This document shows positions 1 to 48,936 of a stretch of DNA of 48,936 nt, in pieces. The stretch is from Candidatus Limadaptatus stercoripullorum (GTDB lineage Bacteria; Bacillota; Clostridia; Christensenellales; CAG-917), in assembly GCA_018713795.1 (NCBI GenBank), contig DVOE01000088.1, positions 1 through 48,936 of the forward strand, written 5' to 3'. Under the pieces are notes generated by a model. It was not told where the DNA came from and did not search any database. It worked only from the letters and a program-made list of their open reading frames with translations. Within the stretch, counting starts at the first letter, position 1. The number at the start of each line of letters is the position of its first letter. The position numbers were made by a program, and so were the translations under genes.

Positions 1-609
1 GTCGGTCTCGATGAACTGCACGCGGGCGCACGCCTTCGCGAATTCCTCGTACTTGGTGCCTGCGGGGGCAAAGATGAGCATACGCTTGGACTTTTCGCCG
101 AAGCTGACGCTCTGATCGGAGCCCGACCACAAGCCTTTGAGCCCGTCGAAGTCCACCATTTCGGAGGGATACCCCGCGCAGGCTGCGCGGTCGCCGAGCT
201 CGTGCGCGTCGTTGTCGGTGATGAGGATGATGACCTGACGGTCCTTTCTGCCGTTCAACGAGTTGAAGTCGGACTTCATTGCGTAGTACATGGCTTCCAG
301 CCCGTTCTCGGGGCCGTCGCCGCCGCCGTAGGCGTCCACGGCATTGATGTACGCCTGCATGAGTTTGTCGTCGTCCGGGCGCTCGAAGAAGGGACTTTCT
401 GTGATCGCGGCGCTGCCTTCGGACTTGTAGTCGCGGAAGATGACGAACTTGACCCTGAGAAGGTCTATCTGCGAATTGCCCGCGTCGTCGGTGAGCTGGT
501 TGTAGATCTCTGCGTTGATCTTGTTGAGGTTGTTCTTGACATTAGCCATGCAGCCGCCCATGCTACCCGTGGCGTCAAGTGCGTAAACGATGTCGATGTT
601 TCTGCCCAT
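1..609 (-). CDS. von Willebrand factor type A (vWA) domain protein, C-terminus cut by window edge
   Basis: Absent from the ORF track because it has no stop inside the window. Manual minus-strand translation from ATG 609-607 gives MGRNIDIVYALDATGSMGGCMANVKNNLNKINAEIYNQLTDDAGN...AYGGGDGPENGLEAMYYA...RQVIILITDNDAHELG...FIETD. It is open for 203 codons to position 1. It carries a D-x-T-G-S MIDAS-type motif and a vWA-like alternation of hydrophobic strands. Confidence 0.7.
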   Translation of the reverse strand, partial: MGRNIDIVYALDATGSMGGCMANVKNNLNKINAEIYNQLTDDAGNSQIDLLRVKFVIFRDYKSEGSAAITESPFFERPDDDKLMQAYINAVDAYGGGDGPENGLEAMYYAMKSDFNSLNGRKDRQVIILITDNDAHELGDRAACAGYPSEMVDFDGLKGLWSGSDQSVSFGEKSKRMLIFAPAGTKYEEFAKACARVQFIETD

Positions 610-851
610 AATGTTTTCCTTTTTTGTAGTTGTTGTGTGTTCGGTTTGTCGGAGGGTTGATCGCTGCCTTGCGGCGCCGGTTTTTTAGGTTTTGCCTGTC
701 GTTCACCTCGCTTTGTTTTACACGAGAAGCATACCCCGCCGGGCGAAGCGCCCGCAACGGCGATCCGCCTCGCTTACTGCGATAAAGGCGCAAAAATTGC
801 GACGAAAAGCGGCGCACCCACGGGGGAGCGCGCCGCACCTTCAAAAGGCAT

Positions 852-876
852 AAAAAAACCGCCCCGTGGGGGCGGG
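852..876 (-). terminator. intrinsic terminator after the XRE gene
   Basis: Hairpin CCGCCCC-GTG-GGGGCGG, followed on the minus-strand RNA by a 7-U tract (plus-strand aaaaaaa at 852-858). It lies 13 nt after the stop at 889. Confidence 0.7.
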
Positions 877-888
877 AGAGACAGCCTC

Positions 889-1245
889 TCAGAACAAGAG
901 CTTTTCGAGATCTATGCCCGTGATCCTGCTGTACATGATGAGATATTCGAGATCGGGCGAAGTCCTGCCCTGCTCCCAGTTGCCGACCATGGTCTTGGTG
1001 ACGCCGAGCACGCGGGCGAGCTCGCTCTGAGACACCTCGCGTTCGACGGGACGGAGGCAGTCCTCGCAGGCGCCGTCTCTCGTACAATGCTCGGGGGCGG
1101 CGTCCCACTTCGCGGGATCCTCCTTCATCTCCTGATAGCGGCAGAAACAGACATAGCGGAGCATCCGGGGATGGGACTGCCTGAGGTCGCAAAGTCTCCT
1201 GCCCAGCTGATCGTAGTCGATATACGGGATCTCCACTTTTTTCAT
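889..1245 (-). CDS. XRE-family HTH transcriptional regulator with Cys-rich N-terminal region
   Basis: ORF 889..1290 trimmed to the internal ATG at 1245 (MKKVEIPY...), which is preceded by AAGGAG. The C-terminal segment SQSELARVLGVTKTMVGNWEQGRTSPDLEYL is a classic Cro/C1 HTH. The N-terminal 65 aa contain 6 Cys. Confidence 0.8.
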   Translation of the reverse strand: MKKVEIPYIDYDQLGRRLCDLRQSHPRMLRYVCFCRYQEMKEDPAKWDAAPEHCTRDGACEDCLRPVEREVSQSELARVLGVTKTMVGNWEQGRTSPDLEYLIMYSRITGIDLEKLLF

Positions 1246-1338
1246 AGCTGCTCCTTGTCTGCCGCGAAAACGCGCCGTCCCCCGCGGCAAAATGCCGCAG
1301 GGGAACGGACTGATAACGGTCGCTTGTAGGAAAGACGC

Positions 1339-2892
1339 TTACGCCTCCTTCTCGACGATACCGTAACGGTAGAACTCGGTGACGCCGTTCTCGGTGACTC
1401 TGATGAGGCGGTAGTCACCGTTCGAGCTAACATAAAGGCTCGCGGTATCGGATATGCCGGAGATGATGACATTCCCGGTGTTCATGTCGATGACATCGAC
1501 GGCAGAGCCGTTCACAACGGGCAGATAGTTGAAATTGCCGCTCAGGCTCTCGTAGACACTGTACGCCACGGTATAAGAGGTCGTGCTGTTATTTGCGAGG
1601 TTTATCGCCTTGACCGTCATGCTCGAGGCGGAGGAATTGTCTCTGACCCAAAGCACACCGTTCTCACTTATACTGTCGTCAATCGAGTTATGGAGCAATT
1701 CCTCATCTGGGCCGAGGGTGTAGACATGCCCGCCCGCGTAGTTGTAGAAATTGTTGCCGTAGCGATACGCCTGTCCGTCGTTCGCGGACGTGAGGCTGTC
1801 CGCGGGGATGAACGAAGCGATCTCGTCCTTGCCGTCGAACACGGCGGTCTCGCCGGTGTCAGACTTGAGGATGACATTGTCGCCGTAGAGAGATATCCCC
1901 GTCGCGCCCGGCATGAGCGTCTGCAGATTGACATATATGCCGAGGTTCTTCTTGAAGGTCTGGACGACGGGCATGCTCACCTGCTTCTCCTTGTTGATCT
2001 CGGAGACCGTGAGGACGGCGTAATCGGCGGGACGCATCCTGTCGCCGGTCGCGAGGTCGGTCAGAGACGAGAAGGCATTGGTGACGACATAATCGAAGTT
2101 CTTGAACTCCTTGACCTTGTCCTTCTTGATGTCGTAGCGCATGGTGACGATGCCGAGCTTGCCTTCGCTCGCGACATAGCAGTCGTACTTCTTGGCGTCG
2201 TCGGGCAGAGAATAGGTGTACTGCACATAGACATAGTCCTCGATCGTCCAATAAGTAACGTCGGCCACGGTGACGGGTATCTCAAACAGCGAGTAGATGT
2301 TCACCGAACGGACGAAGCTGCCGCTCTTGTCGTAGATGAGACTGAGGTCGACTATGCGGTAGTTGGAAGTGACGATGTCGGCGGTGCCGGCTTCCTCGTA
2401 GGAAACGGAGAAGGGATCGTTGTCGGCGATCGCCACGCCTTTCACGACATTATAGACGGTGCCGTCAGAGAAGGTCAGCTTCCCGTCGTTGTAGGCGTCG
2501 GAGGTGTCGCTGTCCCTGAGATAGCCGTTCGCGTCGTAATAGCTGTAGCCGTCCGTCGGATTGCCGGTGCGGTAGATGCCGCCGCCGACGGAGTAGAACG
2601 AGGTTCTGCTGGTGATAGGCGAAGACGAGCCCAGCGGGAGATAGTAGTAGGTGTAGCCGGCGGAGGTGTCGTAGTCCTGCCACATCACCACCCCGTAGCC
2701 ATTGATTTGCGCGCTTGTGATATCACCGCTTATGGCGGAGAGGCGGTCGTTCACGACGGTGCGCGTGACATCCGCTTCCAGCCCTTCGGTGAGCTTGGCG
2801 GTGTTCTTGACGCCGTTGCAGGCGGTGAGCACCACGGCGAGAGTCAGCACCACGACGAGCACGAGCGCGAGTATTGCTGCTTTGCGTTTCAT
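1339..2892 (-). CDS. lipoprotein of unknown function (517 aa)
   Basis: ORF 1339..2991 trimmed to MKRKAAILALVLVVVLTLAVVLTAC (signal peptide plus LTAC lipobox), with AAGGAGGA upstream. The mature part is Ser/Thr/Tyr/Gly-rich and has no motif I recognise. Confidence 0.75.
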   Translation of the reverse strand: MKRKAAILALVLVVVLTLAVVLTACNGVKNTAKLTEGLEADVTRTVVNDRLSAISGDITSAQINGYGVVMWQDYDTSAGYTYYYLPLGSSSPITSRTSFYSVGGGIYRTGNPTDGYSYYDANGYLRDSDTSDAYNDGKLTFSDGTVYNVVKGVAIADNDPFSVSYEEAGTADIVTSNYRIVDLSLIYDKSGSFVRSVNIYSLFEIPVTVADVTYWTIEDYVYVQYTYSLPDDAKKYDCYVASEGKLGIVTMRYDIKKDKVKEFKNFDYVVTNAFSSLTDLATGDRMRPADYAVLTVSEINKEKQVSMPVVQTFKKNLGIYVNLQTLMPGATGISLYGDNVILKSDTGETAVFDGKDEIASFIPADSLTSANDGQAYRYGNNFYNYAGGHVYTLGPDEELLHNSIDDSISENGVLWVRDNSSASSMTVKAINLANNSTTSYTVAYSVYESLSGNFNYLPVVNGSAVDVIDMNTGNVIISGISDTASLYVSSNGDYRLIRVTENGVTEFYRYGIVEKEA

Positions 2893-2934
2893 AATATCCT
2901 CCTTGCGCGGCGCGCGCCGCGATATTGTATCTCT

Positions 2935-2963
2935 ACTATATGATACCCGGGCGCAAATGTCAA
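2935..2963 (-). promoter_or_regulatory. sigma-70-type promoter for the lipoprotein/XRE unit
   Basis: Minus strand reads TTGACA-17 nt-TATAGT (TTGACA = 2963-2958, TATAGT = 2940-2935), about 40 nt upstream of the start codon. Confidence 0.55.
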
Positions 2964-2965
2964 TA

Positions 2966-2988
2966 CCGCACCGCAAGGAGCGGTGCGG
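2966..2988 (-). terminator. possible terminator hairpin after the ABC transporter operon
   Basis: Perfect 9-bp stem CCGCACCGC/GCGGTGCGG with a 5-nt loop, 13 nt after the permease stop. The downstream U-tract is weak (UAUUGACAUUUG). Confidence 0.4.
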
Positions 2989-3000
2989 CAAAGCGCGGAG

Positions 3001-3960
3001 TCATCGTTCTTCTCGGAAGTATGTCAGCCCCAGCGACGCGGGCGGCTGAGTCTCCCTGCGGCTCACTATGCTGGTCACGACGAGCACCGCCACCGTCACG
3101 AGATACGGCACCATGTCGACTATCTCACGGTTCGCGAACGAAACTTTGAGGTAATTGGACGCGATGGACAACATGCTGAACAATATCGCGCCGAGTATGC
3201 CCCAGTTGGGTCTCCACACGGTGAAGATGACAAGAGCGACGGCGAGCCAGCCGAGCGGTTCGACCGAATTGTACTCTATCATGCCGCCACGGTAGTCCAT
3301 GGTGTAGAACAATCCGCCAAGCCCCGTTATCATGCTGCCGATGAGGGTCGCGGTGTACTTATACTTGGTGACCGAGATACCGGCGGCGTCCGCGGTGGCG
3401 GGATTCTCGCCGACGGCGCGGAGATTGAGACCCGTGCGCGTCTTTTTAAGAACTATCGCGACGATTATCGCTATCGCTATGGCGAGATAGACGAACACAC
3501 CGTAAGAAAAGAACACCGTCCCGAACCAGCCGAGATCGGCAGCAAACGGGAAGGAACGGGTGATAAAACGCGAAGCAGTCGCGAAGTTCGTCGCGTCGAC
3601 GCGCTGACCGAAGAACACCAGGCAGCCCACGCCGAAAGTTGTGAGCGCAAGCCCGGTGACATTCTGGTTGCAGCGCAGAGTTATGGTGATGAAGCTGTAG
3701 ATCAATCCGCCGATCCCCGCGAACAGCATGGCAAACAACATCGGGACGATGACCACGCCGAACCAAGTCATATCGGCAATGTCCGCGAGCGACTTGATAT
3801 AAGCCGCGGTGCCCATGACGCCGCCCACCGCTCCGAGGCACATGATGCCCGGGGTGCCGAGGTTGAGATTGCCGGATTTCTCGGTGAGCGTCTCACCGGT
3901 CGAACCGTAAATGAAGACGGCGCTCATCCTAAGTGCGCTTTGAAGAAAAGTCAGAAACAT
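3001..3960 (-). CDS. ABC transporter permease (BMP/nucleoside-type, second permease)
   Basis: 319-aa polytopic protein: GETLTEKSGNLNLGTPGIMCLGA..., TRTGLNLRAVGENPATADAAGI. This is typical of the branched-chain/simple-sugar permease fold used by BMP-family uptake systems. It overlaps the upstream permease by 1 nt (TAATG). Confidence 0.85.
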   Translation of the reverse strand: MFLTFLQSALRMSAVFIYGSTGETLTEKSGNLNLGTPGIMCLGAVGGVMGTAAYIKSLADIADMTWFGVVIVPMLFAMLFAGIGGLIYSFITITLRCNQNVTGLALTTFGVGCLVFFGQRVDATNFATASRFITRSFPFAADLGWFGTVFFSYGVFVYLAIAIAIIVAIVLKKTRTGLNLRAVGENPATADAAGISVTKYKYTATLIGSMITGLGGLFYTMDYRGGMIEYNSVEPLGWLAVALVIFTVWRPNWGILGAILFSMLSIASNYLKVSFANREIVDMVPYLVTVAVLVVTSIVSRRETQPPASLGLTYFREER

Positions 3961-5195
3961 TACGCCGTCACCTCCTCATTTGTCGCGGCTGTCGCCGCCT
4001 CCGCCACGGGAAGAGCCTCTTCCTCTTCCGTCTCCGCCGCGGGAAGGGACTCCTCCCCTTCCTCCGCGCTCTCCGTCTCGGGCGCGGCGGGAGAGCCGTC
4101 CTTCTTCCTGCTCTTCAGGAAACGGAATCTCACGCGGTAGTTCACGAAGAACTCGCACGCGATGACCAGGAAGAAGAATATGCCGGTGATTATGTCCGCA
4201 AAAGAGTCACTCATCTGGAATGCGACCGCGGTATATGCCGTGCCTTGGTCTATGAACACATAAAGCAGCGAAGTGCCGACCATTATGAGCGGGTTGAATT
4301 TGCCCAGCCACGCCACGAGTATGGCGGTGAAACCTCTGCCGCCCACGGCGTCCACGGAAAGCGAGTGGTTGGTGCCCGCGACGAGCACGAGCCCCGCCAC
4401 GCCGCAGAGCACGCCCGAAAGTATCATCGTCCTGATGATGACCTTCTTGACATTTATGCCGACATACTTCGCCGTGTTAGTGCTCTCGCCGACGACCGCC
4501 AGCTCATAGCCGTGTTTGCTGAACCTCATATAGATGAAGAGCACCACTACGCCTATGACGGCGATCAGCACATTGAGCAGATAATTGTAGCCGCCGAGCG
4601 TCGGGAAATGACCGTACGGGAGCCTGCCGAGTACGCCGGAGCCGTTAGGCACCCAAATGCAGATGCAGTAAGAGACGAGCTGCATCGCGATATAGTTCAT
4701 CATGAGGGTGAACAGGGTCTCGTTGGTGTTCCACTGCGCCTTGAATATGGCGGGGATTACCGCCCACGCGGCGCCGAAAGCTATGCTCATCGCCGCCATG
4801 ATGAGCAGCAGAACGGGCTCGTTCACCTTGTCGCCGAAGTACTTTATGCACACTACGCACGCAAGGCCGCCCATCAGCACCTGCCCTTCCGCGCCGATGT
4901 TCCAGAAGCGCATCCTGAACGCGGGCGCGAGGGCGAGGGCGATGATCAGCATGACCGCGCCGTTTTGCAGCAGGTTCCATATCCTGCGCTCGGTGCCGAA
5001 CACGCCTTCGAATATATTTTTGAAAAACAGTCCGAAGCTCTGCCCATCGACTAGGATCGCTGCGACCACCGCGCCGATGAATAATGCCGCGATCACCGCG
5101 CCGCCGCGGATGAGCCACGCCTGCCACTTGGGCATATCCGTGCGCTTGGATATCTGAACGAGGGGCTCTCTTTCTTTCTTTTTGATGTCAGTCAT
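3960..5195 (-). CDS. ABC transporter permease (BMP/nucleoside-type, first permease) with acidic C-terminal tail
   Basis: 411-aa polytopic protein (FWNIGAEGQVLMGG..., HGYELAVVGESTNTAKYVGINV). It overlaps the ATPase gene by 8 nt. The last ~50 aa are a low-complexity Glu/Ala/Pro tail. Confidence 0.85.
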   Translation of the reverse strand: MTDIKKKEREPLVQISKRTDMPKWQAWLIRGGAVIAALFIGAVVAAILVDGQSFGLFFKNIFEGVFGTERRIWNLLQNGAVMLIIALALAPAFRMRFWNIGAEGQVLMGGLACVVCIKYFGDKVNEPVLLLIMAAMSIAFGAAWAVIPAIFKAQWNTNETLFTLMMNYIAMQLVSYCICIWVPNGSGVLGRLPYGHFPTLGGYNYLLNVLIAVIGVVVLFIYMRFSKHGYELAVVGESTNTAKYVGINVKKVIIRTMILSGVLCGVAGLVLVAGTNHSLSVDAVGGRGFTAILVAWLGKFNPLIMVGTSLLYVFIDQGTAYTAVAFQMSDSFADIITGIFFFLVIACEFFVNYRVRFRFLKSRKKDGSPAAPETESAEEGEESLPAAETEEEEALPVAEAATAATNEEVTA

Positions 5196-7044
5196 GAATG
5201 TCCTCCTCGTCTTCGCCTGCGGGTGCGGCGGTGGGAAGTTCCCCTTCGGGAAGAGGCTCCGCGGCGGGGATATCCTCCTCGTCGTCCGCGCGCTCTTTGT
5301 CCGCCTCCTCGGCGTCGTGCCCCGCGGTCATGAGCAGACCCACCTGCTCCTTGGTCGCGGTCCTGCCGTCGAGCACGCCCGTGATCTTGCCGTCGCATAT
5401 GACGAGCAGACGGTCGCACAGCTCGAGCAGCACATCCAGGTCTTCGCCGACATAGATGACCGCGACGCCCGCCTTCTTCTGCTCGTTGAGCAGGCGATAG
5501 ATGGTGTAGGAACTGTTGATGTCGAGCCCTCTCACGGGATACGCCGCCATAAGCACGGTGGGAGCGGCAGCGATCTCGCGGCCGACCAGCACCTTCTGCA
5601 CATTGCCGCCCGAAAGTCTCCTCACGGGGGTGTGCGAAGAGGGAGTCACGACCTCGAGTTCCTTGATTATGCGCTCGGCGAGCTGCTTGGGGCGCTTGCG
5701 GTCGAGGATGAGCGGGATGCCGCGGCGATAGCTGCGCAGCATCATGTTGTCGATGATGTCCATGTTGCCGACCAGCCCCATGCCCAGCCTGTCTTCGGGC
5801 ACGAAGGACAGCCTGACGCCGAGTTCGCGTATCTGCTCGGGCGTCTTGCGCATGAGGTTCTCGGGCTTGCCGCCCCCGGGAGGCAGATAAGTTATGCTGC
5901 CTGCGGCGGGCTTGATGAGCCCCGCAATGGTCTCCAGAAGTTCGCGCTGACCGCTGCCCGCTATGCCCGCTATGCCGAGGATCTCGCCGCTGCGCGCCGT
6001 GAACGACACGCCGTCCAGCTTCTTGACGCCCTCGCGGTCGGTGAAGGACAGCCCCTCGACAGTCAGCCTGTCTTCGGGCTGCTCGGGCGCGTCGCGCTCG
6101 ATGTCGAGCTCGGTCTTGTGCCCGACCATGAGTTCGGTGAGCAGCGGGATGTCGGCGTCCGCCGTGTTCACGGTCGCCACATGCTCGCCCTTGCGGAGCA
6201 CCGCCACGCGGTCGCTGATCTCCATGACCTCGTTGAGTTTGTGGGTGATGATGATTATGCTCTTGCCGTCTGCGCGCATTGCGCGGAGCACCGCGAACAG
6301 CTTCTCGGTCTCCTGCGGAGTGAGCACCGCGGTGGGCTCGTCGAGAATGAGTATGTTCGCGCCCCTGTAGAGCACCTTTATGATCTCGACAGTCTGCTTT
6401 TCGCTGACAGACATGTCGTATATCTTCTGCTTGAGATCGATGTCGAACCCGTATCTGTCCGCCACCGCCTGCACGGCGGAGACGCGGTTTCTCGCGAGCC
6501 AATTAAATTTGAGCTTTTTCCCGAGTTTTTTGAGCGGGAGCGCGAGTTTGCGTGCCACGAGCAGCGCCCTCCCCTTCCGGGTGTCGGTGCCGCGCACGGT
6601 CTTGACGGGTTCGTGCGGATCGTCGTTGTCGATGAGATACCTAGGCGTCGACGCCTCGGTGCTCAGGGCTTTCGCCTCCTTGCGCACCGAAAACTCAGGT
6701 GCCTCCTCGCCGAGGATGATGTTGTCCGCCGCGGTGAACAGGTCCACCAGCTTGAAATGCTGATGCACCATGCCTATGCCGTGATGATAGGCGTCGCGCG
6801 GCGAACGGATGACCGCGGGCTTGCCGTAGGCGAAGATCTCCCCTTCGTCGGGGAAATAGATGCCCGCGAGCATGTTCATGAGCGTGGTCTTGCCGCTGCC
6901 GTTTTCGCCGAGCAGGGACAGGATCTCACCTTCGTACACGGTGAGGTCGACATCCCTGTTGGCGACGACTTCCCCGAAGCGCTTTGTGATGCCGTGCATC
7001 CTTATGGCGACGGGTCTTGAAGAAGCGGGACGGTCGTTTGCCAT
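5188..7044 (-). CDS. ABC transporter ATP-binding protein, duplicated ATPase cassette
   Basis: Walker A GENGSGKTTL, LILDEPTAVLTP, a second cassette with GIAGSGQRELL, LSGGNVQK signature and an acidic tail. The architecture matches the fused double ATPase of nucleoside/simple-sugar importers. Confidence 0.9.
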   Translation of the reverse strand: MANDRPASSRPVAIRMHGITKRFGEVVANRDVDLTVYEGEILSLLGENGSGKTTLMNMLAGIYFPDEGEIFAYGKPAVIRSPRDAYHHGIGMVHQHFKLVDLFTAADNIILGEEAPEFSVRKEAKALSTEASTPRYLIDNDDPHEPVKTVRGTDTRKGRALLVARKLALPLKKLGKKLKFNWLARNRVSAVQAVADRYGFDIDLKQKIYDMSVSEKQTVEIIKVLYRGANILILDEPTAVLTPQETEKLFAVLRAMRADGKSIIIITHKLNEVMEISDRVAVLRKGEHVATVNTADADIPLLTELMVGHKTELDIERDAPEQPEDRLTVEGLSFTDREGVKKLDGVSFTARSGEILGIAGIAGSGQRELLETIAGLIKPAAGSITYLPPGGGKPENLMRKTPEQIRELGVRLSFVPEDRLGMGLVGNMDIIDNMMLRSYRRGIPLILDRKRPKQLAERIIKELEVVTPSSHTPVRRLSGGNVQKVLVGREIAAAPTVLMAAYPVRGLDINSSYTIYRLLNEQKKAGVAVIYVGEDLDVLLELCDRLLVICDGKITGVLDGRTATKEQVGLLMTAGHDAEEADKERADDEEDIPAAEPLPEGELPTAAPAGEDEEDIHD

Positions 7045-7115
7045 CCTAACCTCCGTAAACTTAAAACGAATGCAAGGCGGGGCAAGCGCCCCGCCTCACA
7101 TGATCTCGGAACTTA

Positions 7116-8408
7116 TTATTCCTTTATCTCGGTGATGCCGTCGATACGCACATCGAAGTAAGGCGCGCTGCGGTAGACGGACTCGGCGAAATAGGTGATG
7201 CCGTTCTCGGTGATGATGACCTGAGTGTCGGGGGTGTTGTTCGCGTCGGTGTCAACATCGGCGAGGTAGCTGGTGAGAGCCTTGCCGCCCACGGTGAAGG
7301 TGGAGCAGTCAAAGACCTGACGGGTGCCGGCGATGAGTTCTGCTTTCACTGCCGCGAGCTTCTCGGCGGTGCCGGCGGCTGCCGCTTTGCCGAGCTCGAG
7401 GGTCATGGCGGAACCGTTCTCGAGGTCACCGCAGTAATCGAATCCGACCGCGGTCACACCGTTGATGGCGCAGGTGAGGAGATACTCGAAGTAGGGCTCC
7501 CAGTTGACTTTGGAACCGGCGATGTAGGTCTCATTGTACTCGGAACCGCCGCCCTGAACATTGCTGTCGGTGGTCGCGACATTGTAAGTCACATTGGGGA
7601 TGTGGGCATCCTTGCAGGCAAGGGGCGCGCCCATGCTGTCGGCATGCTGGCTGATGAGTTTGCAACCGCTGTCGATGAGCGCCTTCGCGGTGTTCTCTTC
7701 CGCGTCCGCGTCATACCAGCTGTTGGTGTAACGGACTTCCATGGTGGCGGCGGGCACTATGGAGCGGACGCCGAGGAAGAAGGAGGTGTAGCCGGAGACG
7801 ACTTCCGCATAGGGGAACGCGCCGACATAACCTATCTTGGCGTTCTCGGCAGAGACCGCTTTGCCGTCGCCGTTACCATACATCTCGGCGAGCTTCATAC
7901 CGGCAGCGACACCGGCGAGATAACGCGCCTGATAAACGGAGGCAAACGCATTGTAGAAGTTGCCCTGGAGCTCGATGTGCGCGGTGGTGCCGGTGGCGTG
8001 CGCGAAACGAACATTCGGGAACTCTTTGGCAGCCTGGAGGATATAGGACTCATGACCGAAGCTGTCCGCGAAGATGACATTGCAGCCCTGGTCGACGAGG
8101 TCGGCGGCGGCTTCGTAGCAAGCGGCATCCTCGGGGATGTTTGTCTTTATGACGAGCTGGGTGTTGACATCGAGCCCAAGCGCGGCGACGGCCTGCCTTG
8201 CCGCGTCGATGAAGTTCTTGTCATAGGTAGACTCTTCGCCATGCAGGCAGATGAGACCGAACTTGATCTTGCTCTTCTCGATGGGCGAGAAAGAGATGGT
8301 GGTTTCACCCGTTCCGCCTTCGTCCTTGGGATCGCACGCCGCAAGCGCGACCGCGAGCGACACCACAAGTGCCAGCACGAGCACGAGTGCCAAGAGTTTC
8401 TTCTTCAT
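7116..8408 (-). CDS. BMP-family ABC transporter substrate-binding lipoprotein
   Basis: Signal peptide with LAAC lipobox. The periplasmic-binding fold pattern (KFGLICLHGE..., GYVGAFPYAEVVSGYTSFFLG) resembles basic membrane protein/PnrA-type nucleoside binders. It is the first transporter gene after xpt. Confidence 0.8.
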   Translation of the reverse strand: MKKKLLALVLVLALVVSLAVALAACDPKDEGGTGETTISFSPIEKSKIKFGLICLHGEESTYDKNFIDAARQAVAALGLDVNTQLVIKTNIPEDAACYEAAADLVDQGCNVIFADSFGHESYILQAAKEFPNVRFAHATGTTAHIELQGNFYNAFASVYQARYLAGVAAGMKLAEMYGNGDGKAVSAENAKIGYVGAFPYAEVVSGYTSFFLGVRSIVPAATMEVRYTNSWYDADAEENTAKALIDSGCKLISQHADSMGAPLACKDAHIPNVTYNVATTDSNVQGGGSEYNETYIAGSKVNWEPYFEYLLTCAINGVTAVGFDYCGDLENGSAMTLELGKAAAAGTAEKLAAVKAELIAGTRQVFDCSTFTVGGKALTSYLADVDTDANNTPDTQVIITENGITYFAESVYRSAPYFDVRIDGITEIKE

Positions 8409-8450
8409 AAATACCTCCGTATTTTGTGCCTTTCGGCTTTGTTGCGTGTG

Positions 8451-9041
8451 TTATGAGGCGGACCCGTCTTCGCTTCGGAACACGATCTCGTCGTCGGTCA
8501 TGGAATCGATGATCGCGAGGGAGTACACCCGCACGCCCTTGGCGCGCAGCTCGTCTCCGCCGCCCTGGAACCCTTTCTCCACCGCGACGGCGCAGCCTAC
8601 GAGCTCCGCCCCCGCCTGCCTCACAAGCTCGATCAGCCCGCGCAGCGCCTCTCCGTGCGCGAGAAAATCGTCGATGATGAGCACGCGGTCGCCCGCGCGC
8701 AGATATTCCTTCTCGACGAAAACCGTGCTCTTCCCGCCGTGGGTGTAGCTCACCACTTCGGTGGTGTAGCAGTCGGAAGATATGTTCGCGGTCTTGGATT
8801 TCTTAGCAAAAAGCACCGGGGCGTGAAAGTGCCGTGCCGCGTAGCAGGCGATGGCAATGCCCGATGCTTCTATGGTCATGAGTTTGGTGACGCCGTCCCC
8901 CGAAAAGTGCGCGTGGATATCCTTGCCTATCTCCTCGAGAAGCCCGTCATCTATGAGATGATTGAGAAAGCCTCCTACTTTGAGCACCTCTCCGGGATAG
9001 ACCTTGCCGTCCCTGAGGATGCGCTCCTCAAGCAGTTTCAT
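8451..9041 (-). CDS. xpt: xanthine phosphoribosyltransferase
   Basis: ORF 8451..9410 trimmed to MKLLEERILRDGKVYPGEVLKVGGFLNH... with GGAGGAG upstream. PRPP-binding motif VLIIDDFLAHGEA. The sequence resembles Firmicutes Xpt over its full length. Confidence 0.9.
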   Translation of the reverse strand: MKLLEERILRDGKVYPGEVLKVGGFLNHLIDDGLLEEIGKDIHAHFSGDGVTKLMTIEASGIAIACYAARHFHAPVLFAKKSKTANISSDCYTTEVVSYTHGGKSTVFVEKEYLRAGDRVLIIDDFLAHGEALRGLIELVRQAGAELVGCAVAVEKGFQGGGDELRAKGVRVYSLAIIDSMTDDEIVFRSEDGSAS

Positions 9042-9243
9042 CCGTACTCCTCCGCGGCTGTCCGCCGCACCCTCCGGTGACGGAGAACTCGCCCCGTCCG
9101 CCGTTCGCCGGGATGGCTCCCGACGCGCGCACCGCGCCGCGCGCCTTACGCGCGCCCGCGCTCGATCAATGAAGTAATTATAGTCGCGCGCGCGGGGCGA
9201 CGGCACCGATAGCCCCTTGGGAGTACAATTATGCGCGATCTTT

Positions 9244-9282
9244 CTCCCGCCCTCTTCCCCGCCCTCTTCCCCGCCCTCCCGC
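9244..9282 (-). repeat. G-rich (minus strand) 12-bp tandem repeat
   Basis: Plus strand reads ctcccgccc tcttccccgccc tcttccccgccc tcccgc. There are two perfect 12-bp units (9253-9276) flanked by partial units. The minus strand carries six G3-4 runs. Confidence 0.8.
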
Positions 9283-9382
9283 ACACGCGTGAGGGCCTCT
9301 CCCCGCGGGCGCGAATACGGCGTCCCGGCGTCCCGCCGGGCAGTCCCCTTCTCTTCGGATACGAAAAAATTTTTACAAAAAG

Positions 9383-9407
9383 AAAAACCGCGCAAAACGC
9401 GGTTTTT
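9383..9407 (-). terminator. intrinsic terminator after the kinase/aldolase operon
   Basis: AAAAACCGCG-CAAAA-CGCGGTTTTT. The hairpin has U-tracts in both orientations and lies 63 nt after the aldolase stop. Confidence 0.7.
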
Positions 9408-9469
9408 CATCGTGTTTGTGATGTTAAAGCGCCTTTTCGTGCAAAACGGCAGCTACAGCCGCGTTTTGC

Positions 9470-10828
9470 TCATTCTTCTGCGGTGTCCTTCCCCTCTGCC
9501 TCGATCGCGGCAGGCTCCTCGGCGGGCGCGGCGGCCCCTGCGGGGGCGGCGCTCTCTGCGGTAGCGGCGGCGTCGTCGTCCGAGGTCAGGTAGTCGCGGC
9601 AGGCGTCTTCGAGCGCGCGGCAGATGACGAACGCGTCGTCGAGATCCTTGCCTCTCACGATGACGCCGTGATGGGCGAGGAAGCAGCAGGGCGCGTCGCC
9701 GATGGCTTCGGTGGCGTTCTTGACCAGCCACGGAGTTCCGGGAGGCGCGAACTTGCTGACCGGCACCACATCGCCGAGTATGTCACGGTATTTCTCGGGC
9801 ACGGCAAGCGGGGTCGCCATCGCGGCGAGCATACTGCCGTAGAAAGGATGGGTGTGCACGGTGGCGTTGCTCTCGGGGTGCGCGAGCAGGAGTTTGGCGT
9901 GTATGCCCTTCTCGCTGGTGGGCTTGTTGGAACCCTTCCACTCGAGGGTCTGCATGTCCACGATCGCCATCTGCTCGGGCTTCAGCATCTCGTAGTCGAG
10001 CGCGGAAGGCGTGGCGAGCATCTCCTTGTCGTTGAGACGCACGGCGATGTTGCCCCAGGTGCCCTGCACGAGGTTCTCCTTGACCAACCTCACGCCGGCG
10101 GCTTTGATCTCCTCGGCGACCTTCATGAGCTCGTCGGTGACTATCGCGGAAGGCTGCTCGGCGAGCTCGACTTCCTTGCCCTCTTCCGCCGCCTTCTGGC
10201 TCGCCTGGTTCTTCTTGGAGTACTTGAGCGAGTAGCCGATATGCTCGATATATGCGCTGACGACGCCGAGCTTCTTGGTGCCGCCCTTCTTCTCGGTGAG
10301 AAGATAGCAGGTCACCGCCTTGTCGAGCACCAGCGTCGCGGTGTAGACCTCGGCGAGCGTCCTTCCGGTGACCAACGCGCCGGCGTCCGGGAGGAAGCAG
10401 GCGTTGCGGAGCCCGGAGAGCGCCGCGACCACTTCGACCGCGGTGTTCTTGAGCGCGGCGCGCACGCTGACGCCCACCACCTGCGACATGTCGTCGAGCA
10501 CGGGAGGCAGGGTCTTACGGCGCTTGGAGAAGGCAAGGATGCTCTCGCTGTCCACGATGGCTGCCGCGCTCGCCTTTTTCTTGGATTTGAGCGCGCACAG
10601 GAGCAACACCGCGGCGGCACGGAAGTTGCCGTCGATCTCCTCGATGCCCTTCTCGGTCACGAACGCGACCTGTTCCTCTTTGAGGTCGGCAAATTCCGCG
10701 TCGGGCGTGGTGATGTAAAGCCCCTCGTCCGCGGACACGCCGATGTAGCCGCTGTCGATGTAGCCCGCTTCGCTGAGCTCGGCGGCGTACTTTTTGATGT
10801 TCTCGTAGATCTGCTGATTTTTCATCAT
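9470..10828 (-). CDS. class II aldolase/adducin-family protein, two fused domains
   Basis: ORF 9470..11110 trimmed to MMKNQQIYEN. Its ATG overlaps the kinase TGA (ATGATGA). The C-terminal domain keeps metal/catalytic motifs (PTSEKGIH, ATVHTHP). The N-terminal domain looks like a degenerate copy. The C-terminus is an Ala/Glu/Pro tail. Confidence 0.75.
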   Translation of the reverse strand: MMKNQQIYENIKKYAAELSEAGYIDSGYIGVSADEGLYITTPDAEFADLKEEQVAFVTEKGIEEIDGNFRAAAVLLLCALKSKKKASAAAIVDSESILAFSKRRKTLPPVLDDMSQVVGVSVRAALKNTAVEVVAALSGLRNACFLPDAGALVTGRTLAEVYTATLVLDKAVTCYLLTEKKGGTKKLGVVSAYIEHIGYSLKYSKKNQASQKAAEEGKEVELAEQPSAIVTDELMKVAEEIKAAGVRLVKENLVQGTWGNIAVRLNDKEMLATPSALDYEMLKPEQMAIVDMQTLEWKGSNKPTSEKGIHAKLLLAHPESNATVHTHPFYGSMLAAMATPLAVPEKYRDILGDVVPVSKFAPPGTPWLVKNATEAIGDAPCCFLAHHGVIVRGKDLDDAFVICRALEDACRDYLTSDDDAAATAESAAPAGAAAPAEEPAAIEAEGKDTAEE

Positions 10829-12357
10829 TCCTCCCCCTCGAATCTTTTTGCGTTTGCTTTGATGTAAGGTCTTCTGAGCGCGGCGTACAAAGTCTTGTAG
10901 TCGCTGAAGAGTTTGTCGTAGATCGCCTTGTTGGCGGGATCGGGCTTGTAGGTCGCCTCTATCTGCACGAAGTTCTTGGCGTCCGCGAAGCTCTTGAGTT
11001 CGCCGAGCCCTATGAGCGCGACGATGGCGCATCCGAGCGCGCCGGCGTTGCGCGGGTTCTTGACCACCGAGAAGGTGCTGCCCGTGACATCGGCGATGAT
11101 CTGCATCCAACCCTTATCCAGCGCGCCGCCGCCTATGATGCGGAAATTGTTGCCGTCGAACCCGTAGTCCTTCTTGTAGTTCTCGAGGATCCAGCGCAGG
11201 TTGTACGCCACGCCCTCGTAGACGGCACGCATGAGGTGCGCCCTGGTGTGGGTGGGGTTGATGTTGAACAGCGTAGAGCGCGTGGTGGTGCTGGACACCG
11301 GGCAGCGCTCGCCTTGCATCCACGGGGTGCAGATGAGGTGATCGGAGCCCGGGGGCACATCGTCGATGACGCTGTCCATATAGGCGTAGATGCCGTCGCC
11401 GAGTTCGGCTTTTTCGTGCTTGAAGAACTGATCGCATATCCACTGGATATTGCTGCCCGCGGCTTCGGTTATGCCCGCGACGAGGTTCATCTCGGGATCG
11501 GCGGACTGGATCGCCGCCGCGCCGTGCATGAACTTGGTCGCCGTCCTCGAAGGCGCCGCGACCCACGCCGAAGTGCCGAGATAGATATGCACCTCGCCGT
11601 CGCCGCACATGCCGCTGCCGACCACCGCGGACTGCACATCGTCGCAGCCGCCGAACACCGGAGTGCCCACAGGGAGCCCGAGCTCCGCCGCCGCTTTCTC
11701 GGTCAGACCGTCGCCGATCTTGTCGGTGCTTTTGCAAAGAGGAGGCAGCCTCTTCATGTCCACGCCGATGAGCGGGAACGCGCTCATCCACTGCTTCTTC
11801 TTGAGGTCGAGACCATACGAGGACGCGCCCGAAAGCTCGGCGTACATCTTGCCGGTGCACTTGAATTTGAGCCAGCCGTTGACATCCAGGAAATATTTGG
11901 TCTTGGCGTATATCTCGGGGCGCATCTCGCGAACCCACGCCATCTTGGCGACGCAGTCCTTGCCCATGATGGGCGTGCCGACGATCATGGTGAACAGCTT
12001 GGTGCCGCCGAGCTTGTTCATGATCTTCTGCGCCTGCTGCCCCGCTCTGCCGTCCACCCAGGTGATGTTGTTCATGAGGTTGTTGCCCGCCTCGTCGACG
12101 GGGATGACCCCCTGCGCCTGCGTGGAGAACACGATGCCCTTGACATCCGAAGGCGCTATGCCCGCCTTCTCGACTATCGCGTTGGTGGTGACGCAGACCG
12201 CCTTCCAGTAGTCGGCGGGATCCTGCTCCACATGGGCGGGAGCGGGATAATAGGTGGGATACGGCTCCGCGACGGTGGTGACGATGTTGCCGTCGAAATC
12301 GACGAGCACCGCCTTATCCGAACTTGTGCCGATGTCGTGCGAAATGATGTACTTCAT
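10825..12357 (-). CDS. FGGY-family carbohydrate kinase
   Basis: N-terminus MKYIISHDIGTSSDKAVLVDFDGN (FGGY phosphate-1 motif), and later IIGGGALDKGWMQIIADVTG (FGGY C-terminal signature region). Confidence 0.85.
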   Translation of the reverse strand: MKYIISHDIGTSSDKAVLVDFDGNIVTTVAEPYPTYYPAPAHVEQDPADYWKAVCVTTNAIVEKAGIAPSDVKGIVFSTQAQGVIPVDEAGNNLMNNITWVDGRAGQQAQKIMNKLGGTKLFTMIVGTPIMGKDCVAKMAWVREMRPEIYAKTKYFLDVNGWLKFKCTGKMYAELSGASSYGLDLKKKQWMSAFPLIGVDMKRLPPLCKSTDKIGDGLTEKAAAELGLPVGTPVFGGCDDVQSAVVGSGMCGDGEVHIYLGTSAWVAAPSRTATKFMHGAAAIQSADPEMNLVAGITEAAGSNIQWICDQFFKHEKAELGDGIYAYMDSVIDDVPPGSDHLICTPWMQGERCPVSSTTTRSTLFNINPTHTRAHLMRAVYEGVAYNLRWILENYKKDYGFDGNNFRIIGGGALDKGWMQIIADVTGSTFSVVKNPRNAGALGCAIVALIGLGELKSFADAKNFVQIEATYKPDPANKAIYDKLFSDYKTLYAALRRPYIKANAKRFEGEE

Positions 12358-12470
12358 ATGCTTCCCCTCGATTTATGGTCTTTCTGTCTCGCCGTCCGCG
12401 CCGCCCGTGGGATCCCCGGGCGCCGCTTTCCGGCATCTCCCCCGCGTAAACTCGGCTTTGGGTCTTATAT

Positions 12471-12498
12471 ATTTTATACAAAAAAAGTGCCTTGGTCA
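12471..12498 (-). promoter_or_regulatory. sigma-70-type promoter for the kinase/aldolase unit
   Basis: Minus strand reads TTGACC (12498-12493)-16 nt-TAAAAT (12476-12471). A GC-alternating box TGCGCGCGTGT abuts the -35. Confidence 0.5.
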
Positions 12499-12578
12499 AT
12501 ACACGCGCGCACATTGCGCGCGCAAAATCGCAATTTATCCCCGCTCCGCCGCCGGTTTCCCCGTTTTTGCGAAAAAAC

Positions 12579-12609
12579 AAAAATATCCCCGCCCTGTGCG
12601 GGCGGGGAT
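12579..12609 (-). terminator. intrinsic terminator after the aminotransferase gene
   Basis: Stem CCCCGCCC/GGGCGGGG (12587-12594 / 12600-12607) with a 5-nt loop. An AU/U-rich tract follows on the minus-strand RNA. Confidence 0.7.
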
Positions 12610-12623
12610 GACTGCCTTAGAAA

Positions 12624-14303
12624 TTACTTGGCGTTATTCGCCGCGGCGGCGTCTGCCGCAGCCTGCTCCTTCTTCGCCTTCTCCATGAGTTTGGCTGCCT
12701 TCTTCATCTTCTTGTCGCGCTTCTTGCCTTCGGGATACTGGAGCGCCTTCTTGGCTTTGTACTCCGCGACCTGCAGGCTGTCGACCTTGGTGCGCTTCTT
12801 GACGAGAGCGAACACTTCGTCGAACCTGTTGAGCGCCTCATCGATGATCTCGTCGGTGTCAGCCATAGAGGTGTAGAGCCTGCTGCCCGCGAGGGTGACG
12901 ATGCCGTGAGACATATACGCCGCGCCCATGTGCTCCATGGCTTCCTTGCGGACCATGATGGCGTCCTGCTTCTTGAGGACCTTGAGCAGGTTGAGGATGT
13001 TCTTGGACGAGAAGTCGTAGCTCATCGCGCCCGTGCACTCGAGGTGGACGATGGAGCCCTGGTTGTAAGCTACATAGGGGAGATCGTGCTTGGCGATGAG
13101 GTCGACGAGACCGTCGGTCAGCCTGTCGCCCGCATGACCCGCCTTGACGCAGGCGTTGGTCCTCTTGATCTCCTTGATCGCGACATAGCCCGCCATCGCG
13201 GAGAGGGGGTTGGCAGCGAGAGTGCCGCCGACATACGCCTTCTTGGCGCCGCCCGCAACGCCCGCCGCGAGCAGGTCGACCACTTCCGCCCTGCCGCCGA
13301 TGCCGCCCGCCGCGGGATAACCGCCGGCGACGATCTTGCCGAAGATGGTGAGGTCGGGCTTGACGCCGAACAGACCCTGCGCACCGCCCACGCCAACGCG
13401 GAAACCGGTGACGACTTCGTCAAAGATGAGCAAAGTGCCGTACTTGTCGCAAAGGGCGCGAACGCCGGCATTGTAATCGAAATCGACGGGACGGGTGCCG
13501 CTCTCGGGCCCCACGGGCTCGACGATGACCGCCGCCGTGCCGCCGCGGCACGCCGCGTTGTACTTCAGGTAATCCTCAAGCATGTTGAGGTCGTTGGGAC
13601 GCACTTCGTCGATGACCGAGAAGGTGCCGTTCGGGATGCCGTAGGACTCCAGGAACTGCCTGGTGCCGGGCACCTTGGTGCCGTAGACCATCTGATCGGA
13701 CCAGCCGTGATAGGCGCCGCCCATCTTGATGATCCTCTTCTTCTTGGTGTAGCAGCGCGCCACGCGGATGGCGCCCATGACAGACTCGGTGCCGCTGCCC
13801 AGCATACGGAACTTCTCCACATTGGGCATACACTCGTGTATCTCGCGGGCGATGAGCAGCTCCGCCTCATGGAACAGACCCGTGACGGGGCCGCAGTCCT
13901 TGATGAGCTTGATCGCCTCTTCCTGAATGACGGGATAGTTGCTGCCGAGGATGGTCGGACCGCCCGCCTGCAGGAAGTCGATGTACTTGTTGCCGTCTAT
14001 GTCGTAGAGATAGGCGCCCTCCGCCTTGACCATGCACATGGGGAAAGGCTTGTTGAACGCCAGGTTGTGCTGAACGCCGCCGGGGATGTACTTCTTCGCC
14101 TCCGCGGTGATGGCTTTGGACTTTGCGCACTTGACATCGTAGAAATTCTCGCAAATGTCCTTGTACGCTTCCTCGGTCACGCTGTAGATGGGAGCCTCGG
14201 TCAGCTGATAAAGACTGTCCTTGATGTCCTGAGCATTCGCCCAGCGGGTCACGCCGTAGCCCTGCTCCGCCATGCCTTTGAGCGGTGTGTAAGAAACTTT
14301 CAT
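12624..14303 (-). CDS. class III (GSA-aminomutase-like) PLP-dependent aminotransferase-fold enzyme
   Basis: YLYDIDGNKYIDFLQAGGPTILG, GGAYHGWSD and FDEVVTGFRVGVGGAQGLFGVKPDLTIFGKIVAGGYP (Schiff-base Lys context). AAGGAGGGG lies upstream of the ATG. The C-terminus is a Lys-rich tail. Confidence 0.85.
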   Translation of the reverse strand: MKVSYTPLKGMAEQGYGVTRWANAQDIKDSLYQLTEAPIYSVTEEAYKDICENFYDVKCAKSKAITAEAKKYIPGGVQHNLAFNKPFPMCMVKAEGAYLYDIDGNKYIDFLQAGGPTILGSNYPVIQEEAIKLIKDCGPVTGLFHEAELLIAREIHECMPNVEKFRMLGSGTESVMGAIRVARCYTKKKRIIKMGGAYHGWSDQMVYGTKVPGTRQFLESYGIPNGTFSVIDEVRPNDLNMLEDYLKYNAACRGGTAAVIVEPVGPESGTRPVDFDYNAGVRALCDKYGTLLIFDEVVTGFRVGVGGAQGLFGVKPDLTIFGKIVAGGYPAAGGIGGRAEVVDLLAAGVAGGAKKAYVGGTLAANPLSAMAGYVAIKEIKRTNACVKAGHAGDRLTDGLVDLIAKHDLPYVAYNQGSIVHLECTGAMSYDFSSKNILNLLKVLKKQDAIMVRKEAMEHMGAAYMSHGIVTLAGSRLYTSMADTDEIIDEALNRFDEVFALVKKRTKVDSLQVAEYKAKKALQYPEGKKRDKKMKKAAKLMEKAKKEQAAADAAAANNAK

Positions 14304-14342
14304 ATTCCCCTCCTTAAAACGGAATTTCGTTTTTACGCGAAC

Positions 14343-14371
14343 ATTTTAGCAAACACGCGCGCATTTGTAAA
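14343..14371 (-). promoter_or_regulatory. sigma-70-type promoter for the aminotransferase gene
   Basis: Minus strand reads TTTACA (14371-14366)-17 nt-TAAAAT (14348-14343). The spacer contains TGCGCGCGTGT, and a second (CG)n box lies just upstream of the -35. Confidence 0.55.
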
Positions 14372-14844
14372 TACGCGCGCGCAGGAAGAAAACGGTACAA
14401 ACGCCGCATTTTGTCGCAAAAATCACACAAAAACCCCATCTGCCCTCCACTTTTTCGCAAAAAGCGGAAAAATACACTCCTCCGGAGAGTGCCCTATACT
14501 TGCACCACAGTTTTTTGAAGACGGAACAACGCGCCGCTCAGCCAAACTTTCACAGGCGGCGAAGCCGCCGCTTGAAAGTCGCGGCGCGCTCTTTGAGCGT
14601 CGAGCGCCGACGAAACACTAAGTAGACACGGACATAGTGCGCGAGACCGAATTCCTCGCCCCACGCGGGGATCTCAGCTGGTAGTGCCCGCCGCTCGAAA
14701 TAAGCGGGTGCGCCACGATAAGTACGAGTAGAAAACTAACGCTTATCGTGCATGATACGAGGACTGTCCCCCATTCCGCGTGGGGGAGGAAAGCCCGAAG
14801 GGAAGGAGGGGGGCTGTATTCCCACGCTCGGGGCAGTTTGCTTG

Positions 14845-14923
14845 TTCGAGGAGATTTGCACGGCGGGGGCGCAGGCAATAGTTTACATATTGGCAAGCCT
14901 CCGCCGCGCAAAGCTTGCGAAAG
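14845..14923. repeat. 79-bp intergenic direct repeat, copy 1
   Basis: ttcgaggagatttgcacggcgggggcgcaggcaatagtttacatattggcaagcctccgccgcgcaaagcttgcgaaag is identical base-for-base to 15015-15093. It contains an internal imperfect dyad (TTGCACGGCGGGGGC ... GCCTCCGCCGCGCAA). Confidence 0.95.
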
Positions 14924-15014
14924 AACCCGCCACAAATCACATATGCATAACAATCGCGCCGTCACAAAACGGCGGCGCGGCGGAAGACGGGGGCGAGGCT
15001 GCGGACGAGAGATT

Positions 15015-15093
15015 TTCGAGGAGATTTGCACGGCGGGGGCGCAGGCAATAGTTTACATATTGGCAAGCCTCCGCCGCGCAAAGCTTGCGAAAG
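15015..15093. repeat. 79-bp intergenic direct repeat, copy 2
   Basis: Identical to 14845-14923. The copies are offset by 170 bp and separated by 91 bp of unique sequence. Confidence 0.95.
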
Positions 15094-15135
15094 GATCCGT
15101 CCGCAGCCCGCACCCGGCGCACCGCCGCGCCGCCC

Positions 15136-15167
15136 AAAAAAAAGGAGCGCCCTTCGGCGCCCCTCCC
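15136..15167 (-). terminator. intrinsic terminator after hup
   Basis: Minus-strand RNA reads GGAGGGGCGCC-GAAG-GGCGCUCC followed by UUUUUUUU, 25 nt after the hup stop. Confidence 0.75.
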
Positions 15168-15191
15168 TTCCCTTAAGCAATCTGTTGATCC

Positions 15192-15464
15192 TTAGTTGAA
15201 GATTTCCTTGTACGCTTTCCCGAACTTGAGGACGGGGGCGTTGCTCGCCGCGATGACGATGGACTGACCGGTGGCAGGATTGAAACCGCTTCTTTCGGGC
15301 TTCTTGTTGAGGGTGTAGGTGCCGAAACCGGCGACCGCGACCTTATCGCCGCTCTTGAGCGCGTCGGCGATGACAACGGCGTACGCATCGACGACCGCCG
15401 CAACATCCTTGGCAGAGATCTCCACCTTCTCCGCGATTGCTTTGACGAGTTCAGTTTTGTTCAT
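15192..15464 (-). CDS. hup: HU family DNA-binding protein
   Basis: MNKTELVKAIAEK...VAVAGFGTYTLNKKPERSGFNPATGQSIVIAASNAPVLKFGKAYKE is the canonical HU/IHF fold sequence. AGGAGG lies upstream. Confidence 0.95.
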   Translation of the reverse strand: MNKTELVKAIAEKVEISAKDVAAVVDAYAVVIADALKSGDKVAVAGFGTYTLNKKPERSGFNPATGQSIVIAASNAPVLKFGKAYKEIFN

Positions 15465-15520
15465 AATTACCTCCTAAGTGAAGCGCCGGACAGGAATGAC
15501 CGAACGCCCTTACACGGTCA

Positions 15521-15548
15521 TTATAACCAAATGCGAAAAAAATTGCAA
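15521..15548 (-). promoter_or_regulatory. sigma-70-type promoter for hup
   Basis: Minus strand reads TTGCAA (15548-15543)-16 nt-TATAAT (15526-15521). Confidence 0.55.
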
Positions 15549-15671
15549 TACCGAATTTTCAATGGCGCGGAAAGCGCAAAAAACATGACGAAACTCGCCG
15601 TTTAGCGGCATATATCGACGGGTGAGCCCGATTTTTGGCACGGGCGCAAAACGGGGCTATTTCACTTGATG

Positions 15672-15723
15672 GTAATAAATCAATGCCTCCCGCGGCACGC
15701 TGCCAAGCGCGCGCCGCGGGAGG
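15672..15723 (-). terminator. possible terminator hairpin after the PepSY-like lipoprotein gene
   Basis: 11-bp stem CCTCCCGCGGC/GCCGCGGGAGG (15686-15696 / 15713-15723) with a 16-nt loop. Only a partial U-rich tail follows. Confidence 0.4.
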
Positions 15724-15730
15724 CGGCGTA

Positions 15731-16402
15731 TCAGCGTTTGGAGACGACTTCGCCCGTCGCGGGATCGAGGAGCACCGCCCAGTAGTCCACGCCTTCGCCG
15801 ATGAAGGAGACATAGTAGTAATAAGCGGTGCGGTCGCCGGTGATGAGCTTGACGAATATCTCCCGGGTCTGTTCGCCCTCCTGCCCTTCGGCGTCCGAGC
15901 GGGAGGCGAACTCGCGACGGGCGATCTCGACGGCGTCGTAGCCGCTGAGGCAGCCCGAAAGGATATCGCCGAGGTCTATCTCGCGGGTAAGTTCGCCGGC
16001 GGTGAGGGTGACTTTGACGGGAGCGAACTCCGCCGCGACTTCTGCGCGGAATTCTCCGAATGTGCCCGCAGTGAGTTTGCCCGAGACGCTCTCTCCCGCC
16101 GCTCCCGCGAGGGTGAATGATATCTCGGAGACCTCGGTCGCGCGGAGGGGTATGACGCGGAGGGAGGAGAAATCGACGACGCTCGTCGTTTTGCCGTCGG
16201 CTATGAAGGGCTCCTCCTTTGAGCCGCGCTCGAAAGTGACGGCAAAATCTTCGCATTCGCCCGCATAGAACGCGGAAACCATGCGCGAAATGTCCTTCGG
16301 ACGGTCGTCTTCCGAGGAGCCGCGGTCGCAAGCCGCAAGGCAGAGGGCGGAGAGCGCGAGCGCGGATAGCAACAATATGACGATGACGGTCTTTCTTCTC
16401 AT
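15731..16402 (-). CDS. lipoprotein with C-terminal PepSY-like segment
   Basis: Signal peptide with LAAC lipobox. The C-terminal YYYYVSFIGEGVDYWAVLLDPATGEVV resembles the PepSY consensus ending (pattern match only). Confidence 0.6.
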   Translation of the reverse strand: MRRKTVIVILLLSALALSALCLAACDRGSSEDDRPKDISRMVSAFYAGECEDFAVTFERGSKEEPFIADGKTTSVVDFSSLRVIPLRATEVSEISFTLAGAAGESVSGKLTAGTFGEFRAEVAAEFAPVKVTLTAGELTREIDLGDILSGCLSGYDAVEIARREFASRSDAEGQEGEQTREIFVKLITGDRTAYYYYVSFIGEGVDYWAVLLDPATGEVVSKR

Positions 16403-16500
16403 ATCACGATATTATGCCGCCGATCTCCCCCATATGCCGGGCGCACCATGGGCGGCGCAAAAAAAGTGCGAAATTGCGGGCGCGCGCGGCAAAATTGCCC

Positions 16501-16529
16501 TTGCCCGCGCACGCGCGTCGTGATAATAT
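16501..16529 (+). promoter_or_regulatory. candidate promoter for the P-type ATPase gene
   Basis: TTGCCC (16501-16506)-17 nt-TAATAT (16524-16529), with TG two nt upstream of the -10 (TGATAATAT). Confidence 0.4.
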
Positions 16530-16557
16530 TGTTTTATTGAAGTTCTCGGGGGTCAGG

Positions 16558-19008
16558 ATGGACGAAAGGGAAGTGCGTACAAGCGAAGCGGCGAAAGCCG
16601 ACGAAACGCGGGAGACGACGCCCGCGGGACTGAGTTCCGCAGAGGTCGCGGAGCGCGTCGCGCGCGGCGAGGTCAACGGCGAACAGACCGTCCGCACCAA
16701 GAGCGTGCTGCAGATCCTGCGCTCCAACATAGTCACTTACTTCAACTTCGTTTTCGTGGTGCTCGCCACCGTGCTCGCCTTTTTCGTGGAAGACGGTGTG
16801 GCGGGGATCGGCAACTTCGGTTTTCTCATCCTCATCTTTTTCAACGCCGCGATAGGCATCTTCCAGGAGCTGCGCGCCAAGCGCACGATAGACAAGCTCT
16901 CCCTGCTCTCCGCGCCAAAAGCCGTGGTGCTGCGCGACGGGGAAGAGCGCGAGATCGCGGTGGAAGAGATAGTCCTCGACGATGTCATGCTGCTCACCGC
17001 GGGCAGACAGATATGCGCGGACAGCGTAGTCATAGACGGCGAATGCGAAGTCAACGAGTCGCTGGTCACGGGCGAACCCGACGCCATACACAAGACCGCG
17101 GGCGACAAGCTGGTGTCCGGCTCCTTCGTGGTGTCGGGGCGGGCGCTCTGCCGCGCGGAGCACATAGGCGCGGACAACTTCGTCATGAAGATGTCGGCGG
17201 GCGCCAAATATTTCAAGAAACCCTCCTCCGAGATATGGCGGTCGCTCATGATGTTCGTCAAGATCATGTCTTTCGTCATCGTACCCGTCGGGATAGCGCT
17301 CTTCCTCAGCAAATATTTCACCGGCGGCTCGGAGGACATAAACGACACCGTCGTCACCACCATAGGCTCGGTGGTGGGCATGATCCCCTCGGGGCTCATC
17401 GCTCTGACCTCCACGGTGTTCTGCGTCAGCGTCATACGCCTGTCGCGCCACAAGACCCTCGCGCAGGATCTCTATTGCGTGGAGACGCTCGCGCGCGTGG
17501 ATGTGCTCTGCCTGGACAAGACGGGCACCATAACTGCGGGCAGCATGGAAGTGACGGGCATCCTGCCCAAAGACGGCGGCAACGAAGAGGAACTTCGCGA
17601 TATGCTCCGCGCGGTGGTCTTCTCGACAGGCGACGAAAACTCCACCGCGGTCGCGCTCAAAGACGCCCTCGGAGAGAGCGGCGAGCTCCCCGAAGCCGAA
17701 CAGGTCGTCCCCTTCTCCTCCGCGAGAAAGTGGAGCGGCGCGCGCGTCGGCGGAGTGAGCTACGCCCTCGGCGCGGCGGAATTCCTGCTCGGCGAGAAGG
17801 ACGCGGAACTCATGCGGCAAGCCGAGGAAAAGGCGGCGGAGGGCTACCGCGTGCTGGCGCTCGTCTCCTCGGAGCTGCCCTTCGGCGACAAGGAACTCCC
17901 CGAAAACACCAAGTTTGAAGGATTCGTGTTCATCACGGACAAGATAAGGAAGGAAGCCCCCGACACCCTCGCCTTCTTCCGCAAGCAGGGGGTGGATGTC
18001 AAGATAATCTCGGGCGACAATCCCGCGACGGTCAGCGCGGTGGCGCGGCGGGCGGGGCTGGAAGGCTGGGACAACAGCGTGGACATGTCCGCCCTGACCA
18101 CCGAGGAAGAGGTGCGAGAAGCAGCGGTGAAGTACACCGTGTTCGGCAGGGTGCTCCCCGATCAGAAGCTGCTCATAGTCAAGGCGCTGAAAGCGGCTGG
18201 GCACACGGTGGCGATGACGGGCGACGGGGTCAACGATGTGCTCGCGCTCAAGGAATCCGACTGTTCGGTGGCGATGGCGTCGGGCTCGGACGCGGCGAAG
18301 AATGTGAGTTCGCTGGTGCTGCTCGACTCCAATTTCGCTTCCATGCCGCGAGTGGTCGCCGAGGGGCGCCGCTCCATCAACAACCTCGAACGCAGCGCGT
18401 CGCTGTATCTTGCCAAGACCATCTATAATCTGCTCATTGCGCTGATATTCATGTGCGTGCCGACGGGGCTCCCCTTCGAGCCCAAGCAGCTCACGCTCAT
18501 CGGCGGCATCACCATAGGGCTCCCCTCCTGCGTCATCGCGCTCGAGCCCAACTCCGAGCTTGTCAAGGGCAGATCGCTGACAAAGATGCTCTGCAAAGCC
18601 ATCCCGGGCGGCATAGCGGTGGCGCTTGCGGTGTCGGGCGCGACGATAGCGCAGGAGTGCTTCCTGCACCTGAACGAAGCGCAGCTTTCAAACCTCTATG
18701 TCATGATCACGACCATCACGGGACTCATCTTCCTCTTCCGCGTCTGCCTGCCCTTCAACTGGCTGCACGGGCTGACATATCTCGTGATGGTAGGTCTGTT
18801 CGCGGCGGCGTATGCGGCGAATATCCCATTCGTCAACGACTTCTTCGGGATAAGCCGCGATGTCACGGCGAAGATGGGAGAGGCGATCGCGGCGATAGTC
18901 GCGGTCATAGCGGTGATCTATGTCGGGGTGAGCTGGCTGACGCGCGACCTCGACAAGAAGATAGATCTCAAACTCAACGAGAAATTCAAAAAGAAAGTCG
19001 CGGTATGA
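16558..19008 (+). CDS. cation-translocating P-type ATPase (HAD-IC/P2-like)
   Basis: ORF 16414..19008 trimmed to MDEREVRTSE. It has an N-terminal cation-ATPase segment LSSAEVAERVARGEVN, the phosphorylation motif CLDKTGTIT, the hinge MTGDGVNDVLALKESD and 8-10 TM helices. Confidence 0.9.
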   Translation: MDEREVRTSEAAKADETRETTPAGLSSAEVAERVARGEVNGEQTVRTKSVLQILRSNIVTYFNFVFVVLATVLAFFVEDGVAGIGNFGFLILIFFNAAIGIFQELRAKRTIDKLSLLSAPKAVVLRDGEEREIAVEEIVLDDVMLLTAGRQICADSVVIDGECEVNESLVTGEPDAIHKTAGDKLVSGSFVVSGRALCRAEHIGADNFVMKMSAGAKYFKKPSSEIWRSLMMFVKIMSFVIVPVGIALFLSKYFTGGSEDINDTVVTTIGSVVGMIPSGLIALTSTVFCVSVIRLSRHKTLAQDLYCVETLARVDVLCLDKTGTITAGSMEVTGILPKDGGNEEELRDMLRAVVFSTGDENSTAVALKDALGESGELPEAEQVVPFSSARKWSGARVGGVSYALGAAEFLLGEKDAELMRQAEEKAAEGYRVLALVSSELPFGDKELPENTKFEGFVFITDKIRKEAPDTLAFFRKQGVDVKIISGDNPATVSAVARRAGLEGWDNSVDMSALTTEEEVREAAVKYTVFGRVLPDQKLLIVKALKAAGHTVAMTGDGVNDVLALKESDCSVAMASGSDAAKNVSSLVLLDSNFASMPRVVAEGRRSINNLERSASLYLAKTIYNLLIALIFMCVPTGLPFEPKQLTLIGGITIGLPSCVIALEPNSELVKGRSLTKMLCKAIPGGIAVALAVSGATIAQECFLHLNEAQLSNLYVMITTITGLIFLFRVCLPFNWLHGLTYLVMVGLFAAAYAANIPFVNDFFGISRDVTAKMGEAIAAIVAVIAVIYVGVSWLTRDLDKKIDLKLNEKFKKKVAV

Positions 19009-19033
19009 TAGCGGCGTCCGTACGGGGGAAGAC

Positions 19034-20644
19034 ATGGACAGGGAGAAAGATATGGTTTTGACGGACGGCGCCGGAGAAAGGGCAACCGCCCGTCCCGCGG
19101 CGCCCGCGAGAGCCGGATATGTGCGCACGGACGCGTCCCTCTTCGTCTGCGACGACGCGCCCAAGGGACCGCCGCGCACCATCGAGATATCCAAGCGCGC
19201 GGTGCTCATATCCGTGGTCATAGTGCTGGTGCTGGTCATCGCGGCGATAGTGCTGACCCAGGTGCTGCCGCGCGGCGAATACGAGCGAGTGCCGGATGAG
19301 AGCGGCAATATGCAGATCGTCCCCGGCACCTACGCCGAAGACGACAGCCTGCCCTCCCTCAAATGGTGGCAGGCGGTGTTCTCTCCCTTCCTGGTGCTCG
19401 ATCCCACGATGGACGGTTCGCTCATGGTGTGGGCGCTCATCGCGCTGCTGCTCGTCATAGGCGCGGTGTTCACCGCCCTCGACCACACGGGCGTGCTCAT
19501 CTACATGGTGGAAGCGCTCAGGAACAAGTTCCGCACGCGGCGCTACGCCCTGCTGTTCATCCTGCCGCTCGCGTTCATGTTCCTGGGGTCGTCGGCGGGG
19601 ATGTTCGAGGAACTCATCCCTCTCGTGCCGGTGGTGGTGCTGCTTTGCTATGCCTTCGGCTGGGACGCGCTCGTGGGGCTCGCCATATCCGTGCTCGCGG
19701 CGTGCTTCGGGTTCACGGCGGGCGTGGTCAACCCGTTCACGGTGGGCGTCTCGCAAAATCTCATGGGCATACCCATGTTCTCGGGCATAGAGATGCGCCT
19801 ACTCACATTCGTCGTCGCCTACGGCATACTCATGGCGTTCGTCTACCCCTACGCGCGAAAGATAGAGAAAAAACCGCAACGCTCGCTCGTCTACCTCGAA
19901 GACACCCGCAAAAAACACGGCTTCGACTTCTCGAGCGCCGAATTCGTCCGCGACGAAGGCAAGTCCCGCGCTCTCAAATGGTTCGCGTGCTGGATGCTGG
20001 TCGTGGTGTTCTTCGCGGTGCTGTCCATCTTCATCCAGCCGCACTATATCCCCGCGCTCGGCGACTTCTCGCTGGCGGACTATGTGCTCTACATAACCGT
20101 GGCGATATATGTCGTGGCGGGCATAGGCGCCTGCGTGATGTGCGGTTTGAGGGGCAAGGAACTCTTCAAAAAACTCGGCAAAGGACTGGTCACCCTGCTG
20201 CCCGCGGTCGCAATGATACTCATCGCCAGCGGCGTGCGCTATATCATGGAAAAGGGCTATGTCATGGACACCATCCTCTACAAGGTGACCTCCGCCTGCG
20301 CGGGACAGTCCCCCGCCGTCATAATCCTGCTCGTCTACCTCGCCATCTTCATCTTCGAGATGTTCATCCCGTCGGGCTCGGCGAAAGCGTTCCTGCTCAT
20401 GCCCATGATAGGCGCCATGTGCACCCAGCTCGGCATAGACGGACAGGTGGCGGTGCTCGCCTTCGCGTACGGCGACGGCTTTGCCAATGTGCTCTTGCCC
20501 ACCAACGCGGGCTTGCTGCTCATCCTCGGCATGACCACGGTCAACTACCCGAAATGGATACGCTGGAGCGGCAAGATACAGTTCACCCTGCTCGCCGCGA
20601 CGGTAGGCATACTCATGCTCGCGCAATATGTGATCTACGCTTAG
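19034..20644 (+). CDS. YfcC/DcuC-type anaerobic C4-dicarboxylate-carrier-family membrane protein
   Basis: Polytopic protein. The N-terminal pattern LPRGEYERVPDESGNMQIVPGTYAE...LLLVIGAVFTALDHTGVL resembles the YfcC family. The start could also be the ATG at 19052. Confidence 0.7.
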   Translation: MDREKDMVLTDGAGERATARPAAPARAGYVRTDASLFVCDDAPKGPPRTIEISKRAVLISVVIVLVLVIAAIVLTQVLPRGEYERVPDESGNMQIVPGTYAEDDSLPSLKWWQAVFSPFLVLDPTMDGSLMVWALIALLLVIGAVFTALDHTGVLIYMVEALRNKFRTRRYALLFILPLAFMFLGSSAGMFEELIPLVPVVVLLCYAFGWDALVGLAISVLAACFGFTAGVVNPFTVGVSQNLMGIPMFSGIEMRLLTFVVAYGILMAFVYPYARKIEKKPQRSLVYLEDTRKKHGFDFSSAEFVRDEGKSRALKWFACWMLVVVFFAVLSIFIQPHYIPALGDFSLADYVLYITVAIYVVAGIGACVMCGLRGKELFKKLGKGLVTLLPAVAMILIASGVRYIMEKGYVMDTILYKVTSACAGQSPAVIILLVYLAIFIFEMFIPSGSAKAFLLMPMIGAMCTQLGIDGQVAVLAFAYGDGFANVLLPTNAGLLLILGMTTVNYPKWIRWSGKIQFTLLAATVGILMLAQYVIYA

Positions 20645-20717
20645 CCCCGGGCAGTTGACCCGGACGCGCTTTCGGGGCATAATATCAAATGGCGGCAGCC
20701 GCCGCCGCGGAGGAGAT

Positions 20718-21236
20718 ATGGAACTCGCTCTCAAAGCCAAAAAGAAAAATCTCGGGCTCGCCATCGCGCTCACGGTGGGGCTCATAGTCGGCATACCATG
20801 CATAGTCGTGGGCGCGGTCAAGATGGGCGATGTCAAGGCGTTCGCCGCCCTGCTCGCCGTGGGCATAGTGCTCACCGTGCTCGGCTTCTACGGCTCGCCC
20901 GTCGCCTGGTCGAGGATGTCCTCCGTCAACCAGGAACTCACCCTCGTGCAGGCGGTCACCACCGAACACCTCTACACCGTCGCCGACCTCTCGCAGCGCC
21001 TCAACCTCAAAGGCAAGCTCACTTCGGATGTGCTCAACAACTGCATAAGGAAGGGCTATCTCGTGGGCTATATCCGCGAGGGCGACACCCTGGTGCTCAA
21101 CGAAAACCGCGCCTTGGGTCCCACCGTCCACGACTTCGAATGCCCGCGCTGCGGCGCGCCCATCTCCGTCACGGCAGGCGAAAAGACCCGCTGCCCCTAT
21201 TGCGGCTCTCCCGTCACCCCGCCCGAAGCCAAATGA
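20718..21236 (+). CDS. membrane-anchored protein with cytoplasmic wHTH-like segment and C-terminal zinc ribbon
   Basis: ORF 20655..21236 trimmed to MELALKAKKK, with GGAGGAG upstream. It has two predicted TM helices. The C-terminus is CPRCGAPISVTAGEKTRCPYCGSP (CxxC...CxxC). Confidence 0.65.
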   Translation: MELALKAKKKNLGLAIALTVGLIVGIPCIVVGAVKMGDVKAFAALLAVGIVLTVLGFYGSPVAWSRMSSVNQELTLVQAVTTEHLYTVADLSQRLNLKGKLTSDVLNNCIRKGYLVGYIREGDTLVLNENRALGPTVHDFECPRCGAPISVTAGEKTRCPYCGSPVTPPEAK

Positions 21237-21258
21237 CAAAACACGGTCTTTAACATAA

Positions 21259-21295
21259 CAAAACGCGGAGCAAAACTCCGCGTTTTTGTTTTTAG
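21259..21295. terminator. bidirectional intrinsic terminator between convergent genes
   Basis: AAACGCGGAG-CAAAA-CTCCGCGTTT with A-tract upstream and T-tract downstream. It sits between the zinc-ribbon gene (+) and typA (-). Confidence 0.8.
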
Positions 21296-21314
21296 TCCTG
21301 CTTGGGCGGCGGCG

Positions 21315-23135
21315 TTACTGTTTGCCTTTGGACTGCAGTTTCAGCCGTTCGCTGCCCGAGAGGATGACCTTGCGGATGCGGATGTTCTTGGGGGTGACTT
21401 CGAGCATCTCGTCGTCGTTCAGGAACTCTATGGCTTCCTCAAGGCTGAACTTGCGCGGGGTGGTCAGGCGGAGAGCCTCGTCCGAGCCTGCGGCGCGCAT
21501 GTTGGTGACATGTTTCTTCTTGCACACATTGACGCGGATGTCCTCGGACTTCGGAGACATGCCGACCACCATGCCCTCGTAGACGGGGGTCTGCGGCTCG
21601 ATGAACAGCGTGCCGCGATCCTGGGCGTTGAACAGCCCGTAGGAGGACGCCTCGCCCGTCTCGAAGGCGACGAGCGAGCCGGTGAAGCGGCGCTGGATCT
21701 GTCCCTTGTACGGCGCGTAGCCCGCGAACAGTTGGTTCATCACGCCCTCGCCCTTGGTGTCCGTCAAAAACTCGTTCTTGAACCCGAACATGCCTCTTGC
21801 GGGCACGAGGAATTCCATCCTTATCCTGCTGCCGCGCGGTTCCATGGTGACCAGCTCGCCTTTGCGCACGCCCATGCGTTCCATGACCGCGCCCACCGCC
21901 TCGGAGGGCACATCCACGAAAAGCCGCTCCATGGGCTCGCACTTCACGCCGTTCTCCTCGCGGAGGATGACCTGCGGGGTGCCAACGCCGAACTCGTAGC
22001 CTTCGCGGCGCATGGTCTCGATGAGTATGCTAAGGTGCATCTCGCCTCTGCCGCACACCTTGAATTTGTCCGGGCTGTCCGTGTGGTAGACGCGAAGGGA
22101 CACATCCTTCAACAGCTCGCGGAACAGCCTGTCCCTGAGCTGACGGGAGGTGACGAACTTGCCTTCCCTGCCCGCGAACGGGCTGTCGTTGACGGCGAAG
22201 GTCATCTCGATGGTCGGCTCGCCTATCTTGACGAAGGGGACGGGATCTATCTTTTCGGGTGCGCAGAGCGTGTTGCCGATGGTGACGGATTCTATGCCGC
22301 TGAAGCAGACGATATCCCCCACCTCCGCCCGCTCGACGGAAGCGCGCTTGAGTCCTTCGATCTGGAATATGTTCGCGATCTTCCCCTTGTACGGCGACAG
22401 TCCGTCCGTCGCGCATACCACGACTTCTTCGCCCGCGCGCACGCTGCCGCGCTCTATCCTGCCTATGCCTATCCGCCCGACATAGTCGTTGTAGTCTATT
22501 GCCGAGACCAAAAGTTGCAGGTGGCCGTCGGGATCGCCCTCGGGCGGGTCGATGTAGCTCGTTATGGTGTCGAAGAGGGGCTGGAGATCTTTGCCGGGCT
22601 GGGTGGGACTGAGACTCGCCGTGGCGTTCTTGCCCGAGCAGTACACTATGGGGCTCAAAAGTTTGTCGTCGTCGGCTCCGAGGTCGAGCAGCAGCTCGAG
22701 CACCTCGTCTCCCACCTCGGCGGTGCGGGCGTCGGGACGGTCGATCTTGTTGACGACGATGATCATCTTGAGCCCGAGCTCGAGGGCTTTTTCGACCACG
22801 AACCGCGTCTGCGGCATGGGTCCCTCGGCGGCGTCGACAAGCAGCAGCACGCCGCTCGCCATCTTGAGCACGCGCTCTACCTCGCCCGAAAAATCGGCGT
22901 GCCCCGGGGTGTCGATGACATTTATCTTGACGCCTTTCCAATGCACGGCGGTGTTCTTGGCGAGTATGGTTATGCCGCGCTCGCGCTCGAGGTCGCCCGA
23001 GTCCATGACGCAGGTCTGCACCTGCTGGTTGTCGCGGAATATCCCCGCCTGACGAAGCATACCGTCCACCAGCGTGGTCTTGCCGTGGTCGACATGCGCT
23101 ATGATCGCAACATTCCTCAGATCTTCACGAACCAT
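21315..23135 (-). CDS. typA: translational GTPase TypA/BipA
   Basis: NVAIIAHVDHGKTTLVD, DTPGHADF and NKIDR G-motifs. The protein is 606 aa with full-length TypA-like sequence. Confidence 0.95.
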   Translation of the reverse strand: MVREDLRNVAIIAHVDHGKTTLVDGMLRQAGIFRDNQQVQTCVMDSGDLERERGITILAKNTAVHWKGVKINVIDTPGHADFSGEVERVLKMASGVLLLVDAAEGPMPQTRFVVEKALELGLKMIIVVNKIDRPDARTAEVGDEVLELLLDLGADDDKLLSPIVYCSGKNATASLSPTQPGKDLQPLFDTITSYIDPPEGDPDGHLQLLVSAIDYNDYVGRIGIGRIERGSVRAGEEVVVCATDGLSPYKGKIANIFQIEGLKRASVERAEVGDIVCFSGIESVTIGNTLCAPEKIDPVPFVKIGEPTIEMTFAVNDSPFAGREGKFVTSRQLRDRLFRELLKDVSLRVYHTDSPDKFKVCGRGEMHLSILIETMRREGYEFGVGTPQVILREENGVKCEPMERLFVDVPSEAVGAVMERMGVRKGELVTMEPRGSRIRMEFLVPARGMFGFKNEFLTDTKGEGVMNQLFAGYAPYKGQIQRRFTGSLVAFETGEASSYGLFNAQDRGTLFIEPQTPVYEGMVVGMSPKSEDIRVNVCKKKHVTNMRAAGSDEALRLTTPRKFSLEEAIEFLNDDEMLEVTPKNIRIRKVILSGSERLKLQSKGKQ

Positions 23136-23228
23136 TTTTCCTCTCGTTCTCCCGCGCCTTCCGGCGCGCCGAAGTGATGTATTTGTCGCCCGCGCGCACG
23201 GAGCATCGCCCCGCGCGCTTCCGGGTGG

Positions 23229-24350
23229 TCATTTTCTGTCTATGTTCACCGAAAGCTCCGCCCCGCCGAGCGCCTCGCCCGCGGCTTCTTCCACGCTCTT
23301 TCGCGTGACATCGCTCTCGTAAGGCACCGCCGCGTCGAAGGACGCGCGCCTGACGCCGTCCGCGCCCGTGTACAATCTGAAATCGTGGATGGTGATGCCG
23401 GGATCGAGAGCTGCGAGCGCCGCCCCGACGCGCGCTTTTGCCTCGTCGAGTTCGTCGTTCCCGAGCTCCACGGGATCGGTGTGCAGCGTCAGCCTGACGC
23501 CGAGCTTTTCAAGCACCGCCCGCTCTATGCCGTCCGCCAGCTCGTGCGCTTCGCGGAGCGACATTTCCGAGGGCACTTCGAGGTGCGCCACGGCAAAGAA
23601 TCTGTCCTCGCCGTATCCGTGCATCTCGAGGTCGTGCATCCCCACCGCTCCCGGCGCCGAGAGCACCTCGGAACGGAGTTTTTCTTCAAGACCCGCGGGC
23701 GGACGCGCGCCGAGCAGCGGGCTGACCGCCCCCGCGGCGCTCTTGCCCGCCATTATCATGACGAACAGCGACACCGCTATGCCCGTCCAGCCGTCTATGT
23801 TGACTCCCGCCTTGTCCGCGACCACCGTGGACGCGAGTGCCGCGCCCGTCGCGAGTATGTCGGTCAGGCTGTCGAGAGCCGCCGCGCGGAGAGTCCCCGA
23901 ATTTATGCGCTTTGCAAGCATCAGGTACACCGCCGCCTGCACCGCCTTGACACCCATCGCGACGCCGAGGACCGCGTAGGAAAACGCGCTCGCCGTCAGC
24001 GGCTCGGGGTCTATCACCGCCGACACCGAAGTGTAGCACAGCACCGCGCCCACCGCGAACACCAAGAGCGAGAGCACGAGCGTTGTTATGTACTCGTACC
24101 GCGCGTGCCCGAAGGGATGTTCCCTGTCCGCGGGACGCGCCGCCAATCTGAACCCCGCGAGCGTGAGCGCGCTGCCGCCCGCGTCCGAGAGGTTGTTCAC
24201 CGCGTCCGCGACCACTGTTATGCTGCCGCTGAGCACGCCCGCCGCCGTCTTGAGCGCGAAAAGAACGGCGTTCGAGCAAAGCCCGAATACCCCCGCGCCC
24301 ACGCCGCTGTTCAGCCGCGCGTCCTTTTTCTCATCCGCGGTCTTGCTCAC
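23229..24350 (-). CDS. cation diffusion facilitator (CDF) family transporter
   Basis: SITVVADAVNNLSDAGGS...REHPFGHARYEYI is typical of CDF TM2/TM5 metal-site regions. A cytoplasmic C-terminal domain is present. The GTG start overlaps the upstream stop (GTGA). Confidence 0.85.
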   Translation of the reverse strand: MSKTADEKKDARLNSGVGAGVFGLCSNAVLFALKTAAGVLSGSITVVADAVNNLSDAGGSALTLAGFRLAARPADREHPFGHARYEYITTLVLSLLVFAVGAVLCYTSVSAVIDPEPLTASAFSYAVLGVAMGVKAVQAAVYLMLAKRINSGTLRAAALDSLTDILATGAALASTVVADKAGVNIDGWTGIAVSLFVMIMAGKSAAGAVSPLLGARPPAGLEEKLRSEVLSAPGAVGMHDLEMHGYGEDRFFAVAHLEVPSEMSLREAHELADGIERAVLEKLGVRLTLHTDPVELGNDELDEAKARVGAALAALDPGITIHDFRLYTGADGVRRASFDAAVPYESDVTRKSVEEAAGEALGGAELSVNIDRK

Positions 24351-24526
24351 CAGTCCTCCCTGTGAGATATCTTCACATCGTCGTAAAAGTCGAAGTAGCG
24401 CCTCTTGTACTCCGCCGTCCGCGCCCTCTCGCGCCTGAGCTCCTCGCGGGCGAGTTTCTCGGCGTCGGTGGCGGGCGGAGCCTTGGGCTCCGCGACGGGA
24501 GTGAGCTTGGTCTTGTCCTCTCTCAT
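24347..24526 (-). CDS. small charged protein (59 aa), unknown function
   Basis: MREDKTKLTPVAEPKAPPATDAEKLAREELRRERARTAEYKRRYFDFYDDVKISHREDW. Its ATG overlaps the yhbY stop (ATGA) and its TGA overlaps the CDF GTG (GTGA), so it is translationally coupled on both sides. Confidence 0.5.
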   Translation of the reverse strand: MREDKTKLTPVAEPKAPPATDAEKLAREELRRERARTAEYKRRYFDFYDDVKISHREDW

Positions 24527-24816
24527 AGCTCTATATGCGCCGCGCCCTCGCGGGTGCTCCTCCTGTAAAGCACGATCTTGCTGCCGATGGCGGCGACCTG
24601 CTCGGCTCCGAGCGCCGAGGCGAGCTCCGCCATGAGCTCCTTCGCGCTGCCGTCCGCAGTCCTCAGCACACTTATCTTGACGAGCTCGTGCGCCTCGAGC
24701 GCGGCGGAAATGTCGGCGATCATGTTGTCGTTGATGCCGCCTTTGCCTATCTGGAACCACGGCTCCAGCCCGGACGCCATAGCCCTGAGCTTAGCCCTCT
24801 GTTTGCTGTCAAGCAT
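24523..24816 (-). CDS. yhbY: YhbY-family (CRM domain) RNA-binding protein
   Basis: LDSKQRAKLRAMASGLEPWFQIGKGGINDNMIADISAALEAHELVKISVL matches the CRS1/YhbY domain pattern. 97 aa. Confidence 0.85.
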   Translation of the reverse strand: MLDSKQRAKLRAMASGLEPWFQIGKGGINDNMIADISAALEAHELVKISVLRTADGSAKELMAELASALGAEQVAAIGSKIVLYRRSTREGAAHIEL

Positions 24817-24862
24817 TGTCCCTCCGTTGCCGCCTTGTGCGGCTTGCCGCGCAACGCGGCGT

Positions 24863-25315
24863 TTATCTGTCGTTATCCGACCTTAAAGGTGCGAATATGC
24901 GCTCTTCCGCTATCTCGGCGGCGAGAGCGACCAGCTCGGGGCAGCTCATGCCCCTCACGCCTTCCGCCCTGTTCGCGCGCGCCGCGAGCAGTTCTCTGCA
25001 AACTATCGAACCCGCGCGGGAGCGGAACTCCTCCGCGAGCTCGCGCTCCTCGGCGTAGAGGGCGGCTTTGGCGCGGGGATCCGAGGTGTCGACGCGGCGC
25101 ACGAATGAGAGCACGAGCATGAGCCCGCTCACCGTGCCGCACACTTCGCCCAGCCTGCCTATCCCGCCGCCGAAGGGCGCGCCCGCCGTCAGCAACACGC
25201 GCTCGTCCTCGCCGAGCTCGTCCGCAAACGCCATGAGCACCGCCTGCGCGCAGTTGCGTCTGCCTTCCGTGTAGAACTTCGCGGCATATTCGCCGCGCTC
25301 TTTGGCGGTCATCAT
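24863..25315 (-). CDS. C_GCAxxG_C_C family protein
   Basis: The Cys pattern NCAQAVL ... GEVCGTVSG ... IVCREL ... MSCPELV is typical of this putative redox-active family. 150 aa. Confidence 0.7.
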   Translation of the reverse strand: MMTAKERGEYAAKFYTEGRRNCAQAVLMAFADELGEDERVLLTAGAPFGGGIGRLGEVCGTVSGLMLVLSFVRRVDTSDPRAKAALYAEERELAEEFRSRAGSIVCRELLAARANRAEGVRGMSCPELVALAAEIAEERIFAPLRSDNDR

Positions 25316-26208
25316 TCCTCCTCCTTGCCCCCGGCGTCCTCCGTCGCGGGCGAGGAGCTCTTCGCCGCTTTGCTCTTCTTGGTGAGCATGAGCGCGGCGG
25401 GCTTTGCGCCCTCGTAAACATCCACCTTGAGATTGGGAGTGAGCACGCCCTGCTCGGCGAGCGCGGTGTACACATTCTCGGTGAGGTTGTCCTTAGCCGT
25501 CCAGTAGTCGGCGATGGCGGCGTAGCACTTGAGCTTGAAGCGTATGCAGCCTGCGTCCTGACCCGACATGCGCACGGACACGGAATGCTCGGAAGACACG
25601 AGCGGTTCCGCCTCGGCGACGGCGAGCACGGTCTGTTTGATGGGGTCGAGAGCGGCGCCCTTCTCGGCAGCCACCTCGATGACTATCCTTCTCACGCCGC
25701 AGGCGTCGTAGTTGATGATGGGATTGTTGACCGCCTCGGAATTGGGCACGATGATCTCGGTGTTGTCGTCGGTGCGGAGGGTGGTGTTGAAGAGATTTAT
25801 GGCGGTGATCCTGCCCTCTTCGCCCGCTATCTCGACATAGTCGTCCTTTTTGAAGGGCTTGTTGAAGATGATCATTATGCCGCTCGCGATGTTGCCCAGG
25901 CTGTCTTTGAGGGCGAGACCTATGGCGACGCCGCAGGTGCCTATCACGGCGATGATGGACGCGGTGTTGATGCCCATGGTCGCGAGCGCGGTGATGAGCA
26001 CGATTATCTTGAGCACGATGTCCACCAGCGCGGCGACGAAGTTGACCATCGCCTCGTCGTGTTTGCCGCGGCGGAGAAGTATCTTTTTGAGCACCGCTTT
26101 GATGAGCGCGCAGAGCAGCAGCCCGACCACGAGTATGATGATCCCGTAGAGGATGTCCAGCCCCGCGTTTTTGAAGAAGTCAACTATCTTATTCCCGAAT
26201 TCTTTCAT
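25312..26208 (-). CDS. small-conductance mechanosensitive channel (MscS family)
   Basis: ORF trimmed to MKEFGNKIVDFF. Pore and beta-domain motifs: GVAIGLALKDSLGNIASGIMIIFNKPFKKDDYVEI...GRITAINLFNTTLRTDDNTEIIVPNSE. The C-terminus is a charged tail. Confidence 0.85.
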   Translation of the reverse strand: MKEFGNKIVDFFKNAGLDILYGIIILVVGLLLCALIKAVLKKILLRRGKHDEAMVNFVAALVDIVLKIIVLITALATMGINTASIIAVIGTCGVAIGLALKDSLGNIASGIMIIFNKPFKKDDYVEIAGEEGRITAINLFNTTLRTDDNTEIIVPNSEAVNNPIINYDACGVRRIVIEVAAEKGAALDPIKQTVLAVAEAEPLVSSEHSVSVRMSGQDAGCIRFKLKCYAAIADYWTAKDNLTENVYTALAEQGVLTPNLKVDVYEGAKPAALMLTKKSKAAKSSSPATEDAGGKEEE

Positions 26209-26235
26209 ATGCGTTCCGTCCGGTTTTATTTGAAG

Positions 26236-26263
26236 ATTATAGCACAAAATCCGCGATATGCAA
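26236..26263 (-). promoter_or_regulatory. sigma-70-type promoter for the mscS operon
   Basis: Minus strand reads TTGCAT (26263-26258)-16 nt-TATAAT (26241-26236), with TGC immediately upstream (extended -10). Confidence 0.55.
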
Positions 26264-26329
26264 ACGACGCGCACGCATATACGGACGCGCCCGCAGGTTT
26301 TTTTGCGCGCGCGGACGGCGGCGCGCGGG

Positions 26330-26358
26330 TTGCGGGCGGGGGCGCGGCGTGGTATAAT
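26330..26358 (+). promoter_or_regulatory. sigma-70-type promoter for the peptidase-thiN operon
   Basis: TTGCGG (26330-26335)-17 nt-TATAAT (26353-26358), with TGG immediately upstream (TGnTATAAT extended -10). Confidence 0.55.
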
Positions 26359-26405
26359 CGTATGCGGCGCGGACGCGGCGACAGCCGCCGCGCGGGAGGA
26401 AGAAC

Positions 26406-27353
26406 ATGAAGATAATCATCCCGAAAGGATTTTTGGTGGGCGAAGCGCAGGACGACTTCACGGGCGTCACAGCCTTTCTCTGCCCGCGCGGAGCGGTGGG
26501 CGGCGCGGATTGCCGAGGCGGCGCGCCCGGCACCCGGGAGACCGACCTCCTCCGCCCCGAAAAGATGATGGACAAAGTGAACGCCGTCTTCCTCGCGGGC
26601 GGCAGCGCCTACGGGCTCGCGGCGGCGGACGGGATCATGCGCTGGATGAGAGAGCGCGGCTACGGCTACCGCACGGCGGGCAAGATCGTGCCCATAGTTT
26701 CGGGGGCGGTCATCTTCGACCTCAATCACAAGGAATATCACACGCCGACGGCGGAAACGGGGTTTGAAGCCTGCGAAAACGCTTCGAGAACTCCCACTTT
26801 CGGTCAAAACGGCGTGGGGCGCGGCGCGACCGCCGGCAAGATACGCGGGCTGAGATACGCCTCCAAGACGGGGGTGGGAGCGTGCACGGTCAAGACGGCG
26901 GGAGTCACCCTCACCGCCGTAGTCGCGGTCAACGCTCTCGGCGATGTCTTCGATCCCGAGACGGGGAAGATCGTCGCCGGTGCCAAGGCAAACGACGGCT
27001 CTTTCATAGACACCGAAAAGCATATCGTGAGCGGCGGGCTCCTTAAGCTGTTTGCGGGAGCGAACACCACCGTCGGCTGCATACTCACCGACGCGCGCTT
27101 AGACAAGGTGCAGGCGAACAAACTCGCCTCGGCGGGGCACGGCGGACTTTCGCGCGCAATTCGTCCCGTGCACACCGACTTTGACGGCGACACGCTGTTC
27201 TGTCTCGCCTCGGGGAAAAAGCCGGTGCTCAATCTGCTGCTGCTTCAGACGGCGGCGGCGTACGCCGTGGAGAGAGCCGTCGTCGCGGCGGCGACGGAGG
27301 GCGCGGCTTACGATGTGAGTTACGACGAGAGCGAGGAGGACAGCGAGGAGTGA
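26406..27353 (+). CDS. P1/DmpA-family (S58) aminopeptidase
   Basis: GGADCRGGAPGTRETDLL, AVFLAGGSAYGLAAADGIMRWM and VPIVSGAVIFDL are characteristic of DmpA/P1 peptidases. Confidence 0.8.
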   Translation: MKIIIPKGFLVGEAQDDFTGVTAFLCPRGAVGGADCRGGAPGTRETDLLRPEKMMDKVNAVFLAGGSAYGLAAADGIMRWMRERGYGYRTAGKIVPIVSGAVIFDLNHKEYHTPTAETGFEACENASRTPTFGQNGVGRGATAGKIRGLRYASKTGVGACTVKTAGVTLTAVVAVNALGDVFDPETGKIVAGAKANDGSFIDTEKHIVSGGLLKLFAGANTTVGCILTDARLDKVQANKLASAGHGGLSRAIRPVHTDFDGDTLFCLASGKKPVLNLLLLQTAAAYAVERAVVAAATEGAAYDVSYDESEEDSEE

Positions 27354-27958
27354 AAGCGGCGATATATCTCAACTGCGGACTGCCCTTCGCCCCGCCCGAA
27401 CCTGCGGACTTCGTCATCTGCTGCGACGGGGCTTATTCCTCCTGCCCCGTGCGCCCCGACCTGTTCGTGGGCGACGGCGACTCGGCGGGCGGGTTCCCCT
27501 CGGATGTCCCCGTGCTGTCCCACGACTCGCACAAAAATTTCACGGACGGCGAATCCGCCGTCCATTTCGCCCGCGAAAAGAGGGCGGACGAGATCGTCTT
27601 TTACGGCGTGACCGGCGGGAGATACGACCACACCCTCGGCAATCTCGCCGTCATGCACCTGGCGCTCGATCTCGGGATGCGCTGCAAGGCGGTGGAGGGA
27701 GACTGCGTCATCCACGGACTTTCCGCCGCGCTCACTCCCCTTTTCGAACTCCGAACGGGGCGCGGCGTGACCTTCTCGGTCGTCCCGCACGGCGGCAGCG
27801 CGGTGATAACCGACGCGAAGGGGACGGAATATCCCCTCGACGATCTCACCCTCACCCCCGCCGACACCCGCGGGATATCCAATGTCTCCGCGGCGGAGAG
27901 CGTGTCGCTCCGCGTGGTGCGGGGGACGGCTTTCCTTATTGTGGACGCGCACGCATGA
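27350..27958 (+). CDS. thiN: thiamine diphosphokinase
   Basis: GDGDS, KNFTDGE and VTGGRYDHTLGN motifs of TPK. 202 aa. The GTG start overlaps the upstream TGA. Confidence 0.8.
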   Translation: MKAAIYLNCGLPFAPPEPADFVICCDGAYSSCPVRPDLFVGDGDSAGGFPSDVPVLSHDSHKNFTDGESAVHFAREKRADEIVFYGVTGGRYDHTLGNLAVMHLALDLGMRCKAVEGDCVIHGLSAALTPLFELRTGRGVTFSVVPHGGSAVITDAKGTEYPLDDLTLTPADTRGISNVSAAESVSLRVVRGTAFLIVDAHA

Positions 27959-27975
27959 CGCGCACACGCAGGCAT

Positions 27976-28012
27976 AAAAAGCCCGCTCCCTCACGGGGGC
28001 GGGCTTCTTTTT
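27976..28012. terminator. bidirectional terminator between thiN and thiT
   Basis: AAAAAGCCCGC-tccctcacgggg-GCGGGCTTCTTTTT between convergent genes. Confidence 0.7.
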
Positions 28013-28099
28013 ATGGGGGGGGGCCCCTCCGCCGGAGCGGAGGGGCGACAAGGAAACGAGGAGCGCGGGGACCAGCCCCGCGTCACCGTTCTTGCGGAC

Positions 28100-29422
28100 T
28101 TATTCGGCGTCGCGGACGGCGTCCTCCGCGGGAGCGTTCTCGCTCTTTTCTTCGATCTCCTCGATCTCGTCCGTTTCGGGCGCGTCGTCGATGTAGATCT
28201 CGCCGTTCTCAACGACCGCGCGGGTCTGCATGGAGATGTCCATCTGCCTCCTGAAGGAGGGGGACAGCAGCAGGAATATGCCCGCGACGAGGTCGATGGC
28301 GAGGTCGACCATGGTGAAGGAGTTGTACGCCACCGAGTAAAGCAGCAGCTTGCCCGCGTAGCCGTACTCCACCGCGTCCGCGCCGAAGGCGAACACGCCG
28401 GAGAGCACATGGCAGGCGTAGCGCAGCAGGACGGCGATGATCGCGCCCACCACGAAGGCGGCTATCTTGTTCTTTTTGAGCGGGGTGCGCTCGAAGAATA
28501 TGCCCGTCGCCGAGATGAGACCGAAGGCGAGCGGATAGTCGAGCAGGAACTGCAGCGGGTGCACGATCCAGGTGTCCTGGAGCGCCTGCAGGAAACCGTA
28601 GATCACGCAGACGGTGACGCCGCGGCGGGTGCCGAACATGGCGCAGTAGATCATGAGCGGCAAGAGGCTGGCAAAAGTGACCGAGCCGCCCTGCGGCAGT
28701 TTGAACAGTCGGGCGTAAGAGAGCGCGAAGGACATGGCGATGGCGATCGCGCCGTAGACCACCGACTTGGTGTCGTTGACCTGTCTCTTTTTGCCGAGGG
28801 CGTAGATGCCTATGATGAGGACGAGCATGACCACCACGCCGATGATGAGCCCGTTCTGTTCGAGATACTCGGAGTAGTACCCGTCGGCGGCGTAGATCTC
28901 ATTGTAGCTCTTGGTGAGCAGCACCATGAGGGCAATGAATCCGCCGAGCATCCCGAGCCCCGTCACGACGGCAGCCACCTTGACGAGGAACTTGTTGAAC
29001 AGCGAAGCCAGACCCATGAGGCAGGCGCCGATGAGCGCTATGAGCACGAGCGCGAGTATGGCGGGGAAATAGGACATGGTGCCGCCGCTGTAATTTATCT
29101 CGTAGAATTCCGCCGCAAAGAACAGCGCGGTCGCGATGAGCGCGACGCCGAGCACGGTGCCTATGCCGATCTTGGCAAGATCGCGCAGTCTGTCCCGCCT
29201 GAACTTGTAAAGCAGGACGCCCACGAGCGCGAAGCCGAGGATGAGAGCGATGGCGGTGTAAAGCAGCGCGTTGCCCATCTCCCCGACGAGCGCGTCGAAG
29301 AAACGGCCGAGTTTCTCATCCGCGGCGTCCGTCGCCCCGAGACTGTCGAGATAATCGCCGAGCTGACCGTCGGTGAGGTCGCCGACATCCACTTCGGCGG
29401 AAAGTTTGGTCGTGAAGAGCAT
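28100..29422 (-). CDS. thiT: energy-coupling-factor thiamine S-component ThiT fused to a ~225-aa N-terminal polytopic extension
   Basis: ORF 28100..29497 trimmed to MLFTTKLSAE, with GGGAGG upstream. The C-terminal half (YGAIAIAMSFALSYARLFKLPQGGSVTFASLLPLMIY...) looks like ThiT. A TPP riboswitch lies directly upstream. The C-terminus is an acidic tail. Confidence 0.75.
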   Translation of the reverse strand: MLFTTKLSAEVDVGDLTDGQLGDYLDSLGATDAADEKLGRFFDALVGEMGNALLYTAIALILGFALVGVLLYKFRRDRLRDLAKIGIGTVLGVALIATALFFAAEFYEINYSGGTMSYFPAILALVLIALIGACLMGLASLFNKFLVKVAAVVTGLGMLGGFIALMVLLTKSYNEIYAADGYYSEYLEQNGLIIGVVVMLVLIIGIYALGKKRQVNDTKSVVYGAIAIAMSFALSYARLFKLPQGGSVTFASLLPLMIYCAMFGTRRGVTVCVIYGFLQALQDTWIVHPLQFLLDYPLAFGLISATGIFFERTPLKKNKIAAFVVGAIIAVLLRYACHVLSGVFAFGADAVEYGYAGKLLLYSVAYNSFTMVDLAIDLVAGIFLLLSPSFRRQMDISMQTRAVVENGEIYIDDAPETDEIEEIEEKSENAPAEDAVRDAE

Positions 29423-29445
29423 TGTTACCTCCCGTTTTACGGGGC

Positions 29446-29474
29446 AAAAGAAAACCCCGGAATAACAGCCGGGG
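29446..29474 (-). terminator. riboswitch expression-platform terminator
   Basis: Minus-strand RNA reads CCCCGG-CUGUUAUU-CCGGGG followed by UUUUCUUUU, between the TPP aptamer and the thiT SD. Confidence 0.75.
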
Positions 29475-29494
29475 CACATAAAAACAGTCGATCT

Positions 29495-29571
29495 CATTGC
29501 TTCCTTACGCGAGGATTAACTCACAAGTTTGGAGGGTATGATCTCAGCCTTTCGGCACCCCTAGCGAGCAA
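29495..29571 (-). promoter_or_regulatory. TPP (THI-box) riboswitch aptamer
   Basis: Minus-strand RNA reads UUGCUCGCUAGGGGUGCCGAAAGGCUGAGAUCAUACCCUCCAAACUUGUGAGUUAAUCCUCGCGUAAGGAAGCAA. It contains the conserved GGGGUGC, GCUGAGA, ACCC, AC(U)UG...UAAU...GCGUA(A)GGAA blocks and a closing P1 (UUGCU/AGCAA). Confidence 0.85.
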
Positions 29572-29600
29572 ATGCTATCACCGCCGCGCCGCGCTGTCAA
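29572..29600 (-). promoter_or_regulatory. sigma-70-type promoter driving the TPP riboswitch/thiT
   Basis: Minus strand reads TTGACA (29600-29595)-17 nt-TAGCAT (29577-29572), with TGA immediately upstream (extended -10). The predicted start is at the riboswitch P1. Confidence 0.55.
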
Positions 29601-29800
29601 GCGGTGACTTGAAATTTTCGCGCAAAAAACTCACCCGGCAAAGGGTTTTCCGCCGCCGCGACGGGAGCCGAGAGCGGCAAAGAAAAAATTGCATGTCAAA
29701 ACGCTTTATTTTTTCGCGCGGGCGCGCTACAATGCCCGAGCAAACGAGAAAGCCAAAGGCGCGGGCGTCGCCCGCGAGAAATACGACTCGGGAGGATATC

Positions 29801-30436
29801 ATGAAAAAACCCAAGATCTTCAGCGAATTCAAGGAATTCATCACCCGTGGCAATGTCATGGGGCTGGCAGTCGGTATGATCATCGGCGCCGCGTTCACCG
29901 CCATCGTGAACGCGCTCGTCAACAGCATACTCAAGCCGCTCATCAACTGGATCCCCATAGGCGACATGTCCGGGCTCATCACCATGCTCGTCCCGCGCGA
30001 CGCCAACGGGCTGAAATGCGCGGAAGCCGCCGCCGATCTCACCAAGTCCGTCTACATCGACTGGGGCGCGGTGATCATGGCGATCATCACCTTCCTGCTC
30101 ACCGCACTCGTGCTCTTCTTCATCCTGAAGGCGATCACCTCCGTCCGGAAGGGCTTCGGCGCCATGAAGAGCGAAGCGGAACTGCTCTCCTCCGAGGAGT
30201 ATGAAGAGCTCAAGAAGCAGGGCAAGAGCCGCAAGGAGATCAAGGCGATCCTCGCCGAGCGCGCCGCCGCCAAGAAGGCGGAAGAGGAAGCCAAAGCCGC
30301 CGCGGAAGCCGCTGCCGTCGAGACCACCGACGACATCCTGAAGGACATCCGCGCCCTGCTCAAAGCCCAGGCTGCCGCCGCCGAAAAGACGGAGACCGCA
30401 AAGGCTAAGACCGAGGCGAACGCCGACGCCGAATAA
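29801..30436 (+). CDS. mscL: large-conductance mechanosensitive channel with extended C-terminal tail
   Basis: In-frame internal start of the long ORF 28013..30436. MKKPKIFSEFKEFITRGNVMGLAVGMIIGAAFTAIVNALVNSILKPLI is the canonical MscL N-terminus/TM1, with GGAGGA upstream. At 211 aa it is longer than typical MscL because of an Ala/Glu/Lys tail. Confidence 0.9.
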   Translation: MKKPKIFSEFKEFITRGNVMGLAVGMIIGAAFTAIVNALVNSILKPLINWIPIGDMSGLITMLVPRDANGLKCAEAAADLTKSVYIDWGAVIMAIITFLLTALVLFFILKAITSVRKGFGAMKSEAELLSSEEYEELKKQGKSRKEIKAILAERAAAKKAEEEAKAAAEAAAVETTDDILKDIRALLKAQAAAAEKTETAKAKTEANADAE

Positions 30437-30455
30437 TATAACGGACAGCGATCAT

Positions 30456-30500
30456 ATCCCCGCGCTCTCTCGCATCGCGAACGGTGCGGGGATTTTGTTG
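30456..30500 (+). terminator. probable terminator after mscL
   Basis: ATCCCCGC (30456-30463) pairs with GCGGGGAT (30486-30493) around a 22-nt loop, followed by TTTTGTT. Confidence 0.5.
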
Positions 30501-30546
30501 GGCTGATTTTGTTGTGCCGGCGAAAAACATATGATAGACTGTACCC

Positions 30547-31995
30547 ATGCGGCGAAGCGTCGCCGCTGAACGGAATATGACAGAAAGTCGACCTACTCTC
30601 TCGCCCCGGGAAGCGGGGCAAAGCCGCCCACAGGACGGCAGATCGCCGAGCGGACGCAAGCCCCGCAAACTTTCCACGGCGCAGATACTTGCGATCGGCT
30701 ATTTCGGCATTATCCTTTTCGGCACCTTCCTGCTCGCGCTCCCCATCTCCTCGAGAAGCGGAGAATGGACGGATTTCTTCGACGCGCTGCTCACCGCCAC
30801 TTCCGCCACCTGCGTGACCGGACTCATCGCGGTGCCCACCGCCGTGCATTGGAACGCCTTCGGCATAATCGTCATCATCCTGCTCATCCAGATAGGCGGC
30901 TTGGGGTTCATGACCTTCGTCACGCTGTTCTCCTTCGCGCTCGGACGCAGGATAGGACTTTACGAACGCACTCTGCTCGAGCAGTCCGCGGGCGCATTCT
31001 CAAAGGGCGGCATCGTCCGACTCGTCAAGCGCATACTCATCTTCACTTTCTCGGTGGAACTCATAGGCGCGGCGTTGCTCGCCATACCCTTCTGCCGTGA
31101 CTACGGCGCGGGCATGGGCATAGGCATGGCGCTCTTCCATTCGGTGTCCGCGTTCTGCAACGCCGGTTTCGACATCCTCGGCACCGCTCAGAACCCCTTC
31201 GCCTCCCTCACCGCTTACAGCGGCAACGCCATAGTCAACTTCACCATCTGCGGGCTCATCCTGGTCGGCGGCATGGGCTATGTCGTGTGGAGCGACATCT
31301 GGGATAAGCGCTTCCGCTACCGCAGGTTCCGCCTGCACACCCGCATAGTGCTGTGCGCGAGCGTCATCATCGTCTTCCTGCCCACCCTGCTCCTCTTCCT
31401 GTTCGAGCACAACACCGAGATCCTCGCGGGCAAGAGCGCGTGGGAGCGCTTCCTCATCTGCTTCTTCCAGGCGGTCACCCCGAGGACGGCGGGATTCAAC
31501 ACCGTGGACATCGCCGCGCTCACCGACAGCAGCAAGCTGCTCATCATGATCCTCATGTTCATAGGCGGCAACAGCGGTTCGACGGCGGGCGGCATCAAGG
31601 TCACCACCCTCGTGGTCATCCTCTTCTCGCTCTACTCGTCCATGCGCAACCAAAAGGAGATCGTCATCGGCAAACGCTCGCTCGACCTCTCCCTCGCAAA
31701 ACAGGCGATGGCGCTGTTCACCATCTATCTGTTCATAGTGCTCGCCGCCACCATGATCATCTGCGCGATAGAGCCTTTCGGAGTGCTGGATGTCGCCTTC
31801 GAATGCGTGTCTGCGATAGGCACGGTCGGACTTACCACGGGCATAACTCCCCTGCTCTCCAAGGGCTCGGAGTTCATCATATCGCTGCTCATGTACGCGG
31901 GCAGGCTCGGGGTGCTCACCCTCGCCACCGCCATGATGGAGAGCAAAGTCAAACCTCTCACAAAACGGCCGACCGAAAAGATACTCATCGGCTGA
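30547..31995 (+). CDS. ktrB: TrkH/KtrB-family potassium uptake membrane subunit
   Basis: LSTAQILAIGYFGIILFGTFLLALPIS, SATCVTGL, NAGFD and TAGFNT/STAGGIKV selectivity-filter-like repeats. The start is uncertain (30547 or 30577). Confidence 0.85.
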   Translation: MRRSVAAERNMTESRPTLSPREAGQSRPQDGRSPSGRKPRKLSTAQILAIGYFGIILFGTFLLALPISSRSGEWTDFFDALLTATSATCVTGLIAVPTAVHWNAFGIIVIILLIQIGGLGFMTFVTLFSFALGRRIGLYERTLLEQSAGAFSKGGIVRLVKRILIFTFSVELIGAALLAIPFCRDYGAGMGIGMALFHSVSAFCNAGFDILGTAQNPFASLTAYSGNAIVNFTICGLILVGGMGYVVWSDIWDKRFRYRRFRLHTRIVLCASVIIVFLPTLLLFLFEHNTEILAGKSAWERFLICFFQAVTPRTAGFNTVDIAALTDSSKLLIMILMFIGGNSGSTAGGIKVTTLVVILFSLYSSMRNQKEIVIGKRSLDLSLAKQAMALFTIYLFIVLAATMIICAIEPFGVLDVAFECVSAIGTVGLTTGITPLLSKGSEFIISLLMYAGRLGVLTLATAMMESKVKPLTKRPTEKILIG

Positions 31996-32024
31996 CGGCG
32001 CTCGCCGCCTCATAAAGGAGAACC

Positions 32025-32669
32025 ATGAAATCCATACTCGTCATCGGAATGGGAAGATTCGGCACCTATCTTGCCAAAAAACTGTCCGACCTCGGCAATC
32101 AGGTCATGATCGTCGACAAGGACGAAGAGCTCATCAACCGCCTCTCCCCGCACTTCGTGGACGCCATGATCGGTGATTGCAGCCGCGAAGAAGTGCTCGA
32201 AGAGATAGGCGTGGACAACTTCGACATCTGCTTCGTGACCATGGGCAAGAGCTTCCAGCCCTCCCTCGAGGTCACCGCGCTCCTAAAAGACATGGGCGCA
32301 AAACATGTCGTCTCCGTGTCGGGCAGCGAGATCCAGAGCAAGTTCCTGCTCCGCAACGGCGCGGACGAGGTCATCTATCCGCAGATGGACATGGCGATCA
32401 AGGCGGCGGTCAAATATAACGCCGACAACATCTTCGACTTCATCAAACTCGGCGCCGACTACGGCGTGTTCGAGGTCAAGGTCCCCGGCGAATGGGTGGG
32501 CAAGGATGTGGTCTCCGCCGACATCAGGCGCGCCTACAATCTCAATGTCCTCGCCGTCAAGAAGGGGGACTCCAGCGCCGTCTTCGCTCCCACCGACTAC
32601 ATCTTCGAGAGCGGCGACCATGTCATAGTCGCGGGCGCCTTCAAAGCCGTCGAAAGGCTGAAAGGCTGA
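32025..32669 (+). CDS. ktrA: TrkA/KtrA-family potassium uptake regulatory subunit (RCK domain)
   Basis: MKSILVIGMGRFGTYLAKKLSDLGNQVMIVDKD (GxGxxG Rossmann) plus a C-terminal TrkA-C-like segment. 214 aa. It lies directly downstream of ktrB. Confidence 0.85.
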   Translation: MKSILVIGMGRFGTYLAKKLSDLGNQVMIVDKDEELINRLSPHFVDAMIGDCSREEVLEEIGVDNFDICFVTMGKSFQPSLEVTALLKDMGAKHVVSVSGSEIQSKFLLRNGADEVIYPQMDMAIKAAVKYNADNIFDFIKLGADYGVFEVKVPGEWVGKDVVSADIRRAYNLNVLAVKKGDSSAVFAPTDYIFESGDHVIVAGAFKAVERLKG

Positions 32670-32686
32670 GCGGCATCCGGGCAAAC

Positions 32687-32715
32687 AAAAAACGCGGCGA
32701 CGCCGCGTTTTTTTT
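32687..32715. terminator. bidirectional terminator between ktrA and ade
   Basis: AAAAAACGCGG-CGACG-CCGCGTTTTTTTT between convergent genes. Confidence 0.75.
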
Positions 32716-32731
32716 GTTCCCGCGCTTGCGC

Positions 32732-34372
32732 TCAGAGGAAGGAGCGCGTCTCGGTGTCGTAAAGCCCGGTGTCCAAAAGGCGCAGTCTCGGGATGACGGG
32801 AAGCGCCACGAAAGAGAGCGTGGTGAACGGGTCTATGCCCCGCCCGACTCCGAGAGCGTGCGCGCTCTCCGCCGTGCGTGCGATCGCCGCCGCCGTCTCC
32901 TCCGCCCCTCCGAGAGCCATGAGTCCGTAGGCGGGAAGCGGCAGTTCGTCCACCACCCTGCCGCCCTCCGCGATGACATATCCGCCGCCGATCTGCGACA
33001 GCCTCCTGCAGGCGACGATCATATCGCGGGCGTCCTTCCCCGCGCACACGACATTGTGCGAATCGTGCGAAACGCTGGTCGCGACCGCGCCTCTCTCGAG
33101 CCCGTAATTTTTGAGCAGACACACCGCATGACCACCGTTTTTCCCGTGGCGCTCTATGGTCGCGAGCAGGCACAGGGCTCCCCGGTCGTCCGCCTTTTCG
33201 AGGGTGGTGAGAAGCTCGCCGTCGGTGAGTCCCATCGCCACTCCGCGCAGTCTTTCGGGCACCTCGAACATCTCCTCGGAGAGCTCGGGCAGCTTGACGG
33301 TATTTTCAAAAACAGGCAGTTTATATGCCCGTTTTGCGCCGTTCATCACCGCTTTTCCGTCTTTTGCGACTATCTCGCCGCCCTTCATCACGAGGCGCAC
33401 TTCGGAGGCGTCCTGCGTAAGCACGACAAGGTCGGCGTCGTAGCCGACCGCGGGTCTGCCTTTGCCGCCGAGCTTGTAAAACCGCGCGGCGTTCGCCGAC
33501 GCCATCGCCGCCGTGTCTCCCCAGCCGAAACCTTCGCGAAGCGCCATGCGCACGATGGTGTCGATGTGCCCTTCGGCGGCTATGGACGAGAGGTGTTTGT
33601 CGTCCGTGCAGAAGGCGAACCTGCCCGTGTCCAGCCCGTGTTTTTTTACGGCGCGGAGCAGCACCCCCGCGTTATGCGCGGCGCTCCCCTCGCGGATATA
33701 TATGTTCATGCCTGCGCGGTACAGCCTGAGGAGCTCCTCTTCGCTCGTGCATTCGTGGTTGTTCTGCACGCCCGCCGCGACATAGGCGTCCGTAAGCTCT
33801 GCGGGCATTCCCGCCGTATGTCCGTCCACGGCTTTCCCCGCGGCTCTCGCGAGCGCGATCTTGTCCGCGATCTCCTTTTCGCCCGCCGCCGCGTCGTAGA
33901 AGCACATGACTTCCCCGAGCCCCACCACATCGGGGCGGGACATGAACGGACGCATGTCCTCCGCGAGGAACTTCCCCGCTCCGTTGGTGTCGAGAGGGGT
34001 AGCGGGGACGCTCGACGGCAGCGCCGTATAGACATCCGCGGGCGAAGCGGCGGCGAGGTCGAGGTATTCCCCGAGCCCTTTCGCGCCCGCCACATTCACG
34101 ACTTCGTGCGGGTCGGTGACGAGCACGGTGGTGCCGTGCGGCAGCACCGCTTCCCCGAAGGCGGGCGGAAGGATCATGCCCGACTCTATATGCACATGCG
34201 CGTCCGCGAACCCCGCCGTGACTATCAGCCCGCGGACATCGATCTCCGCGTCGCCGAGCAGCCCTTCGCCCACCGCGACGATCTTGCCGTCCGCGACCAG
34301 GACATCGGCGGCGTACACGCTGCGCGTGCCGCCGTCGGCGACAAGTCCGCCCTTCAGACATATCCGCGCCAT
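32732..34372 (-). CDS. ade: adenine deaminase
   Basis: VTAGFADAHVHIESGM, PHGTTVLVTDPHE and DGH motifs. 546 aa with full-length resemblance to Firmicutes Ade. AGGAGGAAGG lies upstream. Confidence 0.85.
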   Translation of the reverse strand: MARICLKGGLVADGGTRSVYAADVLVADGKIVAVGEGLLGDAEIDVRGLIVTAGFADAHVHIESGMILPPAFGEAVLPHGTTVLVTDPHEVVNVAGAKGLGEYLDLAAASPADVYTALPSSVPATPLDTNGAGKFLAEDMRPFMSRPDVVGLGEVMCFYDAAAGEKEIADKIALARAAGKAVDGHTAGMPAELTDAYVAAGVQNNHECTSEEELLRLYRAGMNIYIREGSAAHNAGVLLRAVKKHGLDTGRFAFCTDDKHLSSIAAEGHIDTIVRMALREGFGWGDTAAMASANAARFYKLGGKGRPAVGYDADLVVLTQDASEVRLVMKGGEIVAKDGKAVMNGAKRAYKLPVFENTVKLPELSEEMFEVPERLRGVAMGLTDGELLTTLEKADDRGALCLLATIERHGKNGGHAVCLLKNYGLERGAVATSVSHDSHNVVCAGKDARDMIVACRRLSQIGGGYVIAEGGRVVDELPLPAYGLMALGGAEETAAAIARTAESAHALGVGRGIDPFTTLSFVALPVIPRLRLLDTGLYDTETRSFL

Positions 34373-34382
34373 ATCCTTCCTC

Positions 34383-34952
34383 CTATCTCAGGTTCTCGGC
34401 GATGAGCGCGTCCAGCTTTTCGCCGAGCATGGGGTCCGCGAGCGCGGACGGCGTGTCCAGCAGCCATATGAGCAGGCTGACCATCGCTCCCGCATAGCAC
34501 ATCGCGGTCATCTGCGCGGGCACTTCGGAGGGATACCTGTCGCGCACCTTCCCGAGCTGATATTTGATGGACTGCGCCAGCGACTCGGTGAGGGTGTGCA
34601 CCACCCGCTCGTTGCGGTTGAACTTGACCACGCGCGCGATATCGCTCTGCTTGTCCGCAAGGTAAGAGACCGCCATGAAAGTGACGCTGCGGATGACATC
34701 GCGCGGCGACTCGGCGTAAAATTCCTTTGTGAACTTGGCGTAGATCTTGTCCTTGAGCTCCTCGAGCGCAAAGGACAGCAGATGATATTTGTCCTCGAAA
34801 TGCGCGTAGAATGTCGCGCGGTTGACCATCGCGCGCGTGCACAGGTCGATGACGCTGATCTTCTCGATGGACTGCTCCTCCATCATCTCGAGCAGCGTCG
34901 CGCTGAGTAGCTTGCGCGTGCGGACTATCCTGAGATCCTCTTTCTGCTGCAT
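34383..34952 (-). CDS. TetR/AcrR-family transcriptional regulator
   Basis: ORF trimmed to MQQKEDLRIVRTRKLLSATLLEMMEEQSIEKISVIDLCTRAMVNRATFYAHFEDKYHL (TetR N-terminal HTH). Its stop is 10 nt before the ade start. Confidence 0.8.
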   Translation of the reverse strand: MQQKEDLRIVRTRKLLSATLLEMMEEQSIEKISVIDLCTRAMVNRATFYAHFEDKYHLLSFALEELKDKIYAKFTKEFYAESPRDVIRSVTFMAVSYLADKQSDIARVVKFNRNERVVHTLTESLAQSIKYQLGKVRDRYPSEVPAQMTAMCYAGAMVSLLIWLLDTPSALADPMLGEKLDALIAENLR

Positions 34953-35318
34953 CCTGCCTCCCCGCCGCGCGGCGCGCGGCACTTGCTTTTTTGCGGGCGT
35001 GACGCCGCCCGCGTCGCCATGTCCGTCGTTATCGGAACACATGTCAATAATAATACGCTTCAGCGTTTTCGTCAATTAAGCCACAAGTGTAGCATTAAAA
35101 TTAAGTTCCGCGCCTTAAAAAAGCCGCTTTGAGCGTGTAAACAAAACAGCTGTCGCGTTTAATACACACGGGTCAGGCGCTCAAGCGCGCACGCGCGGGC
35201 GCGCGTAATTTTGTTGTCTTTTGCGGGCGGGTGTGTTACGATTGATTCTGCTCCGCCGGAAGCGGCGGATAACTGCGCCCCTGCCTCACGCACCGGACGG
35301 CGCGGTATACGGAGAGAT

Positions 35319-36134
35319 ATGAAAAAGATACTAGCGATAGCACTCACCTGTCTGCTCGTGGCGGCGTTCGCCGTCGCGCTCGTCGCCTGCGATCCCGTGG
35401 AGAAGTCCGAAAAGATCTCGGCGACCGTCGAGGACCTCAACAAAATCATCGCCAATGAGCCTTTCGAGGATTTCCTGCACTACCGCGTGACCCGCACGAG
35501 CGAGAGCGGCACTTACTCCGCCGAAGTCTACATGATCGACCGCGGCGCAGACGGTCGCGATGTCTACGCCGACGAGACGCGCGAGGACGGCAGCCGCCGC
35601 ATAAGGGCGGCGGCAGGCAGCGGCATTACCGCGATGCTCGGCTCCACCCTCGTCAGCGCCGGCGGCGAGCTCGTGTACAACTACGCTTTCTCCGAAAGCA
35701 ACTCTTGGGCGAACGAGCTCCGCACGAAATACGATATGGTCGGCGTGGACGCCACCGACATATTCAACGCCATTAAGCCCGGCGAGGCGATGACCGAATT
35801 CCGCGCGGCGCTCGGCAGCGGCAACCCCAGGATCACCTCCGCTCTGCGCTACATCCGCGGCAAGGAAGTCACCAAGTACGAGTACACCATCGAATTCAAC
35901 ATCCAAAGCACGGACGGCTCCGCACGCGGCACCGCCATGCTGGTCACCGACGGAAGCGGCAAGGTCACCGAAGTCTCCTGCACCGATGAGAGCGGCACCA
36001 TCACCGTGCAGTACATCTACGACTTCTCGGGCGAGCAGGGTTTCGACTGGCTGGCGGGACTTGCTCTCAACGACGAGATCGCCATGCGCGCGGCATATTG
36101 CGCCCGCACCGGTTTTGCCGAAAAAGATCTCTGA
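35319..36134 (+). CDS. lipoprotein of unknown function (271 aa)
   Basis: ORF trimmed to MKKILAIALTCLLVAAFAVALVAC (LVAC lipobox), with GGAGAG upstream. No motif recognised in the mature part. Confidence 0.7.
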   Translation: MKKILAIALTCLLVAAFAVALVACDPVEKSEKISATVEDLNKIIANEPFEDFLHYRVTRTSESGTYSAEVYMIDRGADGRDVYADETREDGSRRIRAAAGSGITAMLGSTLVSAGGELVYNYAFSESNSWANELRTKYDMVGVDATDIFNAIKPGEAMTEFRAALGSGNPRITSALRYIRGKEVTKYEYTIEFNIQSTDGSARGTAMLVTDGSGKVTEVSCTDESGTITVQYIYDFSGEQGFDWLAGLALNDEIAMRAAYCARTGFAEKDL

Positions 36135-36157
36135 TTGATATCCGACACGAGAATGCG

Positions 36158-36188
36158 AAGACCGCGCCGAACGGCGCGGTCTTTTTTT
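36158..36188 (+). terminator. intrinsic terminator after the lipoprotein gene
   Basis: GACCGCGCC-GAAC-GGCGCGGTC followed by TTTTTTT. Confidence 0.8.
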
Positions 36189-36266
36189 ATCCTTTGTCTT
36201 CGGGACCGCTCTCTCCTCGGAGCGATCCTTTTCCGCGCTTTTGCGCGGACGAAACTTGCGGGAATG

Positions 36267-36572
36267 TTATTCGCCGCGGAAGAGATATCTTTGAAGGTCG
36301 ACGGCGTTCCCTTCGACCTCGACGCCCTCCGCGCGGAGAAGCGACGCCTGCGCGTCTATGCCGCCGAAGGCGAACGCGGGAGCCAGCCGCCCTTCCCTGT
36401 TCACGATGCGGTGGCAGGGTATGACGCCGGGACGGGGGTTCATGTGCAGGGCGTACCCCACCGCGCGGGAAGCGCGCGGCGAGCCGCACATAGCGGCGAT
36501 CTGCCCGTAAGTCGCGACTTTGCCCGCAGGCACGCGGCAGACGGCTTCATAAACTTTATCGTAAAAACTCAT
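36267..36572 (-). CDS. MGMT-family protein (methylated-DNA-protein-cysteine methyltransferase DNA-binding/active-site domain only)
   Basis: ORF trimmed to MSFYDKVYEAVCRVPAGKVATYGQIAAMCGSPRASRAVGYALHMNP...IPCHRIVN (PCHR active-site motif). 101 aa. Its ATG overlaps the upstream TGA. Confidence 0.8.
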   Translation of the reverse strand: MSFYDKVYEAVCRVPAGKVATYGQIAAMCGSPRASRAVGYALHMNPRPGVIPCHRIVNREGRLAPAFAFGGIDAQASLLRAEGVEVEGNAVDLQRYLFRGE

Positions 36573-37378
36573 CTCTTTATCCCGAGCACCCTCTCGGCGT
36601 TCGCGTGGAAGATCATCTCCTTCTCCTCGGCGGTGAAGGAATAGGTCTCGAGGCGCGCCTTCTCTTCCGCCGCGTCGCTCCATGGCGAATCCGAGGCGAA
36701 CAGCACTCTGTCCGCGCCGTGTTTTTCGACGATGGCTTCAAAGAGGCCCTGGGGGCAGTACTTGGACGCCATGGAGGTGTCCAGCATTATCTCCCTGCCC
36801 GCGAGGGTGTCGTAGACATCCTCCCACTGCGACTGCCCGCCGAGGTGCGCCGCGACGAGCCGGTCCCCGCAGCCGGGGAAGGCGCCCGCTATGCGCGCGA
36901 ACATGAACGGGTCGCTCCTGTACGGCGGAGTGCCGATGGGATCGTAGCCCGCGTGCCACACGATGATAAGCCCCTTGTCCAGGGCGTATTCGTAGACGGG
37001 GAACAGCTCCTTCTCGTCGGCGACGAACTCCTGATATTCGGGGTGCAGCTTTATGCCTTTGAGCCCGAGCGAGACCACGAGATCGATGTCGCGTTTGTAG
37101 TCGTCCGTATGCGGGAAGATGCCGCCGAAAGCGACTATCTTCTCACCGTCGTTTATGCTCGCCGCCCACTTGTTGATGGTCTCGGTCTGGCGCTGTTTGG
37201 TGACGATGGGGAGCACGACGGACTTGTCCACGCCGTGCGCGTCCATATAGGCGGTGAGGCCGCCGAGGGTCATGTCCGTGCAGTGGGTGTAGGCGCCGTG
37301 CGAGTTTTCCATGAGCACGGCGCGGGCGCGCGGAGCCAGCGCGTCGGCGAATATGTGTGCGTGAAAATCTATGAGCAT
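36569..37378 (-). CDS. metal-dependent amidohydrolase-family (TIM-barrel) hydrolase
   Basis: N-terminal MLIDFHAHIF (HxH metal motif), later HAGYDP and a C-terminal FASDSPW (Asp ligand context). Confidence 0.7.
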   Translation of the reverse strand: MLIDFHAHIFADALAPRARAVLMENSHGAYTHCTDMTLGGLTAYMDAHGVDKSVVLPIVTKQRQTETINKWAASINDGEKIVAFGGIFPHTDDYKRDIDLVVSLGLKGIKLHPEYQEFVADEKELFPVYEYALDKGLIIVWHAGYDPIGTPPYRSDPFMFARIAGAFPGCGDRLVAAHLGGQSQWEDVYDTLAGREIMLDTSMASKYCPQGLFEAIVEKHGADRVLFASDSPWSDAAEEKARLETYSFTAEEKEMIFHANAERVLGIKR

Positions 37379-37450
37379 AACGCTCTCCTTCTTTCCCCCT
37401 AAACGGTTTTACAGCAGCCCTCCCCGTTTGTCAAGCGCGGGAGCGCCCCA

Positions 37451-38224
37451 TTAAAGCAGGTCTTTGACCGCCTTGTAGACATAGTTCTTTTTGAGCACGC
37501 GGTAGAAGGTGGGCAGGCTGTTGAAACCGCTCTCCGAAGCCGCCTCCGAGACCGTGCAGCCCGTGCGGCGCATGAGATCCAGCGCGCGCATCATCCTCAC
37601 CGCCGACACATAGTCGGTGAGCGAAGTGCCGAGAGCGGCGTTGAACATCCGCGAGAAATAGTATTTGCTGTAACCGAAGTGCTCCGCCATGGACGAAAGG
37701 GTGATATCTTCGGCGTAGTTCTCGTTGATGTAGGCGAGCAGCTCGTCCACAAAACTCTGCCTCTCCTTGACGCCGTCCGTGTAGCCGAGCTTGTCCATGA
37801 GACTGCCGAGGATGAAGTCGCAATGCGCCTTTTTGAGCAGCGGATTGCACTCCCCGCCCGCGAGAGCCTCGAAATCGGGCAGCAGCGAGCGGCAGAACTC
37901 CGCGTCCGTCACCACGCTCCCGAGCGGCATCTTCTCGCCGAACACCGCGTAGTAGTCGCCGAGCATCCTGTTGGGGAATACGATGACCGTCTGGGTGCTC
38001 CCCGGACTTTCGGCATAGCCATGCATCTCGTAGCTGTTGGCAAAGAAAATGCTGTCCGCGCCGAGAGTGAGTTCCTTGCCCGCGGCGGTCAGCGTCTTGC
38101 TCCCCGAGAGCACATACATGACCTCCACCTTGCGGTGGAAATGCACGGGACAGACATTGTCACAGGCGGCGGAGCAGAAAAGCTCCTCGTCGCGTTCTCT
38201 GTTGAGTTCGTATCCGGCAAGCAT
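37451..38224 (-). CDS. AraC-family transcriptional regulator with N-terminal cupin-like domain
   Basis: C-terminal ITLSSMAEHFGYSKYYFSRMFNAALGTSLTDYVSAVRMMRALDLM...SEAASESGFNSLPTFYRVLKK (double HTH). Confidence 0.85.
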   Translation of the reverse strand: MLAGYELNRERDEELFCSAACDNVCPVHFHRKVEVMYVLSGSKTLTAAGKELTLGADSIFFANSYEMHGYAESPGSTQTVIVFPNRMLGDYYAVFGEKMPLGSVVTDAEFCRSLLPDFEALAGGECNPLLKKAHCDFILGSLMDKLGYTDGVKERQSFVDELLAYINENYAEDITLSSMAEHFGYSKYYFSRMFNAALGTSLTDYVSAVRMMRALDLMRRTGCTVSEAASESGFNSLPTFYRVLKKNYVYKAVKDLL

Positions 38225-38359
38225 GTCTACCTCCCCGAAACGCGTCGTAACACCGCAACAAATGAGAATATCATTCGCGGAATTTTAATGCGCGTTTCAC
38301 AAGGGAATACTATCATATGAGCGGAAATAAGACAACAAATTCTCATCAGGAGGTGTCAT

Positions 38360-38452
38360 ATGAAAAACAGTAAGCAAATAATGCCTGCTGCAACCGGCAA
38401 AAATACCGCAAGCCGAATCAGTCAGGCACTCTTCTGGATCGCCCGCAGATGA
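38360..38452 (+). CDS. candidate 30-aa small ORF
   Basis: Found by eye; too short for the ORF track. AGGAGG lies 6 nt before the ATG. Product MKNSKQIMPAATGKNTASRISQALFWIARR. It sits in an AT-rich island and is followed by a perfect 9-bp hairpin GTGCGGAAA-TCC-TTTCCGCAC (38459-38479). There is no homology evidence. Confidence 0.25.
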   Translation: MKNSKQIMPAATGKNTASRISQALFWIARR

Positions 38453-38494
38453 CGGGCATGTGCGGAAATCCTTTCCGCACCGCAACAAACGGAG

Positions 38495-38525
38495 AAAACG
38501 CCGCGGGACTTCCCGCGGCGTTTTT
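38495..38525. terminator. intrinsic terminator ending the long minus-strand gene run
   Basis: AAAACGCCGCGGGA-CT-TCCCGCGGCGTTTTT, a perfect 10-bp palindromic stem. It abuts the LMW-PTP stop codon. Confidence 0.8.
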
Positions 38526-39037
38526 CACTTCTCGCTCTCTTCTTCCGCAGGGGCTCCCGCCTCGCCCGCGAACTGCCTCTCCAACTTCTCGGCGTACAGG
38601 GTGAGGTACTTCTTTATCACGCTCATCACTCTGTCGTAGTCGTTCTGCGAAGTGTAAAGGAAGGGGTCGGGGATGGGCACATACTTGCCCGTCGCCGCCT
38701 CGGACAGCGTCACGAACTTGTCGCGGTACTTACGCGGCGTGAGCAGACGGTGCAGCCTGCCCATGCCGATGATGACATCCGCTTCCTCGAACCGCTGCTT
38801 ATCCGTGCTCTTGTAGGCGGGCTTGTGGGCGAGGATCTGTTCCTTTGGGAACCCCTCGCGCTCAAGGCTCACCACGGCCTTGGGGTAGATGACCTTGCTG
38901 CGGTTGAACACCGCGGACGATCCCACCTCGATCCCCACCTTGGACAGCACGGGACTCTGTTCCACCAGCCGTCTGAACACGAATTCGGCAAACGGGCTGC
39001 GGCACACATTGCTCGAACACACAAACAGTATCTTCAT
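38525..39037 (-). CDS. low-molecular-weight protein-tyrosine phosphatase / ArsC-like family
   Basis: MKILFVCSSNVCRSPFAE carries the CX5R(S) P-loop. A conserved Asp region follows later. 170 aa. Confidence 0.8.
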   Translation of the reverse strand: MKILFVCSSNVCRSPFAEFVFRRLVEQSPVLSKVGIEVGSSAVFNRSKVIYPKAVVSLEREGFPKEQILAHKPAYKSTDKQRFEEADVIIGMGRLHRLLTPRKYRDKFVTLSEAATGKYVPIPDPFLYTSQNDYDRVMSVIKKYLTLYAEKLERQFAGEAGAPAEEESEK

Positions 39038-39082
39038 ATCCTCCTCCCCTCGTATATTCTCCCGCGAGCGGGATATCCTTTG

Positions 39083-40132
39083 TTATTTTGCGTGGGCGGG
39101 CGGCAGCGCACGCGGCACTACGACGGTCATGTCGCCGTCGGGATAGGTGCAGCAGAGGCATATCCTCCCCTCCCGCCTATCTTCCTCCGAGCGCGTGTCG
39201 TGCCGCTCTTCGACGGTGTACTCCCCCGCGAGCACGAGGCTCTTGCACCACCCGCATCTGCCCGTGTGACAGGCGGAGCGCACTTTGAGCCCCGCGCGTT
39301 CGAGCGCAGCCATGACCGTCTCGTTGTCCCTCGCGGGCACAGACTCGCTCCCGCCGCCGTCCTCTATCACGGTCAGCGTGTGCACGGCGGACGGCTCCGC
39401 GGCGCGGTCGGTCACCCCGTTGGGGGAACGGCGCACGCCCCTCAAAAACGGGCTCAGGGACGCCTCTCTTTCCACGCTTTCATAGAAGGCGTCGCCGCCG
39501 CACATGAACAGCGTGAACGCACGATCCACATGTTTATCTAACAGTTCGGCACGGAAAAACCCTTTTTCGGCGTCTTTCCGCACTCCGTCCGCGGCGATGC
39601 GCACCACCTTCACCCGCGAGGGATCGAGCACCGCGAGCTCCTCGTCGAAGAGAAATTCGCGGGAGTCGTCCACCGCATAAAAGAGGGTCATCGTGTACGG
39701 CGCGCCGTCCGAGGACGCCTTTGCGAGCGAGAGGAGCGCGGTTATGCCCGCTCCGCCCGCCACGCCGACGATATGGCTCTCGTCGCGCTCCTCGTCGTAG
39801 ACAAAGTCGCCGAGCGGGACGCCCGCGAGCACTTTGCCGCCGACCTCGGTCCGGTCGGTGAGCCACCCCGAGAGCACGCCCGCCTTTTTTACGGTGACGA
39901 TGTAGACTCCCTCCTTATCCGTCTCGCGGGGAGAGGAAGCGAGGGTGTAGGCGCGGGTGACGCGGCTGCCGTCGAACTCGCCCGTGAGCGCTATGTACTG
40001 CCCCGCCCTTGCGGGAGCGAGAGGCTCGTCCGTCCCCGAACGGAAGACGAAGGTGACAAGCCCCGGGCAGTGCGTCCTCTTTTCCGCCACCTTGAGCAGT
40101 TGCAGGGGCGGTTTGGTGTCAAAAGTCGCCAT
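39083..40132 (-). CDS. FNR-like FAD/NAD(P)-binding oxidoreductase with C-terminal plant-type 2Fe-2S domain
   Basis: RAYTLAS (RxYS/T FAD motif), GVAGGAGITALLS (NAD-binding glycine motif) and the C-terminal CHTGRCGWCKS...CLCC cysteine cluster. Confidence 0.8.
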   Translation of the reverse strand: MATFDTKPPLQLLKVAEKRTHCPGLVTFVFRSGTDEPLAPARAGQYIALTGEFDGSRVTRAYTLASSPRETDKEGVYIVTVKKAGVLSGWLTDRTEVGGKVLAGVPLGDFVYDEERDESHIVGVAGGAGITALLSLAKASSDGAPYTMTLFYAVDDSREFLFDEELAVLDPSRVKVVRIAADGVRKDAEKGFFRAELLDKHVDRAFTLFMCGGDAFYESVEREASLSPFLRGVRRSPNGVTDRAAEPSAVHTLTVIEDGGGSESVPARDNETVMAALERAGLKVRSACHTGRCGWCKSLVLAGEYTVEERHDTRSEEDRREGRICLCCTYPDGDMTVVVPRALPPAHAK

Positions 40133-40133
40133 A

Positions 40134-41219
40134 TCAGTCTATCGCGAGAGTCATCCTGTTGTACACCAGCTCGCTTATGAAGTCCGCCGCCGCCATGAAC
40201 ATGAAGAACGGCAGCGAGAACAGACCTATGAGCAGCGTGGAGATCTTCTTGGTCTCGGCGACGCGCGCCATCCTGAGCGCCCAGGACAGCACCCAGCCGA
40301 AGCACAGCAAAAGGATGAGTTTGACGGGCAGCGGGAGCGCCTCGAACTTCTGAACGAGTTTGCCCTGATCCGCGACCTCGGGGACGGACAGCGTGAAGCA
40401 GGAGCCCTTCCCCTCCTTGCTCTTGACGGTGATGTCTCCGCCGTGCTTTTTTGCTATGTCTTTTGCTATATAGAGCCCAAGTCCCGAGCTCTTGGAGTCG
40501 GTGCGCGAGGAGTCTTCCATGAAGAACTTGTCAAAGACATAGGGAAGATTGCGCTTCTTTATCCCCCTGCCGTTGTCCTTCACCGAGACGAGGAGCATCT
40601 TGCCCCACCTCTTGAAGGACACCACGACCTTGCCGCCGTCCTCGGTGTACTTGATGGCGTTGGTGACGAGGTTCTGGAGCAGGCGTTCCATGTCCTGCCG
40701 GTTGACATAGATCTTGGCGGCGGGGACGCGGCGCACCTTGTAAGTGATGTTCTTTGCGGCGGCGAGATCGGCGAACTTCTCGAGCGCGCTCGTAAAAAAA
40801 TACCTCGCGTCCACGAGATCGCGAAGCTTCGGGATTTCGTTTATCTCCTGCTGGGAGGTGTCGACGAGTTTCAGGACAAGATCGTTGATCTGGGTTATCT
40901 TTTCACCTATCAGCTCGAGATAATCCTTGTCGTCCATGCCGTCGCCGAGACATTCGGTGTAGCCCGCGATGAGCGCGAGCGGAGTCTTGATATCGTGCGC
41001 GACGGAAGCGATGGCGAGCTTGTTCTGCTCCACCATCTTCGCCTCGCGCATCTCTCTCTCGAGCATATTCTGCCTGAGCTCTTCGAGGCTGCGAAGCACC
41101 TTTTTCTGACCGGGACCGCCGCGCTCCTGGATGGGGGTCGCGGTGTCGCCCTCGCACAGCGCCTGCGTCGCTGCGAGGACATATCCGATCTTCTTGCCGT
41201 CAGACCGCTTTGCGCACAT
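40134..41219 (-). CDS. sensor histidine kinase lacking an N-terminal sensor, with two C-terminal TM helices
   Basis: H-box SVAHDIKTPLALIAGY, N-box LLQNLVTNAIKYT, G-boxes DNGRGI / GLGLYIAKDI. The last ~70 aa (LPLPVKLILLLCFGWVLSWAL ... LLIGLFSLPFFMFMAAADFI) are hydrophobic. Confidence 0.85.
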   Translation of the reverse strand: MCAKRSDGKKIGYVLAATQALCEGDTATPIQERGGPGQKKVLRSLEELRQNMLEREMREAKMVEQNKLAIASVAHDIKTPLALIAGYTECLGDGMDDKDYLELIGEKITQINDLVLKLVDTSQQEINEIPKLRDLVDARYFFTSALEKFADLAAAKNITYKVRRVPAAKIYVNRQDMERLLQNLVTNAIKYTEDGGKVVVSFKRWGKMLLVSVKDNGRGIKKRNLPYVFDKFFMEDSSRTDSKSSGLGLYIAKDIAKKHGGDITVKSKEGKGSCFTLSVPEVADQGKLVQKFEALPLPVKLILLLCFGWVLSWALRMARVAETKKISTLLIGLFSLPFFMFMAAADFISELVYNRMTLAID

Positions 41220-41222
41220 TTC

Positions 41223-41897
41223 TCAGTCCTGCCACTTGTAGCCAAGCCCCCACACGGTGACCACATTGTTGATCCCGTACTTGCCGAGCTTGTCGCGAAG
41301 TCTCGCCACCGTCACCGCGACGGTGTTCTCGTCTATGTAATCGTCATAGCCCCAGACGAGGTCTATGAGCTGCCTCTTGCCGAACAGCTGATTGGGATGG
41401 CGGGTGAGCACATCGAGAAGGGCGAACTCCTTTGCGGTGAGCGGCACGATCTCGTCCTTGACCTTGACCTCGTGGCGGGTGGATGACACGGACAGATCGC
41501 CGTATTCGCGCTCCGCCTTGTCCTTGGTGTTGAACTCGTAGTAGCGGCGAAGCTGCGCGTTCACTCTGCCCACCATCTCCTTGAAGGAGAAGGGTTTGGT
41601 GATATAGTCGTCGGCGCCGAGCTCGAACATGCGGAGTTTCTCGTCCTCGCCGACTATCGCGGACACGACGATGACGGGGATGCTCATGGAGCGGCGAAGC
41701 TCCGCGCACACCTCGTAGCCGTCCACGACGGGCATCATTATGTCGAGGAGCACCAGATCGGGCTGCATGCTCCGCGCGTACTCCAGCGCCTGCGCGCCGT
41801 TGAACGCCTGATAGACGGAGTGCCCGGCTTTGATGAGATAATTGCGCATCATGTCGCTGAGCTCGGTGTTGTCTTCCGCGATAAGTATCTTTCTCAT
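41223..41897 (-). CDS. OmpR/PhoB-family response regulator
   Basis: MRKILIAEDN...DLVLLDIMMPVVDGYEV receiver domain. C-terminal winged helix (VTVARLRDKLGK...VTVWGLGYKW). Confidence 0.9.
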   Translation of the reverse strand: MRKILIAEDNTELSDMMRNYLIKAGHSVYQAFNGAQALEYARSMQPDLVLLDIMMPVVDGYEVCAELRRSMSIPVIVVSAIVGEDEKLRMFELGADDYITKPFSFKEMVGRVNAQLRRYYEFNTKDKAEREYGDLSVSSTRHEVKVKDEIVPLTAKEFALLDVLTRHPNQLFGKRQLIDLVWGYDDYIDENTVAVTVARLRDKLGKYGINNVVTVWGLGYKWQD

Positions 41898-42775
41898 ATC
41901 TTTTCACCCTCCTCCGCGGGCAGGTCTATGCCGTGCGCCGCGAAATAGCGGATATAATCCTCGTGGCAGTAATCGCACACATCCTTTTGAGTCAGCCCGT
42001 CGATATCCGACGAGAAAGTGTAGGGACCGTTGACCTTGTAGCGGTTCATCGCGCCTATCCTGATGGCGTCCGTGGGACAGTGGAAGGAGCAGGCGGCGCA
42101 GCCCATGCAATGCCTTCCGAACTTCACCTTCCCGTTCTCGTCCATGGTTATGTTCTGCTCGGGACAGAGTTTTACGCACCTGCCGCAGGAAGTGCACTTT
42201 TTCCTGTCCACCCCGAAGAACAGCCCGAGGATACGCATCCCGCCGTGCTCGAAGGCGAGCGACGCGCGGATGAGTTTTGCGCGGGCGGACACCTCCGGGA
42301 TCTTCTCCTCTCCGCGAGCCGCGAGCGCGGCGTCGGCGGGCACGGTGTTGAGCGCGGCGCGCCACATCAGAGCCACCATCTTGTCCGAATGGCGGAAGAG
42401 CATGTTGTAAGGCATCACATAATGGAACTCGCCTTTGAAGACATAGCCCTTCGCCTTCATCTTGCGGCGGAGCACCTCGGAAGAGGCGTCGTTGGCGCTG
42501 AGCGGTTCGCCGCTGGTCTTGATTATGTAGTAGGCGGAGCTCCCTTCGGGGAAGCCCGCCGCGAGGTCGAGCATTATACGCGGAGCGGCAAAACCGTGGA
42601 CGGGATAGGCGAGGAAGACGAGGTCGTACTCCGCGAGAGCGGGATAGACCGCGCCGCGCCTCACCGGTATGTATTCCGTCTCGTAGCCGAGCGCCCGAAG
42701 CTCATCCGCGAACAGATCGCAGATACGCTTCGTGTTGCCCGTCGCCGAAAACGAGTAGAATGCCGCCTTTTTCAT
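41894..42775 (-). CDS. EFR1-type ferredoxin (flavodoxin-like domain plus 2x[4Fe-4S] motifs)
   Basis: N-terminal FSATGNTKRI flavodoxin-like start. CTSCGRCVKLCP and CMGCAACSFHCP cluster motifs. ATGA overlaps on both sides. Confidence 0.75.
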   Translation of the reverse strand: MKKAAFYSFSATGNTKRICDLFADELRALGYETEYIPVRRGAVYPALAEYDLVFLAYPVHGFAAPRIMLDLAAGFPEGSSAYYIIKTSGEPLSANDASSEVLRRKMKAKGYVFKGEFHYVMPYNMLFRHSDKMVALMWRAALNTVPADAALAARGEEKIPEVSARAKLIRASLAFEHGGMRILGLFFGVDRKKCTSCGRCVKLCPEQNITMDENGKVKFGRHCMGCAACSFHCPTDAIRIGAMNRYKVNGPYTFSSDIDGLTQKDVCDYCHEDYIRYFAAHGIDLPAEEGEKI

Positions 42776-44334
42776 TTGAATCGTCTGTACAGAGCCTTTC
42801 TTCCGTTGGTGAAGTACTCCGTGTTCTCCTCCCTTGCATGACTATCATACCACACTTGAGCGAAAAACGGCATAAATTTCGAGAGGCGGTCGAAATCCCA
42901 AGGCTCGGGCTGGCAGCAATCGGGGCACCAATGCCCGGCTTTGAGCACGGTGTACGGGCGCGCGACGAACTCGTGTCCGTCGTGGCAGCGCCAGGTGAGC
43001 GGGGTGTAGAGGTCGCCCTTGGTCATGCTCTCGGAGAGGCACTCCCCGCCCCTGAACGCGGCGGCGTCGCGCATATCCGCGAGGTCGAGTTCGCTGTCGG
43101 GTTTGCTCTCGTCGTAGCCGTGCGAGAGGAGATAGCCCATCTTTTTGACATTCTTGATGTCGCGCATGGCGTCGTAGTCCACATTGCCGTCCGCTATCTC
43201 GCCCTTGGCGAGCACGGGGAAGCCCTCCCAGCTGTCGGGCAGGCACTCGAGGTTATCGCGACTGCCGAAGAAGGCGCGCACCCTGCCCTCGTCGCCCGCC
43301 TTCACCCATTCGAGCGGGGAATTGTCGGTGCCGAGCAGCCTCTCGAAAGCGAACTTGGAGATCAGCCCCGAAGGCACTATGCCCGCCGCCTTGTAGATGG
43401 GGAAGCGCTTCAGGATCTCGTTGCAGAAACCCTTGAAACTATCGTGCTGATAGTCGAACAGATCGTTGAGCGCGGGACCGTCCGCGAACCACAGTCCGTG
43501 GAAGTTGCGGATGCTGTTCCAGCCCGGCTTCATGACCTTCTCCATTTCGATGCCGAAAGTGTTGAGAAGTATCTCGTAAGTGTCGTAGCCGGTCACGCGG
43601 TTCTCCGCGCCGCCGCCGATGTTGAAGCAGCGCCGCCAAAACGCGTCCGCTTTCCCCTCGAGGTCGCGTTCCACTATCCTCTTTACGAGCAGTCCGCTGT
43701 CGCGCGAGGACACCCATTCGAGGGGCACATTCACGCAGGTATGGAACATGAGCCCGTCGCTCATGTTGGCTTTCATCATGTTGTAGTGCAGCATCGCCGT
43801 CTGCCTGATGACCGCCCATTCCAGCCCGCTCTCGATGACATAGCGCTCCGCCTTGACCTTGCTCGCCGCGTAAACATCGTAGACGCTCGGGAGCAGCGGA
43901 TCGCCCACCCGCCCCCAGGGGTGCAGATAGTTCCTGTGTCCGTACACCGCCACCGTGGAAGTGTAGACGAACTTCGGGCGCTTCTCCTGCTCCATGCAGC
44001 TGTCCACCATGTTCATGGTGCCAACGCGGTTGGCAAGATCGGTCGCCTTGGGTTTGTGGTCGGAAAGAGGCGGGATTATCGCGCCGATATGGAACACATA
44101 GTCCATGCCCTCCACCAGCGCGCGGCAGTCCGCCTTGACGGCAAGGTCGCCTTCCACCACCTGCACGCGGTCGCCGTAATTCTTCTTCGCCGCCGCGCCG
44201 AACGCGCGGTCCTTCGCGCTCGTGCCGAGCACGAGTATGCGCACAAATTCGACATCTTCAAGCTCCAGCAGCTGCCGCAATGCTTCGCTGCCCATGTTGC
44301 CGCTTGCTCCCGTGAGCGCCACTTTGACTTTCAT
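42772..44334 (-). CDS. NAD(P)-binding SDR/epimerase-fold protein with C-terminal zinc-ribbon-like module
   Basis: MKVKVALTGASGNMGSE (GxxGxxG Rossmann). The C-terminal LTWRCHDGHEFVARPYTVLKAGHWCPDCC resembles a treble-clef/zinc-ribbon motif. AAGGAGGAG lies upstream. Confidence 0.75.
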   Translation of the reverse strand: MKVKVALTGASGNMGSEALRQLLELEDVEFVRILVLGTSAKDRAFGAAAKKNYGDRVQVVEGDLAVKADCRALVEGMDYVFHIGAIIPPLSDHKPKATDLANRVGTMNMVDSCMEQEKRPKFVYTSTVAVYGHRNYLHPWGRVGDPLLPSVYDVYAASKVKAERYVIESGLEWAVIRQTAMLHYNMMKANMSDGLMFHTCVNVPLEWVSSRDSGLLVKRIVERDLEGKADAFWRRCFNIGGGAENRVTGYDTYEILLNTFGIEMEKVMKPGWNSIRNFHGLWFADGPALNDLFDYQHDSFKGFCNEILKRFPIYKAAGIVPSGLISKFAFERLLGTDNSPLEWVKAGDEGRVRAFFGSRDNLECLPDSWEGFPVLAKGEIADGNVDYDAMRDIKNVKKMGYLLSHGYDESKPDSELDLADMRDAAAFRGGECLSESMTKGDLYTPLTWRCHDGHEFVARPYTVLKAGHWCPDCCQPEPWDFDRLSKFMPFFAQVWYDSHAREENTEYFTNGRKALYRRFK

Positions 44335-44445
44335 ACGAGTCTCCTCCTTATCTCCACTCTACTCCGCCGCTCTTACCGCCGCTTGACAAAATCCTTACAA
44401 AACTCTTACTTTACTCCCCTGCGCTTCCGCGCCGCACATTCGTCA

Positions 44446-46464
44446 TTATGCGCCTCTGTCCTCCGCCGTCAGCGGCACCTCTCCGTCCTTGCATTTCACC
44501 ACCTCGCAGGGACAATCAGCCGCCCACCCCGGACACTTCGCGGTCAGTTTTTTCCATTGTCTTACGGTTCCTGAATAAGTAACATGCCGAAGTGACCGGC
44601 AAAAACGAAACGCATTCTCCCCTATGCTCGTCACGCTGTTCGGGATGGTGACAGAGGTGAGAGAGTTGCAACCCCGGAAGGCCCAGTCCCCTATGCTCGT
44701 CACGCTGTTCGGGATGGTGATCGAGGTGAGTGAGGTGCAATAACCGAAGGCATAGTCCCCTATGCTCGTCACGCTGTTCGGGATGGTGACAGATATGAGA
44801 GAGGAGCAATCCCGGAAGGCACCGCTCCCTATGCTCGTCACGCTGTCCGGGATAGTGACAGAGGTGAGTGAGGTGCAATAACCGAAGGCAGAGTCCTCTA
44901 TGCTCGTCACGCTGTCAGGGATGGAGATCGATGTGAGAGCTGTACACCCACAGAAGGCAGAATTCTCTATATTCGTCACGGTATTCGGGATCGTGACAGA
45001 GATGAGAGAGATGCAATCTATGAAGGCATACTGCCCTATGCGCGTCACACTCTCAGGAATGACAAGTTCGGTGGCAAGTTCGCCGTTAAGATACAAATCC
45101 GCAGAGAACACCGGATTGGCATCTGCGTCGTCAAAACTTATCGCCGCCCACTTCCCGATATCCGTGATGTACACGGCTTCAAGAGAGACGCAGTCCATGA
45201 AGGCACAGTCTCTTATGCTCGTCACGCCGTTTCCGATGGTGACAGAGGTGAGTGAGGTGCAATTACAGAAGGCATAGTTCCCTATGCTCGTCACGCTATC
45301 GGGGATAGTGACCGCGGTGATTCCTATGCGCCATGAAAAAGCATCCCGTTTGATGGTCTTCAAGCCATCTAAAAGCGCGATATCGCCTTCCAAATCGCGT
45401 GGTACGAAAAATATCCCTAGAGAATCTTCGTCGTATTGATAGCTGTAGCATACCCTGTCTTCGACGATTATATATTTGTTGTCATCTGCGATCGTCACAT
45501 CCTCGAGTTTCGCGCAGTTTTCGAACGCATTCTCGGCAACATACCAGACATTCCTCCCGAGATGCACTTTTGTCAAACTCGCGCAGCCGAAAAACGCATG
45601 TTCGCCTATCTGCTCGAGCGTTTCGGGGAGCTCTATCTTCTCAAGAGCACGGCAGTTGGCGAAAGCACACGCGCCTATTTGAATCATATTATATTCTTTA
45701 CCATCTATCGTCACATTTTCGGGGATCTTCACGCTCTTCACCCCGAGATATTTGACGCCGACAACGCTTGCCGACTTAAACATGCTCTCGTAGATAAGCA
45801 CTTCCTCGGGTTTGATTGCGTCGAGCTGCTCTTTTTTGCGCGCGGCGCTGTGGGCGAGATCGATGTAGGTGATGTTCGCGTTGCCTATGCGGGTGAGCAA
45901 GTCTTTGAAAGCCTTGACGCGTTTGCGGTCTTCCTTGGTAGTCTCCTCTGCTTCCTTTGCTGCCTTGTCCTTGCACGCTTCCTCGTACAGATATTTCGCC
46001 GCGGTTGTTTTGAGATCTTCTCCGTGGTTGATGAAGATGATGTTTTTGCCGAGTTCATCGGCGACGAGCAGTTCGGCCTGCACCGGCTTGCTCGCCATGG
46101 AGTTCACCGTGCCGTAAACGATGACGCCCTTGCACTCCTGCCTGTTCATCATTCGCTTTGCGAGTTCGCGCCAATCCTTGGATGGTTCCATGGCGCGGTC
46201 GTACCAAATGTCCACGCCGACGGACTCAAGCCTCAAGATGTCCGTATACACGATCTTGAAGTCCTCCCTGCTGTGCGCGACGAAATAGTAGCCGTCGCTT
46301 TCTATTGCCTCGGGCATGATCCAGGGCGGGAGATATTTCAGCGCTTCATACGACCAATTCTCGATGATGGTGATCCTGTCGTCGAGACCTATCCCGCTCG
46401 GCGCCGCGTTCCATACCGCCGAGAGCTTGTTCCGATCGTCTTTTGTGTTGTTGTTATCAGTCAT
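44446..46464 (-). CDS. cytoplasmic TIR-domain protein fused to BspA-type (LRR_5) leucine-rich repeats
   Basis: Residues ~58-150, YYFVAHSREDFKIVYTDILRLESVGVDIWYDRAMEPSKDWRELAKRMMNRQECKGVIVYGTVNSMASKPVQAELLVADELGKNIIFI, follow the TIR_2 strand/helix pattern, including the S-x-x-x-x-E-L glutamate. No signal peptide or TM. There are about 13 repeats of VTIP(D/N)SVTSIGxxAFxxCxSLTS, then a Cys-rich tail CPGWAADCPCEVVKC. Confidence 0.75.
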   Translation of the reverse strand: MTDNNNTKDDRNKLSAVWNAAPSGIGLDDRITIIENWSYEALKYLPPWIMPEAIESDGYYFVAHSREDFKIVYTDILRLESVGVDIWYDRAMEPSKDWRELAKRMMNRQECKGVIVYGTVNSMASKPVQAELLVADELGKNIIFINHGEDLKTTAAKYLYEEACKDKAAKEAEETTKEDRKRVKAFKDLLTRIGNANITYIDLAHSAARKKEQLDAIKPEEVLIYESMFKSASVVGVKYLGVKSVKIPENVTIDGKEYNMIQIGACAFANCRALEKIELPETLEQIGEHAFFGCASLTKVHLGRNVWYVAENAFENCAKLEDVTIADDNKYIIVEDRVCYSYQYDEDSLGIFFVPRDLEGDIALLDGLKTIKRDAFSWRIGITAVTIPDSVTSIGNYAFCNCTSLTSVTIGNGVTSIRDCAFMDCVSLEAVYITDIGKWAAISFDDADANPVFSADLYLNGELATELVIPESVTRIGQYAFIDCISLISVTIPNTVTNIENSAFCGCTALTSISIPDSVTSIEDSAFGYCTSLTSVTIPDSVTSIGSGAFRDCSSLISVTIPNSVTSIGDYAFGYCTSLTSITIPNSVTSIGDWAFRGCNSLTSVTIPNSVTSIGENAFRFCRSLRHVTYSGTVRQWKKLTAKCPGWAADCPCEVVKCKDGEVPLTAEDRGA
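44575..45330. repeat. 69-bp tandem DNA repeats inside the TIR-LRR gene
   Basis: Unit starts at 44621, 44690, 44759, 44828, 44897, 44966 and 45035 (exact 69-bp period), then 45212 and 45281. The 31-nt block cctatgctcgtcacgctgttcgggatggtga is identical in the first three units. Confidence 0.9.
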
Positions 46465-47428
46465 TGGTATCCTCTCCCTTTTCGGCGGCGGAAAGCCGTC
46501 CGCTCGTGGCGCAAGCGGCGAAGTCGAGGGCGGCGGCGAGGCAGTCTCTGCCGCTCTTTGCGAGGCGGCAGGCGAGAGCGCCGGCGTGCACGCCGTTGAT
46601 GCCCTTTGTGAGGAAGGTGCGGCAGGGAACGCCCGCTGCGGTCAGCGCCGCCGCGAAGCTCTCGGACTCCGAGCGAAGCCTGTCCGCCGAGGAGCGCACC
46701 ACCATGAACGGCGGCATTGCGGCGTCCGCGTAGCGTTCGGCGGACACAAACCGCTCAAACTCCTCGTCGCCTTTTGCCTCGTCTATCTCCTTTTGCGACA
46801 TGCCGAGCAGCGCGCGGGTGAACAGCGCCATCTCGGGGAAACGCGTCCCGACGGCGCGCACGGGATCGAAAAGCCCGCTGATCGTGATGCAGGCGGCGGG
46901 ACGGAAAGTCTCCTGTCTTGAAAACTCTATGCCGAACTTCTCGTACAATTCGGGATGGGTCGAGACGGCGGCGAGCATGGCGGTGAAGTAGCCGCCCGCG
47001 CTGTCTCCCGCGACCACGACGCGCGAGGTGTCCGCGCCCGCCTTTTCCGCTTCCGTGAGCGCTCTGTCCAGCCCCGCAAACAGCTCGCGAAGGTGTTCGG
47101 GGTGGGCGGCGTCGAGGGCGTAGTCATAGCCTATATTCGCACAAACATAGCCTTTATCTGCCCATTCGTAGCAATAATATAGCCTGTTATGTCGCCTGCC
47201 CGACACGAACCCGCCGCCGTGGATGTAGACGAAGACGGGGCTTCCCTGCCCTCCGCCTTCGGGGATGACTAGATCAAAAAACGCGTGTTTCCCTTCCCCG
47301 TAGCGGATGTCGCGAAGCACCGTCAGCCCCTTGTGCGGGCGGCGGAACACGAGAAAAAGAAAGAGCTCCGAAAAGTTGTAGCGGCGCTCGGCGCACTTGA
47401 TGGCGGCGCGTTCGCGTTTGGTGAGCAT
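46457..47428 (-). CDS. alpha/beta-hydrolase (HSL/abhydrolase_3-like esterase)
   Basis: ORF 46457..47494 trimmed to MLTKRERAAIK, with AAGGAGGGGG upstream. Oxyanion motif YIHGGGF and nucleophile elbow GDSAGG. C-terminal Asp/His candidates (SSADRL, NGVHAG). It overlaps the TIR-LRR start by 8 nt. Confidence 0.8.
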   Translation of the reverse strand: MLTKRERAAIKCAERRYNFSELFLFLVFRRPHKGLTVLRDIRYGEGKHAFFDLVIPEGGGQGSPVFVYIHGGGFVSGRRHNRLYYCYEWADKGYVCANIGYDYALDAAHPEHLRELFAGLDRALTEAEKAGADTSRVVVAGDSAGGYFTAMLAAVSTHPELYEKFGIEFSRQETFRPAACITISGLFDPVRAVGTRFPEMALFTRALLGMSQKEIDEAKGDEEFERFVSAERYADAAMPPFMVVRSSADRLRSESESFAAALTAAGVPCRTFLTKGINGVHAGALACRLAKSGRDCLAAALDFAACATSGRLSAAEKGEDTND

Positions 47429-47445
47429 GTCCCCCTCCTTCTCTT

Positions 47446-48669
47446 TTATCTGCCGGCGCGGACTATCCCGAGCCCTGCTCTTGCCGCGAACCACGCCGCG
47501 TCGTCCGCGAGCTGGTAGTCGTAGCGGATGACATCCGTCGCTTCCTCGCTCTTGGAAAAGGCGGCGGCGACTATGCGGCGGAATTCGACGAGCCCCTCGA
47601 ATGTGGTGAGATTGCCGTGCCGTCCGCCCGCCATATCCTTGCCTTTGGTCTCGCTCGCTATCGCGGCGCGCGTGGAAGGCAGGAACCCGCAGGTGAACAT
47701 ATACGCATTCCAGCGGTCATGCTCCTGACGCGCCAGCCGCCCGCGCAGTCCGTCTTTTCCGAGGTCGGCATTACGGTAGACGAGTTTGCGTTTGCCGTTC
47801 AGGGTCCCCTCGCCGTATCTCGGCGGATCGCCCGCGAAATACGCCTCTTCCCACTCCCGCGAGGCGTCCCCCGCGCCCCCCGCAGGGGCGAGATCGAAGC
47901 CCGCAAGCAAAAGTTTTGTCCTGAGCCCGAGCGCCGCCATTACATTGGATCCCGCGATGACGGGACTCATCGCGGCGATCTCCTTTTCCGCGCTCGCGGT
48001 GAGTTCCTCGTCCGTGCACCCCGGCATCCACTCGGCGGCATAGGTCTTGTGCCTGTCGTAGGCGAGACGGCACAGATATTCCTCCGCCCGTCCGCCGTCG
48101 CTGCCGAAACATACCACGCCGGGAGCGGCTTTTTCCGCCAACGCGAACACCTTGACGCTGCCGCCCGTGCGCGCCTGCAGTTCCCCTGCCGCGGCGGCGT
48201 TCAGCGCCCTGTCCTCGTCTGCGTACACCGCGACCGAGACCGCTCCTTCCGTCGCCGCGCGCTCTGCGGCGTCCTCCGCCTCTTTGGCGGAAGCAAACTC
48301 GATTTTCCACGGCACGGGCGGCAGCGGCAGATAGTCCTCCCGCCGGAGCCCCTCGTAAGCGAGAAACGCATCGTAGACGCCCGCTCCCCGCTCGTAGCTC
48401 TCTTTCTCCTCGTCTCCGCCGCAGACGGTGTAGCGCACGGCGACGAGCCCGCCTCCCCGCGCCGGCAGCACACTGTCCGCCATCAGCACGCGGAGAACAT
48501 CTCTCGCGATCTTCCCGCAGCCTATGACGGAGACATGCGGAGCCGCGCCAAAAAATTCGGCGCGGGCGGCGTCGACCAGGTCGCCCGCGTGCGCCGCGAG
48601 CGGATAGCCCGCCGCGAGCTCGAGCGCTTCGGGGCTTATGTCGTGTTTGAAACCGATGTCGTTTGCCAT
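47446..48669 (-). CDS. hypothetical protein: N-terminal Rossmann-like motif, C-terminal RyR-like (EHxRW) module
   Basis: VSVIGCGKIARDVL (GxGxxA). The C-terminal LARQEHDRWNAYMFTCGF...GGRHGNLTTFEGL resembles bacterial RyR-domain consensus (H-x-x-W ... G-W/F ... H-P-x-L). GAGAGGAG lies upstream. This is a pattern-only call. Confidence 0.45.
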   Translation of the reverse strand: MANDIGFKHDISPEALELAAGYPLAAHAGDLVDAARAEFFGAAPHVSVIGCGKIARDVLRVLMADSVLPARGGGLVAVRYTVCGGDEEKESYERGAGVYDAFLAYEGLRREDYLPLPPVPWKIEFASAKEAEDAAERAATEGAVSVAVYADEDRALNAAAAGELQARTGGSVKVFALAEKAAPGVVCFGSDGGRAEEYLCRLAYDRHKTYAAEWMPGCTDEELTASAEKEIAAMSPVIAGSNVMAALGLRTKLLLAGFDLAPAGGAGDASREWEEAYFAGDPPRYGEGTLNGKRKLVYRNADLGKDGLRGRLARQEHDRWNAYMFTCGFLPSTRAAIASETKGKDMAGGRHGNLTTFEGLVEFRRIVAAAFSKSEEATDVIRYDYQLADDAAWFAARAGLGIVRAGR

Positions 48670-48704
48670 AACTCTCCTCTCGGGGCGAAAACGCTCACAA
48701 AAAA

Positions 48705-48733
48705 ATTCTATGCCACCGTTCCCCCGCTGTCAA
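48705..48733 (-). promoter_or_regulatory. near-consensus sigma-70 promoter for the Rossmann/RyR - esterase - TIR-LRR unit
   Basis: Minus strand reads TTGACA (48733-48728)-17 nt-TAGAAT (48710-48705). It is ~35 nt upstream of the start codon and directly downstream of the preceding terminator. Confidence 0.6.
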
Positions 48734-48776
48734 TACCGCGCGTGGACGCGCAGGCGGGCGCGGCGTGCGGAAAAAC

Positions 48777-48806
48777 AAAAAAGGCTCCCGCGCGGGGAGC
48801 CTTTTT
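48777..48806 (-). terminator. intrinsic terminator of the upstream (off-window) gene
   Basis: GGCTCCC-GCGCG-GGGAGCC, flanked by A-tract and T-tract. On the minus-strand RNA it is followed by UUUUUUGUUUUU. Confidence 0.8.
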
Positions 48807-48815
48807 CATGCGATG

Positions 48816-48935
48816 TCATTTTCCTTCGCCGTAGCGCTCGTCGAATTTCTCGAGGCAGCGCACGCTTATCGCGTAGCAATCCGCAAGACAGCCCTTGTCC
48901 AGATTGTCGTAGCTGTCCTTCAGGGTGTGGTAGTA
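48816..48935 (-). CDS. C-terminal fragment of an unidentified protein (N-terminus off-window)
   Basis: Manual minus-strand translation gives ...YYHTLKDSYDNLDKGCLADCYAISVRCLEKFDERYGEGK then TGA at 48818-48816. It is open to the window edge and followed by a strong terminator. Not identifiable. Confidence 0.4.
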   Translation of the reverse strand, partial: YYHTLKDSYDNLDKGCLADCYAISVRCLEKFDERYGEGK

Positions 48936-48936
48936 G

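What the first reader, a model, noticed from the sequence alone, without database searches (positions are those of the whole stretch)
44446..48733. Three-gene unit encoding a cytoplasmic TIR-LRR protein, an esterase and a Rossmann/RyR-like protein: candidate undescribed defence or signalling system
Seen in the sequence:
- A near-consensus promoter (TTGACA-17-TAGAAT) sits immediately after an upstream terminator.
- It is followed by three tightly packed genes, separated by a 17-nt gap and then an 8-nt overlap.
- Gene 1 (407 aa) has a GCGKIA Rossmann-like motif and a C-terminal EHDRWNAY...GF...HGNL module resembling bacterial RyR domains.
- Gene 2 is an HGGG/GDSAGG alpha/beta-hydrolase.
- Gene 3 (672 aa) has no signal peptide or TM. 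Its N-terminal ~95-aa segment follows the TIR_2 pattern and retains the Glu (VQAELL) at the position that is catalytic in NAD-cleaving TIRs. A charged linker follows, then about 13 BspA-type LRR_5 repeats and a Cys-rich tail.

Established knowledge:
- Bacterial TIR domains act as NADases or signal generators in anti-phage systems such as Thoeris and some CBASS/Pycsar-type effectors.
- TIR plus LRR is the sensor logic of TLRs and plant TIR-NLRs.
- BspA-type LRRs are normally on secreted or surface proteins.

Inference:
- A cytoplasmic TIR-LRR_5 fusion without an NTPase, co-transcribed with a serine hydrolase and a nucleotide-binding/RyR-like protein, is not a system I recognise.
- The LRR could be the sensor, the TIR the NAD-consuming or signal-producing module, and the hydrolase and Rossmann protein a signal-processing or effector pair.
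Basis: partly seen in the sequence, partly recalled or inferred. Interest (0 to 1): 0.85.

Follow-up and report, generated by a model that had tools for sequence, protein, structure and literature searches.

The report
TIR-LRR sensor beside RyR-like protein
A gut Clostridia-type bacterium carries an operon in which a cytoplasmic TIR-plus-leucine-rich-repeat protein from a large uncharacterised family sits behind a protein with a ryanodine-receptor-like nucleotide pocket, a pairing that recurs in other genomes and may be an undescribed variant of Thoeris-type anti-phage signalling, although the exact three-gene unit is not conserved.

Summary
The described sequence features are present. A terminator and a TTGACA-17-TAGAAT promoter precede three packed minus-strand genes.

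- **g1** (407 aa) has a Rossmann-like N-terminal half and a divergent RyR(R12)-like C-terminal module.
- **g2** is a family-IV esterase.
- **g3** (672 aa) is a true TIR domain that keeps the catalytic-position Glu131. It also has 13 LRR_5 units and no signal peptide or TM segment.

The three-gene "system" is not conserved. A sister taxon has g1-g2 followed directly by the same downstream gene, with no g3. g3 has lower GC, evolves much faster than g1 and g2, and is frameshifted or truncated in some strains. None of 74 TIR(-LRR_5) loci carries the esterase.

TIR-LRR_5 is not unique either. It is a large family of mostly stand-alone genes in gut and rumen Clostridia and Bacilli.

One link does hold. 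In 4 of 10 independent contexts, a g1-family gene has a TIR gene within two genes. RyR or RyR-like proteins also occur in 6 of the 74 TIR loci. Two 2026 preprints show that phage RyR domains bind or cleave TIR-made cADPR isomers.

Best reading, at moderate confidence: a Thoeris-like TIR/RyR-like pairing. No function was tested here.

The parts
48771..48809 (-). Intrinsic terminator of the upstream M28-peptidase-like gene. It marks the 5' boundary of the unit.
   Evidence: The RNA fold shows a 15-bp hairpin flanked by A and U tracts, dG -23.7 kcal/mol. The sequence was read.
48705..48733 (-). Sigma-70-like promoter, TTGACA-17-TAGAAT
   Evidence: It matches 11 of 12 positions. The GAGAGGAGAG ribosome-binding site lies at about 48672-48681 and the ATG at 48669. 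The consensus match is not statistically unusual on its own.
47446..48669 (-). g1, 407 aa. It is the short, TM-less member of a small family with a Rossmann/TrkA_N-like half and an RyR(R12)-like half.
   Evidence: There is no Pfam hit. The AF2 model has pLDDT 93. The Foldseek PDB top hit is RyR1 (E 0.024, prob 0.92), followed by LDH, MDH and RCK folds. Homologues are listed.
47449..47772 (-). RyR(R12)-like module of g1, residues about 300-407. Family-invariant residues include E316, H317, R319, W320, N321, H351, N353, T355, T356, D379 and D384.
   Evidence: The invariant columns come from the 21-sequence alignment. The only hhalign alignment places g1 residues 310-361 on the Pfam-annotated RyR region 487-534 of the L097 748-aa protein. 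An HMM of this module hits the TM-RyR-like neighbours of TIR genes in L062 and L081.
48100..48552 (-). Rossmann-like domain of g1, residues about 40-190. GCGKIA sits at the beta1-alphaA turn.
   Evidence: The secondary structure comes from DSSP on the AF2 model. Foldseek gives weak matches to LDH, MDH and MthK RCK. Equivalent regions of relatives give weak TrkA_N hits.
46457..47428 (-). g2, 323 aa from its ATG. It is a family-IV (HSL-type) alpha/beta-hydrolase esterase.
   Evidence: Pfam gives BD-FAE at 3.4e-22 and Abhydrolase_3 at 1.7e-21. NCBIfam gives HSL-family hits, all far below the equivalog cut-offs. The HGGG and GDSAGG motifs are visible.
44446..46464 (-). g3, 672 aa. It is a cytoplasmic TIR-LRR_5 protein.
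46015..46302 (-). TIR domain core of g3, residues about 55-150, with Glu131 at the catalytic position
   Evidence: The AF2 model has pLDDT 84.7. The Foldseek top hits are nearly all TIR domains, most at prob 1.00. All 68 sampled homologues hit Pfam TIR_2. The family profile aligns its Glu with the conserved Glu of ThsB and TLR1. dN/dS is 0.24.
44545..45747 (-). LRR_5 (BspA-type) solenoid of g3, with 13 recognisable units
   Evidence: Pfam LRR_5 scores E 7e-99.
44618..45048 (-). 69-bp (23-aa) tandem DNA repeat array inside the LRR region. It is the probable source of length variation between strains.
   Evidence: TRF finds 6.2 copies at 77% match. g3 is 553, 658, 669 or 672 aa in close relatives.

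Best explanation
The locus is a mosaic rather than a fixed three-gene system.

**g3.** g3 belongs to a large family of cytoplasmic TIR-LRR_5 proteins from gut and rumen Clostridia and Bacilli. Most members are encoded alone or as tandem paralogues. In this lineage g3 was inserted at the 3' end of an older g1-g2 operon.

**Inferred mechanism of g3.** The variable LRR_5 solenoid binds a trigger, most plausibly a phage protein. Binding brings the N-terminal TIR domains together. The composite TIR active site, using Glu131, then cleaves or cyclises NAD+.

**g1.** g1 is a TM-less member of a small family whose conserved C-terminal module is a divergent RyR(R12) nucleotide pocket (H317-x2-W320 ... 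H351 ... D379). This family, and bona fide RyR-domain proteins, recur beside TIR genes in unrelated genomes.

**Likely pairing.** The g1/g3 pair most likely works like a Thoeris system. The TIR makes an ADP-ribose-derived signal and the RyR-like pocket binds it or hydrolyses it.
- In the long-form relatives, the pocket would control an N-terminal 4-TM module.
- In this short form, g1 would act as a soluble receptor, buffer or trimmer of the signal.

**g2.** The esterase g2 is probably a passenger, or at most a lineage-specific effector.

**Shown here:** the gene layout, the domain identities, the family distributions and the neighbourhood statistics.

**Inferred only:** the trigger, NAD chemistry, signal binding and any defence role.
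For: **Operon layout**
- One promoter, a 17-nt gap, an 8-nt overlap and no internal terminator.

**TIR identity of g3**
- All 68 sampled homologues hit TIR_2, the best at 4.8e-91.
- The Foldseek top hits are nearly all TIR domains, including SPARTA, AbTir, PdTIR, BtpA, SARM1 and ThsB.
- Glu131 is at least 90% conserved in the family and aligns with the conserved Glu of ThsB and TLR1.
- The TIR core is under purifying selection, with dN/dS 0.24.

**g3 family**
- An exhaustive HMMER search found 1198 clusters (50% identity) at E <= 1e-3 and 172 at E <= 1e-10.
- 55 of 68 sampled homologues have LRR_5.
- Of 84 TIR ORFs in 74 genome loci, 74 are N-terminal TIR plus LRR_5, and none has a convincing signal peptide or N-terminal TM helix.

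**RyR-likeness of g1**
- The invariant EHxRWN...H.N.TTF.GL...DVI.YD block.
- The Foldseek PDB top hit is RyR1.
- The single hhalign alignment falls exactly on a Pfam RyR region.

**Recurrent TIR adjacency from the g1 side**
- L097/L098: g1L, then an HD-RyR-SLOG-like protein, then TIR_2+LRR_5.
- L101/L102: g1L, then TIR, SIR2 and TIR-RHS.
- L074: g1L, then a TIR-methyltransferase fusion, two RyR proteins and a TIR-LRR_5.
- Together with the window, that is 4 of 10 independent contexts.

**Recurrent adjacency from the TIR side**
- RyR or RyR-like proteins occur in 6 of the 74 TIR loci: L062, L074, L081, L082, L084 and L085.
- Background is low. Only 1 extra family-type TIR hit was found in about 533 kb of flanking sequence.
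- P0130 is a fusion of TIR domains with two RyR domains.

**Biochemical precedent**
- The phage RyR-domain proteins RyDEP and RyR Tad bind or cleave 2'cADPR and 3'cADPR. They use a His/Trp/His/Asp set of residues (PMC13232231; bioRxiv 10.64898/2026.06.04.730250).
Against: - The g1-g2 pair exists without g3 in the sister taxon L009.
- g3 has lower GC, about 0.50 against 0.61 for the flanks. It is 62-87% identical between strains in which g1 and g2 are 95-97% identical.
- g3 is frameshifted in L003-L006 and truncated next to a recombinase gene in L007. g1 and g2 stay intact there with unchanged dN/dS. The function of g1 therefore does not depend on this g3.
- More than 90% of TIR-LRR_5 genes have no RyR-like neighbour and no other conserved neighbour. 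The TIR-LRR_5 protein can evidently act alone.
- g1 lacks the TM module that looks like the effector part in its long relatives.
- RyR homology of g1 is below significance in every single test. Pfam finds nothing. The Foldseek E-value is 0.024. The hhalign E-value is 0.021 with a reported probability of only 2%. BFVD gives nothing.
- The flanks are not a defence island, and PADLOC finds no system.
Confidence: 0.45

Rival explanations
1. The three genes are functionally unrelated neighbours. g3 is a self-contained single-protein sensor-effector: the LRR_5 part senses a trigger and the TIR part depletes NAD+ in an abortive-infection manner. It happened to insert behind a g1-g2 operon that has its own, possibly metabolic, role.
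For: - Most TIR-LRR_5 genes stand alone or in tandem, with no shared neighbour.
- L009 has g1-g2 without g3.
- g3 is inactivated in some strains while g1 and g2 stay under purifying selection.
- g3 has lower GC than its flanks.
- g2 matches acetyl- or feruloyl-esterase families, and a fucosidase and a peptidase lie just upstream.
Against: - A TIR gene lies within two genes of a g1-family gene in 4 of 10 independent contexts. RyR or RyR-like proteins occur in 6 of 74 TIR loci. Background is about 1 family-type TIR per 0.5 Mb.
- RyR domains are now known to bind cADPR isomers.
- g2 and g3 overlap by 8 nt and share one promoter with g1.
Confidence: 0.38
2. This is an obligate three-gene system in which the LRR senses, the TIR signals, and the esterase and the Rossmann/RyR-like protein together form the effector.
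For: The genes are tightly packed under one promoter. Hydrolases and phospholipases are among the predicted Thoeris effectors (bioRxiv 10.64898/2025.12.03.692087). A GDSL lipase lies in the L101 TIR cluster.
Against: - The trio is seen only in one species-level lineage.
- The esterase is absent from 74 of 74 TIR loci. It is also absent from every other g1-family context except the sister taxon.
- g2 is a single-domain enzyme with no visible signal-binding module.
Confidence: 0.05
3. g3 is an exported protein. It is either a BspA-type surface adhesin or a host-directed TIR effector, of the Tcp/Btp kind, that interferes with animal TLR signalling in the gut.
For: LRR_5 proteins are typically surface proteins, and NCBIfam gives partial hits to LRR adhesin models. 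The family is restricted to gut and rumen bacteria. Foldseek hits include BtpA/TcpB.
Against: - g3 has no signal peptide, TM segment or anchor, and neither do the 84 family ORFs examined.
- The TIR is at the extreme N-terminus, where a signal peptide would have to sit.
- The adhesin hits cover only the repeats and lie far below the cut-offs (141.7 against 1250 bits).
- The family also occurs in wall-less Mollicutes-type lineages.
Confidence: 0.05
4. g3 is a decaying or non-enzymatic gene, either a scaffold TIR or a pseudogene in the making, with no current catalytic role in this strain.
For: This protein departs from the family consensus at three near-invariant positions, with AHSRED in place of SYSHKD. 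Its TIR_2 score is below the gathering threshold. Related strains carry frameshifted or truncated copies.
Against: The 672-codon reading frame is intact in the window. All invariant family residues and Glu131 are kept. The TIR core has dN/dS 0.24. Long-read assemblies carry intact 658-aa copies.
Confidence: 0.07

Closest known systems
Thoeris anti-phage systems (ThsB TIR signal generator plus a signal-activated effector; types I-XI and further predicted types, bioRxiv 10.64898/2025.12.03.692087)
   Same: A TIR protein with the catalytic-position Glu is encoded next to a protein with a candidate nucleotide-binding module. TIR genes are variable and swapped in and out beside a more stable partner. 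Some relatives of the partner carry N-terminal TM helices, as many Thoeris effectors do. Type X pairs a TIR with a predicted ion channel, and its signal is unknown.
   Different: - No ThsA, SLOG, Macro or other known effector model matches. PADLOC gives only weak ThsB hits.
- The TIR carries its own LRR_5 sensor.
- The partner in this window lacks any TM or recognised toxic domain.
- The pair is not conserved in the sister taxon.
- 'RyR' does not occur in that paper's text or in its four held supplements.
- I could not compare g1 with the type X effector ThsK because I had no sequence for it.
Phage RyR(R12)-domain proteins RyDEP and RyR Tad (PMC13232231; bioRxiv 10.64898/2026.06.04.730250)
   Same: g1 has the same order of key residues: H-x2-W, then H, then D. 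In RyDEP these are H75, W78, H100 and D117. In g1 they are H317, W320, H351 and D379, all invariant in the g1 family. Both kinds of protein are connected with TIR signalling.
   Different: g1 is chromosomal and host-encoded, and only 1 relative was found in 2.9 million viral contigs. It is fused to a Rossmann-like domain. It is too divergent for the Pfam RyR model. Ligand binding is untested, and the BFVD fold search gave nothing.
Animal Toll-like receptors and plant TIR-NLRs
   Same: They combine an LRR sensor with a TIR output domain. The TIR fold matches TLR1, TLR10, MyD88 and RPP1.
   Different: g3 has no TM segment, unlike TLRs, and no NB-ARC or NACHT NTPase, unlike TNLs. The domain order is TIR at the N-terminus followed by LRR. 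The repeats are of the BspA LRR_5 type. Common descent of the fusion is unlikely.
BspA-type LRR_5 surface proteins (for example the HupY/LrrG and Gli349 models)
   Same: The repeat type is the same, with LRR_5 at E 7e-99. Repeat number varies in the same way through a 69-bp tandem array.
   Different: g3 has no signal peptide, lipobox or wall anchor. It carries an N-terminal TIR. Scores against the adhesin equivalog models are far below their cut-offs.
Stand-alone bacterial TIR NADases and effectors (AbTir, PdTIR, BtpA; TIR-APAZ of SPARTA)
   Same: These are the best structural matches to the g3 TIR model, and the Glu is retained.
   Different: The partner domains differ. Sequence similarity is weak: the family profile scores E 0.009-0.18 against PDB TIR sequences.

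Membership tests
TIR domain (Pfam TIR_2, PF13676) | Profile match at or above the gathering score | tested here: inconclusive
   g3 alone scores 21.9 bits against a cut-off of 28 (E 2.6e-4). All 68 sampled homologues of its N-terminal domain hit TIR_2 at E <= 1e-3, the best at 4.8e-91.
TIR domain (Pfam TIR_2, PF13676) | Flavodoxin-like TIR fold | tested here: met
   The AF2 model has pLDDT 84.7. The Foldseek PDB top hits are nearly all TIR domains, most at probability 1.00, although E-values are only 2e-3 to 3e-2.
TIR domain (Pfam TIR_2, PF13676) | Glu at the catalytic position of NAD-cleaving TIRs | tested here: met
   E131 is at least 90% conserved in the family and invariant in the 21-sequence domain alignment. 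The family profile aligns it with the conserved Glu of ThsB (9uv0) and TLR1.
TIR domain (Pfam TIR_2, PF13676) | NAD+ hydrolase or cyclase activity | not testable with these tools
   This needs a biochemical assay.
BspA-type LRR_5 surface protein | LRR_5 repeats | tested here: met
   Pfam LRR_5 scores E 7.4e-99. There are 13 units.
BspA-type LRR_5 surface protein | Signal peptide, lipobox, TM segment or wall anchor for export | tested here: not met
   The hydropathy scan finds no hydrophobic N-terminus or TM segment in g3 or in the 84 family ORFs. No dedicated signal-peptide predictor was available.
Thoeris-type TIR signalling system | TIR gene in an operon with an effector carrying a known signal-binding domain (SLOG, Macro and others) | tested here: not met
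   PADLOC and Pfam find no such domain in g1 or g2. Only the RyR-like module is a candidate.
Thoeris-type TIR signalling system | Conserved co-occurrence of the TIR gene and its partner gene across genomes | tested here: inconclusive
   4 of 10 g1-family contexts have a TIR gene within two genes. 6 of 74 TIR loci contain RyR or RyR-like proteins. Against this, the sister taxon lacks g3 and most TIR-LRR_5 genes stand alone.
Thoeris-type TIR signalling system | Protection against phage that depends on the TIR catalytic residue | not testable with these tools
   This needs phage challenge experiments.
RyR / R12 domain (Pfam PF02026) | Profile match | tested here: not met
   No RyR hit at E <= 10 for g1 or for any of the 10 members of alignment A1. 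A profile search of PDB sequences was empty. hhalign against the RyR fusion protein P0130 did not align the RyR regions.
RyR / R12 domain (Pfam PF02026) | Structural similarity to the R12 repeat | tested here: inconclusive
   The Foldseek PDB top hit is pig RyR1 (E 0.024, prob 0.92, rmsd 10.5), and no hit reaches E <= 1e-3. The BFVD search gave nothing.
RyR / R12 domain (Pfam PF02026) | Ligand-contacting residues in order: H-x2-W, then H, then D (RyDEP H75, W78, H100, D117) | tested here: inconclusive
   H317, W320, H351 and D379 are invariant in the 21 family members. hhalign places g1 residues 310-361 on a Pfam-annotated RyR region (E 0.021, 31% identity, reported probability 2%). The geometry of the pocket was not checked.
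Family IV / HSL-type esterases (Abhydrolase_3) | Profile match plus the HGGG oxyanion motif and the GDSAG nucleophile motif | tested here: met
   Abhydrolase_3 scores 77.4 bits against a cut-off of 25. Both motifs are visible in the translation. No NCBIfam equivalog cut-off is reached, so the substrate is unknown.
NLR / STAND-type TIR receptors (plant TNL, bacterial Avs or TIR-NLR) | Central NB-ARC, NACHT or STAND NTPase | tested here: not met
   Pfam and PADLOC find no NTPase domain in g3.

The most novel reading that the evidence does not exclude
Host-encoded RyR(R12)-like proteins are the natural receptors of TIR-made ADP-ribose-derived signals in an undescribed class of Thoeris-like systems from gut and rumen Firmicutes.
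- These proteins include the 4-TM plus Rossmann/TrkA-like plus RyR-like 'long forms', HD-RyR-SLOG-like proteins of about 750 aa, and soluble short forms such as g1.
- In some of these systems the TIR carries its own LRR_5 sensor.
- The phage RyR sponges and glycosidases reported in 2026 would then be mimics or captured copies of the host receptor domain.
- The cADPR-RyR link of animals would have a bacterial immune antecedent.
Probability: 0.3. Interest if true: 0.85.

Novelty: new variant of a known kind. Interest (0 to 1): 0.6.

Why it matters
- If the RyR-like/TIR link is functional, it adds a new receptor type to TIR-based bacterial immunity. It would also suggest where the phage anti-Thoeris RyR proteins came from.
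- It would give a bacterial context to the long-debated connection between cADPR and ryanodine receptors.
- The TIR-LRR_5 family is large and confined to gut and rumen bacteria. It was left out of the systematic Thoeris survey, which discarded stand-alone TIR proteins.
- This family combines LRR and TIR in one protein with no NTPase and no membrane anchor. That is the simplest possible "sensor plus TIR" design and is easy to test.
- If the genes are unrelated neighbours, the finding reduces to a new member of an uncharacterised but already catalogued protein family.

Tried and rejected
- **PDB sequence searches.** Searches with g1, with the g3 N-terminus and with the g1 family profile gave nothing useful.
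- **Exact look-up of g3.** It is not on record.
- **Pfam on ten g1-family members.** No RyR hit.
- **hhalign of the g1 family against the TIR-RyR fusion P0130.** It aligned unrelated regions.
- **Foldseek of the g1 model against viral structures.** Nothing.
- **Metagenome scan with g2**, meant to test presence or absence of g3 across strains. It found only two distant esterases. The question was answered instead by look-up of an epimerase variant. That look-up showed that short-read contigs break inside the g3 repeats, whereas long-read contigs carry an intact g3. The small number of g3 sequences in the database is therefore an assembly artefact, not evidence of absence.
- **Neighbour clustering and a Pfam census** of 123 immediate neighbours of TIR genes. 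No dominant partner family emerged.
- **Literature searches** for bacterial TIR-LRR_5 proteins found nothing.
- **Rejected: a prophage or defence-island context.** The flanks encode DnaE, PFK, a tRNA methyltransferase, a fucosidase, a peptidase, a two-component system and similar genes.
- **Rejected: g1 as an N-terminally truncated pseudogene.** It is 407 aa in a 90%-identity cluster of 165 member sequences, has dN/dS of about 0.2, and is preceded directly by the promoter and terminator.

Full report
**1. What is in the sequence**

All three genes lie on the minus strand.
- g1 is 47446-48669 (407 aa).
- g2 is 46457-47428 (323 aa from its ATG). The mechanical ORF starts at an upstream GTG at 47494.
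- g3 is 44446-46464 (672 aa).

Upstream features:
- A strong hairpin flanked by A and U tracts ends the preceding gene (about 48771-48809, dG -23.7 kcal/mol).
- TTGACA-17-TAGAAT follows at 48733-48705, matching 11 of 12 positions.
- A GAGAGGAGAG ribosome-binding site precedes the ATG.

The promoter match alone is not statistically remarkable: 2 sites were found against 1.5 +/- 1.3 in shuffles. Its placement is what makes it credible.

No terminator follows g3. The next gene, a 520-aa epimerase-like protein, starts 111 nt downstream and has its own conserved upstream motif.

**2. The three proteins**

*g2* is an ordinary family-IV esterase. Pfam gives Abhydrolase_3 and BD-FAE above threshold. 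No NCBIfam equivalog cut-off is reached, so the substrate is unknown.

*g3* has the following features.
- A very strong LRR_5 match (E 7e-99).
- 13 recognisable 23-aa units.
- A 69-bp tandem DNA array at 44618-45048.
- No hydrophobic N-terminus or TM segment.

The Pfam TIR_2 hit of g3 is sub-threshold (21.9 against 28 bits). I therefore tested the TIR call independently in four ways.
- An exhaustive HMMER search with residues 1-170 found 1198 clusters (50% identity) at E <= 1e-3 and 172 at E <= 1e-10. Most hits are proteins of 450-950 aa with the domain at the N-terminus.
- All 68 sampled hits match TIR_2 (best 4.8e-91), and 55 of them also have LRR_5.
- An AF2 model built with that family (pLDDT 84.7) retrieves almost only TIR domains from the PDB. 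These include SPARTA TIR-APAZ, AbTir, PdTIR, BtpA, SARM1, ThsB, MyD88 and TLR10.
- Glu131 (VQAELL) is conserved in the family. The family profile aligns it with the conserved Glu of ThsB and TLR1.

The window's copy departs from the family consensus at a few near-invariant positions (AHSRED in place of SYSHKD). It keeps every invariant residue.

*g1* has no Pfam, NCBIfam, PADLOC or PDB-sequence match.
- Its family is small: 18 clusters were found even with a profile search.
- Most members are about 720 aa. They carry 3-5 N-terminal hydrophobic helices and an extra Rossmann-like domain. g1 is a short, soluble form.
- Every invariant residue of the family lies in the C-terminal half, mostly in the last 100 residues: E316, H317, R319, W320, N321, G328, P331, H351, N353, T355, T356, F357, G359, L360, D379, V380, I381, Y383, D384.
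- The AF2 model is confident (pLDDT 93).
- Its best PDB match is pig RyR1 (E 0.024, prob 0.92). LDH, MDH and RCK Rossmann folds follow at weaker levels.
- hhalign of the family against a neighbouring 748-aa protein with a bona fide Pfam RyR domain gives one alignment. It places g1 residues 310-361 on that RyR region (31% identity, E 0.021, reported probability 2%).

No single test is significant. Together with the motif they make "divergent RyR(R12)-like" the best description.

**3. Is the trio a unit? No**

- In close relatives (g1 and g2 95-97% identical) the same synteny holds. The order is fucosidase, M28 peptidase, then g1-g2-g3, then the epimerase-like gene, a Fer4 protein and a two-component system.
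- g3 is the odd one out.
  - It is only 62-87% identical between these strains.
  - Its length varies: 553, 658, 669 or 672 aa.
  - It is frameshifted in four independent assemblies, L003-L006.
  - It is truncated next to a serine-recombinase gene in L007.
  - Its GC content is about 0.50, against 0.61 for the flanks.
- In a sister taxon (L009) g1 is 49% identical, g2 57% and the epimerase-like gene 86%. There the order is g1, g2, a 249-nt spacer and then the epimerase-like gene, with no trace of g3.
- g3 is therefore a lineage-specific insertion behind an older g1-g2 pair.
- The TIR core is still under purifying selection (dN/dS 0.24). g1 and g2 have dN/dS of 0.15-0.25 whether or not g3 is intact.

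**4. The TIR-LRR_5 family**

- A genome scan returned 74 loci. They come from gut, rumen and faecal MAGs of Clostridia (Christensenellaceae, Borkfalkia, Stercoripulliclostridium and others) and Bacilli (Anaeroplasma and Acholeplasmatales types).
- Of 84 TIR ORFs in these loci, 74 are N-terminal TIR plus LRR_5. None has a convincing signal peptide. Nine loci carry tandem paralogues.
- None of the 74 loci has a g2 homologue, and one has a close g1 homologue.
- Clustering of all neighbours, and a Pfam census of the 123 immediate neighbours, show no dominant partner.
- I found no paper describing it.
- The systematic Thoeris survey explicitly discarded stand-alone TIR proteins.

**5. The link that does recur**

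Starting from the g1 family, I examined ten independent contexts.

| Context | Arrangement |
|---|---|
| Window lineage | g1 (short), esterase, TIR-LRR_5 |
| L009 | g1 (short), esterase, no TIR |
| L010 | No TIR visible |
| L011/L012 | No TIR visible |
| L100 | No TIR visible |
| L105 | No TIR visible |
| L103/L104 | g1 (short), two ClpP-like genes, an 828-aa TM protein with a weak RyR hit |
| L097/L098 | g1L, a 748-aa HD-like/RyR/SLOG-like protein, a 353-aa TIR_2+LRR_5 protein, three further genes, all tightly packed |
| L101/L102 | g1L, TIR (378 aa), SIR2, TIR-RHS, GDSL lipase. NADAR/DarT-like, reverse-transcriptase and integrase genes lie upstream |
| L074 | g1L overlapping a TIR-methyltransferase fusion, then two RyR proteins and a TIR-LRR_5 |

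A TIR gene lies within two genes in 4 of the 10 contexts.

From the TIR side, RyR or RyR-like proteins occur in 6 of the 74 loci.
- L062: a TM/RyR-like protein directly upstream of two TIR-LRR_5 genes.
- L074.
- L081: a divergently transcribed neighbour.
- L082, L084 and L085.

The background is low. Only one extra family-type TIR hit was found in about 533 kb of flanking sequence more than 3 kb from the seed genes. P0130 fuses TIR domains with two RyR domains. Only one g1 relative exists in 2.9 million viral contigs, so this is a host family.

**6. Why this matters now**

- RyDEP uses H75, W78, H100 and D117.
- RyR Tad uses H129/W132, H154/K147 and K170/D171.
- The g1 family keeps H317-x2-W320, H351 and D379 invariant, in the same order.

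Neither paper discusses host-encoded RyR proteins beside TIR genes. The survey of 29 putative Thoeris types does not mention RyR in its text or its four held supplements. Its type X pairs a TIR with a predicted ion channel and has an unknown signal. I could not compare those sequences with the TM-bearing g1 relatives.

**7. Most likely mechanism**

Shown here: the gene layout, the domain identities and the neighbourhood statistics.

Inferred:
- The LRR_5 solenoid binds a trigger, most plausibly a phage protein.
- The TIR domains assemble, and Glu131-dependent chemistry consumes NAD+.
- The RyR-like pocket of g1 binds or trims the product.
- In the long forms this would control the TM module. 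In this soluble form g1 would be a receptor, buffer or trimmer.
- g2 is probably a passenger.

I put 0.45 on a functional g1-g3 link. I put 0.38 on the rival view that g3 acts alone and the neighbours are unrelated. The rest is split among the obligate-trio, exported-adhesin and decaying-gene readings.

**8. Verdict**

- The locus is best filed as a new variant of TIR-based (Thoeris-like) signalling. Its TIR-LRR_5 component is a new member of a large uncharacterised family.
- No function was tested. RyR homology of g1 rests on converging weak evidence.

Noticed in passing
L097:7227-9473; L074:6779-9040 (-); L084:7513-9792; L085:7983-10256: Proteins of about 750 aa recur next to TIR genes in Clostridia MAGs. 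They have an HD-like N-terminus, a bona fide Pfam RyR domain in the middle and a SLOG-like C-terminus. The HD and SLOG parts were judged by eye from motifs, not tested. They look like a separate TIR-linked signalling component.
   Followed up: partly
L016:2503-2967, L017:1329-1808, L021:8060-8662, L022:5820-6365, L023:1846-2364, L024:8308-8892, L025:9403-9870, L037:4607-5083, L039:7175-7642: A conserved ORF of about 155 aa (MKSEIIF..W..R.G..EG..I.IS..F.D...WP...K) lies directly upstream of the TIR-LRR_5 gene in 9 of 74 loci. It often overlaps the start of the TIR gene. It is absent from the window and its function is unknown.
   Followed up: no
P0130 (1173 aa): This single protein has two or three TIR domains and two C-terminal Pfam RyR domains. 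It is a natural TIR-RyR fusion.
   Followed up: partly
P0030 (873 aa): This long-form g1-family protein has a short LRR_5 segment inserted between the TM region and the Rossmann-like domains.
   Followed up: no
L003:10001-12200; L004-L006; L007:10001-12022: g3 is frameshifted at about residue 155-165, and again further on, in four independent assemblies. In L007 it is truncated at about residue 260-285, directly next to a serine-recombinase gene on the opposite strand.
   Followed up: partly
window 42772-44334 (-): A 520-aa SDR/epimerase-like protein has a C-terminal treble-clef zinc-finger-like segment (weak DUF4379 hit). It is far more conserved (86% identity to L009, dN/dS 0.03) than g1 and g2 (49-57%).
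   Followed up: no
window about 44383-44405 (-) and L009 about 2627-2650: The motif TTGTAAGG(A/T)TTTTGTCAAGCG is conserved upstream of the epimerase-like gene in both taxa. It is probably that gene's own promoter or operator, and it marks the 3' edge of the g3 insertion.
   Followed up: no
L101:1-17542: This is a defence-island-like cluster. It holds an integrase, a NADAR/DarT1-like gene, a reverse transcriptase, a g1 long form, a TIR, SIR2, a TIR-RHS protein (921 aa), a GDSL lipase and an AAA/FtsH-like protein.
   Followed up: partly
L103:3231-8047: A short-form g1 homologue (P0016) is followed by two ClpP-like protease genes and by an 828-aa TM protein ending in an EHNRWN...GW RyR-like module. 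No TIR is present on the 8.1-kb contig.
   Followed up: partly
L011:2469-7910: The g1 homologue P0017 (596 aa, no TM) overlaps an upstream 679-aa protein that gives weak ThiF and TrkA_N hits. An ADP-ribosylglycohydrolase gene lies two genes further upstream.
   Followed up: no
L092-L096: Short-read contigs of this species end within 80-800 nt upstream of the epimerase-like gene, which is inside the g3 repeat region. The g3 gene is therefore systematically under-represented and fragmented in metagenome protein catalogues.
   Followed up: yes
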